Assembly: GCA_964424575.1 (NCBI GenBank)
Contig: CAYRIV010000014.1
Span: 1,214-65,213, forward strand
From: an uncultured Caulobacterales bacterium
Lineage (GTDB): Bacteria > Pseudomonadota > Alphaproteobacteria > Caulobacterales > Maricaulaceae
Direction: 5' to 3'
Length of the DNA stretch: 64,000 bases
Shown here: piece by piece, positions 1 through 64,000 of the stretch
Layout of the letters: every line of letters starts with the position of its first letter
How positions within the stretch are numbered: position 1 is the stretch's first letter
Made by a program: the position numbers and the translations under genes
Notes under the pieces: model-generated
Told to the model about the DNA's origin: nothing
Database searches by the model: none
The model's input: only the letters and a program-made list of their open reading frames with translations

Positions 1-1848
1 GGGAGTGCCTATCGGAGTCAATGATACAGACAGGTCGTAGGGCGTGAATGGACTATTTGATGCCGATGCCGCCGCAGCTATCACGAAATAGTTTCCTGGC
101 GTATCAAAGACGTAGTCCTGCATTATACGACTTGCTGTCCGACTCTGAGTATTAGTAACGCTATTTCCAAACATATCAATAATGTCCAAATTGAAACGGT
201 TGGGTAATAGCGGCGCCCTAAGTTCAGCGCGGTAGGTCCCAGCCTCATCAATAGTAATCGCAAACCAATCTTCGTCTTGTGGAAAGTTAAACTGACCTTG
301 CAACGGCGTCCCTAATTCGAGCGTGCTATCAGTAGCAGGGCCGCCAATGTGATCATCTTCAAGTTCCACAACTCTAAAAGTCCTAGACTCAGCAGCTCCG
401 TGATCAATTGCAATGGCGAAATCTGTGTAAAAAGAATTATTTTCAACGAAGAAAATTCCTGTCGCTGAATTATAATTTTCGATTTCACTAACAGTACTAA
501 AAAAATCCTCGTAAGAGTAAACGGTACTGTTCAAAGGCAACCCGTCTTCCGTCAATATGCGGTAGGATTTATTTTTCTCGACTGAAACGAAAATTACGTC
601 TCGATCACCCTCAGAGTTTTTCACTACTGTCAGTGAGGGTCCGTCTACAGTGATACGACCATTCGTCGGAGTGAAATTTGAATAATCGTCTTGTGAACTT
701 CGAATTTGAATGGTCTCTTCACTAGCGATAAGCGTGCTCACATATGCTGCGTCGATGCCTGCTGGAACGGTTACAGTCAGCGGAGTATTTAATCCGTTAA
801 GCAACAGGTGCTCTACGCCTGTGTGTTGCCCCTCTGAATCCCGAATGATAATTTGAATAATATCTTCTGAGTATTCTGCGGTGAAAGTAAGTGTGAGTTC
901 TTGCGTTGGATCAACACCTGTTAACTGAAGCCAATCGCTATCATTTGGTTCGTTTCCGACGACTGTCACAGCCGGTCCTCCAACCTCTAAAACGCCTTCA
1001 GTATTTACATCGCTTCCAAAATCATCGGGTAACCTCTGCAATTCAAAAGTGGCATCGGGTGCACCATAAGCGTAAGAAATACCGACAAACATCGTGTTTG
1101 AGGTTGCCGTAATTTCCACATACCCATAAAATAGAGACCCCAAATTGCCAAGGTATTCGCCAGATTCGCCATGTAAGCTTACGGCGACAATGTTATCTGA
1201 TTCAGCGGCAAGCGGAACAAAGCGAAAGTCTGTGCCCTCTGTCAAACCCGTAATTTTTATCCAGTCCACATCCAAATTAAAATCGTTACGAGACGTTATT
1301 GCCCCCTCGCCAAGCTGTATTTGGCCTGTGGTAGCTATATCTGCAGAATAATCATCAGCTTCAATAGTTATTAGACTTACCTCAAAGCTTTGAGCTGCCT
1401 CATTAAACTCATCATGACTAAAACTCACAAATGCAATATCATTGTTGTTTGGCAAAGCAACGTTTTGTCCAAGATAGTAATTAGTTCCCACAAATACGAG
1501 ATCACCTTCCGAGTCATAAAAATCTAATAGAATGAGTTCATCTATTGTATTTGACGCAATCTGGTAAGACTGCCCGTCTGCGAGGCCTGATAGTGAGAGC
1601 CAGTCGATATCATTAGTGAAATCATTACTGACAATCACTGACTCCCCATTAACAGCCAAAACACCCGTCGTACTCGCGTCCCCCGCATAATCATCGTCAT
1701 TACCAAGAGCCTGCATCGCGACAATCGGCCCTTTGCTTTGCGTGCTCGTAGCCTCAAAGCTCAGCGGCGCAAAGGTCATGTCTGCGCGCGTGTCCTGCGT
1801 CCCCGTCTCAATCGGTGCGGTAAAATCGTAAAAATCGAATTTGAACAT
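1..1848 (-). CDS. ORF with its 5' end in the window and its 3' end cut off (616 codons visible). Encodes a repeat protein of at least five tandem PPC (bacterial pre-peptidase C-terminal)-like modules, probably secreted or surface-exposed
   Basis: Absent from the supplied ORF track because it has no stop inside the window. Hand translation of the minus strand from ATG 1848-1846 (MFKFDFYDFTAPIETGTQDTRADMTF...) stays open in one frame down to base 1 (...FTPYDLSVSLTPIGTP). I re-checked about ten 60-nt lines and found no stops. The modules repeat a motif of the form DDY-x-x-D...T-x-G-x-L...D-x-DW-x-x-L-x-G-L, for example NDIDWLSLSGLADGQSY, LDVDWIKITGLTEGTDF, NDSDWLQLTGVDPTQE and QDEDWFAITIDEAGTY. 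No N-terminal signal peptide is visible. Confidence 0.6.
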   Translation of the reverse strand, partial: MFKFDFYDFTAPIETGTQDTRADMTFAPLSFEATSTQSKGPIVAMQALGNDDDYAGDASTTGVLAVNGESVIVSNDFTNDIDWLSLSGLADGQSYQIASNTIDELILLDFYDSEGDLVFVGTNYYLGQNVALPNNNDIAFVSFSHDEFNEAAQSFEVSLITIEADDYSADIATTGQIQLGEGAITSRNDFNLDVDWIKITGLTEGTDFRFVPLAAESDNIVAVSLHGESGEYLGNLGSLFYGYVEITATSNTMFVGISYAYGAPDATFELQRLPDDFGSDVNTEGVLEVGGPAVTVVGNEPNDSDWLQLTGVDPTQELTLTFTAEYSEDIIQIIIRDSEGQHTGVEHLLLNGLNTPLTVTVPAGIDAAYVSTLIASEETIQIRSSQDDYSNFTPTNGRITVDGPSLTVVKNSEGDRDVIFVSVEKNKSYRILTEDGLPLNSTVYSYEDFFSTVSEIENYNSATGIFFVENNSFYTDFAIAIDHGAAESRTFRVVELEDDHIGGPATDSTLELGTPLQGQFNFPQDEDWFAITIDEAGTYRAELRAPLLPNRFNLDIIDMFGNSVTNTQSRTASRIMQDYVFDTPGNYFVIAAAASASNSPFTPYDLSVSLTPIGTP

Positions 1849-1968
1849 GAGCCTATCCTAGTAACGCATGAGCAGGCTTTCGGGCGCGCTCATTTGAGCT
1901 GTGTATAGCACAACGCAAACGCGCAATCAAAATAACAACGTATAATACTGACAGATTCTCGTGACGCG

Positions 1969-2247
1969 CTAGCGGGGATTAATTTCTACGCTAAAGGCGT
2001 GTATTTGCGCGACCTCATCTTTGATTGCGTCGAGCACGGCGCGGTGGCGCGCGAGGCGGCTCATGGGCTCGAACACCTCAGCCGTAATGACCACATGAAA
2101 ATGGCTTTCTGCACTGCCGCCTTCTGCCGCGTGTTCATGCGCGCCGCGGTGATGGGCGTGCTTAGAACTCTCATCAATGACCTCCAACTGCGTCGGATTG
2201 AACTTTTCCTCAAGTTTAGCCTTGATTGCTGTGCCGATTATGCCCAT
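1969..2247 (-). CDS. BolA family protein
   Basis: 92 aa. The stretch LEVIDESSKHAHHRG...HFHVVITAEVFEPMSRLARHRAV fits the BolA core. It lies next to the J-domain/cobS/cobT genes, as in many Alphaproteobacteria. Confidence 0.85.
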   Translation of the reverse strand: MGIIGTAIKAKLEEKFNPTQLEVIDESSKHAHHRGAHEHAAEGGSAESHFHVVITAEVFEPMSRLARHRAVLDAIKDEVAQIHAFSVEINPR

Positions 2248-2291
2248 TTTACGCAGTCCTTTTTCATCTTTGAAGAGTATATATAAGCACT

Positions 2292-2906
2292 ATGGCCCGT
2301 CGTTCAAAAATAAAACGCTCTCCGCTCGATTTACGCATCAATCCCCGCGAGGATGAACTGCCGCCTGAGGAAAAGCAGTGCGATTGGGCGGGCTGTACGA
2401 ATCTGGGCGGCTGTAAAGCGCCCAAGAGCCAAGACCGTCTGCGCGATTATTTTAATTTCTGCCAAGCCCATGCGCGTGAGTATAACAAAAACTGGAATTT
2501 CTTCTCGGGTATGTCTGATGCGGACATCACAGAATGGCAAGTTGGCGCGCGCCACGGCCACCGCCCCACATGGGACGTGCGCAAGAACACAGGCGAGCGC
2601 GCCAAAGCCAATAAGAAAAAAGTCGCAGGCGGCACAGCGGCGACAGCCGAAGGCTATTCTATGTTTGGCGACGGCAAAGAAGACATCGTCACACAGCCGC
2701 GCCGCCGCTTGACCAAGATGCAGCTGAAAGCGCTCAATGATCTGGGCCTTGACGAAACCGCGACCAAGGCGGACGCGCGCAAGCGTTACACCCAACTCGT
2801 CAAACAGCTTCACCCCGATGCTAACCAAGGCAAGCGCAATACGGAAGAAAGCTTTCAGCGCGTGGTGAGTGCGATGAAAGTCCTTAAGACCACAGATCTT
2901 GCCTAA
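2292..2906 (+). CDS. J-domain (DnaJ-like) protein with an N-terminal Cys-rich segment
   Basis: The C-terminal J domain reads LGLDETATKADARKRYTQLVKQLHPDANQG and contains the HPD tripeptide. The N-terminal part carries CDWAGC...FCQAH. Confidence 0.8.
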   Translation: MARRSKIKRSPLDLRINPREDELPPEEKQCDWAGCTNLGGCKAPKSQDRLRDYFNFCQAHAREYNKNWNFFSGMSDADITEWQVGARHGHRPTWDVRKNTGERAKANKKKVAGGTAATAEGYSMFGDGKEDIVTQPRRRLTKMQLKALNDLGLDETATKADARKRYTQLVKQLHPDANQGKRNTEESFQRVVSAMKVLKTTDLA

Positions 2907-3272
2907 GTGAGCCAGCTCTCGCGCTTCCTCATCGCAGGCGGGGCGACAGTCGGACTCTATGTCGGCGGGGTCTGGTTTGGCACAGAGGTCATGTCCCTGC
3001 CCGCACGGCCTGTGAACATTTTCTTTTACGTGCTCGCCACCGCGATATCGTTTGTGCTGGCGTATAAATGGATTTTTACTTCCACCGCGAGCAAGAAAAG
3101 CGCACTTCTTGGCTATCTCGCGCTGCAAACCTTTGGCGTAGTGTTCAACGCCGCATGGCTTGAGGCGGGGCTGCGTTTTACGCCCCTCTTCCCATGGGTC
3201 ATAGCCGCAGCTTATTTCGCCGTCTGGCCCTTCCTCTCTTTCACCGTGCAGCGCAAATATATCTTTGGCTGA
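2907..3272 (+). CDS. GtrA family membrane protein
   Basis: 121 aa with four hydrophobic helices ([18 protein letters not shown]..., [18 protein letters not shown]). The GTG start directly abuts the stop of the preceding gene. Confidence 0.65.
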
Positions 3273-3349
3273 CAGACTTTTATTTAAAACCGCCAAGCGC
3301 TATAGCCCTTACGTCCGTAGATAGATGGAACCAAAATAAAGACACGCTT

Positions 3350-4336
3350 ATGACCGATACTGCATTCCCCATTATGGCCCCTGATACCACCGTGTCCGCG
3401 CGCGAAACCTTTGGCGTGAACTTTGACATGGATGTCCCTGCCTTCTCTAAACGCTCAGAGCATGTGCCAGAAATTGACGAGGCCTATATCTTTGATGACG
3501 AAACCACGCAGGCCATTTGCGCAGGCTTTGCCTATGACCGCCGCGTCATGGTGCAAGGTTATCACGGCACAGGGAAATCAACCCATATTGAACAAGTCGC
3601 CGCGCGCCTCAACTGGCCGCTCGTGCGGATTAACCTCGACAGCCATGTCAGCCGTATCGATTTGGTTGGTAAAGACGCGATTGTTCTCAAAGACGGCAAG
3701 CAAATCACAGAATTCCGCGAAGGGCTACTCCCTTGGGCGTTGCAAAATCCTGTTGCGCTGACGTTTGATGAATATGATGCAGGTCGTCCCGATGTGATGT
3801 TTGTAATTCAGCGTGTGCTTGAAGCGCAAGGTCGCCTCACCCTGCTCGACCAAAACAAAGTTATCACCCCGCACAAAGCCTTCCGCCTCTTTGCCACGAC
3901 CAACACAGTCGGCCTTGGCGATACGACAGGTATGTATCACGGCACGCAGCAGATTAACCAAGGCCAGATGGACCGTTGGTCGCTTGTGACACAGCTCAAC
4001 TACCTCACCCATGACGAGGAAGAAGCCATTGTGCTCGCAAAGTCTCCGACATATGACAATGAAGAGGGCAAGAAAATCCTCGCCTCTATGGTGCGCGTCG
4101 CGGATATGACGCGTAACGCGTTTATGGCAGGCGACATCTCAACCGTGATGAGCCCACGGACAGTCATGAACTGGGCCGAAAATGCCCGGATTTTCGACAA
4201 CAACATCGCCCACGCCTTCCGCCTGACATTCCTCAATAAATGCGACGAACTAGAACGCCCCGTGATTTCCGAGTTTTATCAGCGCGCCTTTGGGACAGAA
4301 TTGCCAGAGAGTAGTGCGTCGGTGATGGTGGCGTAG
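3350..4336 (+). CDS. cobS: Cobaltochelatase subunit CobS (AAA+ ATPase)
   Basis: The track ORF is 3194..4336. I prefer ATG 3350 ([14 protein letters not shown]...), which gives 328 aa. Walker A is [20 protein letters not shown] and [12 protein letters not shown] match CobS-type sequence. Confidence 0.9.
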
Positions 4337-4626
4337 TGGGAATTTTTGGTTTTCTATTTTTCGGATTGGTTGTTTTCTTATTCTTCCGTTCAAATACCAA
4401 ACGGGGACAAAATTTTGTTCGAAGCTATTATTACTTGATGTGCTTGCAAAAAGGTAAGTCGGTAGAGGAGGCTAATTATTTGGCCCGAGATATTATTACA
4501 CCCAAAAGTGACCCGGGCTTTGATAAGCGCCTAATGATAATGGCTGCAGAATTTGCCAAAGAGCACACGAATGGAAAACAATTGCCTATTATAAATGAAG
4601 CAATCGCTTCCGGTTTTATTAAGTAA
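4336..4626 (+). CDS. Hypothetical small membrane-anchored protein wedged between cobS and cobT
   Basis: 96 aa. The GTG start overlaps the cobS stop (TAGTG). The N-terminal helix is FGFLFFGLVVFLFF. The DNA is visibly AT-rich compared with cobS and cobT. I recognise no motif. Confidence 0.4.
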   Translation: MGIFGFLFFGLVVFLFFRSNTKRGQNFVRSYYYLMCLQKGKSVEEANYLARDIITPKSDPGFDKRLMIMAAEFAKEHTNGKQLPIINEAIASGFIK

Positions 4627-4640
4627 TAATGCGCTAACTT

Positions 4641-6449
4641 ATGACCACCCCACCCCCCATCGACACGTTCAAACGCTCCCTTGCGGCGGCTACTAAGGCC
4701 ATTGCGGGTGAGCCTGAGCTTGAGATTAGCTATGGCGGGGATGTCGCAGGGATTGTGCGCGAGACGGTCATGCTGCCGAGCTTACCGCCTGCGCCTAAGC
4801 CTGAACTCATTGCCAAAGCGCGCGGCGAAGCGGACGCGCTCGCCCTGCGGATTTCGCTGCACGACAAAGATATTCACGCGGCGCAGCAACCCACGGCTGG
4901 CCCCGCGCGCGCCATTTATGAGGCGCTTGAGCAAGCCCGTGTCGAAGCTGTCGGCGGGGAGCATCTGCTCGGCATTCGCGACAATCTCGACGCCGCGCTT
5001 GATGCCAAAGCGCGCCGCCGCAAGTGGAACGCGGGCGATATCGCCAAAGACGACACGACCCTGCCAGACGCCATGGGGCTTTATGCGCGCGAAGTTTTGA
5101 CAGGCCGCAAATCCCCTAAAAGCGCGGACGGGCTGCTCGACGTCTGGCGTGAAACGATTGCGACGACAGCTGACGCTAAGCTCAAGAAGCTCTCAGAATT
5201 AATTCATGACCAAGCGAAATTTGGCGAAAGCGTGCAAGACATATTACGTGATTTTGAACTGCTCGACCAAACCTCTGAGCCTGATGAAAGCGAAGATGAC
5301 GAGGAGCAGGAAAGCTCGGAGAACGAAGATCAAAACGATCAACCTGATGATCAACCGCAAGAAGACCAACCCGGTCAAACCGAAGTCTCTGACGCCGACG
5401 CGCAAGAAGATGACAGCGCTGAGCCGCAAGATATGGTCGACGCCGAAAATATTGACGGCGAGCAAGACAGTGACGACCAGACGCCGCAACAAACGCCGCA
5501 GCAAAACAACCTGACCAATCTACCGCCCGCCTACTCGGCCTACACCACCGCTCATGACGAAGTGATTAAGGCCGAGGAGCTTTGCGAGCCAGAAGAGCTT
5601 GACCGTCTGCGCGGCTATCTTGATGGCCATATGAAGGGCTTGTCATCCGTTATTGCGCGCCTCGCCAACCGCTTGCAACGCCGTCTTCTGGCGCAGCAAC
5701 AGCGCAGTTGGACGTTCGATCTCGAAGAAGGCATGCTCGACACGGCGAGGCTGACACGCGTCATCATTGACCCGATGAGTGCGCTGACATTTAAGGAAGA
5801 AAAAGAAACTGATTTCCGCGATACGGTCGTGACCATCCTCATTGATAATTCAGGCTCTATGCGCGGGCGTCCGATTATGGTCGCCGCTGTGTGTGCTGAT
5901 ATTATGGCGCGCACGCTTGAGCGCTGCGGCGTGAAGGCCGAAATCCTCGGCTTTACGACGAAGGCGTGGAAAGGCGGGCGCAGTTTCCAAGACTGGCTCG
6001 CGGACGGGAAGCCGTCCAATCCAGGTCGCCTCAATGACATTCGCCATATCGTCTATAAATCCGCTGATATGCCATGGCGTCGCGCCAAACGTAATCTTGG
6101 CCTGATGATGCGTGAAGGGCTCTTGAAAGAAAACATTGACGGCGAAGCGCTTGAATGGGCTTACCGCCGCCTCATGAGCCGCCCTGAACAACGCCGCATT
6201 ATGATGGTGATTTCCGACGGCGCGCCCGTGGATGACGCGACACAAAGCCAAAATAAATCAGGCATGCTGGAAGGTCATCTGCGCATGGTTATCGACAAAA
6301 TCGAGAACCGCTCCGACGTCGAGCTCGTCGCCATCGGCATAGGCCACGACGTCACCCGCTGGTATAAACGCGCCGTCACAATCATGGACGTAGAGCAACT
6401 CGGCGGCGCGATGACGGAGAAACTCGCGGAATTGTTTGAGAGTAAGTGA
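4641..6449 (+). CDS. cobT: Cobaltochelatase subunit CobT (vWA domain)
   Basis: 602 aa with a CobT-like N-terminus, a long acidic D/E/Q linker, and a C-terminal vWA domain carrying a MIDAS-like [11 protein letters not shown]. Confidence 0.9.
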
Positions 6450-6457
6450 TTTTACTA

Positions 6458-6505
6458 TCCTCACCCTGAGGAAGGCGCAAAGCGCCTGTCTCGAAGGGTT
6501 GGTAG
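6458..6505. repeat. Copy A (forward) of a dispersed ~42-nt palindromic unit, consensus about ATCCTCAYCCTGAGGAGGCGCAAAGCGCCGTCTCGAAGGRTTGG
   Basis: The sequence is tcctcaccctgaggaaggcgcaaagcgcctgtctcgaagggttgg, with an internal GGCGC-AAA-GCGCC hairpin. Related copies lie at 6859-6902, 6994-7039 and 56476-56568. Confidence 0.8.
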
Positions 6506-6507
6506 AT

Positions 6508-6831
6508 TTAAGAGCCTTTGTTAGCAGGACCACGTTTTGACAGTTTTGGAAGAAGCTCAAACTCTCCGTTTATCAGCGCCTCTTTCTTTCGGCGACTCCA
6601 GCCCTTGATACCCCGCTCTGACTCAATAGCATCATCGGCGCGTTCAAATAGTTCCGACCAGACGAGTGTCACAGGACGACGTTTGTAAGTATAAGATTTG
6701 GTATAAATCCCGTCATCATGTTCCGCTATGCGCACATCTAAGTCTTCACCACAGTAAGAGCCCGTATAATAACTCCCATCCGCGCATTTCACGATATAGA
6801 CCCAAATAGGCTTAAACTGGAATTGGTTCAT
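6508..6831 (-). CDS. Small GIY-YIG nuclease family protein
   Basis: The track ORF is 6508..6861. The likelier start is ATG 6831 (MNQFQFKPIWVYIVKCADGSYYTGS...). The GSYYTG motif, ...RIAEHDDG... and GIKGWSRRKKEALI are typical of stand-alone GIY-YIG (URI-domain) proteins. Confidence 0.8.
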   Translation of the reverse strand: MNQFQFKPIWVYIVKCADGSYYTGSYCGEDLDVRIAEHDDGIYTKSYTYKRRPVTLVWSELFERADDAIESERGIKGWSRRKKEALINGEFELLPKLSKRGPANKGS

Positions 6832-6858
6832 ACAAAGCCGTCTTATTTTTAGCCGAGA

Positions 6859-6902
6859 CAATCCTTCGAGACGGCGCGTTGCGCCTCCTCAGGATGAGGA
6901 TA
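6859..6902. repeat. Copy B (reverse orientation) of the same palindromic unit
   Basis: The sequence is caatccttcgagacggcgcgttgcgcctcctcaggatgaggata. Its reverse complement aligns with copy A over about 42 nt. A and B therefore form inverted repeats bracketing the GIY-YIG gene. Confidence 0.8.
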
Positions 6903-6993
6903 TATATGATTGATAGCACACCAAGCAGCTTGGTTGAGAAGTAAAAACAATCTATAAAATTATGCTATTTCCTTTTCAATCCATACTTATCCT

Positions 6994-7039
6994 TCTCACC
7001 CTCATCCTGAGGAGGCCGAAGGCCGTCTCGAAGGATTGG
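6994..7039. repeat. Copy C (forward) of the same unit
   Basis: The sequence is tctcaccctcatcctgaggaggccgaaggccgtctcgaaggattgg. It is inverted relative to copy B across a 91-nt AT-rich spacer. Confidence 0.75.
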
Positions 7040-7109
7040 TTAGAAATCACCTATCACCCCCGCCCCCGAGCGGGGATCTTGCGTTTAGCGCTTGCCTTAA
7101 TATCTCGGA

Positions 7110-7775
7110 TCACGTCCGCGATGACATCGGTGAGTTGAACCGTCCCGCTATCCCACTCAACCCACACCCCTCGAGCGCCTCTGCCGTCCTCTCATTCACC
7201 CCGCCGAGCGCATATATTGGCGCGCCGAGCATGGCGGTAATCGTCAGCAGACGTTTCAGGCCAATTGGATTGCCTGCGCTGGAGCTGTCGCTTGCAAAGA
7301 CAGAGCTAACCATTAGCCCGTCGAGCACAGACAGATCGCCGCTATAATCAATATAACCCTCATCATCATCTCCCTTCATCCCCGCCATAGAGATGAGCCA
7401 ATCAGGGCAGCGCGCGCGCCAAAGCCTCGGCGCGGCGAGCGTTGCGTCGCGTTTGAAATGCACGCCGTCTGCGCCGCATGTAATCGCAAGCTCTGGATCG
7501 TTGCCTATGAGCAGTTGTTGATCGCGCGCAAAGGTCACCTCTTGCAGCCGCGCGGCAATTTCCTCTCGTTTTGCATCCCCAAAATGACGATAGATTATCG
7601 CCGCGCCTCTCGGCATGGCCTTTGCGCTCGCGACGACATTTTCGTGCACATGCGGGTCGCTCATCATCACGAGCGGGCTTAGGCGGCATGAGGCTTTGCG
7701 ATTTTGCGCAATTTCGCCCGCCGTGCGAATAACGGCGCTTTCGCTTTCTCGCCAGTCTTGATAGAGAGCGTCCAT
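7110..7775 (-). CDS. Thiamine-phosphate synthase (ThiE/TenI)-like protein
   Basis: 221 aa. LSPLVMMSDPHV...MPRGAAIIYRHFG...ADGVHF...PIYALGGVN resembles the ThiE-family proteins commonly found divergent from yggS in Alphaproteobacteria. Confidence 0.55.
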   Translation of the reverse strand: MDALYQDWRESESAVIRTAGEIAQNRKASCRLSPLVMMSDPHVHENVVASAKAMPRGAAIIYRHFGDAKREEIAARLQEVTFARDQQLLIGNDPELAITCGADGVHFKRDATLAAPRLWRARCPDWLISMAGMKGDDDEGYIDYSGDLSVLDGLMVSSVFASDSSSAGNPIGLKRLLTITAMLGAPIYALGGVNERTAEALEGCGLSGIAGRFNSPMSSRT

Positions 7776-8484
7776 GAGTGATCCAAATCAGAAAACGCCC
7801 GAACTAACTATCGCCGAGCGCCGCGCAGAGACTCTAGCCGCAATCAAAGACGCTGCCAATGGGGCTGCCGCTGGGGCTGCCAATGGGCGCGACGTCACCC
7901 TTGTAGCGGTCTCTAAAGTTCAACCTGACGCGCGCATTAAAGCGATGCTCAATGCGGGCCAAAAAACCTTTGGCGAAAACCGTGTGCAAGAAGCGCAGAC
8001 CCGCTGGGGGGAGACATTTGCAAGCCACCGCGATGCGCTGACTCTGCACCTCATCGGGCCACTTCAAGCCAATAAAGCTGAGGATGCAATTCAACTCTTT
8101 GACGTCATTGAAACGGTGGACCGCGAAAAACTTTTGAAAGCGCTTGTGAAAGCGTGTGAGAAAACGGGACGTCCCATGCCGCGCCTTTATGTGCAAGTGA
8201 ATACAGGTGAAGAGCCGCAAAAGGCGGGTGTGCTACCTGCTGACCTCCCCGTATTTCTGAAAACAATGCGCACGGATTACGGGCTGAAGCCAGAGGGGCT
8301 GATGTGTATTCCACCTGTGGACGAGGCAGCCTCCCCGCATTTTTGGTTTCTCAAAAACCTTGCGCAGGAAAACGGCGTTAAGAAACTCTCCATGGGCATG
8401 AGCGGTGATTTTGAAACGGCCGTCAAACTCGGCGCTACGAGTGTACGAGTGGGCAGTGCCCTGTTTGGCGCGCGGGAGTATTGA
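7774..8484 (+). CDS. yggS: YggS family pyridoxal-phosphate homeostasis protein
   Basis: Motifs present are LVAVSKVQP, FGENRVQEA, HLIGPLQANK, VQVNTGEEPQKAGV and LSMGMSGDFETAVKLGATSVRVGSALFG. Confidence 0.9.
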   Translation: MSDPNQKTPELTIAERRAETLAAIKDAANGAAAGAANGRDVTLVAVSKVQPDARIKAMLNAGQKTFGENRVQEAQTRWGETFASHRDALTLHLIGPLQANKAEDAIQLFDVIETVDREKLLKALVKACEKTGRPMPRLYVQVNTGEEPQKAGVLPADLPVFLKTMRTDYGLKPEGLMCIPPVDEAASPHFWFLKNLAQENGVKKLSMGMSGDFETAVKLGATSVRVGSALFGAREY

Positions 8485-8512
8485 GCTCTGATTGTAGTGC
8501 TTAATTTCGCTT

Positions 8513-8598
8513 TCCTCGGGTTTATCCCGAGGATCTATTTGCAGAAAATTAAGTTGATAATCACACTTGCGAGTGGGTCCTAGGGTCAAGCCCTAGGA
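8513..8598. repeat. Two similar 8-bp-stem hairpins between convergent genes, probably REP-like or bidirectional terminators
   Basis: The first is tcctcggg-tttat-cccgagga (8513-8533). The second is tcctaggg-tcaag-ccctagga (8578-8598). Both share the architecture TCCTNGGG-N5-CCCNAGGA. Confidence 0.55.
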
Positions 8599-8613
8599 AA
8601 GCGGGACAATAAT

Positions 8614-9120
8614 TTAAGCCCCTATCAAAACCCGCTGCCTGCAATATAACTTTGGCAATAGCCGCACCATATCCTCAGGCGTGAGCGCGACGCACCCCAA
8701 TGTCTGTCTATCATCAGGCTGCGCTAGGTGAATAAAAACAGCGCTGCCTGCGCCGCTCACGGGCGGGCTGTCATTATGGCTCATCACGAGCACGACATCA
8801 TAAGCCCCGTCTTCGCGCCAGAGTTTTTCATGGCTTGCCTCGCTCGGGAGTTTGATGAAACGGTTATAGGCGGGGTGGTCAGGCGCGTCGCACCAGCCGT
8901 CATTTTTCCGCAGAGCACGGAAATTAAGACGCGACCTCGGTACGGGCAATCTATCTGCGCGGTAGAACCCCCACCGCAGTTGGTAATCGCCAAGCGGCGT
9001 CTTTGCATCGCCCTCTTTGCCCTTCATACCTTCAATAAAACCCGCCTTACCAATCCGCACAGCCATAGAAAGTTCGTCGCAACGAAGTGTTTTTTTTGAA
9101 CATGAAATAGAAATATCCAT
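8614..9120 (-). CDS. L,D-transpeptidase (YkuD) family protein
   Basis: GSAVFIHLAQPDDRQTLGCVALTPEDM supplies the His...Gly-Cys catalytic motif, and TPLGDYQLRWGFYRADR lies upstream of it. The true start may be M19 (ATG 9066). Confidence 0.6.
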   Translation of the reverse strand: MDISISCSKKTLRCDELSMAVRIGKAGFIEGMKGKEGDAKTPLGDYQLRWGFYRADRLPVPRSRLNFRALRKNDGWCDAPDHPAYNRFIKLPSEASHEKLWREDGAYDVVLVMSHNDSPPVSGAGSAVFIHLAQPDDRQTLGCVALTPEDMVRLLPKLYCRQRVLIGA

Positions 9121-9241
9121 ATCTCACCCTAGCGCAGAGCGGCAAAACATGACACATTTTTGTGATGCAGCGTGCGCAAACTGCGATTAGGCTTAGGCGG
9201 CCACTTTCGCTAAAGGGGCGCAAACAAATGAGAGAGAGATT

Positions 9242-9949
9242 ATGGCCGTTAAAAAACGCCTGTTGCTAGTTGATGATGACGATACGCTCCGCGAAGAGCT
9301 TGTCGCACAATTTGCACTATATGATGAATTTGAAACTGTTGATGTCGCCAATGCGACTGATGGTATTAAAGCCGCGACCGCAACCAATTTCGATTTGATT
9401 ATTCTAGACGTCGATTTGCCTGATATGCTTGGCACAGAAGCGTGCCAATTAATGCGCACACAAGGCGTGGCCGCGCCGATTGTAATGCTGACAGGTAATG
9501 ACGGCGAAATGCATGAGATTTTGGGCCTTAATAGTGGGGCCAATGATTACGTCACAAAGCCGTTCCGCTTTGCGGTTCTACTCGCACGGCTACGCGCGCA
9601 TTTGCGGAGTTTCGAGCAATCAGAAGACGCAGTCTTTCAAGTCGGGCCGTATGAATTTGCGCCTGCGTTTAAAAAGCTAACACCGCCCAAAGATGAAGAC
9701 GGTAAACAACCGCGCGATATTCGCCTGACCGAAAAAGAGACCAATATTCTGAAATATCTCTACCGCGCGGGCGGAAAGCCTGTGGGGCGCGATGAGCTTT
9801 TGCATGAAGTCTGGGGCTATAATAGCGGTGTCACCACACATACGCTTGAGACCCATGTCTACCGTCTGCGTCAAAAGATTGAGCCTGTGAAAGGCACAGC
9901 GACACTCCTCATGACAGAGCCAGGTGGGTACCGACTGGAACTTGGCTAG
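9242..9949 (+). CDS. cenR: OmpR/PhoB-family response regulator, CenR-like
   Basis: The receiver domain reads LLLVDDDD...IILDVDLPD...DYVTKPF. The winged-helix part reads LTEKETNILKYLYRAGGKPVGRDELLHEVWGYNSGVTTHTLETHVYRLRQKIEP, which I recognise from memory as typical of alphaproteobacterial CenR orthologues. Confidence 0.6.
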   Translation: MAVKKRLLLVDDDDTLREELVAQFALYDEFETVDVANATDGIKAATATNFDLIILDVDLPDMLGTEACQLMRTQGVAAPIVMLTGNDGEMHEILGLNSGANDYVTKPFRFAVLLARLRAHLRSFEQSEDAVFQVGPYEFAPAFKKLTPPKDEDGKQPRDIRLTEKETNILKYLYRAGGKPVGRDELLHEVWGYNSGVTTHTLETHVYRLRQKIEPVKGTATLLMTEPGGYRLELG

Positions 9950-11002
9950 TTGAGCCCCAACTTCCAAGCAGTAGAAGAAATTTCACCGCCTACGCGTGGA
10001 CAGTTTCACGAAGAGGTCAGATCTGCAAAGACTCCCGTTATTATGCGCGGGCTGGTTGAGCATTGGCCCGTCGTCAAAGCCGCAAAGGAAAGCGACAGTG
10101 CGGCCTTTAATTATCTGCGCACGCTTGACAGAGGCCGCCCTCAAGCCACGCTGATTGGGCAAAGCCAGACAGACAAGCGCTTCTTCTACAGCGCGGATAT
10201 GCGCCGTCAGAATTACGACCGCTATGAACAATCTGTGTCGACCGCGCTTGATGACCTTGAGAGTAAAACAGATGACGGACTAGCACGGTTTATTCAGTCC
10301 ATTCCCCTGCCTGATTACCTCCCAGATTTCGCAGCGCAAAACTCTATGCCTTTGCTTGAGGCCGATATTGTGCCGCGCGCATGGATTGGTAATGAGACAA
10401 TCGTGCAAACGCATTTTGACCTGTCAGAGAACATTGCCTGCTGCGTGATGGGGGCGCGGCGCGTCACGCTTTTCCCGCCCAAGCAACTCGCCAATCTTTA
10501 TCTTGGCCCGTTGGAGACATCCCCAGGTGGCGCTTATGTCAGCCTAACGAATTTACACGCACCAGATTTTGACGCGCATCCGCGATTTAAAGAGGCGCTT
10601 ACCTACGCCGTGCAAGTCGACCTTGCGCCTGGCGACGCGCTTTATATTCCGTGTGGGTGGTGGCACCATGTCCATGCCCGCGCGCCGCTCAATATGCTGG
10701 TCAATTATTGGTGGAAGCCTGCGCAAACAGGGCGTACCGTCGAGCCACTGCCTGTCCTTTTGCACAGCCTTATGGCGTTTAATAATATGCCCGCGGATGA
10801 GCGTAAAATTTGGCAGAACATTTTTGCGAATTTTATTTTTGAAGAAAGCGGAGACCCTATGGCGCATCTCCCACCCGAACAGCAAGGTATTTTAGGCGGC
10901 ATTCCCGACAGTCACCGCACGGCTAGCATCTATGAACTGCTCGGCGTACTCGCCCGAGAAGTGGGGCTGAGCCCGCCCGCGCCGCCGCAAAAAAAAACCT
11001 AA
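9950..11002 (+). CDS. Cupin-like / JmjC-domain protein
   Basis: 350 aa. HFDLSENIACCVMGARRVTLFPP and LYIPCGWWHHVHA fit the JmjC/cupin_8 fold. The TTG start immediately follows the cenR-like stop, so the start is uncertain. Confidence 0.65.
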   Translation: MSPNFQAVEEISPPTRGQFHEEVRSAKTPVIMRGLVEHWPVVKAAKESDSAAFNYLRTLDRGRPQATLIGQSQTDKRFFYSADMRRQNYDRYEQSVSTALDDLESKTDDGLARFIQSIPLPDYLPDFAAQNSMPLLEADIVPRAWIGNETIVQTHFDLSENIACCVMGARRVTLFPPKQLANLYLGPLETSPGGAYVSLTNLHAPDFDAHPRFKEALTYAVQVDLAPGDALYIPCGWWHHVHARAPLNMLVNYWWKPAQTGRTVEPLPVLLHSLMAFNNMPADERKIWQNIFANFIFEESGDPMAHLPPEQQGILGGIPDSHRTASIYELLGVLAREVGLSPPAPPQKKT

Positions 11003-11003
11003 T

Positions 11004-11636
11004 ATGGGGTTTGCGCTAGCATTATATGCGGCGTTTGTTGCCGCCCTCACTGTGGCTGAATACCGCGGGGATAAGCGCGCGCAATATCTTCTGAAGCCCG
11101 CCTGCGCGCTCGGATTTATCCTCATTGCGCTTATGAGCGGCGCGCTAGAGAGCCTTTATGGGCAAATTATTTTGGCGGGGCTCTGTTTTTGCGCCGTAGG
11201 GGATGTGGCGTTGCTGTCACGCACCTCCATGAAATTATTTCTATTTGGCATGATTGCTTTTGCGCTCGGGCATATAGCTTACATCTTTGCCTTCACCCAT
11301 CATGGATTTAATTTTACTGGTAAATTTGACGTAAAATATTCATTCTTTGCAGCTTCTTTTAGCTTATTGGCATCTATTCCAATCATATCGCTAATTAATG
11401 GGCCGATGAAAGGTCCTGCTTGTATTTACGCAGGAATTATTGCTCTCGTTATTCTGTTCGCCATTAGCACAGGTCATCTTATGATTATTATCGCGGCTTT
11501 TCTATTTGCGATTTCAGATTATTTTGTCGGACGCGACAGGTTCATAATACAAAAGCCTTGGCACGCCTTCGCCATCACCCCGCTCTATTTCGGGGCGCAG
11601 GCCCTGTTCGCACTCAGCGTGGCGCAAGCCTTATAA
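11004..11636 (+). CDS. YhhN (lysoplasmalogenase-like) family membrane protein
   Basis: 210 aa and polytopic. Motifs are KPACALGFILIAL, CFCAVGDVALL, FALGHIAYIFAF and FAISDYFVGRDRF. Confidence 0.7.
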   Translation: MGFALALYAAFVAALTVAEYRGDKRAQYLLKPACALGFILIALMSGALESLYGQIILAGLCFCAVGDVALLSRTSMKLFLFGMIAFALGHIAYIFAFTHHGFNFTGKFDVKYSFFAASFSLLASIPIISLINGPMKGPACIYAGIIALVILFAISTGHLMIIIAAFLFAISDYFVGRDRFIIQKPWHAFAITPLYFGAQALFALSVAQAL

Positions 11637-12467
11637 CGACAGCACCTGCGTAATCGGCGCGTGGTCGCTTGGTTTTTCCCAGACGCGACAATCCAGATGC
11701 ACCTTATAGCCGTCGCGCCCCGTCTTCTCGGCCGCGTCGTGCAGCGCAGGGCTCACCCAAATATGGTCAAGCCTGCGTCCGCGATTGCTCGCAAACACAT
11801 CGCGCGCGCGGTAGCTCCACCAGCTATAGATTTTTTCCTCATCCCCACGGTGAAGGCGGGCCGTATCGGTAAAGTCATGTGTCTCTTGCAGCACTTTCAA
11901 AAGCGCGACTTCTTGCGGGGTGTGCGAGACAACTTTTAAGAGTTGCTTATGATTCCACACATCATTTTCATGCGGCGCGATATTAAAATCTCCAACGAGG
12001 ATTTGCTGGTCATCGCCTTTGGCAAAGCGCTCAGAAAAATAGGCGCGCATATTCTCAATGAAGTCGAGCTTATGTTTAAACTTATCATTCTCTACGGGGT
12101 CGGCGATATCACCGCCTGCGGGGATGTAGAAATTATGAAATTCAAAATCTTGTCCACCTTTTGAGAGATCGCCTGCTATAACGCGCGTAGACACATGACG
12201 TGCGTGGTCAAGCGGGCAAAAGCTCGTCGGGAGGCGTTCCATCGGCAGTTTGCTGACCGTCGCCGCGCCGTGATAGCCTTTCATGCCCGCGACTTCGATG
12301 AACGCGTAACCCGCCTGCCGAAAAGGCTCATAGGGAAATTGTTCGTTCTGGCATTTGATTTCTTGCAGGCCGAGCACATCTGGCTGCTCTTCATTCAAAA
12401 ACCGAATGACTTGGTCAATGCGAAGGCGAACGGAATTGATATTCCACGAAGCGACTTTAATATCCAT
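11631..12467 (-). CDS. xthA: Exodeoxyribonuclease III
   Basis: Motifs are VASWNINSVRLR...PDVLGLQEIKC, GDFNIAPHENDVW and SDHAPI. Confidence 0.9.
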   Translation of the reverse strand: MDIKVASWNINSVRLRIDQVIRFLNEEQPDVLGLQEIKCQNEQFPYEPFRQAGYAFIEVAGMKGYHGAATVSKLPMERLPTSFCPLDHARHVSTRVIAGDLSKGGQDFEFHNFYIPAGGDIADPVENDKFKHKLDFIENMRAYFSERFAKGDDQQILVGDFNIAPHENDVWNHKQLLKVVSHTPQEVALLKVLQETHDFTDTARLHRGDEEKIYSWWSYRARDVFASNRGRRLDHIWVSPALHDAAEKTGRDGYKVHLDCRVWEKPSDHAPITQVLSL

Positions 12468-12520
12468 AGGCGGGGCTTAGCCCGCCTGATGTGATTCTGA
12501 AAGGGCGTTTCGAAAAAGCG

Positions 12521-13189
12521 CTATCTATTGCGACCGCGACGCGGCTCACGCAACACAAACAGGCGTGGGTCAAGACGTTGATTATAACGCAAATCCGACA
12601 GAATGACGCGCGTATTACCGCCAAAGCCGTCCGTGATGACCCATTCTTTTAGCGCGAGCGTTTGCGCGTCAAAGATCATTGTAATCACGCCGTCCATTTC
12701 GCCAGAGCCGTCACGCGCCGAGACACGCCATTCGCTCGTGAGTTTTTGCAACGCCACAACTTCGGTATCGCGCGCGAGATTGACGTTCTCTTTTAGGAAA
12801 AAGTTCAGCGGCGTCGAGGCGAGCGGCACACGGTCAAAGGTCTCAAGCGCGCGGTCTTGCTGTGTCATGGTTACGCCGTCCGACACAATCAGCAGCGGGC
12901 TTGGCGCGTCATATTCAAAGCGCATCTTGCCGGGTCGTTGCAGAAATATCTGGCCAGATTCAACAGAGCCGTCCGCCGCATATTGATCAAAGCGACCTGA
13001 AAAACTCACCGTATTATTAAGCGCCGTATCCACGCGCGCAAGATCAGCCGGCACCGTCTGAGGCGAGGTAAAAGCCGCCAAAGGTGCGCGCTGCATCTGC
13101 GGCCGCGGCGCTTCCATATTGACCTGCGCGAGCGCGACAGACCCCAAAGAGGTCAGCGCAATAGCGGTTAACAACAAAGCTTTTTTCAT
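12521..13189 (-). CDS. lolA: Outer-membrane lipoprotein carrier protein LolA
   Basis: The track ORF extends to 13225. I prefer ATG 13189 (MKKALLLTAIALTSLGSVALA signal peptide). FSGRFDQY...GQIFLQRPGKMRFEYDAPSPLLIVSDG is LolA-like. Confidence 0.7.
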   Translation of the reverse strand: MKKALLLTAIALTSLGSVALAQVNMEAPRPQMQRAPLAAFTSPQTVPADLARVDTALNNTVSFSGRFDQYAADGSVESGQIFLQRPGKMRFEYDAPSPLLIVSDGVTMTQQDRALETFDRVPLASTPLNFFLKENVNLARDTEVVALQKLTSEWRVSARDGSGEMDGVITMIFDAQTLALKEWVITDGFGGNTRVILSDLRYNQRLDPRLFVLREPRRGRNR

Positions 13190-13310
13190 AGCGAACTTTC
13201 CATTCACGCCCAAATTCATGAGCAATCTAAGACTGTTCGTAACAAAAGCCAGTTTAATCCAAGCTGAATAAAAGCGGTATTTCCATTACAAATTGGAGAG
13301 GGTGGTTAAG

Positions 13311-14318
13311 TTAGATACTCTGCGCCAACTCATGAATGCTTGCCTCTGGCCGTGCGCCGTAATGCGAAATCACTTCTGCCGCGCAGAGCGAACCGAGGCG
13401 GCCTGCGTCTTCCCACCCAAGGCCCATGGCGTGACCTGCAAGCACGCCAGCCGCATATTGATCCCCTGCCCCTGTTGTATCGACGGGCTTGCTCACGCCA
13501 AACGTCTCAAGCGAAACAGCGGGGACGTGGTAGCGGCGCGTGGCGTCTTGGATGACGGAGCCTTTCTCACTGCGCGTGATACAGGCGACAACGTCTGATT
13601 TTGTGAGCGCGTCAAGCGCCGTGTCGATGCGGTCTGTTTCATAAAGCGAGAGGATTTCAGCTTCATTGGCAAACAGGATATCCACATGGTTTTCCACAAG
13701 CTGCTTAAAGCTCGCGCGGTGACGATCCACGCAAAAGCTATCTGACAACGTCAGCGCCACCTTATTGCCCGCGGCCTGTGCGACTTCGGCGGCATGCACA
13801 AAAGCCGCCTTGGCGGGTTCCGCGTCAAAGAGATAGCCTTCGAGATAAATCACTTTCGCCGCTTTGATGAGGCTATCCACAAGGTCGCGTTTCTCAAACC
13901 CTGTGCTGGCGCCGAGGAATGTACTCATGGAGCGTTCGCCGTCTGGCGTCACCGCGATGAGGCAACGGGCCGTCGCCGCGCCGCCTTTGGCGGGCTTTGT
14001 TGTGAACGCGACACCAGCTTCATGCAGGCCACCAGAAAATCGTTTCCCGAGCGCGTCATCGCCCACTTTGCCAAAGTAAGCCGCGCTGACACCAAGCTGC
14101 GCAATGCCGACGAGAGTATTGGCCGCCGATCCGCCCGCCACCTCGCGGCCTTTCCCGATTTTTTTGAACGCTTTGTGCAAGCCAAGCGCTGTGCCTTCAT
14201 CAATCAACGTCATGCCGCCTTTGGTGATTTTATTGGGGCCCAAAAACACATCTGGCACAGGCGTGATGACATCCATAATCGCATTGCCTATTCCGAGAAC
14301 ATCTATTTTATTTGCCAT
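13311..14318 (-). CDS. PfkB-family carbohydrate/adenosine kinase
   Basis: VLGIGNAIMDV is near the N-terminus and DTTGAGDQYAAGVLAG is the C-terminal PfkB signature. The start is taken at ATG 14318 (AAGG upstream) rather than the track start at 14333. Confidence 0.75.
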   Translation of the reverse strand: MANKIDVLGIGNAIMDVITPVPDVFLGPNKITKGGMTLIDEGTALGLHKAFKKIGKGREVAGGSAANTLVGIAQLGVSAAYFGKVGDDALGKRFSGGLHEAGVAFTTKPAKGGAATARCLIAVTPDGERSMSTFLGASTGFEKRDLVDSLIKAAKVIYLEGYLFDAEPAKAAFVHAAEVAQAAGNKVALTLSDSFCVDRHRASFKQLVENHVDILFANEAEILSLYETDRIDTALDALTKSDVVACITRSEKGSVIQDATRRYHVPAVSLETFGVSKPVDTTGAGDQYAAGVLAGHAMGLGWEDAGRLGSLCAAEVISHYGARPEASIHELAQSI

Positions 14319-14417
14319 GATTTTAGCCTTCATTTTATCTTGTTTGTCAGCGCCTAGCGCATTATCGGTAAGGCATCAAGCGCCTGCACTGCGCGAGGGA
14401 ATACATAGGACTTTGTC

Positions 14418-15323
14418 ATGAAAAAAATCGCCATTTTAGCCTCTGACAATATGATGCCTGGTCATCCGAATGAGCGCGATGACAGCTTTGAGCGTGATGA
14501 AGAAATGAGCAAAATCGTGCCTGCGTTTGCTGAGCTTGGTATGGCGGCAGAGCTTGTGCGCTGGCGCGAGATTGGCGCGCGTGCGCGCGAGTTTGACGCC
14601 GTTCTGCCTTTGCTTGTGTGGGATTATTTTGAAGGGAATGAAAAGGCCTTTCTCGCCCAACTCGCAAAAGCGGACGCGACAACTAAGGTCTTTAATAATT
14701 TTAAATGCGTACAATGGAATGTGCGTAAATCTTATCTTGATGAGCTTGAACGCGCAGGCGCGCCTGTTATTCAAACGGTCGTACTGGAACGTGTGACAGA
14801 GGCGGGTATTGCGCGCGCGTTCGACACACTGGGCGCAGACAAAATCGTCATCAAGCCGCAGGTCGGCGGCGGCGCGTGGAAGCAAGTGCTTTATAACAAA
14901 GGCGAGCCCTTCCCCGCCAAAGAGACGCTCCCGCCAGCCGAAGCTATGGTGCAGGCTTTCCTGCCAAGCGTGGTCGAAGAGGGCGAGTATAGCTTTCTTT
15001 ATTTCGGCGGGCAGTTCTCGCACGGCCTGATTAAGCGCGCAAAGAAGGGTGACTACCGAATCCAGTCGATTTACGGTGGCACGGAGGAAAGCTACACGCC
15101 GACCCAAGCTGAGCGTGACGCGGCACGCGCCGTGCTCGACGCGCTTGATTTCACGCCGCTTTATGCGCGTGTGGATTTGCTGCGCGGGCTAGATGGAAAG
15201 CTAAAACTGATTGAGCTCGAAATGGTGGAGCCTTATCTTTATATGGCGCATGCTGAGGGTGAAGGCGCAGATAATAAAGCCGCGCAAAAACTCGCAAGCG
15301 CGCTCGCCAAACGCTTGGTGTAG
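14418..15323 (+). CDS. ATP-grasp-like protein of unknown specificity
   Basis: 301 aa. KIVIKPQVGGGAWKQV and LIELEMVEPYLY resemble ATP-grasp (RimK/GshB-like) elements. The assignment is tentative. Confidence 0.45.
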   Translation: MKKIAILASDNMMPGHPNERDDSFERDEEMSKIVPAFAELGMAAELVRWREIGARAREFDAVLPLLVWDYFEGNEKAFLAQLAKADATTKVFNNFKCVQWNVRKSYLDELERAGAPVIQTVVLERVTEAGIARAFDTLGADKIVIKPQVGGGAWKQVLYNKGEPFPAKETLPPAEAMVQAFLPSVVEEGEYSFLYFGGQFSHGLIKRAKKGDYRIQSIYGGTEESYTPTQAERDAARAVLDALDFTPLYARVDLLRGLDGKLKLIELEMVEPYLYMAHAEGEGADNKAAQKLASALAKRLV

Positions 15324-15414
15324 ATACAAATTTTTCTCTGATTTAGCCTCAAACGAAGGGGCTTGCCGCGCCCGTTCTTTCGCGCCATGATTTGTGAAAA
15401 CTATGGGGACGGAT

Positions 15415-17307
15415 ATGAGAGCTTATTTAATTGCTACAGTAGGAGCGGTGGCACTGACTTTGGGCGGTTGTCAAAACGATACAACAGACATTCCGCCAAC
15501 CCCTGAGAGCAAGCCTGCCCCCGAAACATCCACCGTCACCGTTGAACGCAACCCACTTCGAAATGCCTATTTCGGCGACCTTCACGTCCATACCAAAAAC
15601 AGCTTTGACGCCTATATTTTCAACACACGCACCACGCCTGATGATGCCTACCGCTTTGCCAAAGGTGAGGCGATTGGGGCGGCCAAAGGGGTACAAGTCA
15701 AATTGGACGGCCCGCCGCTCGACTTTCTCGGCGTGACAGATCACGCAGAATATCTCGGCATTGTGCCCATGATGGATGACGCGACGACGCGCATCGGACA
15801 GACGAAAATCGCGCGCGAGGTTTTTGCCGCCACGGATTTGAGATCCGCGCGACAGGCTTTCCTGCGCGTCGGGCGTTCCTTTGTACTGCAACAGCCAATC
15901 GCCGAGCTTTATGACCGTGATGTGATGGACAGCGTCTGGGCAGAAACGACCGCGAGCGCGGATGCCCATAATGAGCCTGGCGTTTTTACGACTTTTAGCG
16001 CTTATGAATTTACCTCTATGCGCATGGTGGACGATAATAACGCCGCGAATTTGCACCGCAATGTCGTGTTCAAAGACAAAGCCCCCGCGCGCATTATGTC
16101 CACACTAGAGAGCAATAATCCCGAAGACTTGTGGGCGTGGATGGACAGCCAGCGCGCGGCGGGGCGAGACGTCATGGCGATACCGCATAATTCGAATGCC
16201 TCTAATGGGTGGATGTTTGATGACGTCACATTTGGCGGCGAGCCGCTCAGCGCGGACTATGCGGCCACCCGCATGCGCAATGAACCCGTTGTGGAAATGG
16301 CGCAGGTCAAAGGCACATCCGAAGTTCACCCTGCCCTGTCACCTAATGACGAATTTTCTGATTTTGAAATCTATGAGAACTTTATCGGCGGCACAGGCAA
16401 GACGACACCAACGCGCGGAGACTTTGTGCGCTACGCGCTGGCCAGCGGATTAAAGCTCGCGGAGGACGGCAAAGGCAATCCGTTTAAATTTGGCTTTATC
16501 GGCAGCTCTGATTCCCACCTCTCAGCAGGCTCCTATAAAGAAGACGCGCATTTCGGGAAATTCCCCGCCCAATCCGTCGGGGCGGCGCAGCGGCAATCAA
16601 TTCCGACGGGTGACGCAAACGATTGGTCTGGCGAAAATGCGGATGGCGGGCAGCTCCTCGTCTCTCGCCAATATGCGGCCAGCGGCCTTGCTGGCGTTTG
16701 GGCGCAGAGCAATACACGCGCCGATATTTTTGACGCCATGGCCCGCAAAGAAACATTCGCCACATCGGGACCGCGCATGAAACTGCGATTCTTTGCTGGG
16801 GCTTATGATGAGGATATATTGGGTCAAGCCGATATGATGGCACGTGCTTATGAAAGCGGCGTGCCGATGGGCGGCGAGCTAGAGGCCCCAAATGACGCGC
16901 CAAGCTTTATCGCCTGGGCCGTGCAAGACCCGCTGAGCTATCCGCTTGAGCGTTTGCAAATTATCAAAGTTTGGAACGAAGACGGCGCACCCCAAGAGCG
17001 CGTCATAGACATCGCCTGTGCGGGCGGCGACTCCCCTGTAGACGGACGCTGCCAAAATGTCGGTGCAAATGTTGATATTTCGACTTGCGAAGTTACGCGA
17101 GGCAAAGCGGCGGGTGAGATTAAAACCCGCTGGGTGGATCCGGAATATAAGGCCGGCCAATCCGCCGCCTATTACATCCGCGCGCTCGAAATTCCGAGCT
17201 GCCGCTGGTCCACTTGGGACGCGGTGCGCAACGGCACACCCCCTCACCCCGACCTGCCAACCACAGTCCAAGACCGCGTCTGGAGCAGCCCGATTTGGGT
17301 CAGGTGA
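15415..17307 (+). CDS. DUF3604-family protein (PHP-like metal-binding N-terminus), lipoprotein
   Basis: AYFGDLHVHTKNSFDAY is typical of DUF3604. The lipobox is LTLGGCQ. The start could be 15394, 15403 or 15415. Confidence 0.6.
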   Translation: MRAYLIATVGAVALTLGGCQNDTTDIPPTPESKPAPETSTVTVERNPLRNAYFGDLHVHTKNSFDAYIFNTRTTPDDAYRFAKGEAIGAAKGVQVKLDGPPLDFLGVTDHAEYLGIVPMMDDATTRIGQTKIAREVFAATDLRSARQAFLRVGRSFVLQQPIAELYDRDVMDSVWAETTASADAHNEPGVFTTFSAYEFTSMRMVDDNNAANLHRNVVFKDKAPARIMSTLESNNPEDLWAWMDSQRAAGRDVMAIPHNSNASNGWMFDDVTFGGEPLSADYAATRMRNEPVVEMAQVKGTSEVHPALSPNDEFSDFEIYENFIGGTGKTTPTRGDFVRYALASGLKLAEDGKGNPFKFGFIGSSDSHLSAGSYKEDAHFGKFPAQSVGAAQRQSIPTGDANDWSGENADGGQLLVSRQYAASGLAGVWAQSNTRADIFDAMARKETFATSGPRMKLRFFAGAYDEDILGQADMMARAYESGVPMGGELEAPNDAPSFIAWAVQDPLSYPLERLQIIKVWNEDGAPQERVIDIACAGGDSPVDGRCQNVGANVDISTCEVTRGKAAGEIKTRWVDPEYKAGQSAAYYIRALEIPSCRWSTWDAVRNGTPPHPDLPTTVQDRVWSSPIWVR

Positions 17308-17309
17308 TT

Positions 17310-17960
17310 TTATGTCGCGCAACCTTCAAACAACACATCTTTGTTATTTTTTGGCAGGCATTCACCATTATATAATCGATTGATACGGTTTAATCGTTCA
17401 GTAAAATTCTTGTCTCGATTCATGTGGTTCAACAGACTAGGTGCAATCATCACAGAGACAAGTTGGATGAATTGACTATCGCTCAATTCGTGCGGGGGTG
17501 AACCGTAGAAACTCTCACTGGCTTTAAAAAAACTAACTGTCCAACCATCTGGCCCTTTTCCCATAGGAACTGTTTCAAGAAACAAGGCTAAGATTTCATT
17601 TTTTGTGAGACGTCTCTCAAGCGCTATCGCGTACGCCGTTTGTCGAATTTTTCCAATACCTGGCTTAAACTCATTGAAAGCTAGTCTTTTTGATACTGAT
17701 TGCGTGACCGTTGTTAGACCTGCACCCGCAGTTTTAGTATCAACCCCGTCATGATGGTAGAAGGCTGGGTCTTGCACGAGCAATAAAAGTTGCAGGCGAT
17801 CTTCACCAAGTGTAGCCGCCCCTTTTCCTGTATCTATAAGTGTTTTCGCTCTTTGTTTAAGTTCAGCAGAATGACTAGAAGCTGATACATAGCCCGACGC
17901 AGCGTATGCCATTATGGCCGTTACAATTACGGCTGAAACAAACCCAACAGATTTTTTCAT
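17310..17960 (-). CDS. Membrane-anchored GT51 (peptidoglycan transglycosylase/MtgA)-like protein with substituted catalytic residues
   Basis: By eye it aligns with E. coli MtgA motifs: AAEDQKFPEHWGFD versus LVQDPAFYHHDGVD, GASTISQQTAKNLFL versus GLTTVTQSVSKRLAF, and RKGLEAGLTLGIE...ILTVYLN versus GKIRQTAYAIALE...ILALFLE. It has an N-terminal signal anchor and the DNA is AT-richer than its neighbours. Confidence 0.6.
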   Translation of the reverse strand: MKKSVGFVSAVIVTAIMAYAASGYVSASSHSAELKQRAKTLIDTGKGAATLGEDRLQLLLLVQDPAFYHHDGVDTKTAGAGLTTVTQSVSKRLAFNEFKPGIGKIRQTAYAIALERRLTKNEILALFLETVPMGKGPDGWTVSFFKASESFYGSPPHELSDSQFIQLVSVMIAPSLLNHMNRDKNFTERLNRINRLYNGECLPKNNKDVLFEGCAT

Positions 17961-18088
17961 AACTTCCCCATCTGAAACTTTCTATTCAGAAATTCTGTCG
18001 GAAATTAGACTAAAGTTGGGCTTATTTGACTAACACTTAAAAAGGGATAAGTAGCTATGAGGCCTCATCATGTATTTTCAGATGGCCC

Positions 18089-18790
18089 TCACTCCACCGC
18101 CTTTGTCTTATCCTTAAACTTGCATATCTCGCTCACCGCACAGTTAAAACAGCGGGGTTTTCTGGCGATGCAGGTATAACGGCCATGAAGGATAAGCCAG
18201 TGATGGGCGTGGAGGGCGTATTCTTCGGGCGTCACGCGGAGCAGATTTAATTCCACTTCGAGCGGATCTTTGCCGGGGGCCATGCCTGTGCGGTTTGCGA
18301 CGCGGAAGATATGTGTGTCCACCGCCATGGTCGGTTGGCCAAAGGCTTCATTCAGCACCACATTGGCCGTCTTTCGCCCGACGCCGGGAAGCTTAATCAG
18401 GTCATCGCGATTATCTGGCACTTCCCCGCCAAAATCATCGAGCAGCATTTGTGAGAGCTTAATGACGTTCTTGGCTTTGGTTTTATAAAGCCCGATTGTC
18501 TTAACCATGTCGCGGACTTTATCTTCGCCCAGTGCGACCATTTTGGCGGGCGTGTCTGCCAATGCGAACAGGTCCTTAGTCGCTTTATTCACGCCGATAT
18601 CAGTCGATTGCGCGGACAAAGCCACCGCCACGACGAGCGTATAGGGATTAGAATAATTCAGCTCTGTGCGCGGCGCAGGATCAAGGCTGTGCAGGTGACG
18701 ATAAATATCGCTAATCTGCGCGCGGGTAAGTTTGGGGCGCGGCAGCTTTTTCTTTGGTTTCTTTTTAGGTTTCGAGGGTGGTTTAGCCAT
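18089..18790 (-). CDS. nth: Endonuclease III
   Basis: LVVAVALSAQSTD is present, the HhH-GPD element reads LPGVGRKTANVVL, and the C-terminal 4Fe-4S cluster motif is C-x6-C-x2-C-x5-C (CIARKPRCFNCAVSEIC). Confidence 0.9.
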   Translation of the reverse strand: MAKPPSKPKKKPKKKLPRPKLTRAQISDIYRHLHSLDPAPRTELNYSNPYTLVVAVALSAQSTDIGVNKATKDLFALADTPAKMVALGEDKVRDMVKTIGLYKTKAKNVIKLSQMLLDDFGGEVPDNRDDLIKLPGVGRKTANVVLNEAFGQPTMAVDTHIFRVANRTGMAPGKDPLEVELNLLRVTPEEYALHAHHWLILHGRYTCIARKPRCFNCAVSEICKFKDKTKAVE

Positions 18791-18794
18791 AACC

Positions 18795-19361
18795 CTATTT
18801 TGACTTTTGCGCGCACCTTGTCAAAAGCTGATCAATCATTTTATCGGCCAGCATAGAGGATGGCTGTGCCGTGAGATTACCTTTTATGTCAAAGGCCGCG
18901 GAAGCATGACCTGTCCCGACTTGTGTTGGCACAACTTCTGCGCCCACGCGCATCAAGACATAATTGAGCTGGCGCATGCACATAATCCCGCTCATCGGGC
19001 CGGGTGTGCAGGACGCGATGCCGTAAACGGGATTTTCAAATTGCGCTTTGCCAGCGGTGCTGGTCCAGTCGATGGCATTTTTAAGAAGGGGCGGCAGGCT
19101 GCCGTTATATTCAGGCGTGACAACAATGATACCGTCACAGCTTTTCATTTTAGTGATGAGCTTTTTGACGTTAGCGGGCATATCTAAATCACCGTTATAA
19201 AGCGGTAGATCAAACTTTCCGAGGTCGATATCCGTGGTCTTGGCACCCGTCTCTTTCACGCGTTTTCGCAAGGCCCGCGTAAGCGTTTGATTAATAGACC
19301 CTTCGCGAATAGATCCACAGATAAATCCAATTTTAAAATCCGCGTTTTTAGTCTTCGCCAT
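18795..19361 (-). CDS. NAD(P)H-dependent FMN reductase family oxidoreductase
   Basis: Motifs are GFICGSIREGSIN and IIVVTPEYNGSLPPLLKNAIDW. Confidence 0.8.
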   Translation of the reverse strand: MAKTKNADFKIGFICGSIREGSINQTLTRALRKRVKETGAKTTDIDLGKFDLPLYNGDLDMPANVKKLITKMKSCDGIIVVTPEYNGSLPPLLKNAIDWTSTAGKAQFENPVYGIASCTPGPMSGIMCMRQLNYVLMRVGAEVVPTQVGTGHASAAFDIKGNLTAQPSSMLADKMIDQLLTRCAQKSK

Positions 19362-19373
19362 AGTCTTACCTTC

Positions 19374-19404
19374 TCAAACAAAAGGCGCAGCTGACGCCGC
19401 GCCT
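19374..19404 (-). terminator. Likely intrinsic terminator after pntB
   Basis: On the minus strand the sequence reads AGGCGC-GGCGTCAGCT-GCGCCT followed by TTTTGTTTG. Confidence 0.45.
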
Positions 19405-19438
19405 ATTTTATTTACGCACAAAGCCGTAATGAGTTCAC

Positions 19439-20848
19439 TCAAAGTGATTTAATTATCTCTTCGACCATTTTCTTCGCGTCCGAGAGGAGCATCATGGTTT
19501 TATCTTCATAGAAGAGGTCATTATCAATGCCCGCATAACCCGTGCTCATGGAGCGTTTCACGACAAGCACAGTGGCTGCTTTATCGACATCAAGAATTGG
19601 CATACCGAAAATCGGGCTTTGTGGGTCTGTCTTTGCGGCAGGGTTGGTCACGTCATTCGCGCCAATCACAAAGGCGACATCGGCATTTGCAAATTCAGAG
19701 TTGATGTCTTCAAGTTCAAACACTTTGTCATAGGAGACGTTCGCTTCGGCGAGCAGCACATTCATGTGACCCGGCATACGCCCCGCAACAGGGTGAATAG
19801 CATAGGCGACTTCGACGCCTTCTTCTTCCAGCGTGTCGGCCATTTCGCGAATGGCGTGCTGGGCCTGCGCCACTGCGAGGCCGTAACCTGGGACGATGAT
19901 AACTTTAGAGGCATTCTTCATGATGAAGGCGGCATCTTCGGCTGAGCCGCGTTTAAACGGACGTTGCTCTTTATCACCGCCGCCTGCCGCTGCGTCTGCG
20001 CCGCCAAAGCCGCCGAGGATGACAGAGATAAAGCTACGGTTCATCGCCTTACACATGATGTAGGACAGAATAGCACCAGAGGAGCCGACGAGTGCGCCTG
20101 TAATGATCAGCGCGAGATTACCGAGCGTGAAGCCAAGCGCTGCCGCCGCCCAACCCGAGTAGGAGTTTAGCATGGACACGACCACGGGCATATCCGCGCC
20201 GCCAATTGGGATAATCAAGAGGAAGCCGAGCAGCAATGTAATGCCGACAATTGCCCAAATCATCCATGGATCCGCGCCGCCTGATTTCATCAACATGCCG
20301 ACAAGCACGGCAGTTGCGAGGCCCAGCGCTATATTAATTAAGTGACGCGCAGGCAACATGATGGGCTTACCGCCCATATTGCCGTTAAGTTTCAAAAACG
20401 CGATGACTGATCCAGAGAATGTAATCGCGCCAATCGCCGCGCCAAGCGCAAGCTCAAGCAGGCTGAACGGTTTAATCCCTTCCGCCGTCATAATGCCAAA
20501 GCTCTCAGGACTAAAGAAGGCGGCAAGCGCCACGAGGACAGCCGCCAGACCCACAAGCGAGTGAAACGCTGCCACGAGTTGCGGCATGTCTGTCATTGGG
20601 ATTTTCTTGGCTATAAACGCACCGATGATACCACCAACAGCCAGCGCCACAGCGGTAAACATGAAGCCTGTCGCGCTCATGCCAGAGACAAGAAGCGTCG
20701 TCACAATCGCGATCGCGATACCAATCATGCCAAACATGTTGCCGCGACGTGAGCTCTCAGGAGAGCTTAATCCGCGAAGGGCGAGAATAAAGAGAATAGC
20801 TGAGACCGTATAAAGGACGGCCGCCATATTTGCAGAGAGATGGGGCAT
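19439..20848 (-). CDS. pntB: NAD(P) transhydrogenase subunit beta
   Basis: 469 aa with a polytopic N-terminal half and a C-terminal NADP(H)-binding domain (VIIVPGYGLAVAQAQH...GRMPGHMNVLLAEA). Confidence 0.9.
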   Translation of the reverse strand: MPHLSANMAAVLYTVSAILFILALRGLSSPESSRRGNMFGMIGIAIAIVTTLLVSGMSATGFMFTAVALAVGGIIGAFIAKKIPMTDMPQLVAAFHSLVGLAAVLVALAAFFSPESFGIMTAEGIKPFSLLELALGAAIGAITFSGSVIAFLKLNGNMGGKPIMLPARHLINIALGLATAVLVGMLMKSGGADPWMIWAIVGITLLLGFLLIIPIGGADMPVVVSMLNSYSGWAAAALGFTLGNLALIITGALVGSSGAILSYIMCKAMNRSFISVILGGFGGADAAAGGGDKEQRPFKRGSAEDAAFIMKNASKVIIVPGYGLAVAQAQHAIREMADTLEEEGVEVAYAIHPVAGRMPGHMNVLLAEANVSYDKVFELEDINSEFANADVAFVIGANDVTNPAAKTDPQSPIFGMPILDVDKAATVLVVKRSMSTGYAGIDNDLFYEDKTMMLLSDAKKMVEEIIKSL

Positions 20849-21201
20849 TACTTCGCCTCAGCTTTTGGCGCAGGGCGCTCTTTTTTCTTATACATGGCGA
20901 GCATGCGTTGGGTGACGAGGAAGCCACCGAAAATGTTGACCGCACAAAGCGCTGTTGCAACTGCGCCTGCATATGTCGAAATTTCCGACCCGCCGCGCGT
21001 CCCAGCCGCAACTGCCACAAGTGCGCCGACAATAATCACCGAGCTAATCGCATTGGTCACAGCCATAAGCGGCGTGTGGAGCGCTGGCGTCACTGACCAG
21101 ACAACATAATATCCGACGAAAATCGCCATAACGAAAATGGCGAATTGGAAGACAAACGGCGAAACGCCTGCGCCTGCGGCCATGATGAGCATTGCTGACA
21201 T
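20848..21201 (-). CDS. pntAB: NAD(P) transhydrogenase alpha subunit, membrane part 2
   Basis: 117 aa with three or four TM helices. It lies between pntAA and pntB, the split arrangement usual in Alphaproteobacteria. Confidence 0.85.
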   Translation of the reverse strand: MSAMLIMAAGAGVSPFVFQFAIFVMAIFVGYYVVWSVTPALHTPLMAVTNAISSVIIVGALVAVAAGTRGGSEISTYAGAVATALCAVNIFGGFLVTQRMLAMYKKKERPAPKAEAK

Positions 21202-21204
21202 ATC

Positions 21205-22335
21205 CTACCCCTTAAGTCTTTCGTGAACGACGGCGCCGTCGCGCGTCAGAGCACAGCCCTGAATAATTTCATCATCCCAATCTGGCACGTAAGCCCCGTC
21301 CTCTGCTGTCACGAGCGGAAGGAAGTTTTTAAGATTGCGCGCAAACATATTGGAGCTGTCCGACGCCATACGGCTCGGCCAGTTGAGGTGACCCACAATA
21401 TGCACGCCGTTTTTCGTCGTGACGATTTTACCTTTTTGCGCGCCTTCGACATTGCCGCCGCGCTCCACCGCGAGATCGACTAAAACAGAGCCCGGCTTCA
21501 TCGTATCAAGCATAGCTTTGGTCACAAGTATTGGCGCGTCGCGACCTGGGATAAGCGCTGTTGTAATCACAATATCCTGCTTTGCGATATGCTTAGCGGT
21601 CAGCGCGGCTTGCAGTGCTTGATATTCCGCAGACATTTGCTTGGCATATCCGCCTGCTGTTTCAGCGGCTTTGAACTCTTCGTTTTCGACGGCGATAAAT
21701 TTCGCGCCGAGTGAGGCGACTTGTTCTTTCGTCGCGGGGCGCACATCTGTCGCTGTGGTGACAGCGCCGAGGCGGCGCGCCGTGGCAATGGCTTGGAGGC
21801 CCGCAACGCCCACACCCATGATAAATGTCTTGGCAGGGGCAATCGTGCCCGCTGCCGTCATCATCATCGGGAAAGCGCGGCCATAGATAGAGCCCGCCTC
21901 AACTACGGCGCGGTAGCCTGCGAGGTTGGATTGTGACGACAGCACATCCATCGCTTGGGCGCGTGAGATGCGCGGAATATAATCAAGCGCGTAAGCCGTG
22001 ACGCCGGCTTTGGCGCAAGCGGCCGCGTATTTTGGATTGTCTGTCGGGGACAGCACGCCTGTAATGCCTGCGCCCTTTTTCATGCCCGCAACGAGCTTTG
22101 CGTCTGCGCCCGTGATGGACATGACAAGATCGGCGGTTTTCGCGGCGGCGGCATTAGTTGCGACGATAGAGGCGCCCGCTTCTTTGTAATCGGCGTCAGA
22201 AAAATCAGATTTCGCGCCAGCATTTTTAACAACGCTGACGCTGTGGCCAGATTTCACATAGCCTTTGACTGTCTCTGGCGTTGCCGCAACGCGCGCTTCA
22301 TGCCCGCCTGTGTCGTTTAGGATAGTAATTTTCAC
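21205..22335 (-). CDS. pntAA: NAD(P) transhydrogenase alpha subunit part 1 (dI, NAD(H)-binding)
   Basis: 376 aa. The alanine-dehydrogenase/PNT fold is indicated by the Rossmann motif IMGVGVAGLQAIATARRLGA. Confidence 0.9.
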   Translation of the reverse strand: MKITILNDTGGHEARVAATPETVKGYVKSGHSVSVVKNAGAKSDFSDADYKEAGASIVATNAAAAKTADLVMSITGADAKLVAGMKKGAGITGVLSPTDNPKYAAACAKAGVTAYALDYIPRISRAQAMDVLSSQSNLAGYRAVVEAGSIYGRAFPMMMTAAGTIAPAKTFIMGVGVAGLQAIATARRLGAVTTATDVRPATKEQVASLGAKFIAVENEEFKAAETAGGYAKQMSAEYQALQAALTAKHIAKQDIVITTALIPGRDAPILVTKAMLDTMKPGSVLVDLAVERGGNVEGAQKGKIVTTKNGVHIVGHLNWPSRMASDSSNMFARNLKNFLPLVTAEDGAYVPDWDDEIIQGCALTRDGAVVHERLKG

Positions 22336-22370
22336 GCGGGAACCACCTTTGAATAGAGGGTCAGGTCAAG

Positions 22371-22679
22371 TTAATTTGCAATCGCGGACAAGCCCAAGCT
22401 CGCAAGAGCAAAAACAATCGCAACGCCGATCACAGCGGCATACCATCCGCCTTTGAGCTTAAATATGAGTCCAAGGACAATCCCAAAGACAACAGAAATT
22501 ATGAGTGAGGAAAACCATGTGAGCGGAGTGCAAAACACAAGCGTTGGAAACAGCAATACAAAAGCAATCATACAGCCGCCATAAACCGTGAGGTTCATAA
22601 AACCCCCAAATGTTTTCGCTTGCGCCTCAACGGGCATGGAACCGGGTTTATAATCAGAGTTAGCAGATGCCATAATCAA
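22371..22679 (-). CDS. Small membrane protein with an aa3-type cytochrome oxidase subunit IV-like N-terminus
   Basis: AQAKTFGGFMNLTVYGGCMIAFVLLF resembles the COX4_pro_2 family, which often lies upstream of pntA in Alphaproteobacteria. This copy has extra C-terminal TM helices. Confidence 0.45.
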   Translation of the reverse strand: MIMASANSDYKPGSMPVEAQAKTFGGFMNLTVYGGCMIAFVLLFPTLVFCTPLTWFSSLIISVVFGIVLGLIFKLKGGWYAAVIGVAIVFALASLGLSAIAN

Positions 22680-22924
22680 ATCCTGTCATAAAAATAAGTC
22701 GGGTAACTACCACGTGACTACCCGACCCTCAAGACCTATTGGGACATATCTGACCAATTTTGTGGATGATTTGAAAATAATTTACCTCACCAGTTTCAAG
22801 AACTTTTACCCAATATTCACCATAATGCTTAGCGTCGTTTTCACGCTCTTGTCTCATATTGCAACGCTTAGAGCGGGATAAACCCGCCAAAGATACGCAA
22901 GCTGTATCGGGATAGGTGAATATT

Positions 22925-24376
22925 ATGGGTAAAACGGTCTTAATCGTTGATGATGATCCGACGCAAAGACGTCTTTTGCAGGCCGTTGTCGAGAAAAGTG
23001 GGTTCTCTACGCTGCAAGCAGACAATGGCGACCGCGCGCTCGAAATGGCGCTCGGTGCGGATAAAGACAATATTCACGTCATGCTGCTCGATTTGGTTAT
23101 GCCAGGTCGTGACGGCATGGAGGTTTTAGCCGACTTGCAAATTAAGCGACCAGAACTGCCCGTCATTGTTCTCACGGGTAAAGGCTCAATTGATGCCGTC
23201 GTTAGCGCGATGCAATCTGGTGCACGCGATTTTGTCGTCAAGCCCGCCAGCCCTGAGCGCATTATCGTTTCACTGCGCAACGCACTTGAGATCAATACTC
23301 TTGCGGGTGAAGTCACGCGCCTTAAGAAATCCTCTGATGGATCTTTAAATTTCAAAGACCTCATCGGCAACGCCACAACGATGCGTAGCGTCATTGCTAT
23401 GGGCGAGCGCGGCGCGAAAGCCAACATTCCGATCCTTATCACAGGCGAGTCGGGTGTCGGTAAAGAAGTCATCGCACGCGCCATTCAAGGGGCGTCTGAA
23501 CGTGCTGGCCAGCCCTTTATCACGGTCAACTGCGGCGCTATTCCTGAAAACCTCGTTGAGAGCATTCTCTTTGGCCATGAAAAGGGCAGCTTTACAGGCG
23601 CGAACTCTAAGCACCTCGGGAAATTTCAAGAGGCACATACAGGTACACTTTTCCTTGATGAAATTGGTGAGCTTCCGCTTGAGATGCAGGTCAAACTCCT
23701 CCGCGTCCTACAAGAAGGCGAAGTCGACCCAATCGGCTCAAAGCGCCCTACTCCAGTTGACGTCCGCATCGTCAGCGCGACAAACCGCGATCTAGCAGAT
23801 GCTGTTAAAGCAGGCACGTTCCGTGAAGACCTGTATTACCGTTTAAACGTCTTTCCAATACAAGTGCCGTCCTTGCGCGAACGCGCGGCCGATATTCCAG
23901 CGCTAACAGAGCATTTCATCAAACGCTTTAACGCGCAAGAACGCCTGTCTGTGCAAGGTGCGGCAAAAGAAACGCTGGATATGCTGAGCGGATTTGAATG
24001 GCCTGGTAATGTGCGACAGCTTGAAAATGCCATTTTCCGCGCGATGATTTTATCAGACGGCAACACGTTACAGCCTCATGATTTTCCGCAAATCTCTGGC
24101 CTTGCGCCGCAAATGTCAACGTCAACGACTGACACGCTACGCCTATCAGAGCATAGCGCCAGCACACCAAGTGACGACGAACCTGTCCATGTGCTGGACC
24201 GCGAAGGCCACCTTCGCACGCTTGTCGAGATTGAACGCGACTTAATTGAATTCGCGATTGAAAATTACTCTGGACATATGTCCGAAGTGGCCCGCCGTCT
24301 CGGCATTGGTCGCTCAACACTTTACCGCAAAGTACGTGAACACGGCGTCGACGTCGATAACGTACGCAGCGCATAA
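22925..24376 (+). CDS. Sigma-54-dependent Fis-family response regulator (receiver + AAA+ + HTH), TacA-like
   Basis: The ATG at 22925 is preceded by AGGTGA. The receiver reads [14 protein letters not shown]...LLDLVMPG...VKPASPERI. Walker A is GESGVGKE. The sigma-54 contact loop reads [14 protein letters not shown]...[13 protein letters not shown] is followed by a C-terminal Fis-type HTH. The TacA assignment is from memory of the Caulobacter protein. Confidence 0.85.
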
Positions 24377-24396
24377 TATCTGTGGGGGATAGTAAA

Positions 24397-26139
24397 ATGA
24401 AAAACGTAACACTCAAAACACTTGCATTGTCATCAGTGGCCGTGGCCGCTGTCGCAATACCTGTCTCAGCCAATCATAACAGCCAAGGTCTGCGCGGCAT
24501 GTTCACTTCGCAACCTGCGAACCAAGGGGCTTATATTTCGCAGCGTGCTTGCGCGCCGTGTAATTGGCAGACGCAGCGATTGCAAAAGCGCGTGCAATCT
24601 TACGCGCAGCCGACTTATGTCACTGGCCAAACAAATGGCCTTGGGCTTCGTGGTTATTCGCATACGCATGAAGTGCGCGCCGCGCACCGACCTGCTGTCA
24701 ATATTCAGCTGCAAAACCCGCAAAGCTATGCACAATATGACTATGGGCAACTCGCACAGCTGGGTTACGGCCAAGGCCAGGGCGTCTCTTATAGCCCAGC
24801 GGCCGCACAGTCTTTCTATCGTGACCGCAGCTTCAATGTGGGCGGCGCGTCGGTACGCACGTCGGTCGCAAACTCGGCACGCATGTTAGATTGGCAAGAA
24901 AATACAACAGGCAAAGCGTTAAACTTGCTCGCCAATCGCGCGAATGGCGTGCTGGCGGATAATGCGCTTTATCTTGGCGGCGCAATCAGAGGCGGCTTTA
25001 TGTATCAAAAAACGGATACAGATGGTCAGTTCCCGCTGCTCTCACGCTTCCCGTTCTTCTCAAACGGCACAGATGATGAGGCAGGCGTCTTCGCCATTAA
25101 CAATGCCGCGCTCTCTTTCACCTCAACATATGGCGATTGGACGACAGTTTATTTACAGCCAGAATATAGCGAGACTGAATATGGCCGTTTCCAAGACGAG
25201 TTCCAACTTCGTAAGGCCTTTGTTGTCTTTGGTAACTTAGAGCGCAGCCCGTTCTATGCAGCCTTTGGTCGCAAGACGATCGATTTCGGTAATTTCGACA
25301 GTTATAATGCGTTCACGCACAATGAAGGCGCGCATTATTTCTGGTCAGTTTCTGATCAACCTGTTGCAGAACTTGGTTTCTACAAAGACGGCTTTAAAAT
25401 TGTCGCCTCCGCCCTTTCAGGCGGGCGTCAGCTTCGCGTGGCCTTTGCCGATGAAGATAATAATATCGCCAATTACGCCGTGAGCGCAGAGAAGGAATTT
25501 GTCCTTGATCGCCTCGGCATACGCGGCGGCGCGTTTACTATCGGTGGCGGCTATCTTCATGATACAATTTACCGCGACAATTTTACGGCTCATACATTCC
25601 TTGGACGTCAAAACGGGACACCACCTGCAAACCTGATTAATTACCGTAATAGCGCGGTTAATGCTTTTGCAGAATATAACTCACCGTTCTTTGATGCCAT
25701 GGTCGAATATACGACAACGCTTCGTCCTTGGGCTGCCGCTATTCCGCAAACGCCTGATGGTACGCCATTACCACAATATCTAGACGACCCAACAGGCTCG
25801 ACGACAAATTTTGACAATCTGAACTTTGATCAAAACCTTGAAGTGCTTGTCGCACAAGCGCGCATCAAACCGATGGTCGGCGGAAAGCGCATGGCGATTG
25901 CCGCGGTCGGGTCATGGGGTGATATCTCTGATGATTTTGGTAATCCTTTAACAGGCGCGACATTTGAGAAAAACCAACAACACGCTTTGTCTGTTGAGTA
26001 TCCAATCAATGACTATCTCGATTTCGGGGCTGAATATGTCTACAATAAAGGCTTTATTCCCTTTGTAGCACCGCAGCTTGTCTCTAATGATGAAACGGAA
26101 GCGCATGCTGTGAATGTTGGGTTTAAAGCCCGCTTCTAG
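24397..26139 (+). CDS. Outer-membrane beta-barrel (porin-like) protein
   Basis: The ATG at 24397 is preceded by GGGGGA. The signal peptide is MKNVTLKTLALSSVAVAAVAIPVSA. There is a Q/Y/G-rich spacer, then alternating amphipathic strands, and a C-terminal ...VNVGFKARF ending in Phe. Confidence 0.7.
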   Translation: MKNVTLKTLALSSVAVAAVAIPVSANHNSQGLRGMFTSQPANQGAYISQRACAPCNWQTQRLQKRVQSYAQPTYVTGQTNGLGLRGYSHTHEVRAAHRPAVNIQLQNPQSYAQYDYGQLAQLGYGQGQGVSYSPAAAQSFYRDRSFNVGGASVRTSVANSARMLDWQENTTGKALNLLANRANGVLADNALYLGGAIRGGFMYQKTDTDGQFPLLSRFPFFSNGTDDEAGVFAINNAALSFTSTYGDWTTVYLQPEYSETEYGRFQDEFQLRKAFVVFGNLERSPFYAAFGRKTIDFGNFDSYNAFTHNEGAHYFWSVSDQPVAELGFYKDGFKIVASALSGGRQLRVAFADEDNNIANYAVSAEKEFVLDRLGIRGGAFTIGGGYLHDTIYRDNFTAHTFLGRQNGTPPANLINYRNSAVNAFAEYNSPFFDAMVEYTTTLRPWAAAIPQTPDGTPLPQYLDDPTGSTTNFDNLNFDQNLEVLVAQARIKPMVGGKRMAIAAVGSWGDISDDFGNPLTGATFEKNQQHALSVEYPINDYLDFGAEYVYNKGFIPFVAPQLVSNDETEAHAVNVGFKARF

Positions 26140-26166
26140 CAAATTTGTGTCGTACACTATGTGGGA

Positions 26167-26195
26167 CCCGCCAGATTATATCTGGCGGGTTTTTT
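26167..26195 (+). terminator. Intrinsic terminator after the porin gene
   Basis: cccgccaga-ttata-tctggcggg is followed by TTTTTT. Confidence 0.8.
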
Positions 26196-26298
26196 ATATT
26201 AAATTTATTATTTCTTAACCCCAAGACTTAGGTAAATCTAAAAACCCGCCCCGTAATGAGGTCTTTAGAAGCACTCATAAATGTGAATAGGGATAGCA

Positions 26299-28170
26299 AT
26301 GGCTGATATTTTTGGAACTGAATTTAACGAAGTCATAAACGGGACAGACGGTGACGACGTCATCACAGGTTTGTCGGGTTACGACACACTCGACGGCGGC
26401 GAAGGGTCTGACATCTATGTCGTAACGCCAGGTGATTTCGTCGACCGTTTTGTGGATTTTTATAATGACACAGGTACAAGCGGCACAGACACTATCCTGG
26501 CCTCCGAAGCAGGCGTGACGATTGGTCTTGGCGATGGGTTTAGCCTCGCGGCGAGCGGTATTGAAGTTATCAATGGTCTCAGCGGCTCAACCATCTCTGG
26601 TGATAATGACCGCCAAGTCTGGGATTTCACAGGCGTTGAGATCCTCGGCGTGGATATGATTACAGGCCTCGGCGGACATGACGACATCACAGGCAGCAAC
26701 GGCGCCGATACAATTGATGGCGGCACAGGCCATGATATCGTCAGCGGCGGCAAAGGCGCAGATACGCTTTACGGTGCGGACGGCCATGACCAACTCTTTG
26801 GCGGTAATGGACGTGACACGCTCGACGGCGGCACAGGCAATGACCAACTCTTTGGTGGCAATGCACGCGACTACCTCACGGGTGGTGCAGGCTATGACAC
26901 ACTCGACGGCGGCAATGGCTCTGATATTTATTATGTCGGTCATGAAAATGCGGGGTTTGTTGACGAATATAAAGACACAGGCACAAGCGGCCGCGACGTT
27001 ATACGCGCCACAGCTGACGGCGTTGTCATTGGCCTCATGAGCGGCTTTGGCCCCAATAGCGGTATCGAAGTTATCTCATCTAATCGTCACCAAGACGTCA
27101 CGATCGGCGGCACAAATGACGCAGAAGTCTGGGATTTCTCAGCAACTAATCTGTCTGGTATTCGCTGGGTTAATGCGCTTGATGGGCACGATGTGGTCAC
27201 AGGTAACGCAAAAGGCAACCGCATTGACGGCGGCGACGGCCACGACACAATTGACGGCGCGGCGGGCAATGACTGGCTCAAAGGCGGCGCTGGACATGAT
27301 ACACTTCTAGGCGGCGACGGCAAAGACCGTCTCGACGGCGGCGCTGGCACGGACACACTTGACGGCGGCGAAGGGGATGACGCTTATTTCTACTTTACAG
27401 ATGCGAATGGTAGTTTTGACAATGTCACAGACACAGGCACAAGCGTAAAAGACCGTCTTATCGCCAAAGAAGCCAATGTCGAGATTGGCCTCAGCCAAAC
27501 CTTTGATGCGGCAAATGGCATTGAAATTATCTCAGGCGGGCGCAACGATAATGTGACCATTCACGGCGACGGTAATGGCAATAGCTGGGACTTCTCGGCG
27601 ATTAAACTTTACAATATCGACTCTATCCACAGCGGTGACGGTATGGATGTTGTGCAAGGCAACAACGGTCGCAACACAATTTACGGCGAAGGTGGTCACG
27701 ACCAGCTTTATGGTGGCCGCGGCGCAGATACGTTGCACGGCGGGAATGACTCAGATTTCCTCTTCGGTGAAGCGGGACGTGATACACTTTACGGCGATGC
27801 AGGCCATGACGTGCTTGAAGGCGGAAGCGGTCGTGACACACTCTACGGCGGCGCAGGTCACGATACGCTAGACGGCGGAACAGCGCGCGATATGCTGACA
27901 GGCGGGATTGGCAATGACATCCTCACAGGCGGCGCAGGCAGAGACACCTTTATCTTCGCCCAAGGCGATGGCCGCGATATCATTACGGACTTTGGTACAG
28001 GCGGCGATAAAGTTGACCTCACAAATTTCGGCTTTGAGAGTTTTGATGACCTGACGTTTATCAACAATGTTGATGGCGGTGTTGTCCTTCTACTCAGCGA
28101 TAGCCAGTCGATTGAATTCTCAAGCGTAGATGACATCGCGGATTTCTCTGCAAGTGATTTCTTAATCTAA
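26299..28170 (+). CDS. RTX-type calcium-binding secreted protein (hemolysin-type GGxGxD repeats)
   Basis: 623 aa with many GGxGxDxL/I nonapeptides (DGGTGHDIV, GGKGADTLY, GGNGRDTLDGGTGNDQLFGG and others). There is no signal peptide. The C-terminus (DTFIFAQGDGRDIITDF...DFSASDFLI) is typical of type I secretion substrates. Confidence 0.85.
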   Translation: MADIFGTEFNEVINGTDGDDVITGLSGYDTLDGGEGSDIYVVTPGDFVDRFVDFYNDTGTSGTDTILASEAGVTIGLGDGFSLAASGIEVINGLSGSTISGDNDRQVWDFTGVEILGVDMITGLGGHDDITGSNGADTIDGGTGHDIVSGGKGADTLYGADGHDQLFGGNGRDTLDGGTGNDQLFGGNARDYLTGGAGYDTLDGGNGSDIYYVGHENAGFVDEYKDTGTSGRDVIRATADGVVIGLMSGFGPNSGIEVISSNRHQDVTIGGTNDAEVWDFSATNLSGIRWVNALDGHDVVTGNAKGNRIDGGDGHDTIDGAAGNDWLKGGAGHDTLLGGDGKDRLDGGAGTDTLDGGEGDDAYFYFTDANGSFDNVTDTGTSVKDRLIAKEANVEIGLSQTFDAANGIEIISGGRNDNVTIHGDGNGNSWDFSAIKLYNIDSIHSGDGMDVVQGNNGRNTIYGEGGHDQLYGGRGADTLHGGNDSDFLFGEAGRDTLYGDAGHDVLEGGSGRDTLYGGAGHDTLDGGTARDMLTGGIGNDILTGGAGRDTFIFAQGDGRDIITDFGTGGDKVDLTNFGFESFDDLTFINNVDGGVVLLLSDSQSIEFSSVDDIADFSASDFLI

Positions 28171-28189
28171 GGCACGTCTTATAAATATC

Positions 28190-28258
28190 GTAGGGGAGTT
28201 CGTGATTGCTACGTTAACTCCCCTACTGACAATCCGCTCTCGCTGCGCTAAGCGGATT
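28190..28258 (+). other. Two strong hairpins between the RTX gene and trkH
   Basis: gtaggggagtt-N15-aactcccctac (28190-28226) is a perfect 11-bp stem. aatccgct-N12-agcggatt (28231-28258) has an 8-bp stem and ends 2 nt before the trkH GTG. Neither has a U-tract. Confidence 0.5.
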
Positions 28259-28260
28259 TC

Positions 28261-29709
28261 GTGATTGATTTACGACCCGTATTTTTTGTTGTTGGACTCA
28301 TGGTCGCCGCCCTTGGGATGGCGATGTTCGCCCCTATGGTTGTCGACTATGTTCACGACGACAGGAGTTGGCAGACCTTTGGGTTATCTGCCATTCTGAC
28401 GACCCTTATGGGCGCAGTTATGGCAACAGCCGCCTACACCCCTAATCCAGACCTACGGGCACGCGGGGCCTTCCTGCTCACCGTACTAAGTTGGGTCATG
28501 CTCTCATTCTTCGCGGCCATTCCGTTCCTCATGGACCCGATGAAGCTGTCTTTCACAGATGCTATGTTTGAAGCGACAAGCGGTATCACGACGACCGGCT
28601 CGACAATTCTGACAGGGCTAGACGATATGCCCAAAGGCGTGCTGCTCTGGCGCGCCATATTGCAATGGATTGGCGGCGTCGGAATTGTTGTCACGGCCAT
28701 GGCAGTATTGCCGATGCTTAAAGTCGGGGGAATGCAACTCTTTCGGCTTGAGAGCTCCGATATGGGTGAGAAAATTTTGCCGCGCGCCGCCTCCATCGCC
28801 AAAGGAATTGGGATTATTTATCTCACACTGACGATAGCCTGCGCCGTAGGATATATGCTGGTCGGAATGGACGGTTTTGACGCGACGGCTCACGCAATGA
28901 CAACAGTCGCGACAGGTGGCTATTCGACATCAGACTTATCAATGGGCGGTTTTATGGACGGCGGGGCGGATATTGTCTGCGTCGCCTTTATGTTACTCGG
29001 CGCCCTTCCCTTTGGCGTCTATCTCGCCATGGGCAGCGGCGCATTAAGCGCCCCATTTAAGGACCCGCAAGTGCGCGCCTTCATCGCCGTCATTGTAGGA
29101 CTGATTGCCCTTGTGACGCTTGCCCTCGTCATGAGCACTCAGATTGAAGGCGGACGCGCACTCAGGCTCGCGGCATTTAACACCGTCTCCATCGTGACTG
29201 GGACAGGCTACGCCACGACAGATTACCAAACTTGGGGGCCGTTTGCCGTCGGTCTATTTTTCGTATTTATGTTCATCGGCGGTTGCGCGGGCTCAACAGC
29301 CTGTTCAGTGAAAATTTTCCGCTATCAAGTCGCGTTTGAAGGGCTGAAATCCTATCTCTTTAAAATGCCCAAACAACATGCCATCTCGCCCATGCGTTAC
29401 GGCGGCAATCCCCTGCCCGACCAAGTCGTCTTCTCGGTTATGAGTTTTCTATTTTTGTTTTTTGCGACCTTTGCCGTGACTGCAATTTTGCTCTCACTTA
29501 TCGGCCTTGACCCCATCACAGCCTGGTCAGGTGCAGGCAGCGCCGTCGCCAATGTCGGGCCGGGCTTAGGCGACATCATCGGCCCCGCAGGCACTTACCA
29601 AGACTTACCCAGCACAGCGAAATGGGTTCTGATGATCGCCATGATTGTTGGTCGGCTAGAGATTGTCACAGCATTAGTCGTCATGATGCCGGGGTTTTGG
29701 AGAGGGTAG
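28261..29709 (+). CDS. trkH: TrkH-family potassium uptake protein
   Basis: 482 aa and polytopic. Selectivity-filter-like motifs include TTTGSTIL, TTVATGGYST and IVTGTGYATTD. Confidence 0.9.
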   Translation: MIDLRPVFFVVGLMVAALGMAMFAPMVVDYVHDDRSWQTFGLSAILTTLMGAVMATAAYTPNPDLRARGAFLLTVLSWVMLSFFAAIPFLMDPMKLSFTDAMFEATSGITTTGSTILTGLDDMPKGVLLWRAILQWIGGVGIVVTAMAVLPMLKVGGMQLFRLESSDMGEKILPRAASIAKGIGIIYLTLTIACAVGYMLVGMDGFDATAHAMTTVATGGYSTSDLSMGGFMDGGADIVCVAFMLLGALPFGVYLAMGSGALSAPFKDPQVRAFIAVIVGLIALVTLALVMSTQIEGGRALRLAAFNTVSIVTGTGYATTDYQTWGPFAVGLFFVFMFIGGCAGSTACSVKIFRYQVAFEGLKSYLFKMPKQHAISPMRYGGNPLPDQVVFSVMSFLFLFFATFAVTAILLSLIGLDPITAWSGAGSAVANVGPGLGDIIGPAGTYQDLPSTAKWVLMIAMIVGRLEIVTALVVMMPGFWRG

Positions 29710-29737
29710 TGCGTTTGCACACTCTTCAACATAAAGC

Positions 29738-29774
29738 CTCAAAAAAGCGCACACCCTTAGTGCACTTTTTTGAG
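29738..29774. terminator. Bidirectional terminator-like hairpin between convergent trkH and hslO
   Basis: ctcaaaaaagcgcac-accctta-gtgcacttttttgag forms a 15-bp stem with one G-U position. A and T runs flank it on both sides. Confidence 0.6.
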
Positions 29775-29794
29775 CCGTGACCTGCGAAACTCAC

Positions 29795-29919
29795 AACCTG
29801 CTGAAGGCAGGCATTTTAAGTCTGTATGTGATTTCCAAGACATGACCGCAATTCGCCCACCCTTAGGGTGGATATCAAAGACCATATCATTTGGTTCACC
29901 CAACCTGCCGAAGGCAGGC
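29795..29919. repeat. Two direct copies of an 18-nt hairpin repeat AACCTGC[T/C]GAAGGCAGGC
   Basis: The copies lie at 29795-29812 and 29902-29919, each preceded by TCAC. A further hairpin, ccaccc-tta-gggtgg, lies between them. Confidence 0.6.
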
Positions 29920-29925
29920 GAAACC

Positions 29926-30855
29926 CTATTTCAAATCCTGCGGATCAAACACATAATTCGTCGCACAGAACTCACAGCTTGCTTTAATCTCGCCGTTCTC
30001 CGCCATATCTGCGAGCGCCTCAGCCGTAAACCCCGACAAGGCATCAAGCAAACGCTCACGCGAACAGCGGCACGTCGCGTCCACCGCCATCGTCTCAATC
30101 ACGCGGATACCGCCCTCATGGAAAAGCCTGTAAAGCAAATCTTCTTGGGTTAAATCAGGGTCAATCAATTCTGCATCTGTCAGCGTCGCAAAAAGTGACT
30201 TCGCCGTAATCCAGTCATCTTCTGTCACCGCGCGGGCCGCGTCTTGGGCAATACGCTGTATCATGATACCGCCGCCGCGCCATTCTGTCTGCCCACCTGG
30301 AAGCTGCACTTGACCACAGGCCAGATGCACTTTGGTCGGGATCTGTTCTGATTGCGCGAAATAGTGCTCGGCACAGACTGACAGGCTTTCGCCCTTAATC
30401 GCGGCAAGGCCTTGATACTGATCCATGTCGGGACCTTGGTCGATGGTCATAGAAAATGTGCCGCCACCCAGCAGCGTTTCTGCGCCTGGGTTGCGGTTAT
30501 CAAGCTCAATCTGTTTCAGCGCATCCGCATCCCAACGCGCATAGCCGCGAATATGACCTTCAGTCGTACAGTCCGCCATGAGTAGCGAAATCGCGCCGTC
30601 ATTCGTGCCGTGACATTGCACAACAAGTCGCCCGTCAAATTTGAGTGCTCGCGCGACCAACGCGCCAATCATCATCGCCTCACCAAGCAGCCGCGCGACA
30701 CGGTCAGGATAGCGCGACTCAGAAAGCCCTGCATTAATCGCCCGCTCAAGCTCACTGCCAACTTGCACCGAGCGTCCCCGTACGGATTGCCCGTCGAGTT
30801 GGAAAACGGTAACTTGATTGTCTAATTTTATATTTATGTCTGTCATAATCGCCAA
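29926..30855 (-). CDS. hslO: Hsp33 family redox-regulated chaperone
   Basis: 309 aa. The C-terminal zinc centre is CRCS...CEFC (ATCRCSRERLLDAL...ASCEFCATNYVF). Confidence 0.9.
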   Translation of the reverse strand: MAIMTDINIKLDNQVTVFQLDGQSVRGRSVQVGSELERAINAGLSESRYPDRVARLLGEAMMIGALVARALKFDGRLVVQCHGTNDGAISLLMADCTTEGHIRGYARWDADALKQIELDNRNPGAETLLGGGTFSMTIDQGPDMDQYQGLAAIKGESLSVCAEHYFAQSEQIPTKVHLACGQVQLPGGQTEWRGGGIMIQRIAQDAARAVTEDDWITAKSLFATLTDAELIDPDLTQEDLLYRLFHEGGIRVIETMAVDATCRCSRERLLDALSGFTAEALADMAENGEIKASCEFCATNYVFDPQDLK

Positions 30856-30902
30856 ATGGGAAGCGGCGGCTAAATTACAAGCCCGCTATAGCTTACGCGC
30901 CC

Positions 30903-31619
30903 TTATGAAGACAGCGCCGCCATTTGCATAACGCAAAGCTCACTAATACCTTTGCCCGCAAGCCGCATAAGCTCTGCCATTTCATCCGCCGTGAACGGCG
31001 TGTCTTCGGCAGAGGCTTGCACCTCGATAACGCCGCCTGATTCTGTGAGGACAAAATTCGCGTCCGCTTGCGCTGCGCTATCTTCGACATATTCCAAATC
31101 AAGACGACATTCGCCGTCCACAATCCCGCAAGACACAGCCGCCATGCGGTCTGTGACGGGGTTTTCTTTTAACTTCCCTTCCGCGACAAGGCGCTCACAC
31201 GCTTGAGACAGCGCCACCCATGCGCCTGTAATAGACGCTGTGCGTGTGCCGCCATCTGCCTGCATCACGTCGCAATCCACAATGATTTGACGCTCGCCGA
31301 GTTTTTCAAGATTGACCGCCGCGCGAAGCGATCGCCCGATCAGGCGCTGAATTTCCACGGTACGCCCACCTTGTTTGCCGCGCGCCGCTTCACGCGAATT
31401 ACGCGAATGTGTCGCGCGTGGGAGCATGCCGTATTCCGCCGTGACCCAGCCCTTGCCTTTGCCCTTCATCCAACGCGGCACGTTTTCATCAACTGAGGCT
31501 GTGCAAAGCACATGGGTATTGCCAAATTTTACAAGGCAAGAGCCTTCAGCATATTTGCTGGCGCCAACGTCTAGGCTGATAGGGCGAAGGGCGTCACGGT
31601 CACGGTTTTCTGGGCGCAT
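30903..31619 (-). CDS. rph: Ribonuclease PH
   Basis: The track ORF extends to 31778. The ATG at 31619 ([17 protein letters not shown]...) gives the canonical 238 aa. Motifs are [17 protein letters not shown] and [19 protein letters not shown]. Confidence 0.9.
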
Positions 31620-31787
31620 AATCTCTCTCACTTTTTTGAGGTCTGTCTTTGGCGTGTGGCCTAGCCGACAGCGCGGCGCTACGCCAGATAAAAAGCCAAA
31701 TAAAGCGATAGCTAAGCGCCACAAAAAGCCCCGAATCGAAGCCTCAGACATCTTGAAAATGCGTTCGCGACTTGCCACATAAGCGTC

Positions 31788-32888
31788 ATGTCAGTGATGA
31801 GCCCACATTTACACCTGTCAGACTTAGACACACGCGCCCGCGCCGTGTTCAAAGACATTGTGCAAAGCTATCTTGAGAGCGGGCAACCCATTGGCTCGCG
31901 TACACTTGCGCTCTCAAGTGGGCGGTCTTTATCTCCCGCCACAATTCGCAACACCATGGCCGACCTCACGCGCTACGGTCTTTTATCGTCCCCTCACGTA
32001 AGCGCGGGCCGCGTGCCAACGCATATGGGTCTGCGCCTCTTTGTGGACGGCCTACTAGAGTTAGGGGAGCTTTCCCCGACTGAGCAGTCTTCGCTTGAGC
32101 GGCAACTCAGCAGTTCGCGACAAGATTTCGACCGCGACCCCAATGCGGTGCTTGAGCAGGCCTCAAGTCTACTTGCGGGCCTTGCAGGCGGGGCAGGCCT
32201 CGTGCTGACACCGACGCCCGATATGTCCAAAGCCGTACGTCATGTCGAGTTTGTCAATCTCGGCGGTGAGCAGACGCTTGTTGTCCTCGCCTATGTCGAC
32301 GGCACGGTTGAGAACCGCCTCATGCCTTATCCAGATGGCGTTCTGCCCAGCTCGCTAGAGCATGCGGGAAATTTCCTCTCTGCACGGCTGAAAGGTCGCC
32401 GCCTTAGCGAAGCGCGCAAAGATATTTTGTCCGAGATTAAAGACGGGCTCGACGCCATTGATGCCGCCGCCTCAAACCTGATTGAACAAGGTCTCGCGGC
32501 TTGGTCAGACGAGACCGAAAGTCGTACAGAACGCGCGTTGATTGTCCGGGGCCGTGACCGTTTGCTCGATAACCTTGAAGCCCAAGTTGACCTTGAGCGT
32601 ATCCAGCTTTTATTTCGCGATTTGGAACAAAAAGAAGACCTTATCGCTTTACTTGACCAAGCCGAAGGCGCGGACGGCGTAAAGATTTTTATCGGGACGG
32701 AAAATCCTCTCTTTTCTCTTTCGGGTAATAGTGTAGTGGTCGCCCCTTACCGCGATAGCGGTCAGAGAATTATTGGGGCTGTGGGAGTGATTGGCCCGAC
32801 ACGGCTAAATTACGGACGGGTAATACCTGTCGTAGATTATACAGCGCGATTGGTAGGAAAACTGATTGGCGCGAAACACGGTAAATGA
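31788..32888 (+). CDS. hrcA: Heat-inducible transcription repressor HrcA
   Basis: 366 aa. The N-terminal winged helix reads [14 protein letters not shown]...[10 protein letters not shown], and the C-terminus carries [19 protein letters not shown]. Confidence 0.9.
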
Positions 32889-32919
32889 CAGCGTAAGGCT
32901 AAGACTAGAGGAGCCAGAC

Positions 32920-33585
32920 ATGGAAAAAGACACATCAGATAAGAAACCTGCGAAACGCGAGACATTAAAAATGCCTGGTGTTGGCGCGAGCACACCTGAT
33001 ATTGACGGTCTGCCATCTGAGGCGGAGCTTGACGCGCTGCAAGCAATTATCGACGGCGAAAAAGAAGCGGTCTCTTTGCGCGAAGAGCCTGAAGACGACA
33101 CACCAGATCCAAGCGCGCGTATCGAAGAACTTGAGACAGAACTAGCCAATCTGAAAGATCAAGCCCTACGCGCCATGGCTGATGCAGAAAACGTCAAAAA
33201 ACGCGCCGCCAAAGAAGTCGCCGCCGCTAAGACTTACGGCATTGAACGCTTTGCCGTAGATGTGCTGTCTATCTCTGATAACCTCTCGCGCGCCTTGCTG
33301 ATGCTTGATGGTAAATCCAAAGAAGATATGGGCGAAAACGCAAAGAACCTGATCTCTGGGATTGAACTCACAGAGAAAGAACTCATGGCCGTCCTCGCCC
33401 GTCACGGCATCACCGCTGTCCCAGGCAAAGGCGCGAAATTTGATCCCAATGTGCACCAAGCTGTCGCCCAAGTGCCGTCCGATGAGGAAAAGGGCAATGT
33501 CGCCGAAGTGATGCAGACGGGGTTTAAGCTCGGTGATCGCACACTTCGCGCAGCTATGGTGTCAGTATCGACAGGCAAAGCTTAA
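32920..33585 (+). CDS. grpE: Nucleotide exchange factor GrpE
   Basis: The ATG at 32920 is preceded by GAGGAG. Motifs are RAMADAENVKKR, FDPNVHQAV and GFKLGDRTLRAAMVSV. Confidence 0.9.
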   Translation: MEKDTSDKKPAKRETLKMPGVGASTPDIDGLPSEAELDALQAIIDGEKEAVSLREEPEDDTPDPSARIEELETELANLKDQALRAMADAENVKKRAAKEVAAAKTYGIERFAVDVLSISDNLSRALLMLDGKSKEDMGENAKNLISGIELTEKELMAVLARHGITAVPGKGAKFDPNVHQAVAQVPSDEEKGNVAEVMQTGFKLGDRTLRAAMVSVSTGKA

Positions 33586-33714
33586 GTTTTCTACCAGACC
33601 TTTAAACTTACTGACGACACACGATTTGCGTGAGTGCGACATTCTGTCTATAAGACGCTAAGGTGCGATATAAGACACACAAACCGCGCTTCTTATAGGG
33701 GAATAGGAGTTATC

Positions 33715-34050
33715 ATGGTGGATAACAGCACAGACGCATGGGATATTTATAAAGATAAGCGCGGCGAGTTTCGCTGGAGGCGCACGGCGCTTAATCAAAA
33801 TATCACGGGGCGCTCATGCGAAAGCTACAAAACGAAACCGGATTGTCTCGCCAATGCCGAACGTCATGGTATGAACGGCAATCCAGACATTCTCGGCGCA
33901 GATGACCGTTGGGAAATTTACAAAGATAAGCGCGGTAATTTTCGTTGGCGGCGTATGGCGCGAAATGGCCGCATTACGGGCACGAGTTCAGTAGGTTATG
34001 CCTCTAAAAAAAATTGTGAAGCTAATGCGGCACGAAACGGCAAAGCCTAG
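33715..34050 (+). CDS. YegP family protein (two DUF1508 repeats)
   Basis: The ATG at 33715 is preceded by AGGAG. The tandem repeats are WDIYKDKRGEFRWRRTALNQNITGRS and WEIYKDKRGNFRWRRMARNGRITGTS. Confidence 0.8.
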   Translation: MVDNSTDAWDIYKDKRGEFRWRRTALNQNITGRSCESYKTKPDCLANAERHGMNGNPDILGADDRWEIYKDKRGNFRWRRMARNGRITGTSSVGYASKKNCEANAARNGKA

Positions 34051-34065
34051 TTAAAAGACTTACAT

Positions 34066-34530
34066 ATGACCGACCTCGATAAACTTCTGGCTTCTGCGAA
34101 CCCTGAGCAACTTGCGGGCGACCCGATTATGCGGGCCGCCTTCATTGTCGGGCTGATGGCGTCAGACATTTATGTACCTGTGATGGAGTCCGAGTCCGAA
34201 CAAGCTGACGCAGGCGGTGTTTCGCTCATGGCGGTAAATGTCGAAGACACGCCGCATGTGCTATTATTTTCCAATGAGAAAGCTCTTCGTAAATTCGCGA
34301 GCACAGGTCAGCGCTTTGCCAAGGTCAGCGGGCTTGATCTTTTCCCAAATCTTAAGGGTCAAAATGCGATTTTAAATCCTGGGCCTAAGGGTTTGAAACT
34401 CACGCCTGAAGATATTGCACAAATCAACGGCGAGACAAACGGTGCTACTCAGCGGCCGACAATTCATCACGGCCAGAATGTGCCTCACGGGATGCCAGGA
34501 CATGTGCATGGTCCGAATTGTCGTCACTAA
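34066..34530 (+). CDS. SseB-like family protein with a His-rich tail
   Basis: 154 aa. The SseB assignment is tentative. The C-terminus reads HHGQNVPHGMPGHVHGPNCRH. Confidence 0.4.
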   Translation: MTDLDKLLASANPEQLAGDPIMRAAFIVGLMASDIYVPVMESESEQADAGGVSLMAVNVEDTPHVLLFSNEKALRKFASTGQRFAKVSGLDLFPNLKGQNAILNPGPKGLKLTPEDIAQINGETNGATQRPTIHHGQNVPHGMPGHVHGPNCRH

Positions 34531-35479
34531 CGCCGCATCTCATTGTTGCGCCTTTAAATATAGACGCGCCTCCGTTTAAAAAATAGCTTGCATCTTTACT
34601 AAAGGCATCGACCAGGAAGTCGAACACGGCGCGAATGCGTGTGCTGCGGCGTAAGTCTTCATGTGCGACAAGGAATAAATCTTCTTGCTGCGAAATATTT
34701 GGCAAGACACGCACAATATTCGATCTATCAAAGCTTCCGCACAGCGGACCGCAAAGCGGGATTGCGCCAATGCCGTAACCGCTCGCAATCGCCGTATCAA
34801 ACGCCCAAATTGAATTTGTCTTAAACGTAATCCGCTCTGGCAAATGCACGGGCAGACCATTATCGCCCATCAACCAGAGCATTTTGTCATCCATGATAGA
34901 GGCGACCACCGCGTCGTGATCTTTGAGATCATCAAGCGTGTCGGGCATACCGCGCCGCGCGACATAATCTTTGCTCGCGAAAAGCCCGAATGTTACTGTG
35001 GCGACTTTGCGTCCAATCAAGCTATTCTGCTCGCCTGGCCCCATCCAACGTAGAGCAATATCAGCCTCGCGCTGCGCGAGATTATAATTGCGAAACCCAA
35101 TCCCCAAATCCACGAGAACGTCAGGATGGCTCGCGCGAAACATTTGCAGCACATCGGGAAGCCACGTTGTCCCGACCCCTTCTGTTGCGGCGAGACGCAC
35201 AACGCCCGCAAGGCTATTTTCAAGCGTGGCCGAACTGCGGTCAATCGCGGCGGCCTCATCTTGCATACGGCGAATGTGATCCAGAATGGAATTGCCAAAA
35301 TTTGTCGGTACAAGCTTGCCCGCCTCTTTGGTCAGAAGCCGCGTTTTAAAATGATCTTCCAGCGCGCGAATACGCCGCCCGACTGTGGGCTGGCTCATCT
35401 TGAGCTTTTTCCCCGCCGCTGTGAGGCTCCCTGTTTCCGCCACAGCGATAAATATTGGATAGTCTGACCAGTTATTCAT
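34445..35479 (-). CDS. LysR-family transcriptional regulator
   Basis: The N-terminal HTH reads FIAVAETGSLTAAGKKLKMSQPTVGRRIRALE. At 344 aa it is about 40 aa longer than usual, and its tail overlaps the 3' end of the convergent gene by 86 nt. Confidence 0.85.
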   Translation of the reverse strand: MNNWSDYPIFIAVAETGSLTAAGKKLKMSQPTVGRRIRALEDHFKTRLLTKEAGKLVPTNFGNSILDHIRRMQDEAAAIDRSSATLENSLAGVVRLAATEGVGTTWLPDVLQMFRASHPDVLVDLGIGFRNYNLAQREADIALRWMGPGEQNSLIGRKVATVTFGLFASKDYVARRGMPDTLDDLKDHDAVVASIMDDKMLWLMGDNGLPVHLPERITFKTNSIWAFDTAIASGYGIGAIPLCGPLCGSFDRSNIVRVLPNISQQEDLFLVAHEDLRRSTRIRAVFDFLVDAFSKDASYFLNGGASIFKGATMRCGVSDDNSDHAHVLASREAHSGRDELSAAE

Positions 35480-35491
35480 GCATTAATGCAT
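35478..35491. promoter_or_regulatory. Perfect 14-bp palindrome ATGCATTAATGCAT overlapping the LysR start codon, a candidate operator
   Basis: Read directly from the sequence. LysR regulators commonly autoregulate through dyad sites at their own 5' end. Confidence 0.3.
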
Positions 35492-35626
35492 AAATATTTC
35501 CAAAAATAAGTCAACACTCTACATTTTAGAACAGTAAATTCGTCCACCCTGCCATATGTGAGTGCCGCCCACGACTTTTAGCCGCTTGCCGCATGACAAA
35601 CGCTATTTTTAGCTCAAATAAAGTCT

Positions 35627-36382
35627 TTAATCCTCAGGGCCGTCCCGCGCGGGCTGACCAGAGCACTCACTAATTGGCGGTGGGTCTGGTGGGCGAGGCG
35701 GCGGCGGATTTCGTCGCTTGAGCAGTGGCCCCATGACATTTGACCCGTCCGTATTTCGGGAATCTTGTGATGCTCGGCTTGGCGCACTCGCGAGGGGCGG
35801 CGTGCGTAAATCAAGCTCCTGTGCGGTCAGGGGAATGGGCTTTATCTTATTTGCCGCGCCTACATGCGTGACACCCGTTGCGAGGCGAAACTCACACGAC
35901 GCAGCGGCACGACGGGAAAGATCTAAAGGCCCGCGCGGAATGGGCGCCAAGCGAAACCATCCGCTGGAATCCGTGCGCGCGCGGCCAGAGGCTTTGCGCG
36001 ACTTGTCTAGGCTCTCTCTATCAAGTGGGCTTTGAGCCGCAGAGCGGGGGACGGGCGCAGAGGGGCGGGGCGGCGTTTTAACGGGACGCAAGAGCTGCGC
36101 CTGCTTATGCAAGCGGCTCCACCGATCAAGCGCCAGATAGCCGCCCAGCTCGCAAATGACTTTCCAGCGCCAGCCATAATCTGCGAGCAAGCGCGACTTC
36201 ATCCGCGCCCGCAACTCCATCTCCGCAATCTCGCGCAGCCCCTTGGCCAGCTTCACCATCTCGCGCCCATATCGTTCCGCAAGCGCCAACCCCTTGGCCG
36301 TGCCTATATCAAGCGCCGAGACGGCCGCGACATAACGCGACAGCATAAGGCGAAGAACAGAGACTGAGCACAGCGACGACAT
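35627..36382 (-). CDS. Hypothetical GC-rich protein: helical N-terminal ~95 aa followed by a Pro/Arg/Ser-rich region
   Basis: 251 aa. Third codon positions are strongly G/C-biased in this frame, whereas the overlapping plus-strand ORFs translate to Arg/Gly/Pro-rich sequence I judge non-coding. I recognise no motif. Confidence 0.45.
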   Translation of the reverse strand: MSSLCSVSVLRLMLSRYVAAVSALDIGTAKGLALAERYGREMVKLAKGLREIAEMELRARMKSRLLADYGWRWKVICELGGYLALDRWSRLHKQAQLLRPVKTPPRPSAPVPRSAAQSPLDRESLDKSRKASGRARTDSSGWFRLAPIPRGPLDLSRRAAASCEFRLATGVTHVGAANKIKPIPLTAQELDLRTPPLASAPSRASQDSRNTDGSNVMGPLLKRRNPPPPRPPDPPPISECSGQPARDGPED

Positions 36383-36422
36383 AAGCGCAGCAAAACACAG
36401 AAATTAAGGGTGGGGATGAAAT

Positions 36423-36431
36423 GGGGGGGGG
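36423..36431. repeat. G9 homopolymer (C9 on the coding strand of the neighbouring genes), flanked by duplicated GGGGATGAA
   Basis: The local sequence is ...tggggatgaaatgggggggggatgaatt.... The tract lies about 41 nt upstream of the ATG at 36382 and about 29 nt downstream of the stop at 36460. Confidence 0.8.
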
Positions 36432-36459
36432 ATGAATTATCCCAAAGAGGCCCCAATGC

Positions 36460-37131
36460 TTATTCGATTAGTTCAAAAGGGCAGATGATTTCATATTCAC
36501 GGTTTTTGGCTTCTATGAGGTTCTCCACAAGGTCACTTAAGTTGAGTACGGCCTGGACCATATCAACTAAGACAAACAAAACAACTGGAGCACCGTTTTG
36601 GTCTTCACCGAATGCTCCTAAACTTTGTCTTAGTTTATCGCGTTTACTGGAATCTCTATGATATTCGTATGCGTTGAGCCAATCCATTACTATTTTGGGA
36701 GAAGTAGGAATGTTTCCTAAATTTCCAAATGTCCTGAACTTGTACATTCGGGTTAGGTCAAATTGATTTTTGATAGCTTCGAGGGTTTTTATGAATGCTG
36801 ACCAGTCTCTAGTCCGCCGTTTCATTAAATTCAGCACTTTATAAAAATAGATTTGTTCACCATTGAGCAAAAAGGGACGAGCGCGATGCAACATGGCTGA
36901 AAGGGCTTCAACATCTACGGGTCTAGCTTTTGTAGTTAATTCTGAATCAGTATTCACATTGACGCTTATGGAACCGCCTTGCCCCTGTTGAACAAACTTA
37001 GAGGCCCGCAGCCTTTCGGCTTCAGCATGGAAAGTTTTCAGCATTGCCCATTCCATGTCTTCGAATTCTATTTGTATATTCTTCCTAAGTGTTTTGCATT
37101 CGCTGACTAGGGCAATCTTAATTATAATCAT
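36460..37131 (-). CDS. Hypothetical protein, 223 aa, downstream partner of the AbiTii-like gene
   Basis: It follows the upstream gene after a 27-nt gap on the same strand. The DNA is AT-rich. There is no TM segment, signal peptide or catalytic motif I recognise. Confidence 0.6.
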   Translation of the reverse strand: MIIIKIALVSECKTLRKNIQIEFEDMEWAMLKTFHAEAERLRASKFVQQGQGGSISVNVNTDSELTTKARPVDVEALSAMLHRARPFLLNGEQIYFYKVLNLMKRRTRDWSAFIKTLEAIKNQFDLTRMYKFRTFGNLGNIPTSPKIVMDWLNAYEYHRDSSKRDKLRQSLGAFGEDQNGAPVVLFVLVDMVQAVLNLSDLVENLIEAKNREYEIICPFELIE

Positions 37132-37158
37132 ATCTGACCCTATTTATTTGATTGGGGC

Positions 37159-38076
37159 TTAGATGGAAATGCCAATAGATGCTGCTAAGCCTGACAATAC
37201 TAACTTAGCCCCATCTGCCAACAGGCTTCCGCTGGCGCCTACAATGGCTTGATTTGCGTCGTTATAGAATTTACTGAGTTTGACTTTTCTTGGAGATGTT
37301 TTTGCTATCTCCATTTCTATATTTTTTAAAGCTTTTGATAGTTTTTTAGCATCAGCACCTGCTTCGATAAGGGCTGGCATTGCCTCATTTAGCTTTACCA
37401 GTCCTTCCTCAATTTCAGATATAATTATTGTTCCAGAGTTTATGTCCCCTGCGACGTTGTTTGATCCTAAAATACCCGTAAAATTCTCGATTTTTATACC
37501 AGTCATAGCTTCCTTTGCATAAATTTTTTCAGTGGAATTAAAGGTCATTCCTTCACCCAGAACACCAGATTTTTCCATTTCAATCGACCAGTCGAGTACC
37601 ATATCTCGAACAGCAGTGAGTATCGAAACCAAGACGCCTCGGTTTATTTGATATGACATTCGTGCCGATTCATAATTTCCTAGTTTGTTTATAATTTCGA
37701 TTAGCCCTATAGGCATTGGAAGGGTTAGCGGTCCACTCGTATGGTTATGGAGTGTGTCTTCTAGGCTGCTGATATTTTGTGTAATACGCGCCGTGCTAAA
37801 CAATTCCATTACATCTTTATTGCCAGAGTATATCGGTATCCAACCATTATATGGATTCCATGCTGTTGGGCTGGCCATAACTATGCGGTATTGAGGTGGT
37901 TCGCTTTTGTATCCGTTCAATTCAGATTCAACCCATTTCTCCAAATCCGGAAGTTGAAGCTTTGCCGCCGCTAATTTCATCCTCCTCAATAAAGTTGCCG
38001 TAGGAACTTCTGTTCCAGAGGCACCTTCTTGAATTTCGTGTATCAAACTAGCCACATTATTCCCTTTGCTTAACAA
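37159..38076 (-). CDS. AbiTii-like (abortive-infection family) domain protein with a coiled-coil and a Gly/Ala/Ser-rich C-terminal tail
   Basis: The N-terminus SLIHEIQEGASGTEVPTATLLRRMKLAAAKLQLPDLEKWVESELNGYKSEPPQYRIV matches my memory of the AbiTii N-terminal domain pattern (...LLRK...LA.KL....L..W...ELNGY....P.YR). The TTG start at 38076 is uncertain; GTG 38055 is possible. Confidence 0.55.
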   Translation of the reverse strand: MLSKGNNVASLIHEIQEGASGTEVPTATLLRRMKLAAAKLQLPDLEKWVESELNGYKSEPPQYRIVMASPTAWNPYNGWIPIYSGNKDVMELFSTARITQNISSLEDTLHNHTSGPLTLPMPIGLIEIINKLGNYESARMSYQINRGVLVSILTAVRDMVLDWSIEMEKSGVLGEGMTFNSTEKIYAKEAMTGIKIENFTGILGSNNVAGDINSGTIIISEIEEGLVKLNEAMPALIEAGADAKKLSKALKNIEMEIAKTSPRKVKLSKFYNDANQAIVGASGSLLADGAKLVLSGLAASIGISI

Positions 38077-38200
38077 ATATGGATTGGTTTGAAGTAAATC
38101 AATAGGTGCACCTTTTTACCTTAATAGTGTCCACTTTACCGCTGCCGTGGACTTAGCCAGCTAAAGTCGATTCACAGAATTGATTTCTAGCTACGCCTTA

Positions 38201-38228
38201 CTCGCCCCTCGCCACTCGCCACTCGCCC
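38201..38228. repeat. Four tandem heptamers CTCGCC[C/A]
   Basis: The array is ctcgccc ctcgcca ctcgcca ctcgccc. It lies about 125 nt upstream of the AbiTii-like ORF and just outside the terminator of the neighbouring gene. Confidence 0.7.
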
Positions 38229-38269
38229 CTAAAAAATCAAAAGTTAAATACACACGGCGCGCGGCTCAT

Positions 38270-38294
38270 AAAAAAGCCACGCTTAAGCGTGGCT
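38270..38294 (-). terminator. Intrinsic terminator of the saccharopine-dehydrogenase-like gene
   Basis: On the minus strand, AGCCACGC-TTAA-GCGTGGCT is followed by TTTTTT. Confidence 0.75.
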
Positions 38295-38335
38295 CTTCAC
38301 TAAAACTCATAAGCCAGTTTCGGCCCAACCCGCCC

Positions 38336-39523
38336 CTAGACCTCAATCTTAAACGTGAGGCCTGCGTGCTCGGTGAGGCGTTTAATCAGTGCGTCGCCCA
38401 TGGCGGGGGCTGTGGTGTAGACGCCGCCTGCTGTTTCGGAGTTGGGCACATCGAGCGCGAGGGTGAGCGCGGCTTCCGTAATCATCTTGGACGTGCTGCC
38501 ATAGCCTGGGTCTTTGTCGCCTGTGACGCCTGCGATAATCTTGTCACCGTTTTTGAGGTCGCCGACAAACATGACATCGTAAAAGCCTGTTTCGCGTTCT
38601 TCCTTGGACGGGCCTTCGCCCGGCTTGGGCGGGTTTTTGGCCATGCTGTCATCTTTCGCGACATATTCGGCGGCCGCCTTGCCTTGCTCGCCCGGACCCG
38701 TCAGCACCATTTCGGAATATTTGAAATCTTTGCCGTAAGCATGATCCATCAACATATTTGAACGGTGGATATTTTTTGTATTAATTGCCGCCATGATGAA
38801 GGGCGCAGACCAACTTTTGAGATCTGGCTCTTCAATCGGTTTGTGACCTGCGGGTTGGGTGACGCCTTGAAAATCAGGTGTGAGGGCAAAAGGGTCTTTG
38901 AGCCATTCGAGCACATGGGGCTCTCGCATGGCGCGGGTCATGCTCTCCTTAAAGCTCGCCGCTGTGCCGCCGCTAAATGTGCCTTTCATCTTGCGCACAC
39001 GTCCGCGCACGGTGTCCACCGCATGGCCTGTGCGGCGCTTGGCTTCTTCTTGAAGGAAATAGACGCCCATATCAAAGGGGATAGAGTCAAAGCCGCAAGA
39101 GAGCACGATGCGCGCGCCGCTCTCTTTGGCTTGGGCGTCAAAGCCGTCAATGATGTCGCGCATCCAAGCGGGCTCTCCGCAGAGGTCAACATAATCTGTG
39201 CCGTTGGCCACGCACGCCCCGACGAGGTCTGTGCCGTAAAGTTGGTAAGGCCCGACGGTGGTCAGCACGACTTTGGTCAGCGATGCCATGGCGGAGAGGC
39301 TGTCGGCGTCAGCGCTATCAGCGACAATGAGCGGGATGTCTTTTGAGATTCCCATCTCGTCGCGTACCGACTCAAGCTTGTCCGCGCTGCGACCCGCCAT
39401 GGCCCATGTGACGTCGCTGCCATATTCTTTCTCAAGATATTCTGCGACGAGGCGGCCCGTAAAGCCTGTCGCCCCGAAGACAATAACATCAAACGCGCGA
39501 TCAGATTTGGGGGTAAGTGACAT
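38336..39523 (-). CDS. Saccharopine dehydrogenase-like NAD(P)-binding oxidoreductase
   Basis: 395 aa. The N-terminal Rossmann motif is FDVIVFGATGFTGRLVAEYL. Confidence 0.8.
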   Translation of the reverse strand: MSLTPKSDRAFDVIVFGATGFTGRLVAEYLEKEYGSDVTWAMAGRSADKLESVRDEMGISKDIPLIVADSADADSLSAMASLTKVVLTTVGPYQLYGTDLVGACVANGTDYVDLCGEPAWMRDIIDGFDAQAKESGARIVLSCGFDSIPFDMGVYFLQEEAKRRTGHAVDTVRGRVRKMKGTFSGGTAASFKESMTRAMREPHVLEWLKDPFALTPDFQGVTQPAGHKPIEEPDLKSWSAPFIMAAINTKNIHRSNMLMDHAYGKDFKYSEMVLTGPGEQGKAAAEYVAKDDSMAKNPPKPGEGPSKEERETGFYDVMFVGDLKNGDKIIAGVTGDKDPGYGSTSKMITEAALTLALDVPNSETAGGVYTTAPAMGDALIKRLTEHAGLTFKIEV

Positions 39524-39594
39524 AGCAGGCTCCGTGAAAGGTCATGGGAAGGTTATATGCACTTAATTGCATATAGTCCCAGCCTGTGCAATGG

Positions 39595-39969
39595 TTAAGC
39601 CTCTTTAATACGCGACTGTAACCAAATGATAATCGGCGAGCCGAGCTCGAGCGCCATGCCGAAGAGGTTGATGGTGGGCGGCGGGCCGACGGCATAAACC
39701 GAATAGACCCGCGCGAGACCGCCGATAAATATGGCCCCGATTAATATACGTAGAGGAGTCGCATGCTTTTCAATGTTTGGTATCATCCACCAAATCAAAA
39801 ACGCGAGGCTCAGATAAAAGGCGGAGAGATAACGGTATTGATTATCAATGGCGGGCGTCACAGCCTCAGGCGGGAGCCACCGTCCTGCGCCCAAGGCGAT
39901 GCCGACAATCCCGAAAAACAGCGGGATGAGCGAAAGGATAAGGAGGAGGATTTGGAGGGTCTTTTTCAT
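39595..39969 (-). CDS. DUF4345-family membrane protein
   Basis: 124 aa with four TM helices. The stretch YRYLSAFYLSLAFLIWWMIPNIEKH...FIGGLARV supports the assignment. Confidence 0.55.
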   Translation of the reverse strand: MKKTLQILLLILSLIPLFFGIVGIALGAGRWLPPEAVTPAIDNQYRYLSAFYLSLAFLIWWMIPNIEKHATPLRILIGAIFIGGLARVYSVYAVGPPPTINLFGMALELGSPIIIWLQSRIKEA

Positions 39970-39978
39970 TATATTTTC

Positions 39979-41070
39979 CTATTTAAGTTTTGTGCGCGCC
40001 AGCTCTGTCGCGGACAGGCTGCTGACATAAAGATAGCCGTCAGGCGCAATCATCGCGCCTGTCGTTTGCGGGTAATCGCCGCTGGGGTCTTGCCAGGTTT
40101 GTAAGACCTCGCCGCTTGCGGAGAGATGAATAATAAAGCCGTGGTTCTCAGCTTTCGGACGCAGGGCGGCGGGCAAGCGCATGGCGAGCTTTCGCATGAA
40201 CGGATTGTCGGCGTTCGCGTCGAGCCAAGCTGAGCGCTTTGAAATGAGGCCGAGCAAAAACGTCCCGTCAGGTAAGTCATTTATATTATCGGGAAAGCCT
40301 GGGAGGTTTGAGAGCACAATCTCGCGCTCGCCTTTGCGCGGGCCGTCAATATAGAGGCGGTGCACGGAATAGGTGCCTGTCTCATTGACGAGAAGGCTCA
40401 TGCCGTCCTTCGCCATCGCCACGCCGTTAGAAAAACTAAAACCGTCCGCCACGACGCGTGTGGATTTATCGCGCGGGTCATAGGCGAGGACGCGCCCCGT
40501 CTTGCGGTGCTCCATAATCTCAAGCAGGCTCGCCGCCATTGTGCTGCCGACGGCCTCAGCGCCGAATTTTGTCGAGGCATCAGAGAAATAAATGACACCG
40601 TTTGGCGCGATATCTAAATCGTCTGCATATTTAATCGGCGTGCCATCAACAGAGTTTGTGAGCGTGGCCAACGTGCCAGAAGGGGTCATTAACAGCAGAC
40701 CTTTAAAAGCGTCAGCAATGAATAGCACGTCCCCATGAAACTCTATGCCCAAAGGCACACCGCCTGTATTGGCAATAACCTTATGCGCTTTGCTTACAGG
40801 ATTAATTTCAATAATCTCGCCCTGATGACCAGAGACATAAATGCGCAGCCCGTCTTCTGTCTCGCGGTAAGACACATCCTCAGGGCCGTAAGTATCGCCA
40901 ATCGGTAAGCGCTCTAAATCCGCGAGCCGTTCATTAGGCGCAAACTCTCCGACATAGCCCGCATCCGCTGGCGCGTCCCAAGACACGGGATCAATCGGCA
41001 CAGGCCAAAGGGTTAGGTAGGCCGCGCTGAGAGCGAGTATAGCAGCGGCACCCAAAACTATCCTTCGCAT
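39979..41070 (-). CDS. Strictosidine synthase / SMP-30-like beta-propeller protein
   Basis: The ATG at 41070 is preceded by GGGAGAG. There is a signal or anchor sequence MRRIVLGAAAILALSA. IYFSDASTKF and FSNGVAMAKDGMSLLVNET are typical of the family. Confidence 0.7.
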   Translation of the reverse strand: MRRIVLGAAAILALSAAYLTLWPVPIDPVSWDAPADAGYVGEFAPNERLADLERLPIGDTYGPEDVSYRETEDGLRIYVSGHQGEIIEINPVSKAHKVIANTGGVPLGIEFHGDVLFIADAFKGLLLMTPSGTLATLTNSVDGTPIKYADDLDIAPNGVIYFSDASTKFGAEAVGSTMAASLLEIMEHRKTGRVLAYDPRDKSTRVVADGFSFSNGVAMAKDGMSLLVNETGTYSVHRLYIDGPRKGEREIVLSNLPGFPDNINDLPDGTFLLGLISKRSAWLDANADNPFMRKLAMRLPAALRPKAENHGFIIHLSASGEVLQTWQDPSGDYPQTTGAMIAPDGYLYVSSLSATELARTKLK

Positions 41071-41138
41071 GGCACTCTCCCTTTTAACCGGGTTAATCAC
41101 GGGCGGCAAAATTGAGCAATATTTGCTTATAGCTTATT

Positions 41139-41795
41139 TTAAGACACCCAAAGTGTCTGCCATCCTGCAATTTCCCAATGTTCATTTCTTTTCTCAAACA
41201 AATAGAAGTCCCCACTCCCGCATAATCCGCCACAGTAAAACTCGGCATATATAATCGCTGTTTTGCGATCACGGGAAAACGCGGGTGTTGTAACACCCCA
41301 TTGGGATATAAGCGGTCGATTGTTTATTTTATCAGAAAAATCCTGATTTACTATTTCTTCAGATGAAGCTTCACCAATCTCTGGCTTTGTTTCTAAGCCT
41401 TCGAAACACTCACTAATATTGACCTTAAGGTTGGAAAAATCCTTTGTGAAAAAAGCGGACGTATCAAGTTCGAAGTCTTCCGTGATTTTCTTATCATAGG
41501 TCTGTCCATCTACAATACTTTCTATTGTTTTAACCTCACCAGTATAGCGTTCAAACTTTTTTGGCGGCCTACCATTATTGTATTTATTTGCTTGAATGGT
41601 AATTGGCTTGAAAATATCTCGTACTAAAAATCCATCTCTTTGCTCAACCCTAAAATCATATACTGCAACATAAAGCTGACAGCTATCAATATCAGCAAAT
41701 GGGTGTTCCTTGGGAGATATAAGATTTAAAATTACAGAAAAAACTATCAATAAAATTAGAACGCCTAATGCGGTAACTGTATGTGCAGTTCTCAA
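41139..41795 (-). CDS. Hypothetical AT-rich membrane-anchored protein
   Basis: 218 aa with one N-terminal TM (ALGVLILLIVFSVILNLI). The C-terminus carries FYCGGLCGSGDFYLFEKRNEHWEIAGW. A hand count of one 60-nt line gave 37% G+C. I recognise no family. Confidence 0.5.
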   Translation of the reverse strand: MRTAHTVTALGVLILLIVFSVILNLISPKEHPFADIDSCQLYVAVYDFRVEQRDGFLVRDIFKPITIQANKYNNGRPPKKFERYTGEVKTIESIVDGQTYDKKITEDFELDTSAFFTKDFSNLKVNISECFEGLETKPEIGEASSEEIVNQDFSDKINNRPLISQWGVTTPAFSRDRKTAIIYAEFYCGGLCGSGDFYLFEKRNEHWEIAGWQTLWVS

Positions 41796-41800
41796 CCCCT

Positions 41801-42772
41801 TTATCCCAACTTCCGCTCAATCGCGTCCCACGATAGCGCCGCCGCGTCCACACCACTAAAGCGTTTTAGCTCCTGCACGCCTGTTGGGCTGGTGATGTTT
41901 ATTTCTGTCATTTTATCACCGATGACATCTATGCCGACGAGGATTTGTCCGCGCGCTTTTAGCATTGGGCCAATGGCGCGGCAGATACGCAAGTCATCCT
42001 CTGTCAGCTCCGTTGGCACGGCCGTCCCGCCGACATGCATATTGCTGCGGGTTTCCCCTTTTTGCGGGACGCGGTTTATTGCGCCGACGGGCTCGCCGTC
42101 AATGATGATGACGCGCTTATCGCCTTTGGAGACGTCTTTGAGAAAGGCTTGCGCGATAATCGGCTCGCGCGAGCTTTCCATGAACATCTCAATCAAGCTG
42201 CTGTAATTACTGTCATCAGATTTCACACGAAACACCCCTGCCCCGCCATTACCAAAGAGCGGCTTTAAGATGATATCTTTATGCTTTGCACGAAAGGCAT
42301 CAATGGCGCGTTTGTCGCGCGTGATTAGCGTCTCTGGCATGAGTTCGGGGTAATCGAGTGGCAGGATTTTTTCTGGACAAGAGCGCACCCATTCAGGGTC
42401 ATTGACGACAAGCGTCTCGCCTTTTAGCCGCTCCAGTAAATGCGCGGCGGTAATGTAAGCCATATCAAAAGGCGGGTCTTGGCGCATCCAGACAACATCA
42501 ATTTCGGTCGCCAGATCAATAACTTTGCGTTCCCCAAAGCTCACGTGATTGCCATATTCGCGGCGTACGGTCATGGGGCGGGCGTAAGCCTCTATGCGGC
42601 CTTCATTATATGAGAGATTCTGCGGCCCGTATTCAAAAAGCTTCATACCGCGCGCTTGCGCGACTTCTGCGAGAGCAAAGGTCGTATCACCGTCAATATT
42701 GACCGTTTCCATCGGGTCCATTTGGAAGGCCACGCGTATATTTTGGGATTGGGACACCATATAAAAACTCAT
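41801..42772 (-). CDS. gshB: Glutathione synthase (prokaryotic ATP-grasp type)
   Basis: Motifs are IRVAFQMDPMETVNIDGDTTFALAEVAQARG, ILKPLFGNGGAGVFRV and GDKRVIIIDGEPVGAINRVP. Confidence 0.9.
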   Translation of the reverse strand: MSFYMVSQSQNIRVAFQMDPMETVNIDGDTTFALAEVAQARGMKLFEYGPQNLSYNEGRIEAYARPMTVRREYGNHVSFGERKVIDLATEIDVVWMRQDPPFDMAYITAAHLLERLKGETLVVNDPEWVRSCPEKILPLDYPELMPETLITRDKRAIDAFRAKHKDIILKPLFGNGGAGVFRVKSDDSNYSSLIEMFMESSREPIIAQAFLKDVSKGDKRVIIIDGEPVGAINRVPQKGETRSNMHVGGTAVPTELTEDDLRICRAIGPMLKARGQILVGIDVIGDKMTEINITSPTGVQELKRFSGVDAAALSWDAIERKLG

Positions 42773-42882
42773 TCAGCACATGTTCACTTGCTATTGCCGT
42801 AGATATTGTGCAGGGGCAAGCCCGTACCCATAATTCGCCTCAGAGGCGAGTTTATAATAATAAGAAACGATGAGGAGCACAT

Positions 42883-43560
42883 ATGTTTCGTCCTACACTT
42901 TTACTTTTATCTGCCGCCGTGCTGACAGCATGCGCAACTACAGACACCGCTGAGACCAATCCGAACGCCACAACAGTTGAAGTTATTGCGCCAGAACCCG
43001 TCATGGCAGACACTAAGCGCAGAGCCCCGAAGATTATGAAAGATGTTTCGGGCAAAACGCTTGAAAACGCACCGGCGACAGAAAGCGTCGCCTCAGCAGA
43101 TATGACAAATGATAAGATGGCAGACAAGGATATGGCTGACGCCGCACCGAAGCTCGAAAATCTTTATTATACAGCCCAGACAAAATGGGAAATGATGCGC
43201 TTTATTGAGGCCGTGAATTCAGCAGAGCTTGCGACTGCGCTTGAAGCCGACGGCGCACTAACTGTTTTTGCGCCCACGTCTGATGCTTTTGCAGCCGCAG
43301 GTGACACAGCCGCAACGGCTGAGCTTCTCAAAGGTCATATTGTATCAGGAAAGCTAATGGCTGAAGACCTCATGGCGCGCGCCGCAAAAGGGGAAACATC
43401 GCTGCCAACCCTCGCAGGGACTGAACTTTCACTCTATGTTATGGGTGACACGGTCAAAATCGCAGACCCAAGCGGACGGCTCTATACCGTTGTGCAGGCT
43501 GATGCAGAGGCCAGCAACGGCGTTCTCCACATGATAAATGGGGTCCTCGCGGGAGAGTAA
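42883..43560 (+). CDS. Fasciclin (FAS1) domain lipoprotein
   Basis: The lipobox is LTACAT. FAS1 motifs are TVFAPTSDAFAA, LLKGHIVSGKL and NGVLHMINGVL. Confidence 0.8.
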   Translation: MFRPTLLLLSAAVLTACATTDTAETNPNATTVEVIAPEPVMADTKRRAPKIMKDVSGKTLENAPATESVASADMTNDKMADKDMADAAPKLENLYYTAQTKWEMMRFIEAVNSAELATALEADGALTVFAPTSDAFAAAGDTAATAELLKGHIVSGKLMAEDLMARAAKGETSLPTLAGTELSLYVMGDTVKIADPSGRLYTVVQADAEASNGVLHMINGVLAGE

Positions 43561-43580
43561 GCCTTTATAACTCAAGTTAG

Positions 43581-43615
43581 ACCGTGCTGCCTTTTGTGCG
43601 GCGCGGTTTTTCTTT
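43581..43615 (+). terminator. Likely intrinsic terminator after the fasciclin gene
   Basis: accgtgctgc-cttttgt-gcggcgcggt forms a stem with two G-U pairs and is followed by TTTTTCTTT. Confidence 0.6.
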
Positions 43616-43663
43616 GCGCCATTCATAATTCTCGTTAAGCTCTCCTGACATAAGGAGACTGCC

Positions 43664-43987
43664 ATGAACGATATGATACTCACAAATCTAGAGACTGTGC
43701 CTGGGCGTGAGATTACCGCTCATTTGGGTCTTGTGCAGGGCAATACGGTACGTGCCAAACATGTCGGACGCGATATTATGGCGGGTCTAAAAAATATCGT
43801 TGGCGGAGAACTTAAAGGGTATACCGAACTGCTCAATGACGCCCGCGAAGAGGCGACCGCCCGCATGATAGATGACGCTCGTGCGCGCGGTGCGAATGCT
43901 GTGATTAATGTGCGTTTTTCCACCTCGTCTATTTCAGCAGGCGCGTCAGAGCTTTATTGCTACGGCACAGCGGTAAGCGTCGCCTAA
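43664..43987 (+). CDS. YbjQ (UPF0145) family protein
   Basis: 107 aa. Motifs are GLVQGNTVRAKHVGRDIMAGLKNIVGGEL and ANAVINVRF. Confidence 0.8.
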   Translation: MNDMILTNLETVPGREITAHLGLVQGNTVRAKHVGRDIMAGLKNIVGGELKGYTELLNDAREEATARMIDDARARGANAVINVRFSTSSISAGASELYCYGTAVSVA

Positions 43988-44458
43988 ATGGGAAGCTTAA
44001 TCACCTTTATTGTCTTGATGCTTGTCGGGTTTTTCTTTGGCCGGGCCAATGAAGCCGCCCATATCAAGCGGCTGAACACGGCAGAGGCCGAACTGTCGCA
44101 TATCAAAATCAACAACCTCAAACGTGTGCAAGAGCCGCTCGAAGACGGCGGGGTCCTCGTGAGCGGAAATGTCGTCGTCGCGGTTGATTATTTCAAAAAG
44201 ATCATCGCCGCACTGAAACAAATTTTTGGGGGCAAGCTGGGTATGTATGACAGCTTGCTATCGCGCGCGCGACGCGAAGCTATTGTGCGCATGCTGCGTG
44301 AAGCGGACGCGCTTGGCGCGGATGCCGTTTACAATGTGCGTGTTGAGTTTTCCGCGATTGGTGCACAGCCCGAAGCCATTGGCGGGGCGGAATTCCTCGC
44401 TTACGGAACCGCTGTGAAACGCCGCGAGACAGACGCAGCACAGACGTTCACCGCTTAA
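43988..44458 (+). CDS. YbjQ-like domain protein with an N-terminal transmembrane anchor
   Basis: The start abuts the preceding stop (TAA ATG). The TM helix is LITFIVLMLVGFFFG. The YbjQ-like core reads VVAVDYFKKIIAALKQIFGGKL...ADAVYNVRVEF. Confidence 0.6.
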   Translation: MGSLITFIVLMLVGFFFGRANEAAHIKRLNTAEAELSHIKINNLKRVQEPLEDGGVLVSGNVVVAVDYFKKIIAALKQIFGGKLGMYDSLLSRARREAIVRMLREADALGADAVYNVRVEFSAIGAQPEAIGGAEFLAYGTAVKRRETDAAQTFTA

Positions 44459-44468
44459 GAAAGTTGCC

Positions 44469-45308
44469 ATGACAATACGCGTTTTTAATCATACGACCTC
44501 TAACGGATTGCGGCTCAGCGGGCATATTCATATCCCAGAAAATCCGCGTGCCGTGATGAGCCTTGTTCACGGCTTTGGCGAACATCAAGGGCGCTACGGT
44601 CCTATGGTGCAGCACCTAAATGATGCTGGTATTGCGGTCGTGACGATGGATTTGCGCGGTCACGGCATATCGGAAGGCAAGCGCGGTGTCTGCAAAGATT
44701 ACGCCCTGATGATAGATGATGTCGGGGCCCAAATTCGCAAAGGCGCGCGCACACTCCCTAACCTACCGCAATATCTCTACGGCCACAGCATGGGCGGCGG
44801 GATTGTGCTGCGCTACGCCTCTGATGCGGGCCGCGCGGCAGAGCTTTCTGGACTTATAGTGTCTGCACCGCTCATAAAACTTCCTAAGGCTTTACCCAAA
44901 GCGCAAATTACGGCGGTGAAATTACTCCGCCGCTTTGCGCCCAATATGACAATCCCAAATCCCATTGCGGGAGATCAAATTTCGACTTTGCCAGATGAGC
45001 AAGCGCGTTACGAGAGCGATGAACTCAACCATGATCGCCTCGGCATTGGGCTGGCGCTCGATATGATAGAGACCGGTGAAATCGTATTGTCGCGCGCTGA
45101 AAATTTCTCACGGCCTATTTTGCTTGTTCACGCAAAGGATGACCAACTCACAGCGTCAAGCGCGTCAGAAGAATTTGCACGCCGCGCGCCAAATTGCGAG
45201 CTACATATATTTGAGAACAATGAGCATGAGCTACATAACGACACGGCGAGGCACGAAGTCTACGGTCTGATGATGCAGTTTATGGACACAAGAGGAGTCA
45301 CCGCATGA
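44469..45308 (+). CDS. Alpha/beta hydrolase (lysophospholipase / monoacylglycerol lipase-like)
   Basis: HGFGEH is present, the nucleophile elbow is GHSMGG, and DQL...HELHND lies near the C-terminus. Confidence 0.8.
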   Translation: MTIRVFNHTTSNGLRLSGHIHIPENPRAVMSLVHGFGEHQGRYGPMVQHLNDAGIAVVTMDLRGHGISEGKRGVCKDYALMIDDVGAQIRKGARTLPNLPQYLYGHSMGGGIVLRYASDAGRAAELSGLIVSAPLIKLPKALPKAQITAVKLLRRFAPNMTIPNPIAGDQISTLPDEQARYESDELNHDRLGIGLALDMIETGEIVLSRAENFSRPILLVHAKDDQLTASSASEEFARRAPNCELHIFENNEHELHNDTARHEVYGLMMQFMDTRGVTA

Positions 45309-45652
45309 GCGAGATAACAGTCTACCACCTCAAAGCCTGTGACAGCTGTCGCAAAGCGTTGAAAGCGCTGGCGGCGGCGGGGAATGACATTTCAGCTGTC
45401 GACGTACGCGCGGACGGTATCTCTGAAAACACATTAAAAGAGCTTGCCGTGAAAGTGGGCTGGGAAACGCTTCTCAATACGCGCTCGACTACGTGGCGGG
45501 GATTAGACGATAGTGAGAAAGCAGATATGAACGAGGCGAAAGCCGTCAAATTAATTGCGCAGCATCCGACGCTCATGAAACGTCCTGTCATTCAATCAGA
45601 CACACAGACAACAGTCGGCTGGAAAGCCGCGCAGCAAGACGTTTGGCTCTAA
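45305..45652 (+). CDS. ArsC/Spx/MgsR family protein (YffB-like)
   Basis: 115 aa. Motifs are ITVYHLKACDSCRKA and LMKRPVI. It overlaps the upstream gene by 4 nt (ATGA). Confidence 0.75.
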   Translation: MSEITVYHLKACDSCRKALKALAAAGNDISAVDVRADGISENTLKELAVKVGWETLLNTRSTTWRGLDDSEKADMNEAKAVKLIAQHPTLMKRPVIQSDTQTTVGWKAAQQDVWL

Positions 45653-45655
45653 GAC

Positions 45656-46651
45656 CTAGTTCTTTGGATAATTACGGATGTAGCTCACAGGGATTTCTTT
45701 GCCTGTTTCAGGGTCCACGTAATAAGGCGCGCTCTCAATTTGGCTCACCGTTTCACCGGGCTTGCCGACGCGGTAAGGGCTCAACCCTTCACCACTTGGC
45801 AAAGCTGTGCCTGGCGTAGATACCATTGGCCCACTACCCGTTGGCGGGATATAGGGAATAGTTTTTGTGCCTGGCGCAAGCTCAATAATCTCACCTGTTT
45901 GCGGATTACGGTAAATCGGCTCCCCTGGCGCAGGCGCAGTTGGTGTGGCGCTCAAGGCATTTGGTAATGCACGGTATTGCGGCTGATTTTGTGCTGGCGG
46001 GGTGTATTGCGGCGCGTATTGTGCAGACGGCGCAGCAACTGTCGGCGCTTCATATTGGGGATAGCTTGCCGTGTTTGGTACAGTGCCGTCGACAACGCGG
46101 GCATAAGAAATCACCTCACGCGCCCCACGGGTTGTACTCGCGATTTGCGCCGCGCGCTCTAACTCTTCCGGTGTACGCGCGATACCTAAAAGATATACAG
46201 TGCCGTCATGCGTCTCGACATTAAAATTACGCGCCTTCACGGACCCCTCTGCTATAAGACGCGATTTTACAGCCTTATTCAAAACACCATCTTTCGCGTT
46301 TCTAATAAAGCCTTGCGAGTCTTTGACTTTAATCTCATTGCCAATCTCAGTGACATTTGGCGCGGACCACGCAATACGCTCTGCCTCAATGCGAAATTTA
46401 GGATCGCGAACATTACCTGACAAGAGCACGATGCCTTGCGCGACTTCAACGTCTACGCCTTTCAGGTCGACATCCGCCGCACGTAGCATGCGCGCCTTAA
46501 TGGCACGGCCAGCTGTGACGTCATTAAGAGAGCGCACGAAATTGCGTTCATCACCTTTCTTAATGCCTGCCGTTGTTACAGCACAGCCAGACAGGGAGAC
46601 AGTCGACACAGCCAGTGTCGTTGAAATTAGCAATAGAGTTAATTTTTTCAT
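45656..46651 (-). CDS. BON-domain lipoprotein with a Pro/Gln/Tyr-rich C-terminal region
   Basis: The lipobox is LSGCAV. There are two BON-like segments (VDVEVAQGIVLLSGNV, VETHDGTVYLLGIA). Confidence 0.7.
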   Translation of the reverse strand: MKKLTLLLISTTLAVSTVSLSGCAVTTAGIKKGDERNFVRSLNDVTAGRAIKARMLRAADVDLKGVDVEVAQGIVLLSGNVRDPKFRIEAERIAWSAPNVTEIGNEIKVKDSQGFIRNAKDGVLNKAVKSRLIAEGSVKARNFNVETHDGTVYLLGIARTPEELERAAQIASTTRGAREVISYARVVDGTVPNTASYPQYEAPTVAAPSAQYAPQYTPPAQNQPQYRALPNALSATPTAPAPGEPIYRNPQTGEIIELAPGTKTIPYIPPTGSGPMVSTPGTALPSGEGLSPYRVGKPGETVSQIESAPYYVDPETGKEIPVSYIRNYPKN

Positions 46652-46851
46652 AAGGTTTTTTAAACCTTAAGAGTTACTCAATAGTTTAAATTGGGACACA
46701 TATACAGCTGGATGTCGCAAAATTAAGATTATGACAAGCTGTCTCTTCGTGCCCATAGCTGACAACTTTAAACAGTAGAAATTACAGTCAGGCTATGGCT
46801 CTCAAGCAAGTTTTACGGAATAAACCAACAACATTGACTCGGGAGATCATC

Positions 46852-47400
46852 ATGCCAATCCAAAATATTTCACAATCTTTCAAAGTAGTTGCGGCCAGCG
46901 CCCTCATCTTAGGCTTAAGCGCTTGCGCCACATCCGCCCCACAAAATAATGTGCTTGATGTTCAGAACCAGCTCTTTAGCGGTATTGAGTCCTCAAAATA
47001 TGACGGTTCTAGCCTCAAAGCCCGCAGCGCAGAAGACCCAATCTGTCTGCAATTTTACGCAAATGGCACGCAATACGTCACACAAAATACAGCCAGTGGC
47101 GGAACGAGCTTTGCGAAAACATTGGCCCTCGGCCTACTCGCAGGCGCGGCGAGTGGCGGCATTGCCAGCATTGGCATTGGCTCAGCCTTTCTTGAAACCG
47201 CGATAGCTGGCACCGCAAACCAAGTCGTTTATCAAGGCGGCCAAAAAGTTCTGGACAATAACCAAAATGCTAAACCTGACCCAATAGCAGACGTTAATGC
47301 AAGAGCTGGAGCCCTCGGATGTCCGCCGATGTCTATGGCCACGATCAAGGCGAGCAAAGAGGCCGCAAAAGCGCTTAAGAAAAAAGACAAAGAATCTTAG
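46852..47400 (+). CDS. Hypothetical lipoprotein
   Basis: The ATG at 46852 is preceded by GGGAGA. The lipobox is LGLSACAT, and there is a Gly/Ala-rich central segment. Confidence 0.55.
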   Translation: MPIQNISQSFKVVAASALILGLSACATSAPQNNVLDVQNQLFSGIESSKYDGSSLKARSAEDPICLQFYANGTQYVTQNTASGGTSFAKTLALGLLAGAASGGIASIGIGSAFLETAIAGTANQVVYQGGQKVLDNNQNAKPDPIADVNARAGALGCPPMSMATIKASKEAAKALKKKDKES

Positions 47401-47403
47401 GCG

Positions 47404-47775
47404 CTAAAATGCGTCTTCAATATGGGTGATGCGGCGCAAGCTAAGCCGTTCCCCTATAAAGAAAATCGCGTCGCAGCGCTGCCCGCAATTATGCAGTTGC
47501 GGGCGTGTGCTGACGTAAGATTCCAGCGCGTTGGAAATACGCCGCTCCGACTCCGCGCTAATGCTTTCATGGGCGGCGCTTAAGGTGCGGCGTTGCTTAA
47601 CCTCGACAGCCGCAATCACATCACGTTTGCGCACGATGATATCAACTTCGCCACTTTTGTTACGAAAGTTCCGCTCTAAAATCTTATAGCCTTTGAGCCG
47701 CAAATACATGGCCGCCCAGCTTTCCGCGCGGCGACCTGTCTTCTCAAATTCCCGTTTTTGTTCCAGCGATGACAT
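47404..47775 (-). CDS. yraN: YraN family (UPF0102) endonuclease-like protein
   Basis: The diagnostic stretch is YLRLKGYKILERNFRNKSGEVDIIVRKRDVIAAVEVKQR. Confidence 0.85.
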   Translation of the reverse strand: MSSLEQKREFEKTGRRAESWAAMYLRLKGYKILERNFRNKSGEVDIIVRKRDVIAAVEVKQRRTLSAAHESISAESERRISNALESYVSTRPQLHNCGQRCDAIFFIGERLSLRRITHIEDAF

Positions 47776-48740
47776 TAGTCGTCTGTTTTCAAAGACAGTG
47801 CGCGTTTATAAATGTCGCGCTTTTTCCAGCCCGAGACTTTAGCAAGCTCTCCGCTGGCGCGACTAACGCCATCGCGGGCAACGGCCTCAGCGAGGGCTTT
47901 ATCTAACTCAGCTTCACTCCAAATCTCGCTCGCGTCAGACGCGCCGATAACAACAACAATTTCGCCGCGCGGCGGGTCGGCTTTCACGCTCTCTATTAGC
48001 TCAGATAACATGCCACGCCGCGTCTCTTCATAGCGTTTGGTCAACTCACGCGCGATGGCCGCTGTGCGGTCGCCTAGGATAGCTTGCATATCTATGAGGC
48101 TTTTCTCGAGCCGTGCGGGGCTTTCAAATAAAATCAGTGTGCCAGGCACGCGTGAAAGCGCCTCAAGCTCAGCCCGTCGCGCCGCATATTTCGCGGGCAG
48201 AAACCCTGCGAAGGTGAAAACATCAGACGGAAGTCCTGCGGTCACTAGCGCGGCCAATACAGCACTTGCGCCAGGCAGCGGCACAACATTCACCCCCGCT
48301 TCCGCCGCGTCGCGCGCGAGCTTAAAGCCAGGATCAGAGACAAGCGGCGTGCCCGCATCAGAGACAAGCGCAATAACCGCACCGTCGTCGAGCCGCTCAA
48401 GTAGCGCAGGAATCCGCTTTGCCGCATTATGGTCATGATAGGCCGATAAAGGCGTTTTAATATCATAGGCGTCTAGCAATTTGCGCGTTTGCCGCGTGTC
48501 TTCGGCTAAGATTAAGTCTGCGCCGCCAAGCACGTCGAGCGCGCGCAAGGTGATGTCTCTGAGATTGCCGATCGGCGTCGCGACAACATAGAGCCCGCTG
48601 TCCAATTTCAAGGGTTCAGATGTTTTTGAGGATTGCGAAGCGGGGCGCTCGCTTATAGGGTGAGAAAAATCGCTGTCATTCCCCTCGTGGCTTTCCGAGG
48701 ATTGTGATGACGTATCAGGATTGGGAGGGGAACCGCTCAT
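47775..48740 (-). CDS. rsmI: 16S rRNA (cytidine1402-2'-O)-methyltransferase RsmI with a Ser/Pro-rich N-terminal extension
   Basis: The core reads LYVVATPIGNLRDITLRALDVLGGADLILAEDTRQTRKLL. About 45 extra N-terminal residues precede it. Confidence 0.85.
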   Translation of the reverse strand: MSGSPPNPDTSSQSSESHEGNDSDFSHPISERPASQSSKTSEPLKLDSGLYVVATPIGNLRDITLRALDVLGGADLILAEDTRQTRKLLDAYDIKTPLSAYHDHNAAKRIPALLERLDDGAVIALVSDAGTPLVSDPGFKLARDAAEAGVNVVPLPGASAVLAALVTAGLPSDVFTFAGFLPAKYAARRAELEALSRVPGTLILFESPARLEKSLIDMQAILGDRTAAIARELTKRYEETRRGMLSELIESVKADPPRGEIVVVIGASDASEIWSEAELDKALAEAVARDGVSRASGELAKVSGWKKRDIYKRALSLKTDD

Positions 48741-48769
48741 ATCTTGGAATATAAAAGGGAAAAGAGTGC

Positions 48770-50182
48770 ATGTCTCATAAATTCGAGTTTATTATGCCAA
48801 AACGGTTTTGCGGTGCATTATTATCTGGCGCAGCTATCATTGCGCTGAGCGCTTGCAGCACGACCTCCCCTGCCCCAATTTATCAGCCTGGCGGTCCTGT
48901 GGCCCAAGGCCCCGTCCCAAGCCAGCAGCCTATTGTCACGCCCCAACCTACAGGCACGAAAAAAGACACAGCAAAAGACGATAAGAAAGAAGACGAATCT
49001 GGCGAGGACCAAACTGACACGGCAGACAATCGCCCACCACAAATTGAACAAGGCCCATATTTTAATAACCGCGAAGGCTTAACTCCGCCGCATATGGCAG
49101 GTCGCGATATTAAACGCATGGCATTACTCCTGCCATTTTCTGCCAAATCCTCACGCCTGCGCGAAGAGGCGGCGTCTATGTTAAAAGCCGCTGAGCTTGC
49201 CGTCTTTGACCGCGACACGCCTGACGTTGTCCTTGTGACGCTCGATACAGGCGGCACAGCGCGCGGCGCACGTTCGGCGACACAGACCGCGATGAAAGCG
49301 GGCGTTGACGTAATTTTAGGACCTGTGCTGTCTGGCTCTGTCAAGGCGGCATCAGACACAGCGCGTCGCGCGGGCGTACCCGTTGTGGCGTTTTCCACGG
49401 ACCAAACAGCAGCAGGACGCGGCACATATCTTTTGTCTTTCCCGCCCGAAGCCGAAGTTGCGCGCATTGTGGATTACGCCGCGACGACAGGCATCACCCG
49501 CTTTGCCTATTTCGGCCCAGAAGGCGCTTATGGCAAACGCGTGAAATCACAATATGAGCAAAGTGTTGCCCAAGTCGGCGGCGCGGTCACCGCGTCTGAG
49601 ACCTATGACGGCGACGACATCACGGTCATGCAAGAGCCTGCCCAAAGACTGGCGCGCGCTTTTGAGCAGCAAGACGAACTGACAGGCGGTCAAGGCCCGA
49701 TGGCATTTGAGGCGATTATCTTGCCCGAAGGCGGCACGGCGCTACGCTCCCTTGCACCGCTACTGCCTTATTTTTATGACGGTCTGGCGGAGGTACAATT
49801 CCTCGGCACGAGTCGCTGGCAAAGCGAGGACACTGTGCGCGAACCTGCGCTCAATAACGGTATATTTGCAGGGCCCGACGAAGGCCCGCGCCAAAGCTTT
49901 ATCGCGCGCTATGACCGTAGTTACGGCGAAGATCCCAGCCAACTTGCCTCACTTGCTTATGACGCGATCAATGTCGGCGCGGTGATTGCTGATGGTGATC
50001 CGCGCGCGCGCCGCATGCGCGCCGAAGACCCAGCCGGATTTTACGGCGCGGACGGCTTTGTGCGCTTTAATCCCGACGGCACACCTGACCGCGGCCTCGC
50101 CGTCTTCCAAATCAGAAACGGGCAATTCCGTATCATCGACCCCGCGCCGAAGTCTGCGACGGACAGCTTGGGGCCAAGCTAG
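48770..50182 (+). CDS. Penicillin-binding protein activator (LpoA/LppC-like) periplasmic-binding-fold lipoprotein
   Basis: The lipobox is ALSACS. MALLLPFSAKS...VILGPVLSGSV...VPVVAFSTD is present. It is divergent from rsmI, as in many Proteobacteria. Confidence 0.65.
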   Translation: MSHKFEFIMPKRFCGALLSGAAIIALSACSTTSPAPIYQPGGPVAQGPVPSQQPIVTPQPTGTKKDTAKDDKKEDESGEDQTDTADNRPPQIEQGPYFNNREGLTPPHMAGRDIKRMALLLPFSAKSSRLREEAASMLKAAELAVFDRDTPDVVLVTLDTGGTARGARSATQTAMKAGVDVILGPVLSGSVKAASDTARRAGVPVVAFSTDQTAAGRGTYLLSFPPEAEVARIVDYAATTGITRFAYFGPEGAYGKRVKSQYEQSVAQVGGAVTASETYDGDDITVMQEPAQRLARAFEQQDELTGGQGPMAFEAIILPEGGTALRSLAPLLPYFYDGLAEVQFLGTSRWQSEDTVREPALNNGIFAGPDEGPRQSFIARYDRSYGEDPSQLASLAYDAINVGAVIADGDPRARRMRAEDPAGFYGADGFVRFNPDGTPDRGLAVFQIRNGQFRIIDPAPKSATDSLGPS

Positions 50183-50191
50183 GCTATAGCT

Positions 50192-50569
50192 GTGAAAGTT
50201 ACGGCTGAACATAATGCGCGTATTGCAAAAATGGTTTTCGCTGATGTCTATCCACATTACGTCACGAAGGTGGAGAAGAAAGGCCGCGCGAAAGACGAGC
50301 TTCACCAGGTGATTGAATGGCTGACAGGGTTTGATGAAGCTACTTTACAAGAGCTCATCGACAAGAAAGTGACGTTTAAGACATTTTTTGAAAAAGCCAC
50401 TCTACACCCAAACGCCCCTCTCATCACAGGCGTCATTTGTGGATACCGCATTGAAGAGATTGATAACGAACTGACGCGACAAACACGCTACCTCGATAAG
50501 CTAGTCGACGAGCTTGCGCGCGGCAGAAAAATGGAAAAAATCCTGAGACAGGTGCCGTCCAAGACATAG
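50192..50569 (+). CDS. DUF2200 family protein
   Basis: 125 aa with a GTG start. The stretch IAKMVFADVYPHYVTKVEKKGRAKDELHQVIEWLTG supports the assignment. Confidence 0.65.
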   Translation: MKVTAEHNARIAKMVFADVYPHYVTKVEKKGRAKDELHQVIEWLTGFDEATLQELIDKKVTFKTFFEKATLHPNAPLITGVICGYRIEEIDNELTRQTRYLDKLVDELARGRKMEKILRQVPSKT

Positions 50570-50639
50570 GGGCATTTTGGGAGAGCGTTCATTACTATGA
50601 CGGAGAAATATCTCAATTAGCACCTTTAATTAAACTCCA

Positions 50640-51794
50640 TTAGACTCCTAATAGTTTTCCACTCACGCTATTGAGCACCATACGACCTGCTTGCGTGGTG
50701 GAGAGACGGTCGCCAGTGAGGGCCACGAGCCCCATCGCCTCTAGCTCCCCAATGCGCGTTTGCGGTAACGCGTCTCCTGCATAGTTTGCGTAAGTCTTAA
50801 GCGATATACCCTCGCTAATCCTCAGCCCCATCATGAGATATTCACTGGCGCGGTCTTCGCGAGAAAGCGGTGTATTGTCTGTCAGGCCGCTGCCTGTGTC
50901 GTTCACCCGCGCGCTATAATCGCGGGGCGTCAGAGCCGCGAGTGTGGCGTAGCGTACACCGTCCTCGGTCAGCCGCCCATGCGCGCCAGGCCCGACGCCG
51001 ACGTAATCTAAGCCCTGCCAATAGGCGAGATTATGACGAGAGCGGTGGCCGTCTTTTGCGTGATTGCTGACCTCATAAGCGTCATAGCCCGCGTCGCTCA
51101 AACGCGCACAGACGTGTTCATAAAGATCCGCACTTATGTCTGCATCTACCGCGCGGGCTTCACCACGACTTTCGGCTTTGGCAAAAGCTGTGCCCTCTTC
51201 GATAGTGAGTTGATAGGCCGAGATATGCGGCGGGGCGAATGGGAGCAGCGTGTCGAGTTCCGCGTCGAGATGCGCGACAGTCTGGCCTGTATGACCGAAA
51301 ATCATATCGGCTGAAACACTTGGGAAAATTCGCAGTCCCGTTTCTAAGGCCTGCTTTGCCGCGGCGCCGTTGTGATCACGCCCAAGACGGGCAAGCACTG
51401 TGTCATCAAAGCTCTGCACACCGAGCGAGAGGCGGTTTATCCCTGCCGCGCGGTAAGCCTGCCAGCGCGTCACGTCCAAATCTGTTGGGTTGGCTTCTAT
51501 CGCGATTTCGGTGTCATGACGAACACCCCAAAGTGCATCGACGCTCCTAATGAATTGCGCGACCTCTTCGCCAGAAAGAAGGCTCGGCGTGCCGCCGCCA
51601 AAATGAATGGAGACTATCTCGCGCGGGCCAGAGCGGGTGCGCCAGTGTTTTAAATCCGCTAGGATAGCGCCCAGCAAATCGTCATCTTGCTTTTGCTTAT
51701 AGACATTAAAATCACAATAGGGGCAGATGCGCGCGCAATAGGGCCAGTGAATATAGACCGCGAGCGGTGCGTGATTTTTGGAAAGTTCAGCCAA
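50640..51794 (-). CDS. hemW: Radical SAM heme chaperone HemW
   Basis: YIHWPYCARICPYCDF supplies the CxxxCxxC motif. The protein is 384 aa. Confidence 0.9.
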   Translation of the reverse strand: MAELSKNHAPLAVYIHWPYCARICPYCDFNVYKQKQDDDLLGAILADLKHWRTRSGPREIVSIHFGGGTPSLLSGEEVAQFIRSVDALWGVRHDTEIAIEANPTDLDVTRWQAYRAAGINRLSLGVQSFDDTVLARLGRDHNGAAAKQALETGLRIFPSVSADMIFGHTGQTVAHLDAELDTLLPFAPPHISAYQLTIEEGTAFAKAESRGEARAVDADISADLYEHVCARLSDAGYDAYEVSNHAKDGHRSRHNLAYWQGLDYVGVGPGAHGRLTEDGVRYATLAALTPRDYSARVNDTGSGLTDNTPLSREDRASEYLMMGLRISEGISLKTYANYAGDALPQTRIGELEAMGLVALTGDRLSTTQAGRMVLNSVSGKLLGV

Positions 51795-51797
51795 ACC

Positions 51798-52430
51798 TTA
51801 CGCGCCGAATTGCGCTTTGAGGAATTTGGCAAAGGCATCCGCGCGGTGGCTTTTCGCGTGTTTTTCTGACGGCTCTATTTCCGCAAAGGTCTGAACGTCG
51901 CCGAGCGCGCGAAATATCGGATCATAGCCAAAGCCTTTGTCGCCGCGCGGGGGCCAGACAATCTCGCCCTCGACTGTGCCTTCATAAACATGGCTCGTGC
52001 CGTCGGGAAAAGCGAGACAGAGTGCACAAATAAACCGCGCTGTTGGCGCTTTACCACTTGCAGATAACTTATCCCAGACATGCCACATCGCCATATCAAA
52101 ATCACGCCGCACGCCCGTGCGTTCGCGTTCAGATTTTGGCAGTTCCGCCCAGTCCGCCGCATAGACACCCGGCGCGCCGTCCAGCCCGTCTACCGCAAGG
52201 CCGCTATCATCAGACAAGGCTGGCAAGCCAGAGCCGCGCGCCGACGCCAGCGCTTTAATCCGCGCATTGCCTGCAAAGGTGGTTTCTGTCTCAGGAGGCT
52301 CAGCGAGGCCCAACTCACCCGCACTCACCGTGCTCACGCCCAGCGGGGCCATAAGCTCTGCAATCTCGCGCACCTTGCCTTTATTATGTGTGGCGAGAAC
52401 GAGTTTATCAAAAGGCGGCTGCGCTGTCAT
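51798..52430 (-). CDS. rdgB: RdgB/HAM1 non-canonical purine NTP pyrophosphatase
   Basis: Motifs are LVLATHNKGKVREI, DDSGLAVDGLDGAPGVY, GFGYDPIF and SHRA. Confidence 0.9.
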   Translation of the reverse strand: MTAQPPFDKLVLATHNKGKVREIAELMAPLGVSTVSAGELGLAEPPETETTFAGNARIKALASARGSGLPALSDDSGLAVDGLDGAPGVYAADWAELPKSERERTGVRRDFDMAMWHVWDKLSASGKAPTARFICALCLAFPDGTSHVYEGTVEGEIVWPPRGDKGFGYDPIFRALGDVQTFAEIEPSEKHAKSHRADAFAKFLKAQFGA

Positions 52431-52511
52431 AAAGTTTCCTTGGGATTCTTTTGTAAGTCTTTGTGTCCTCGCCTAACCGCACAAGATGAAAGGGTCAACT
52501 GAACTCGCCTC

Positions 52512-53132
52512 TTGCAAAATTATACATTATTGATTATCGATAAGTCAAAGTTTCTGAACCTGTTGAGTCTTATGGACGATTTACTAAGCGATATTGCATA
52601 CGCGCCACAAGGATCTCCCTTTGCAAAGGGGTTAAACCTTTTATTGATTGTGGCTATGATTATCCTGATTATCACATGTCTTGGCATGGTGATTTTTGGG
52701 GTTTGCATGTTTTTTGACAATAGCCTTAAAGAGATGTTTTTTGCTGAACTTGAAGCGACCAATACCACGCCATCTGCTCAAAAATTAGGACTTGTATTCA
52801 TCGCAGCGGCCTTCATGACAATTGGCTATATTTTCGTGGTTCACATGCTGCGAAAAATCGTGGGCACTTTAATTGCAGGCGACCCTTTTGTGCCAGCCAA
52901 TATTTCACGGCTACGTAGCGTTTGGATCGTCATAGCCATTTGCGAATTTTTTCGAATGATTTTCCGGTCCGTCCTGTCTATTGAAATCAACGCCCTGAAT
53001 GTGTCTGAGACCGTCACAAGTTCAATTGATATTCGCCTTGGCACGTGGTTTCTCGTCTTTGTTATCGCCGCACTCGCCGAAGTCTTTCGCCACGGCGCTG
53101 TGCTGCGCCGTGACCAGGAACTGACAGTCTAA
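52512..53132 (+). CDS. DUF2975-like polytopic membrane protein
   Basis: It has four or five TM helices, and its stop overlaps the start of a YozG-type HTH gene (TAATG), which is the usual gene pair. The start is uncertain (52512 or ATG 52572). Confidence 0.55.
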   Translation: MQNYTLLIIDKSKFLNLLSLMDDLLSDIAYAPQGSPFAKGLNLLLIVAMIILIITCLGMVIFGVCMFFDNSLKEMFFAELEATNTTPSAQKLGLVFIAAAFMTIGYIFVVHMLRKIVGTLIAGDPFVPANISRLRSVWIVIAICEFFRMIFRSVLSIEINALNVSETVTSSIDIRLGTWFLVFVIAALAEVFRHGAVLRRDQELTV

Positions 53133-53371
53133 TGGCGATCCGCGTAAATCTGGACCGCGTCCTGCTGGACCGCCGTATGTCGCTCACCGAACTTGCGGAG
53201 CGCGTCGGCATAACGCTCGCCAATCTCTCTATCCTAAAGACGGGCAAAGCGCGCGCCATGCGCTTTACAACGCTCGACGCGCTGTGCCGTGAACTGGATT
53301 GTCAGCCCGCAGATATCCTCGTCTATGAGCCTGATGAAAACGCAGAAACATATGCGGACGCGGCAGAATAA
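53132..53371 (+). CDS. Cro/CI (XRE, YozG-type) helix-turn-helix regulator
   Basis: The diagnostic stretch is IRVNLDRVLLDRRMSLTELAERVGITLANLSILKTGKARAMRFTTLDALCRELDCQPADIL. Confidence 0.85.
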   Translation: MAIRVNLDRVLLDRRMSLTELAERVGITLANLSILKTGKARAMRFTTLDALCRELDCQPADILVYEPDENAETYADAAE

Positions 53372-53443
53372 GCGGAATTAACTTCTGCTCATCTGATGGC
53401 ATTTACTATTTAGATTTAAGCGCGCCTCCCCTATAGAAACATT

Positions 53444-54577
53444 ATGACATCTGCCGTGACATCATCATCCTCAAATGACCACGCGGTGAGCGAAGGTCTC
53501 GGCCTGTGGGAACCCAAGCGCACACTGACACTGGACGCAGCACGACGCCACTCTGCGCGCATCCGCCTCTTTCGTAAGTTACTTGTGCTCACAGCTGTTG
53601 GTTTGACGGGCGTCGTCGTCTGGCAGTTTATAAACCAGCCTGCTGGCTTTGATCTGGTCGACAACCCCGAAGAAACCGTGCGCATGGTCAATCCCAAATA
53701 TAGCGGCCGCACGAGCGACGGTCTCCCTTACTACCTGACAGCCGCAGACGCCGTACGTAATGCAAGCACCTCGACAGCCGTCAATCTCTCTGCGCCTGTG
53801 CTGAACTTCTACCGCGCGCCTGGCGCAGAGCCGTCTAAGGTCACAGCGCTTGAGGGGATATATGATGACGTGGATAATATACTTAACCTGTCTGATACTG
53901 TGAATCTCGGCACGGATGACGGCTATGCCTGTGATACATCAGAGGCCAAGATTTTCACCAAAGACAAACGCATTTCAGGCAATGCGCCAATTGCCTGCAC
54001 AGGCAGTTTTGGCGCTGTGAAAGGCAATAGCTATACCATCACGGATGACTATACCGCCTATACATTTGCAGACGGGATGAACGCCACGATTACGCGTGAC
54101 GCCGCAAGCAGCTCTGACGACAACTTCGGTTTTGAAGGCAACAGCCCGATTGATCTGTCGGCCCAAACCGCGACCTATAAAGACACGACGACGACTTTGT
54201 CAGGTGACGTAGATGTGAAACAGGGCGGCTCTCGCGTCACATCAAATGAAATGATTATTTACCGCGCAAAAGCAAAGAAAAACGAAACTGACGGGCCAAG
54301 CAAATCGCTTAAGCTAGGCGCGATTACGCAGATTGATGCGAAGGGACGTTTTGTTTATACCACGCCTGAGCGCAGACTGACCGGCAATCGCGGGGTTTAC
54401 GACCGCGCGAAAAACATTATCACTGTGACGGGTAATGTTGAGCTGAAACAAAGCGACGGCACCGTCGTGACGGGTGAGAAGCTGGTTTACGATATGGATA
54501 AAAAGAGCGCCAAAGTCGGCGAGACTTGTACGGGAGAGAATTGCGATCGTTTCACTTTTGAAATTAAACGCGATTAG
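53444..54577 (+). CDS. lptC: LptC-like LPS export protein with an additional OstA-like C-terminal half
   Basis: The TM anchor is LLVLTAVGLTGVVVW. It sits directly upstream of lptA-lptB. The C-terminal part carries OstA-like strands (ITVTGNVELKQSDGTVVTGEKLVYD). At 377 aa it is well above the roughly 200 aa I expect. Confidence 0.6.
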   Translation: MTSAVTSSSSNDHAVSEGLGLWEPKRTLTLDAARRHSARIRLFRKLLVLTAVGLTGVVVWQFINQPAGFDLVDNPEETVRMVNPKYSGRTSDGLPYYLTAADAVRNASTSTAVNLSAPVLNFYRAPGAEPSKVTALEGIYDDVDNILNLSDTVNLGTDDGYACDTSEAKIFTKDKRISGNAPIACTGSFGAVKGNSYTITDDYTAYTFADGMNATITRDAASSSDDNFGFEGNSPIDLSAQTATYKDTTTTLSGDVDVKQGGSRVTSNEMIIYRAKAKKNETDGPSKSLKLGAITQIDAKGRFVYTTPERRLTGNRGVYDRAKNIITVTGNVELKQSDGTVVTGEKLVYDMDKKSAKVGETCTGENCDRFTFEIKRD

Positions 54578-54594
54578 GATAGGGTAGAGCCATC

Positions 54595-55134
54595 ATGATG
54601 AAAACACGACTCACGTCCATCGCCTTATTACTGTCCCTCATGGCTGCCCCAATTGCGGTGCATGCACAATTTTCGACAGATTCTACGGCGCCCATCACGG
54701 GCAGCGCCGATAGCGGTACTTATGAGAATAATTATTTCCTGCTAACAGGTCAGGTCGATATTCGCCAAGCGGATGTGCGTATCCTCGCCGACACCGTCAA
54801 AGTCTTTGGCAGCTCAGGCCGCGCGAATGCGGCTGGCGAAGTGTTTGATGATGTCTCGCGCATGGAAGCGCTCGGCAATTTTTTCTACATCACGCCAGAG
54901 CAAGAGGTCAAAGGCGATCAAGGCATTTATGAACGCGCGAAAGATAGCTTCACCGTCACGGGTAACGTGATTTTGCTGCAAGGCGAAGATAATGTCGTGA
55001 CTGGCGACCGCCTGATTTATAACCTCACCAACAACCAAGCGACGGTGACAGGCAATTGCAAAGGCCGCCGCTGTGGCGATCGTGGGCGCGTCAATATCTT
55101 GATTAAAAACACAAATAATCGGTCAGCAAGCTAA
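54595..55134 (+). CDS. lptA: LPS transport periplasmic protein LptA (OstA N-terminal fold)
   Basis: It has a signal peptide. Characteristic strands are LLTGQVDIRQADVRILADTVKVF and FTVTGNVILLQGEDNVVTGDRLIYN. Confidence 0.75.
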   Translation: MMKTRLTSIALLLSLMAAPIAVHAQFSTDSTAPITGSADSGTYENNYFLLTGQVDIRQADVRILADTVKVFGSSGRANAAGEVFDDVSRMEALGNFFYITPEQEVKGDQGIYERAKDSFTVTGNVILLQGEDNVVTGDRLIYNLTNNQATVTGNCKGRRCGDRGRVNILIKNTNNRSAS

Positions 55135-55928
55135 TGGCGCGTATGTTCACATTTGGCGGCGGCGAGAAAGCGCGTCCCGCCGGTATCGCGCCTGATTTCG
55201 TCGCGCCGCCCACGGGCTTAGCGGCCAATAATATTGGCAAGAGCTACCGCGGCCGTGTCGTCGTGAAAGACATCACCCTCACAGTGCAACGCGGTGAAGT
55301 CGCCGCCCTTATGGGGCCAAACGGCGCGGGCAAGACGACAAGTTTTTACATGATTATGGGCTTGATTGAGGCCGATCGCGGCATGATTACGCTTGACGGG
55401 CAAGACATCACTGACCTGCCTATGTATCAGCGCGCGCGCCTTGGCGTGGGTTATCTTCCGCAGGAACAAAGCATTTTTCGCGGGCTGACGGTGGAAGAAA
55501 ATATCAAAGCCGTGGTGCAACTCACCGAGAAAGACCGCAGCAAGTGGAATGACAATGTCGACGCGCTGCTCGATGAGCTTAACATTGGTCACATTAAAAA
55601 GAGCCCGGCTATGGCGCTCTCTGGTGGGGAACGTCGCCGCGTCGAAATCGCCCGCGCGCTGGCCTCTCGCCCGAGCTTTATCCTGCTTGATGAGCCCTTC
55701 ACAGGCATCGACCCCATCGCCATTGCTGATATTTCAGAGCTTGTGCGCTACCTCAAAAAACGCGGCATCGGCATATTGATTACAGATCACCGCGTGCGCG
55801 AAACCCTCGACATCGTCGACCGCGCGTCCATCCTCTTCCAAGGCGAAGCCCTGTTTGAAGGCACGCCCGATGAAATACGCGCGAATAAAGATGTACGGCG
55901 AGTGTATTTGGGGGAAAAGTACGCCTAG
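55134..55928 (+). CDS. lptB: LPS export ABC transporter ATP-binding protein LptB
   Basis: Walker A is GPNGAGKTT, the ABC signature is LSGGERRRVEIARAL, Walker B is ILLDEPFTGIDP, and the C-terminus carries VYLGEKY. Confidence 0.9.
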   Translation: MARMFTFGGGEKARPAGIAPDFVAPPTGLAANNIGKSYRGRVVVKDITLTVQRGEVAALMGPNGAGKTTSFYMIMGLIEADRGMITLDGQDITDLPMYQRARLGVGYLPQEQSIFRGLTVEENIKAVVQLTEKDRSKWNDNVDALLDELNIGHIKKSPAMALSGGERRRVEIARALASRPSFILLDEPFTGIDPIAIADISELVRYLKKRGIGILITDHRVRETLDIVDRASILFQGEALFEGTPDEIRANKDVRRVYLGEKYA

Positions 55929-55993
55929 CGCTTTTGCAAAGCAAAAGCGCGGGTAAGGGCAGCAAAACACGCGCAGCCTTAGCGCGTGTTTTG
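55928..55993 (+). terminator. Two perfect hairpins immediately after lptB
   Basis: gcgcttttgc-aaa-gcaaaagcgc (55928-55950) has a 10-bp stem. caaaacacgcgc-agcctta-gcgcgtgttttg (55963-55993) has a 12-bp stem. Confidence 0.55.
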
Positions 55994-56039
55994 TGCACCG
56001 CTAGGAATTTAAATCCATCCGATGAATTAATGCAGACTT

Positions 56040-56360
56040 ATGAAAAAAACCATTTATCTGATTATTCTAGCTAGCGCCTTCCTTACGGCATGCCAAACAA
56101 TAACTGATTGGCAACGGAGTCAAAGAATGAAAGCCATTCAAAATGGGGCCGATTACTGCGGTAAAAAATACATTAAACCTTTTCTCGGGACACATTTTGA
56201 TAATGTCATTGTAACTGACCACCTCCCTAATAAATATGAGTTTAGGATAGCGGATCCAAGAACGCTTGGAGATGATGAAGTCACAGCGGATTTTAAAGGT
56301 TTTCGTTTAAATATACGCCTTGACCAAAATGGTATAATCAAATCACTTAAATGCGGATGA
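56040..56360 (+). CDS. Small lipoprotein, peptidase-inhibitor I78-like
   Basis: The lipobox is LTACQ. FLGTHFD...FRIADPRTLGDDEVTADFKGFRLNIRLDQNGIIKSLKCG resembles the I78 family pattern ending in CG. The DNA is AT-rich. Confidence 0.45.
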   Translation: MKKTIYLIILASAFLTACQTITDWQRSQRMKAIQNGADYCGKKYIKPFLGTHFDNVIVTDHLPNKYEFRIADPRTLGDDEVTADFKGFRLNIRLDQNGIIKSLKCG

Positions 56361-56475
56361 AATTTAGCGTTCGTAAGACATGCGCAGTTCAGCCTGATTA
56401 AAAACTCAGAAGTGTTTTTTAATCATCGACTCTCATCCATAAAATTATTTTGATCCTTATCCGCTCCGGCGGCCC

Positions 56476-56568
56476 GGCTGAGGCATGAGCGCGAGCGAGC
56501 GTCTCGAGGGATTGGTGCGTTACGAGGCGACCCTTCGAGACGCGCTTTGCGCTCCTCAGGGTGAGGAT
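56476..56568. repeat. Copies D (forward, degenerate) and E (reverse) of the 6.5-kb palindromic unit, forming a ~90-nt inverted pair with a 13-nt loop
   Basis: The sequence is gctgaggcatgagcgcgagcgagcgtctcgagggattgg-tgcgttacgaggc-gacccttcgagacgcgctttgcgctcctcagggtgagga. The reverse complement of E aligns almost base for base with copy A. Confidence 0.75.
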
Positions 56569-56576
56569 TAAGATGC

Positions 56577-57209
56577 TCAGCCTGTTACCAAAACTCCATC
56601 CACAATCCGCACGGCCATTTCAAAAACCGCGTCCACACTCAAATCCGTCGTATCAATTAAATGCGCATCTGCCGCCGCTTTAAGCGGAGCTTCCGTGCGG
56701 CCTGCGTCCCTCGCGTCTCGCTCGGCGAGTTGGGCGGCCACGGTCTCGAGGCTGATGTCTTCGCCGTAGCCGACAAGCTCTGCATGGCGGCGGCGGGCGC
56801 GTTCAGCGGGCTTGGCATCTATATAAAGCTTCACCGCAGCGTCAGGGCAGATGACGGTGCCGATATCGCGACCATCGAGCACCGCGCCAGGCGACTTGGC
56901 GGCAAAGCTACGCTGAAAATCCAGCAGCGCCGCGCGCACTGTTTTATGCACCGCAAGCTGTGAGGCGGCCGCCGCGACTTGGCTTTGTTTCAGGCCCGGG
57001 TCATCCAAGCTGCTGGGGTCAATCGCTTTGGCAAAGCGGGTGGCCACACCCGCATCATTGGGGTCTTCGCCTGCAAGCAAAACATCGCGCGCGGCAGCGC
57101 GGTAGAGCTTTCCCGTATCCAGATAGTGATAGCCGTAATGGGCGGCGAGCGCTTTGGCGAGCGTCCCCTTCCCGCTCGCAAATGTCCCGTCTATGGCAAT
57201 AACGGGCAC
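56577..57209 (-). CDS. cmk: Cytidylate kinase
   Basis: It has a GTG start. Motifs are IAIDGTFASGKGTLAK and YLDTGKLYRA. Confidence 0.9.
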   Translation of the reverse strand: MPVIAIDGTFASGKGTLAKALAAHYGYHYLDTGKLYRAAARDVLLAGEDPNDAGVATRFAKAIDPSSLDDPGLKQSQVAAAASQLAVHKTVRAALLDFQRSFAAKSPGAVLDGRDIGTVICPDAAVKLYIDAKPAERARRRHAELVGYGEDISLETVAAQLAERDARDAGRTEAPLKAAADAHLIDTTDLSVDAVFEMAVRIVDGVLVTG

Positions 57210-58547
57210 CTAAGAGCCCAGCTCTATCTTCGCGCCGAGCCCGTCCATGAGATCAAAAAAGCTCGGAAAGCTCGTCGCAATCATAGAAGCGTCATCAATG
57301 CTCACTGGTGCGGCGGCTTGCAGACCAAGGATAAGCGCACTCATAGCGATGCGGTGATCGTGATGTGTCGTGACAAGCCCGCCCCCGCGCACTTCTGCCC
57401 CCGCGCCGCCAATAACGGTCATGCCCGTCTCTGTGCTGCTGACCTCTACCCCGTTAGCCTTGAGCAATGCTTCTGTCGCCGCGATGCGGTCGCTTTCTTT
57501 CACGCGCAATTCACCAATACCGTCCATCACGGTGCGGCCTTTGGCAAAAGCGCTCGCGACAGCAAGAATGGGATATTCATCAATCATAGACGGCGCGCGT
57601 TGCGGCGGCACAACAATGCCCGTCAACTTGGAATGTTTGACCGAAATATCGGCAATCACTTCACCGCCCGACGTGCGGTAGTTATCCATGCGAATAAAAC
57701 CGCCCATTTCTATGAGGGTTTCAAACAAGCCCGTACGCGTCGGGTTCATCATCACGTTCTCAACCACCACATCGGACCCAGGCGTAATGAGGGCTGCGAC
57801 AATGATAAAGGCCGCAGAGCTCGGATCGCCTGGTACATCAATATGAGTCGCGCGCAGTTTTTGCCCGCCTGCAATCTTGACCGTCTGCCCTTCGCGACCC
57901 GCCACGGACCGCGTCTGGCTCTCTACCTTGGCCCCAAAAGCGCGGAGCATATTTTCTGTGTGGTCGCGTGTGAGGGTCGGCTCTGTCACGCTGGTTGTGC
58001 CTTTGGCATTTAGCCCCGCAAGCAAAAGACAGGATTTAACCTGCGCACTGGCGTGGGGCGGCGTGTAATCAATCGCGGTGAGCCCATCTGGCACGGATAA
58101 AGTCGCAGGCAATCGCCCGCCCTCTTGTGACACGGGCTTCACCCCCATCTCAGAAAGCGGGTTGAGCACGCGCCCCATAGGACGTGAAGACAATGACGCG
58201 TCCCCAATATAAGTTGCAGTCACGCTGTAACCTGCGGCCGCCCCCATGATGAGACGCACACCTGTGCCAGCATTGCCGCAATCAATCTCATTTGATGGCG
58301 TTTTGAAACCCGCCTCGCCCAGCCCTGTGACATGCCACTGCCCGTCATCACGCTTGGTGATCTCTGCGCCAAAATCGCGCATCGCCTGCGCCGTTGCCAT
58401 GATATCGTCGCCCTCAAGTAAGCCGTCGACTGTGGTCACGCCTTCGGCCATAGCGCCAAAAATCATCGCGCGGTGTGAAATAGATTTATCGCCTGGGGCG
58501 CGTACAGTGCCGCGAAGTGCGGCACTTAACTGCGAGAGAGCTTTCAT
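57210..58547 (-). CDS. aroA: 3-phosphoshikimate 1-carboxyvinyltransferase (EPSP synthase)
   Basis: 445 aa. Motifs are [28 protein letters not shown] and HHDHRIAMS. Confidence 0.9.
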
Positions 58548-58708
58548 AATGCGTTTTCCCAGTTGACTTGACCTATAGGCGCGCTAAGACGCCCTCTAGT
58601 TTAAATACGGTGTTTAAAGGACGCTTGGTCTATCGCTCAGCCGCGCTTTTCGCAAGCCTTCCTTTTAGAGATAACACTGCGCACACATAGCTTGAATAGG
58701 TCTGTCTC

Positions 58709-59203
58709 ATGGCAAAAGTTGATCTGGGTACAAAACGCACATGTCCCGAGTGCGAAGCAAAGTTTTATGACCTCACAAAGGTCCCGGCCACATGTCCGAT
58801 GTGCCAAAATAGCTTTGACCCTGAAGAGTTGCTGGCAGGTGCCTCACTTGCGGCCATGAAAGAAAAAGAAGGCCCTCTCAAAGATTACGACGCCGAGTCA
58901 GATGAGGACGACGACGAAGAGCTCGCGGCTGAAGAAGGCAAGAAAAAAGATGCCGACGATGTTGACGAAGATGATATCGACGAAGAAGAGCAAGAGGCCA
59001 AAGAGCTTGAGCTTGACGGCGATGACGCGGCCATTATTGGTGGCACGGATGACGATGAAGAGCGTGACAATATGGACGGCTTCTCAGAAGATGAAGACGA
59101 CGATGCCGACGCGGCCCTTGTTGATGACGATGATGACAATGAGCTTCCGCCGCCAGACGCAGATGACGCGGATGATGATGACGTCGAAGAAGTTGAGATT
59201 TAA
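58709..59203 (+). CDS. TIGR02300 (FYDLN_acid) family zinc-ribbon protein with an acidic tail
   Basis: The N-terminus reads GTKRTCPECEAKFYDLTKVPATCPMCQNSF and is followed by a long D/E tract. It is divergent from aroA, as is usual in Alphaproteobacteria. Confidence 0.85.
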   Translation: MAKVDLGTKRTCPECEAKFYDLTKVPATCPMCQNSFDPEELLAGASLAAMKEKEGPLKDYDAESDEDDDEELAAEEGKKKDADDVDEDDIDEEEQEAKELELDGDDAAIIGGTDDDEERDNMDGFSEDEDDDADAALVDDDDDNELPPPDADDADDDDVEEVEI

Positions 59204-59402
59204 ATCTTAATCATAATGCGGGAAGCTAAATTTTTATTGCATCCCACAGGGCCTCTATTTAATAGGGGCGACAAATATTGCCGCAGTTTATTTCGATAAA
59301 TCTGTTGCAACACTGTCCCACATACCGTCTGGGTTTGGGATATTTACATACTGACATTTCACCAGAGGTGAAATGCTTGTGCCTCGCGACGCGAGACACT
59401 TG

Positions 59403-59478
<76 letters not shown>

Positions 59479-59557
59479 TGTTTAGTTTACCGAAGCAAAG
59501 CAAAAAGAATAATCGCGACGCGAGCACTGGAAAGCCAATTAAAAGATTGTTCCAGTT

Positions 59558-60313
59558 TTAGTAGTCACAGCTGTAATTGGCTATAGCTACTGTTTTTGGC
59601 GTAATAGAGCCGTCTGCAATATCTGTGCGTGGGGAAGCAGTGTTCACATCAACACCCTGAGCGCGGATGTCTTTTTCCATCATCATATAGCTGTGGCCTT
59701 CCCCTAAAAGCTGGAAGCGAGAGGCGATACCATTTTCAGCACAAGAGACGAGCCGTTTTTCGAAGTAAGGGCCTGCACGAAAGTTTTGTCGCGTGACAAT
59801 AACGCGGTTATTATTTGCAGTCGCCTTTATGGAGGCCGCGTAAACCCGCGCGTCTTTATCCGAGGGTATTTTTATGCGTTTTAAGGATACATCATCCACT
59901 GAATTTGATCGGCTAAAGCCTGCTGAGCGGCGGCGCTTATTGTCAAATCGGGCCCATGTGAGTTGATCCGTCGTCAGGTAATTTGCATTCACCCATTTTT
60001 CTGCAGACCCAGATTTGCTAATCCGCAACCAGTTTTCAAACCGATCATAGGCTTTGACCTTTTGTCCAAGCTTGAGCATTCCACTGACATCACCGGCAAC
60101 TGGATTATCCCGCACCGGTAATCTATCAGCGTCTACCCAATAATTAATAGGCTCCACTTCCCGGACAATTCGGCGTGTAGATCTTGGAGTTTCTTGATTA
60201 GATAGCTCAACGGGCTGCGCTGTTGTTGCAGTTTGCGCAGTCGCTGGCATCGCTATTAAGGCCGTCGAAACAACAAGACTTGCTGCTAGAAAAACAGGAC
60301 TATAATTCATCAT
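59558..60313 (-). CDS. Secreted SH3b-domain protein
   Basis: The track ORF extends to 60385. I prefer ATG 60313, which is preceded by GGAG. The signal peptide is MMNYSPVFLAASLVVSTALIAMPATA. The SH3b-like segment reads YWVDADRLPVRDNPVAGDVSGMLKLGQKVKAYDRFENWLRI. Confidence 0.6.
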   Translation of the reverse strand: MMNYSPVFLAASLVVSTALIAMPATAQTATTAQPVELSNQETPRSTRRIVREVEPINYWVDADRLPVRDNPVAGDVSGMLKLGQKVKAYDRFENWLRISKSGSAEKWVNANYLTTDQLTWARFDNKRRRSAGFSRSNSVDDVSLKRIKIPSDKDARVYAASIKATANNNRVIVTRQNFRAGPYFEKRLVSCAENGIASRFQLLGEGHSYMMMEKDIRAQGVDVNTASPRTDIADGSITPKTVAIANYSCDY

Positions 60314-60423
60314 GAAATCTCCATTTATGGTTCGATTTAATAATGAGACCCAAATCATAATATATGGTAAATAAAGGCTTAACATTACATAAGGCCTGCA
60401 CGGTGCAGCCTATTGTTAGATAG

Positions 60424-60449
60424 TAAAAGCCCCCTGCGATGCAGAGGGC
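60424..60449 (-). terminator. Intrinsic terminator after the giant OMP gene
   Basis: On the minus strand, GCCCTCTGC-ATC-GCAGGGGGC is followed by TTTTAC. Confidence 0.7.
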
Positions 60450-60480
60450 TTTCATTAGTCTTTGGTTGTTTTGCTAAGGG

Positions 60481-63400
60481 CTAGAACTTGCCTACAACAT
60501 TTAGATACCAGCCAAGATCATCTTCTTTGCTGGTCGCGGCAAGGTATTCCTCCTCAATTCCGCCCCATGTCAAACCGACACCGATTTTAGCATTGTCATT
60601 CACGTGACGGTAGACACCTAGGAGACCGCCATCGCGTACAATGACGCCATTGCCAATATCCAGCCTACGACCTTCAAGTACCGCGTCCCATTTATGGGTC
60701 GCATGGAAGTCGAGGCGAATAACCGCTAGCTCTGCTTCGGAGCGTGTGAAATCTAGGCTTTCACGAGAGCTCGTCACCGATCCAGAACGGTAGGCGTATT
60801 TACCGCCTAGGGTGAAGCGCGGCGCAATGTCATAGCTCGCATCAATAGAGGCAATACGACTCTTCTGGCGGTAATTTATGGCTTCTCCGTTGAAACGCTG
60901 CGAGGTCGGAGACAAGTCTTCCAGCCAGACAAGCTTGGCCAAGAGATTGAAACGATCATCCCAGATTGGACGATAGGCAGCTGCTAGAGAGGCTTCTGTA
61001 AATTCAGCCTCATTAAACGTCTGCGGCCCGAGCGCGTCATCAGCACTTGACTGATCAGAGAAAGCGAAGTTCAGCTTACCTTGCAAGCGCAGCTCTTCTG
61101 ACGCGAGATAACTTGCCGTAGAACGAAGGAGCCAAGCATTGCGGACATCATTCGTGTCAATATTCTCGTCCTCACGCCATTCACCTGTTACACCAACTTT
61201 GACGCGATCAGAGGCAAAGCCGATATTGGCCGAGAAGGCTTCACGGTCAATATTATCAATACGGCCTACCTCACCTGAGAGACCAAATCTCCAGTTTCCA
61301 GGCTCATAGTCGACGCCATATGCATGCGTGACGCCGTTCACACCCAGATCATTGAGTTGAAGGCGTTCTTCGCCGTAAACAGACAGTGCATCTGAATAGC
61401 GGCGGCGGGCGCCAAGATTAAATGTGCCGAGGTTTGATTGTGCGCGGGCGTTCAGCGGAAGTTCGTAAGAAACGTAAGACTGATTGCCGTTACCATGCTC
61501 ATAATTCAGCGAGGCTCTCGCACCGAGTCCATCTTCACCAACGGAGACTTCACCGCCACCAAGAATTTTCTTGGAGAGGCGCATTTCTGCCCCAACGCCA
61601 ACTCTATCCGTCGTGCGCTGGTTATCACCCTGAATACCGACCTGACCGAAAGCGTAAACATTGCTATCGTCGTCAAATTTGTAATCAATGCGACCGCCAA
61701 GAGACGTACCCGAATTGCCGCGTGCATCATCATTAAATGAGGCGCCGACAGAGGCTGTAATATGCTCATTCGCTTTATAATCGAGGCTCGCTTCAGCAAA
61801 ACTATTCGTACCGATAGTTTTGTCATTTGTCACATCAGCACGTGCAGAGAGGTCAAACAAATCATTCAAGGCAAGGCTCAAGCCGCCACCAAACTGTTCG
61901 ATTTGTTGGTTGGTCGACTCTGCATATCCTGCAAAGCCAGCATCGCGCTTACGCCAGTAAGCGTAGGATGAACCATCCAGATTAAACCCATCAACTTCTG
62001 TAAAGTCTACAGCAGCTTCGATAGCATAGGCATGTGCCGAGGCTCTATTCGCCAGGCCGCCAGTTGCAAGCGGGTTATAGGTAAAGCCGCCATCAATTGA
62101 GCGGAAAGTCTCAACGCCTTCGCCCTTAGTTTTGGCAATTTCACCTTTCAAATATGTACCTGCCGCATATTGCAGAGTCAGGTCTAATTCATAAAGATCT
62201 GAATCCAGACCGCCGTCGGTATCATGATTATATGTGGCGCCAAGCTTGATGTGATCACCAAACCAACGGGACCCACGCATGCCGTAATTAGCGGCGTTAT
62301 CAGCTCCACCTGTTAGCGGTGTAAACTCATAATCAATGACGAGAACCGTTTCGTCTCCAGACAGGCTACCATCGCGGAAAAGACGCCCATCATCCACACT
62401 GCTGCCCAAAGGCTGGTTCAGAATTACGCGGCCTTGGATAAAGTCCATATCATAATCAGCACCATAGGTGAGACGGCGGCTTTCAAAGACCAGCCCTGAA
62501 ACACGGTCACGCGTTTCAATACGTAAGATTTCAGACCCAATCGCAATATCGCCGTTGCGGAGATAATAGACGCTCCCGCCTGTTCCGCGAAGCTCGTCAC
62601 GGCCTTGACGTGATCCCCCCTGCGCCACAAAGGCTGTGAAACGCGTACGCTCATCACCAAACTTAGTTTGATTACCGTTTTCGTCCCAATGCAGCTTGGC
62701 GCCGTAAAGCGTGCGCTGAACGCGGGCAAATTCGGTATCATTAAAGTTGGTTTGGTAATTCCCCCAAAGCGCGTAGTCATCATCACGTTCGATGCGGGCG
62801 TAGAATTTACCCGATGTCGGTGCGTCTTGTTCAATTGTGCTGTCGTCACCATAAGTTGGGTAGAAACGCTCAGGGTCGAGACGGCGCAGAAGCTGACCGA
62901 GGTCTTTATCATCCAGACCGCTAAACAGGTTCTCAATTTCTGCTTCGCCTGTGTCAGCCGTCGCTGTAACCGCCCAGCGGTCATTGAGGCGTGAGCGCAC
63001 ATAGAATGCCACGCGACCTTCTTCGAAGCTGCGGTCGCCAGAGGCGTCCTCGGTGATGTTCTCACCAACAGTAGCTTCAATTTGAGCCACATAGAATGTG
63101 TCTCTGTTTTTGACATCTACAGTGCGAAGAATACGGTTTTCTGTCCCGTCAACTCCGGCAACCCGCACGTCTACAGACTGCTCACCTGTCGGCAATATCT
63201 GCTCGGCGACAAATTTACCGTCATTATCGATTGTAATTGTTTGCCCCATAACACTCACCTGGTCACCAGGGACATTGCGGCCATAGACCCGCACGGAACC
63301 ACCGCGGACACGAATGTTATCATTCAAGATAGAATTATGCCCAAATGTCATTTGGCTTTGTTGACGCCAGCCCTCCTCTGTGGAGTCCGTTTCTGCTGAG

Positions 63401-64000
63401 CCCAAATTAAGGGTCTTAGGCGCAGTTTCGTCAAAGTTACCTTCGGCGTCATATACCCGCAGAACATAGACCATTGTTTCAGGTGTATTCTGTGAGCGTA
63501 ATTTACCTTCATTGACGAATAGGCTAATCTCACCGTCAACAACATCTGCCGTTGCGAAAGGCGCTCCGCGCGTAGATCTATCTGCATCAAAGACGCGAAG
63601 CTCCGCACGTTCGATAAACGCGTCATAGTTCCAATATGTTTTGCCGCGAATGACCCGTCCTTGAGGCGTCGAGACGACATCAGCATAAGCGTTAAGACGC
63701 TTGACCATATCGAGCACTGTTGTCGTCGTTTCGATTTCCATACCTTCGACATAAGATGACGTTTTATTACCCCATCCGATCCAGCGCATCAGACGGCCTG
63801 GACGTGCAGACTCTTCGCTGCCTCTATCGCGGCGCCCGCCATAGCTATTGGGTGAGCGGCGTGTATCGCTTTGTAGCGCGCGAGACCCTCTTGAACCGCG
63901 CAGACCTGCCTCGCGCTGCGTGTCAAATCCGCTGAAGTCTTCATCATCGAAATTGTCATCGTCAGAGCGCTCTATCGTGCCGTTATCATTGGCAAAGAAA
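60481..64000 (-). CDS. Very large outer-membrane beta-barrel protein (>1170 aa) whose N-terminus lies outside the window
   Basis: The track gives 60481..63789 from the first ATG. My hand translation of 63790-64000 stays open in the same frame (...FDDEDFSGFDTQREAGLRGSRGS...RPGRL-MRWIGWG...). The C-terminal ~700 aa are alternating amphipathic strands ending ...GWYLNVVGKF (terminal Phe). The N-terminal part carries Ig/carboxypeptidase-regulatory-like strands (VRVYGRNVPGDQVSVMGQTITIDNDGKFVAEQILPTGEQSVDVRV). Confidence 0.7.
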   Translation of the reverse strand, partial: FFANDNGTIERSDDDNFDDEDFSGFDTQREAGLRGSRGSRALQSDTRRSPNSYGGRRDRGSEESARPGRLMRWIGWGNKTSSYVEGMEIETTTTVLDMVKRLNAYADVVSTPQGRVIRGKTYWNYDAFIERAELRVFDADRSTRGAPFATADVVDGEISLFVNEGKLRSQNTPETMVYVLRVYDAEGNFDETAPKTLNLGSAETDSTEEGWRQQSQMTFGHNSILNDNIRVRGGSVRVYGRNVPGDQVSVMGQTITIDNDGKFVAEQILPTGEQSVDVRVAGVDGTENRILRTVDVKNRDTFYVAQIEATVGENITEDASGDRSFEEGRVAFYVRSRLNDRWAVTATADTGEAEIENLFSGLDDKDLGQLLRRLDPERFYPTYGDDSTIEQDAPTSGKFYARIERDDDYALWGNYQTNFNDTEFARVQRTLYGAKLHWDENGNQTKFGDERTRFTAFVAQGGSRQGRDELRGTGGSVYYLRNGDIAIGSEILRIETRDRVSGLVFESRRLTYGADYDMDFIQGRVILNQPLGSSVDDGRLFRDGSLSGDETVLVIDYEFTPLTGGADNAANYGMRGSRWFGDHIKLGATYNHDTDGGLDSDLYELDLTLQYAAGTYLKGEIAKTKGEGVETFRSIDGGFTYNPLATGGLANRASAHAYAIEAAVDFTEVDGFNLDGSSYAYWRKRDAGFAGYAESTNQQIEQFGGGLSLALNDLFDLSARADVTNDKTIGTNSFAEASLDYKANEHITASVGASFNDDARGNSGTSLGGRIDYKFDDDSNVYAFGQVGIQGDNQRTTDRVGVGAEMRLSKKILGGGEVSVGEDGLGARASLNYEHGNGNQSYVSYELPLNARAQSNLGTFNLGARRRYSDALSVYGEERLQLNDLGVNGVTHAYGVDYEPGNWRFGLSGEVGRIDNIDREAFSANIGFASDRVKVGVTGEWREDENIDTNDVRNAWLLRSTASYLASEELRLQGKLNFAFSDQSSADDALGPQTFNEAEFTEASLAAAYRPIWDDRFNLLAKLVWLEDLSPTSQRFNGEAINYRQKSRIASIDASYDIAPRFTLGGKYAYRSGSVTSSRESLDFTRSEAELAVIRLDFHATHKWDAVLEGRRLDIGNGVIVRDGGLLGVYRHVNDNAKIGVGLTWGGIEEEYLAATSKEDDLGWYLNVVGKF

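Follow-up and report, generated by a model that had tools for sequence, protein, structure and literature searches.

Background

The AbiT abortive-infection system of lactococci needs two genes; the partner protein AbiTi has an endoribonuclease-like fold, and a 2026 review found no fold match in the PDB for AbiTii (PMC13064643, which covers the work of Bouchard et al. 2002). Other bacteria have proteins in which the AbiTii domain forms the N-terminus, ahead of a HEPN effector (PMC3710099). The lactococcal AbiU system comprises AbiUi, an AIPR protein, and AbiUii, a predicted HEPN protein that reduces AbiUi activity. Genes embedded in restriction-modification (R-M) systems are often new defences (10.1101/2024.01.29.577857).

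Here we describe an AT-rich two-gene cassette acquired by a marine Caulobacterales bacterium and contained in a 64-kb stretch of its DNA (the window). The first gene, A, encodes an AbiTii-domain protein and the second, B, a member of a large family without a name. An earlier note on this DNA had suggested that the two constitute a candidate defence module: the AbiTii protein, the accessory locus and the defence contexts of B relatives agree with this suggestion, but that of a dedicated two-gene system does not stand. We give even odds to the reading that the locus arrived by horizontal transfer and is a mini defence cassette, its two modules, each with an evolutionary history of its own, now sharing one probable transcription unit.

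The cassette and its insertion site

Both co-directional, minus-strand ORFs proposed previously are present, with a gap of 27 nt between them (Table 1), and the AT-richness attributed to them is clear: the GC content is 0.37-0.44 across positions 36450-38250 versus 0.50-0.65 in the flanks (300-nt windows), and no stretch of equal length in the window is poorer in GC than the cassette (0.403 versus a mean of 0.522, z = -4.2). The block is accessory, because the same site is nearly empty in the two closest relatives (L027 and L028), whose saccharopine dehydrogenase (SDH) sequences are 87% and 83% identical to that of the window; in both, the SDH stop leads directly to the LysR start ~70 nt away, and the site itself holds only a ~49-nt spacer. 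Their SDH-to-LysR interval lacks the cassette, as the accessory locus envisaged earlier would require, and the empty site along with the deviant composition marks an accessory island. Homology to these relatives detected by blastn stops at ~35496 and restarts at 38337, with homology in the spacer extending by eye to ~35527, and no target-site duplication was found at the edges of the insert.

Table 1. Features of the locus, in window coordinates
Feature	Position	Strand	Description	Basis
Inserted block, ~2.8 kb	35530..38336	.	Left edge approximate (35497-35530); absent from closest relatives
ORF C, 251 aa, putative gene	35627..36382	-	62% GC; in insertion, outside cassette
G9 homopolymer	36423..36431	+	Between B and ORF C	Sequence and composition profile
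Gene B	36460..37131	-	223 aa, large unnamed family	ORF list
B motif 2	36643..36681	-	W151-L-N153-A-x-E156-Y-H158-x-D160-x-x-K163	100-member alignment
B motif 1	36856..36891	-	L81-H-R-x-R85-P86-F-L-L89-x-x-E92	100-member alignment
A-B spacer, 27 nt	37132..37158	-	Weak GGG ribosome-binding motif	Sequence
Gene A	37159..38055	-	AbiTii-domain protein, 298 aa from GTG	ORF list
C-terminal helical region of A	37177..37422	-	Residues ~212-293; tail rich in small residues; no known family
Gly/Asn-rich linker of A	37426..37488	-	Predicted disordered; pLDDT ~30, residues 190-210
AbiTii domain of A	37510..38049	-	Residues 10-189 of 305-aa reading	PF18864
A+B cassette, 1,668 nt	36464..38131	-	Leader of ~55-76 nt, A, spacer and B; recurring unit
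Heptamer tandem repeat, ACTCGCC x4	38200..38227	.	5' of A	TRF score 49
Hairpin AGCCACGC-TTAA-GCGTGGCT and T-run	38270..38294	-	Likely SDH gene terminator	Read from sequence

The two-gene block is not, as previously supposed, the whole insert, which is ~2.8 kb long and includes a third ORF, C. This is co-directional with A and B, is richer in GC than any other 756-nt stretch of the window and has no match in Pfam, NCBIfam, PHROG or PADLOC, nor any homologue in plasmids or the fetched loci. None of the three insert ORFs contains an integrase or transposase domain, in keeping with the earlier description, and the G9 tract and heptamer array are likewise as described, the former marking a change in GC content from 40% to 62% and the latter falling outside the region common to the window and the other copies of the cassette (L024-L026, described below). 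The likely right-hand terminator is a hairpin and T-run 3' of the SDH stop, but is not a boundary, as it sits within the inserted DNA. A consensus terminator scan did not list this hairpin among its sites, and gave no terminator-like site in the A-B spacer; the counts from this and a promoter scan were at or below shuffle expectation, hence uninformative.

The lack of an integrase and of a target-site duplication at the locus, and the mosaic nature of the insert, whose unrelated 62% GC ORF suggests a recombination hotspot, would fit a selfish or unrelated accessory element with no role in defence, a reading on which the distribution of B relatives also bears.

Gene A

The identification of A as an AbiTii protein, along with the Pfam accession given for it, was correct: A matches PF18864 in full length, over profile positions 1-186 of 189, with E = 8.6e-43 and a score of 147 bits where the gathering cutoff is 27.6, and it also matches the PADLOC AbiTii model PDLC02334 (E = 8.1e-45). 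The domain is not confined to the first ~60 aa, as had been thought, but spans residues 10-189. The ORF first delimited as 37159..38076 (305 aa) exists, with an in-frame TTG at 38076, but the start is more likely to be the GTG at 38055, which is preceded at 5 nt by an AAGGGA motif and gives the 298 aa length at which homologues have been called.

The AlphaFold2 (AF2) model of residues 1-170 is of mixed helix and strand (pLDDT 80-91). Among 51 homologues, E45, E161 and E176 are invariant, and the family-invariant motif W41..E45-L-x-G-Y49 fits the 'highly conserved glutamate' with which the AbiTii domain has been described (PMC3710099). The domain is followed by a linker with the family consensus IGNFxGNxGxxNxSGDI, and then by a C-terminal region with predicted helices at 212-224, 226-231, 236-250, 257-274 and 278-293 (pLDDT 60-78). 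The only matches of this region in profile searches were sub-threshold and coiled-coil-like, to Exonuc_VII_S; the family alignment has no conserved His or Arg in it, and it has no HEPN match. The model of A had no fold match in the PDB.

Gene B

The partner proved as unrecognisable as originally described, having no Pfam, NCBIfam or PHROG match and only a chance match in PADLOC. A homologue search gave nine close matches, and the family comprises at least 1,443 representative clusters (50% identity) at E<1e-3, 321 of them at E<1e-30. Its members are spread across many bacterial phyla, nearly all in uncultured organisms. The AF2 model of B (pLDDT 87.3, pTM 0.85) had no fold match in the PDB or BFVD; in the fold searches of A and B against the PDB, and of B against BFVD, the best E value was 0.09 and TM scores were <0.3. 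The PDB structures to which B failed to match included the 8VER/YicC chains, and no match to a nuclease or any other family emerged; sequence searches of the PDB with B profiles and three unrecognised neighbours also gave nothing.

Several candidate identities were rejected. The PADLOC match to UzuA (Uzume), at E = 0.023, is attributed to chance because the window copy is the only one of 100 scanned family members to have it. A match to PDC-M32A (E = 3e-5) was similarly restricted to one member of 100, providing no family-level link; no PADLOC-DB v2.0.0 model was matched by more than one of these 100 members, and the window B matched none of 145 PDC models in PADLOC-DB v2. When the B profile was aligned by hhalign to each of two plasmid AbiTii proteins and to the A-family profile, probabilities stayed <1%, so B as a split-off AbiTii C-terminus was rejected, and RptR, the R-M-proximal regulator, is only 79 aa long. 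Nor was there a Pfam HEPN match at E<=1 or a Foldseek PDB match at E<0.1, and neither of the B motifs LHRxRP and EYHxDxxK is the HEPN Rx4-6H.

Across the 100 aligned members, R85 of motif 1 never varies, and conservation reaches 90% or more at L81, P86, L89 and E92, as it does at every named residue of motif 2. The family consists of ~220-aa soluble proteins with a predicted alpha+beta N-terminal part and helical body. The near-invariant polar constellation of R85, E92, N153, E156, Y157, H158, D160 and K163 suggests an enzyme or specific ligand-binding site.

Distribution of the cassette and its genes

The cassette is mobile: it recurs in a different genomic context in L024-L026, at 78% nucleotide identity over 1,657-1,672 nt, with similarity to the window stopping sharply at both ends, and there has a GC content of 0.41 versus 0.55 in the flanks. 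The 27-nt A-B spacing is identical, and the proteins are 71% (A) and 82% (B) identical to those of the window. Values of dN/dS relative to L024 are 0.16 for A and 0.155 for B; both are under purifying selection. In L021, a population variant, gene A is disrupted and B intact, so A appears to be dispensable in at least some cells, although this may also be an assembly artefact.

The conserved two-gene system expected previously was not found: A and B are adjacent only in the window population and L024-L026, and B is present at none of 12 other A-family loci. The ~298-aa AbiTii proteins lacked an adjacent B in all eight other contexts (four metagenome or genome, four plasmid); these surroundings are of mobile or defence character, their neighbours being relaxase/ArdA/Fic, toxin-antitoxin, TIR, Lit and DUF262 genes, as well as an Abi family protein with CBASS, and integrases. 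In most genomes and plasmids, a gene with the architecture of A stands alone as a self-contained unit; a tblastn search of plasmids with A found no Lactococcus plasmid at E<=1e-3.

B-family loci were fetched using the pattern WLNA[YHE][EQ]YH, taken from a nine-sequence alignment, and neighbours were recorded at 68 non-redundant loci, mostly short metagenome contigs, using a crude ORF caller and no matched background. Members recur within or beside R-M genes, in the orders hsdM - B - 18 nt - hsdS (L159 and L160) and B - 16 nt - hsdS (L172), and another lies 3' of hsdR-M-S; the L159, L160 and L172 members are R-M embedded, unlike the window copy, which is preceded by an Abi gene. In a co-diverging lineage B follows Type IIG enzymes, B being 72-89% and the enzyme 59-66% identical. 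The next-closest relative of B with usable context (60% identity) is 8 nt 3' of a full-length AbiU/AIPR gene (PADLOC AbiU, E = 9e-67). Other members adjoin putAbiC and DUF4145-HEPN genes, one lies between ParE-like and TIR genes, one belongs to a plasmid gene run with TIR and HigB, one adjoins an integrase where an integrated element ends, and several have housekeeping genes as neighbours. The median same-strand gap upstream of B-family genes is ~107 nt, most gaps being >100 nt, and upstream neighbours are divergent in 11 of 41 cases, so an autonomous gene fits these data as well as an add-on does. Among 50,697 phage genomes queried with A and the B-family member P0068, rather than the window B, there was no B-family match.

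The check on co-occurrence that had been called for thus went against the pair: neighbours of B vary, and outside the narrow lineage no B locus has an adjacent AbiTii gene, the group of L024 being the only one of the 68 with such an arrangement. A second, unrelated co-occurrence is found at L111, where an AbiTii-type gene in the same co-directional cluster lies two genes from B, in the reverse order. These contexts weigh against the idea of an obligate, AbiT-like system, in which A would be the sensor and B its dedicated effector, only jointly active as for AbiTi and AbiTii. The close spacing with no terminator found between the genes, their joint, sharply bounded movement in which the spacing is kept, the purifying selection on each, the two-gene requirement of AbiT itself and the tight coupling of the 60%-identical relative to another Abi-type gene all agree with it; but the solitary A-family genes, the B-family loci without an adjacent AbiTii gene and the retention of B following loss of A in L021 do not. 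B itself, at 223 aa and with no detectable endoribonuclease or HEPN similarity, also speaks against it, AbiTi being reported to have 127 aa. We regard such an obligate system as fairly unlikely. Since the two genes adjoin in just one lineage, the function of B may not depend on A.

The same variety of partners invites comparison with hyper-promiscuous antitoxin domains and AbiUii: instead of an effector, B could be a modulator or immunity partner, antitoxin-like or dampening toxic defence proteins. The genes found upstream of it are unrelated to one another, a pattern also seen with promiscuous antitoxins, and B is better conserved than its partners, both A (82% versus 71%) and the Type IIG enzymes; the second gene of AbiU lowers activity, and the loss of A with B kept, as in L021, is tolerated. 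However, many B genes are >100 nt from any neighbour or beside housekeeping genes, R-M systems are already supplied with an antidote, the methylase, many genomes and plasmids stably keep an A-family gene but no B, and a 220-aa protein with an enzyme-like invariant constellation would be an unusual antitoxin, making a modulator improbable.

The housekeeping neighbours also bear on the non-defence reading, according to which the defence neighbourhood of B would merely reflect common integration hotspots, and it may be added that the 'AbiTii' label rests on a single lactococcal system. Yet hotspots alone hardly explain why family members are embedded between hsdM and hsdS or lie so close to AbiU and AbiTii genes, while purifying selection on both A and B, and the family size and conserved polar residues of B, argue for a selected biochemical function. 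An element unrelated to defence is likewise improbable.

Discussion

The favoured reading of the locus, as a mini defence cassette of two modules, can be put as a sequence of events. A self-sufficient AbiTii-type gene would have captured B, a portable defence-associated module, and the two are probably co-transcribed. On infection, A would sense a phage product through its AbiTii N-terminal domain, a predicted phage-sensing or interaction domain, and B, possibly by interacting with A, would add or modulate a second activity aimed at either host or phage. B would thereby fill the slot occupied in related systems by predicted RNases, namely AbiTi, AbiUii and fused HEPN domains.

Since its large, unnamed family, for which no fold is known, recurs inside or beside R-M and Abi genes, B is a good candidate for a new anti-phage component. 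B-family genes may be portable add-ons to first-line defences of the type I/IIG R-M, AbiU/AIPR and AbiTii kinds. A bolder version, which we advance tentatively and think less likely than not, holds that the family, which numbers at least 1,400 clusters, is a new, widespread and fold-novel defence component that acts as a second-line plug-in for type I/IIG R-M, AbiU and AbiTii. For example, B could guard first-line systems and fire an enzymatic activity once phage counter-measures disable them, in which case the window would hold a natural AbiTii+B version of the arrangement.

Defence-finding tools count AbiTii-type genes, and the ~298-aa form is described here as a solo mobile unit with a three-part architecture. 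The B family is the more valuable product, being large, nameless and profile-less, without a structural neighbour and recurrent inside or beside R-M and Abi genes. Should it prove to act in defence, it would represent a new protein fold, possibly a new effector chemistry for bacterial immunity, and an example of one module reused behind different front-line systems.

Comparison with known systems

The locus shares with lactococcal AbiT two adjacent, co-directional genes including one AbiTii-domain protein, an AT-rich composition relative to the host, carriage on mobile DNA and the lack of a PDB fold match for AbiTii there or A here. However, A resembles its AbiTii only at the profile level and has an additional Gly/Asn linker and C-terminal helical domain, and the partner lies downstream, is 223 aa long with an unmatched fold and has no detectable similarity to an endoribonuclease; the pairing is lineage-specific rather than family-wide.

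The AbiTii N-terminal domain fusions (Anantharaman et al. 2013), of the c2405- and Ymh-type HEPN kinds, are like A in joining an N-terminal AbiTii domain to a different C-terminal module, and would have in common with it the logic of a sensor domain with a variable effector. The C-terminus of A differs in having no conserved His/Arg and no HEPN match, and the B profile is unlike both A-type C-termini and plasmid AbiTii proteins. Two 50-kb regions of E. coli CFT073, inspected for the c2405 HEPN, gave as candidates a ComEA-family protein and its neighbour, both without AbiTii or B signal.

In lactococcal AbiU, the second-gene position is the one that the 60%-identical B homologue occupies, since 8 nt separate it from the full-length AbiU/AIPR gene upstream; AbiUii is a predicted HEPN protein, whereas B has no HEPN signal and the window no AbiU gene. 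The B family takes the same defining position as the R-M-embedded Abi genes PrrC and RloC and the candidates of Payne et al. 2024, although B is without the ABC-ATPase and anticodon-nuclease domains of PrrC/RloC and, in the window, is attached to an Abi gene instead of an R-M system.

Composition and boundaries of the insertion

The AbiTii-domain gene (A) and the 223-aa partner gene downstream of it (B) are separated by 27 nt of sequence and, as the earlier note had described, lie together on the minus strand within an unusually AT-rich block. In 300-nt windows the GC content is 0.37-0.44 over 36450-38250 and 0.50-0.65 on both sides, and 36464-38131 (1,668 nt) represents the GC minimum for its length in the 64-kb window (0.403 vs a mean of 0.522, sd 0.028, z = -4.2). 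The heptamer array, the G9 tract and the likely terminator of the saccharopine-dehydrogenase-like (SDH) gene, which had been named as the borders of this block, were each found in the sequence. The GTG codon is favoured as the start of A by an AAGGGA motif just upstream and by homologues called at 298 aa.

Features in and around the insertion (window coordinates)
Feature	Position	Strand	Description
Gene A	37159-38076	-	ORF list; likely start GTG at 38055, giving 298 aa
Gene B	36460-37131	-	ORF list
ORF C	35627-36382	-	251 aa; 62% GC, GC maximum of window
G9 tract	36423-36431		
Heptamer array	38200-38227		ACTCGCC x4
Hairpin and T-run	about 38270-38294		3' of SDH stop
Palindrome	35477-35490		overlaps LysR start codon, at left insertion edge
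Second orphan ORF	41139-41795	-	218 aa; AT-rich, 35-41% GC

By its SDH gene the organism belongs with marine members of the Caulobacterales, close to the Hellea/Maricaulaceae group. L027 and L028, its two nearest relatives at species level (SDH 87% and 83% identical), have a LysR gene ~70 nt after SDH with nothing between them, bearing out the proposal that the locus is accessory. Nucleotide homology of the window to the relatives ends at ~35496-35527 and picks up again at 38337, implying an insertion of ~2.8 kb that contains A, B and a co-directional open reading frame, ORF C. As the A/B half has 40% GC and the C half 62%, this insert is a mosaic. The putative ORF C, with a C-terminal half rich in Pro, Arg and Ser, has no homologue in profile libraries, plasmids or any fetched locus. 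A domain scan of the insert detected no integrase, as the earlier note had stated, and no target-site duplication was found. The palindrome ATGCATTAATGCAT is also kept in L028, which has the empty site, and probably acts as a LysR operator or as a promoter element. The second orphan, positioned between strictosidine-synthase-like and glutathione synthetase genes and encoding an N-terminal hydrophobic helix, has no Pfam match and no tblastn match in the relatives' 80 syntenic loci; it looks like another strain-specific insertion.

Gene A and its homologues

The family and accession given for A in the earlier note (AbiTii, PF18864) proved right, with E = 8.6e-43 over residues 10-189 and profile positions 1-186 of 189; the extent did not, the domain being three times longer than the ~60 aa recognised. 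The PADLOC AbiTii model likewise matches (E = 8e-45). Three parts of A were delimited by aligning 51 homologues and by AlphaFold modelling (pLDDT 76.6): an alpha+beta AbiTii domain at residues 1-170 (pLDDT 80-91), with W41, E45, L46, G48, Y49, W156 and E161 invariant, a disordered Gly/Asn linker at 190-210 (pLDDT about 30) and a helical C-terminal region at 212-293 with a tail rich in small residues. A search of the PDB with this model returned no fold match, as a 2026 review reports for lactococcal AbiTii. Anantharaman et al. 2013 place the AbiTii domain at the N-terminus, note its conserved glutamate and report fusions to HEPN effectors in other bacteria; the C-terminus of A carries no HEPN signal. 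A represents a new member of an established family.

No B-like gene neighboured the AbiTii proteins of ~298 aa in four other contexts from metagenomes or genomes. One was a mobilisable element carrying relaxase, ArdA, Fic and Schlafen-like genes, and another an element with relaxase/MobC, toxin-antitoxin and TIR genes; Bosea has a solitary copy between housekeeping genes, and Burkholderia ubonensis one flanked by two integrases. AbiTii-type genes were found by tblastn on 104 plasmids (22 near full-length, all annotated as hypothetical) and in none of 50,697 phage genomes. Of the four plasmid contexts inspected, one held TIR, DUF262 and Lit genes, one had NYN and RelE genes and one was a relaxase region; in the fourth, an 'Abi family protein' directly preceded the gene and CBASS followed it. 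As a B-family HMM found no match in 12 other AbiTii loci, the architecture of A is normally that of a stand-alone gene of defence islands and mobile elements.

The A+B cassette

A diverged copy of both genes with the same 27-nt spacer occurs in L024-L026, three comparison loci, with 71% protein identity for A and 82% for B. Nucleotide similarity of 78% begins at window position 38131, ~55 nt 5' of the in-frame TTG at 38076, and breaks off exactly where B ends, at 36464; the copy has 41% GC against 55% in its flanks, which are unrelated to the window. With dN/dS values between the copies of 0.16 (A) and 0.155 (B), A+B is a discrete, selected and mobile two-gene unit within this lineage. The expectation of a generally conserved pair failed, the pairing being kept in this lineage only. 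An obligate AbiT-like pair, for which the retained spacer speaks and against which the 12 AbiTii loci devoid of B count, is rather doubtful. In L021, from the same population in another sample, 56 nt of A (window 37448-37503) are replaced by 10 nt (L021:7502-7511), splitting A into 189-aa and 73-aa ORFs and leaving B intact; the cause may be genuine loss of A or misassembly. Of the two proteins, B is the better conserved between cassette copies.

The B family

A word-indexed search recovered only nine relatives of B. When 1.84 billion representatives were searched with a profile, 1,443 clusters passed E<1e-3, with 837 of them below 1e-10 and 321 below 1e-30; nearly all are 205-235 aa in length. 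Members with source names are all 'hypothetical', from Dadabacteria, Planctomycetes, Gemmatimonadetes, Sulfurovum and Desulfobacterales. The description of B as unrecognisable holds: there is no Pfam domain in family members, including the few longer ones, no PDB sequence match for B, and no PADLOC model matched by more than one of 100 members. An apparent identity with UzuA was dismissed on that last count as a chance match. The confident AlphaFold model (pLDDT 87.3, pTM 0.85), two N-terminal beta-hairpins with helices followed by an all-helical body, had no Foldseek match in the PDB (best E = 0.15) or BFVD (best E = 0.09). Across the 100 members R85 is invariant, and conservation is 90% or higher at L81, P86, L89, E92, W151, L152, N153, E156, Y157, H158, D160 and K163, a constellation that looks like an active or ligand-binding site and fits none of the HEPN (Rx4-6H), HD and PD-(D/E)XK patterns. 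B is the novel part, from a large family lacking a name, profile or structural neighbour.

Collection of B loci yielded 83, of which 68 were non-redundant, with neighbours taken from simple ORF calling. In 30 of 41 loci the upstream neighbour shares the strand of B, at gaps of 10-474 nt; the median of ~107 nt indicates that most copies are not tightly coupled. Scanned with Pfam and PADLOC, and as raw tallies without a matched control, these 41 neighbours include four Type IIG REase-MTase fusions, one HsdM and one HsdS, along with AbiTii, AIPR, DUF499, a PD-(D/E)XK protein, DUF2513, a reverse transcriptase and scattered housekeeping proteins; downstream are, among others, two HsdS, a CAP12/Pycsar-type TIR, DndB, an HNH protein, an integrase and IS200 transposases. 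A non-defence explanation of the cassette, with housekeeping neighbours on its side and the placement between hsdM and hsdS and tight coupling to AbiU and AbiTii genes against it, seems unlikely.

Most telling are the tightly coupled loci. A 60%-identical B lies 8 nt 3' of a full-length PADLOC AbiU match (E = 9e-67), L159 and L160 have the order hsdM, B, 18 nt, hsdS, and L172 has B, 16 nt, hsdS. Similarly, B follows hsdR-M-S in L003-5, and a Type IIG+B pair is kept across divergence in one lineage (L113, L115, L124 and L142). There, B is 72-89% identical and the adjacent enzyme 59-66%. Other members adjoin putAbiC and DUF4145-HEPN genes, lie at the integrase end of an integrated element, or stand between ParE-like and TIR genes. 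That B is a modulator or antitoxin-like partner, an idea in keeping with its pairing with unrelated upstream genes and less so with its enzyme-like conserved residues, is improbable.

Larger clusters also occur. A co-directional one in L111 (1025-6086) joins a B-family gene to two consecutive 323-aa genes that match no PDB sequence, then to a 308-aa gene of AbiTii type and to 202-aa and 215-aa genes, and is possibly an uncharacterised defence island. Another co-directional run, of small genes, is on the Desulforapulum autotrophicum plasmid pHRM2a (L177:5235-12146), the single plasmid found to carry the family and the one matched both by window B and by P0068, a central family member. Alongside lnu(F), with 99% identity to the reference, this run has genes for TIR, HEAT-repeat and HigB proteins, and it resembles a cassette array or defence island. 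In L006 (3539-6622; also L007 and L008), genes for a 413-aa protein, DUF6946 (258 aa), B and a 155-183-aa protein are tightly spaced (gaps of -10, 30 and 15-30 nt), a candidate multi-gene system containing B. P0068 had no match in phage genomes, and a limited pattern scan of IMG/VR gave two viral-contig loci, L175 and L176; this scarcity disfavours a phage-borne anti-defence role.

Comparison with known systems

The reading preferred here, given about even credence, is that a self-sufficient AbiTii gene would have captured B as a portable, defence-associated module. It is favoured by the solitary occurrence of A elsewhere, by the attachment of B to many unrelated first-line defence genes and by the precedent of a predicted-RNase slot. 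Co-transcription of A and B, interaction of their products, the chemistry of B and anti-phage activity are all putative. A bolder and less probable possibility is that B is a reusable module of second-line defence with a new fold. 'Guilt-by-embedding' is an experimentally supported predictor of defence function, and B is distinct from the 145 candidates of the supporting study, which the PADLOC version searched includes. A predicted RNase stands beside a sensor-like protein in the lactococcal AbiT and AbiU systems and in fused AbiTii-HEPN proteins. Taken whole, the A+B cassette represents a novel version of the two-gene Abi locus.
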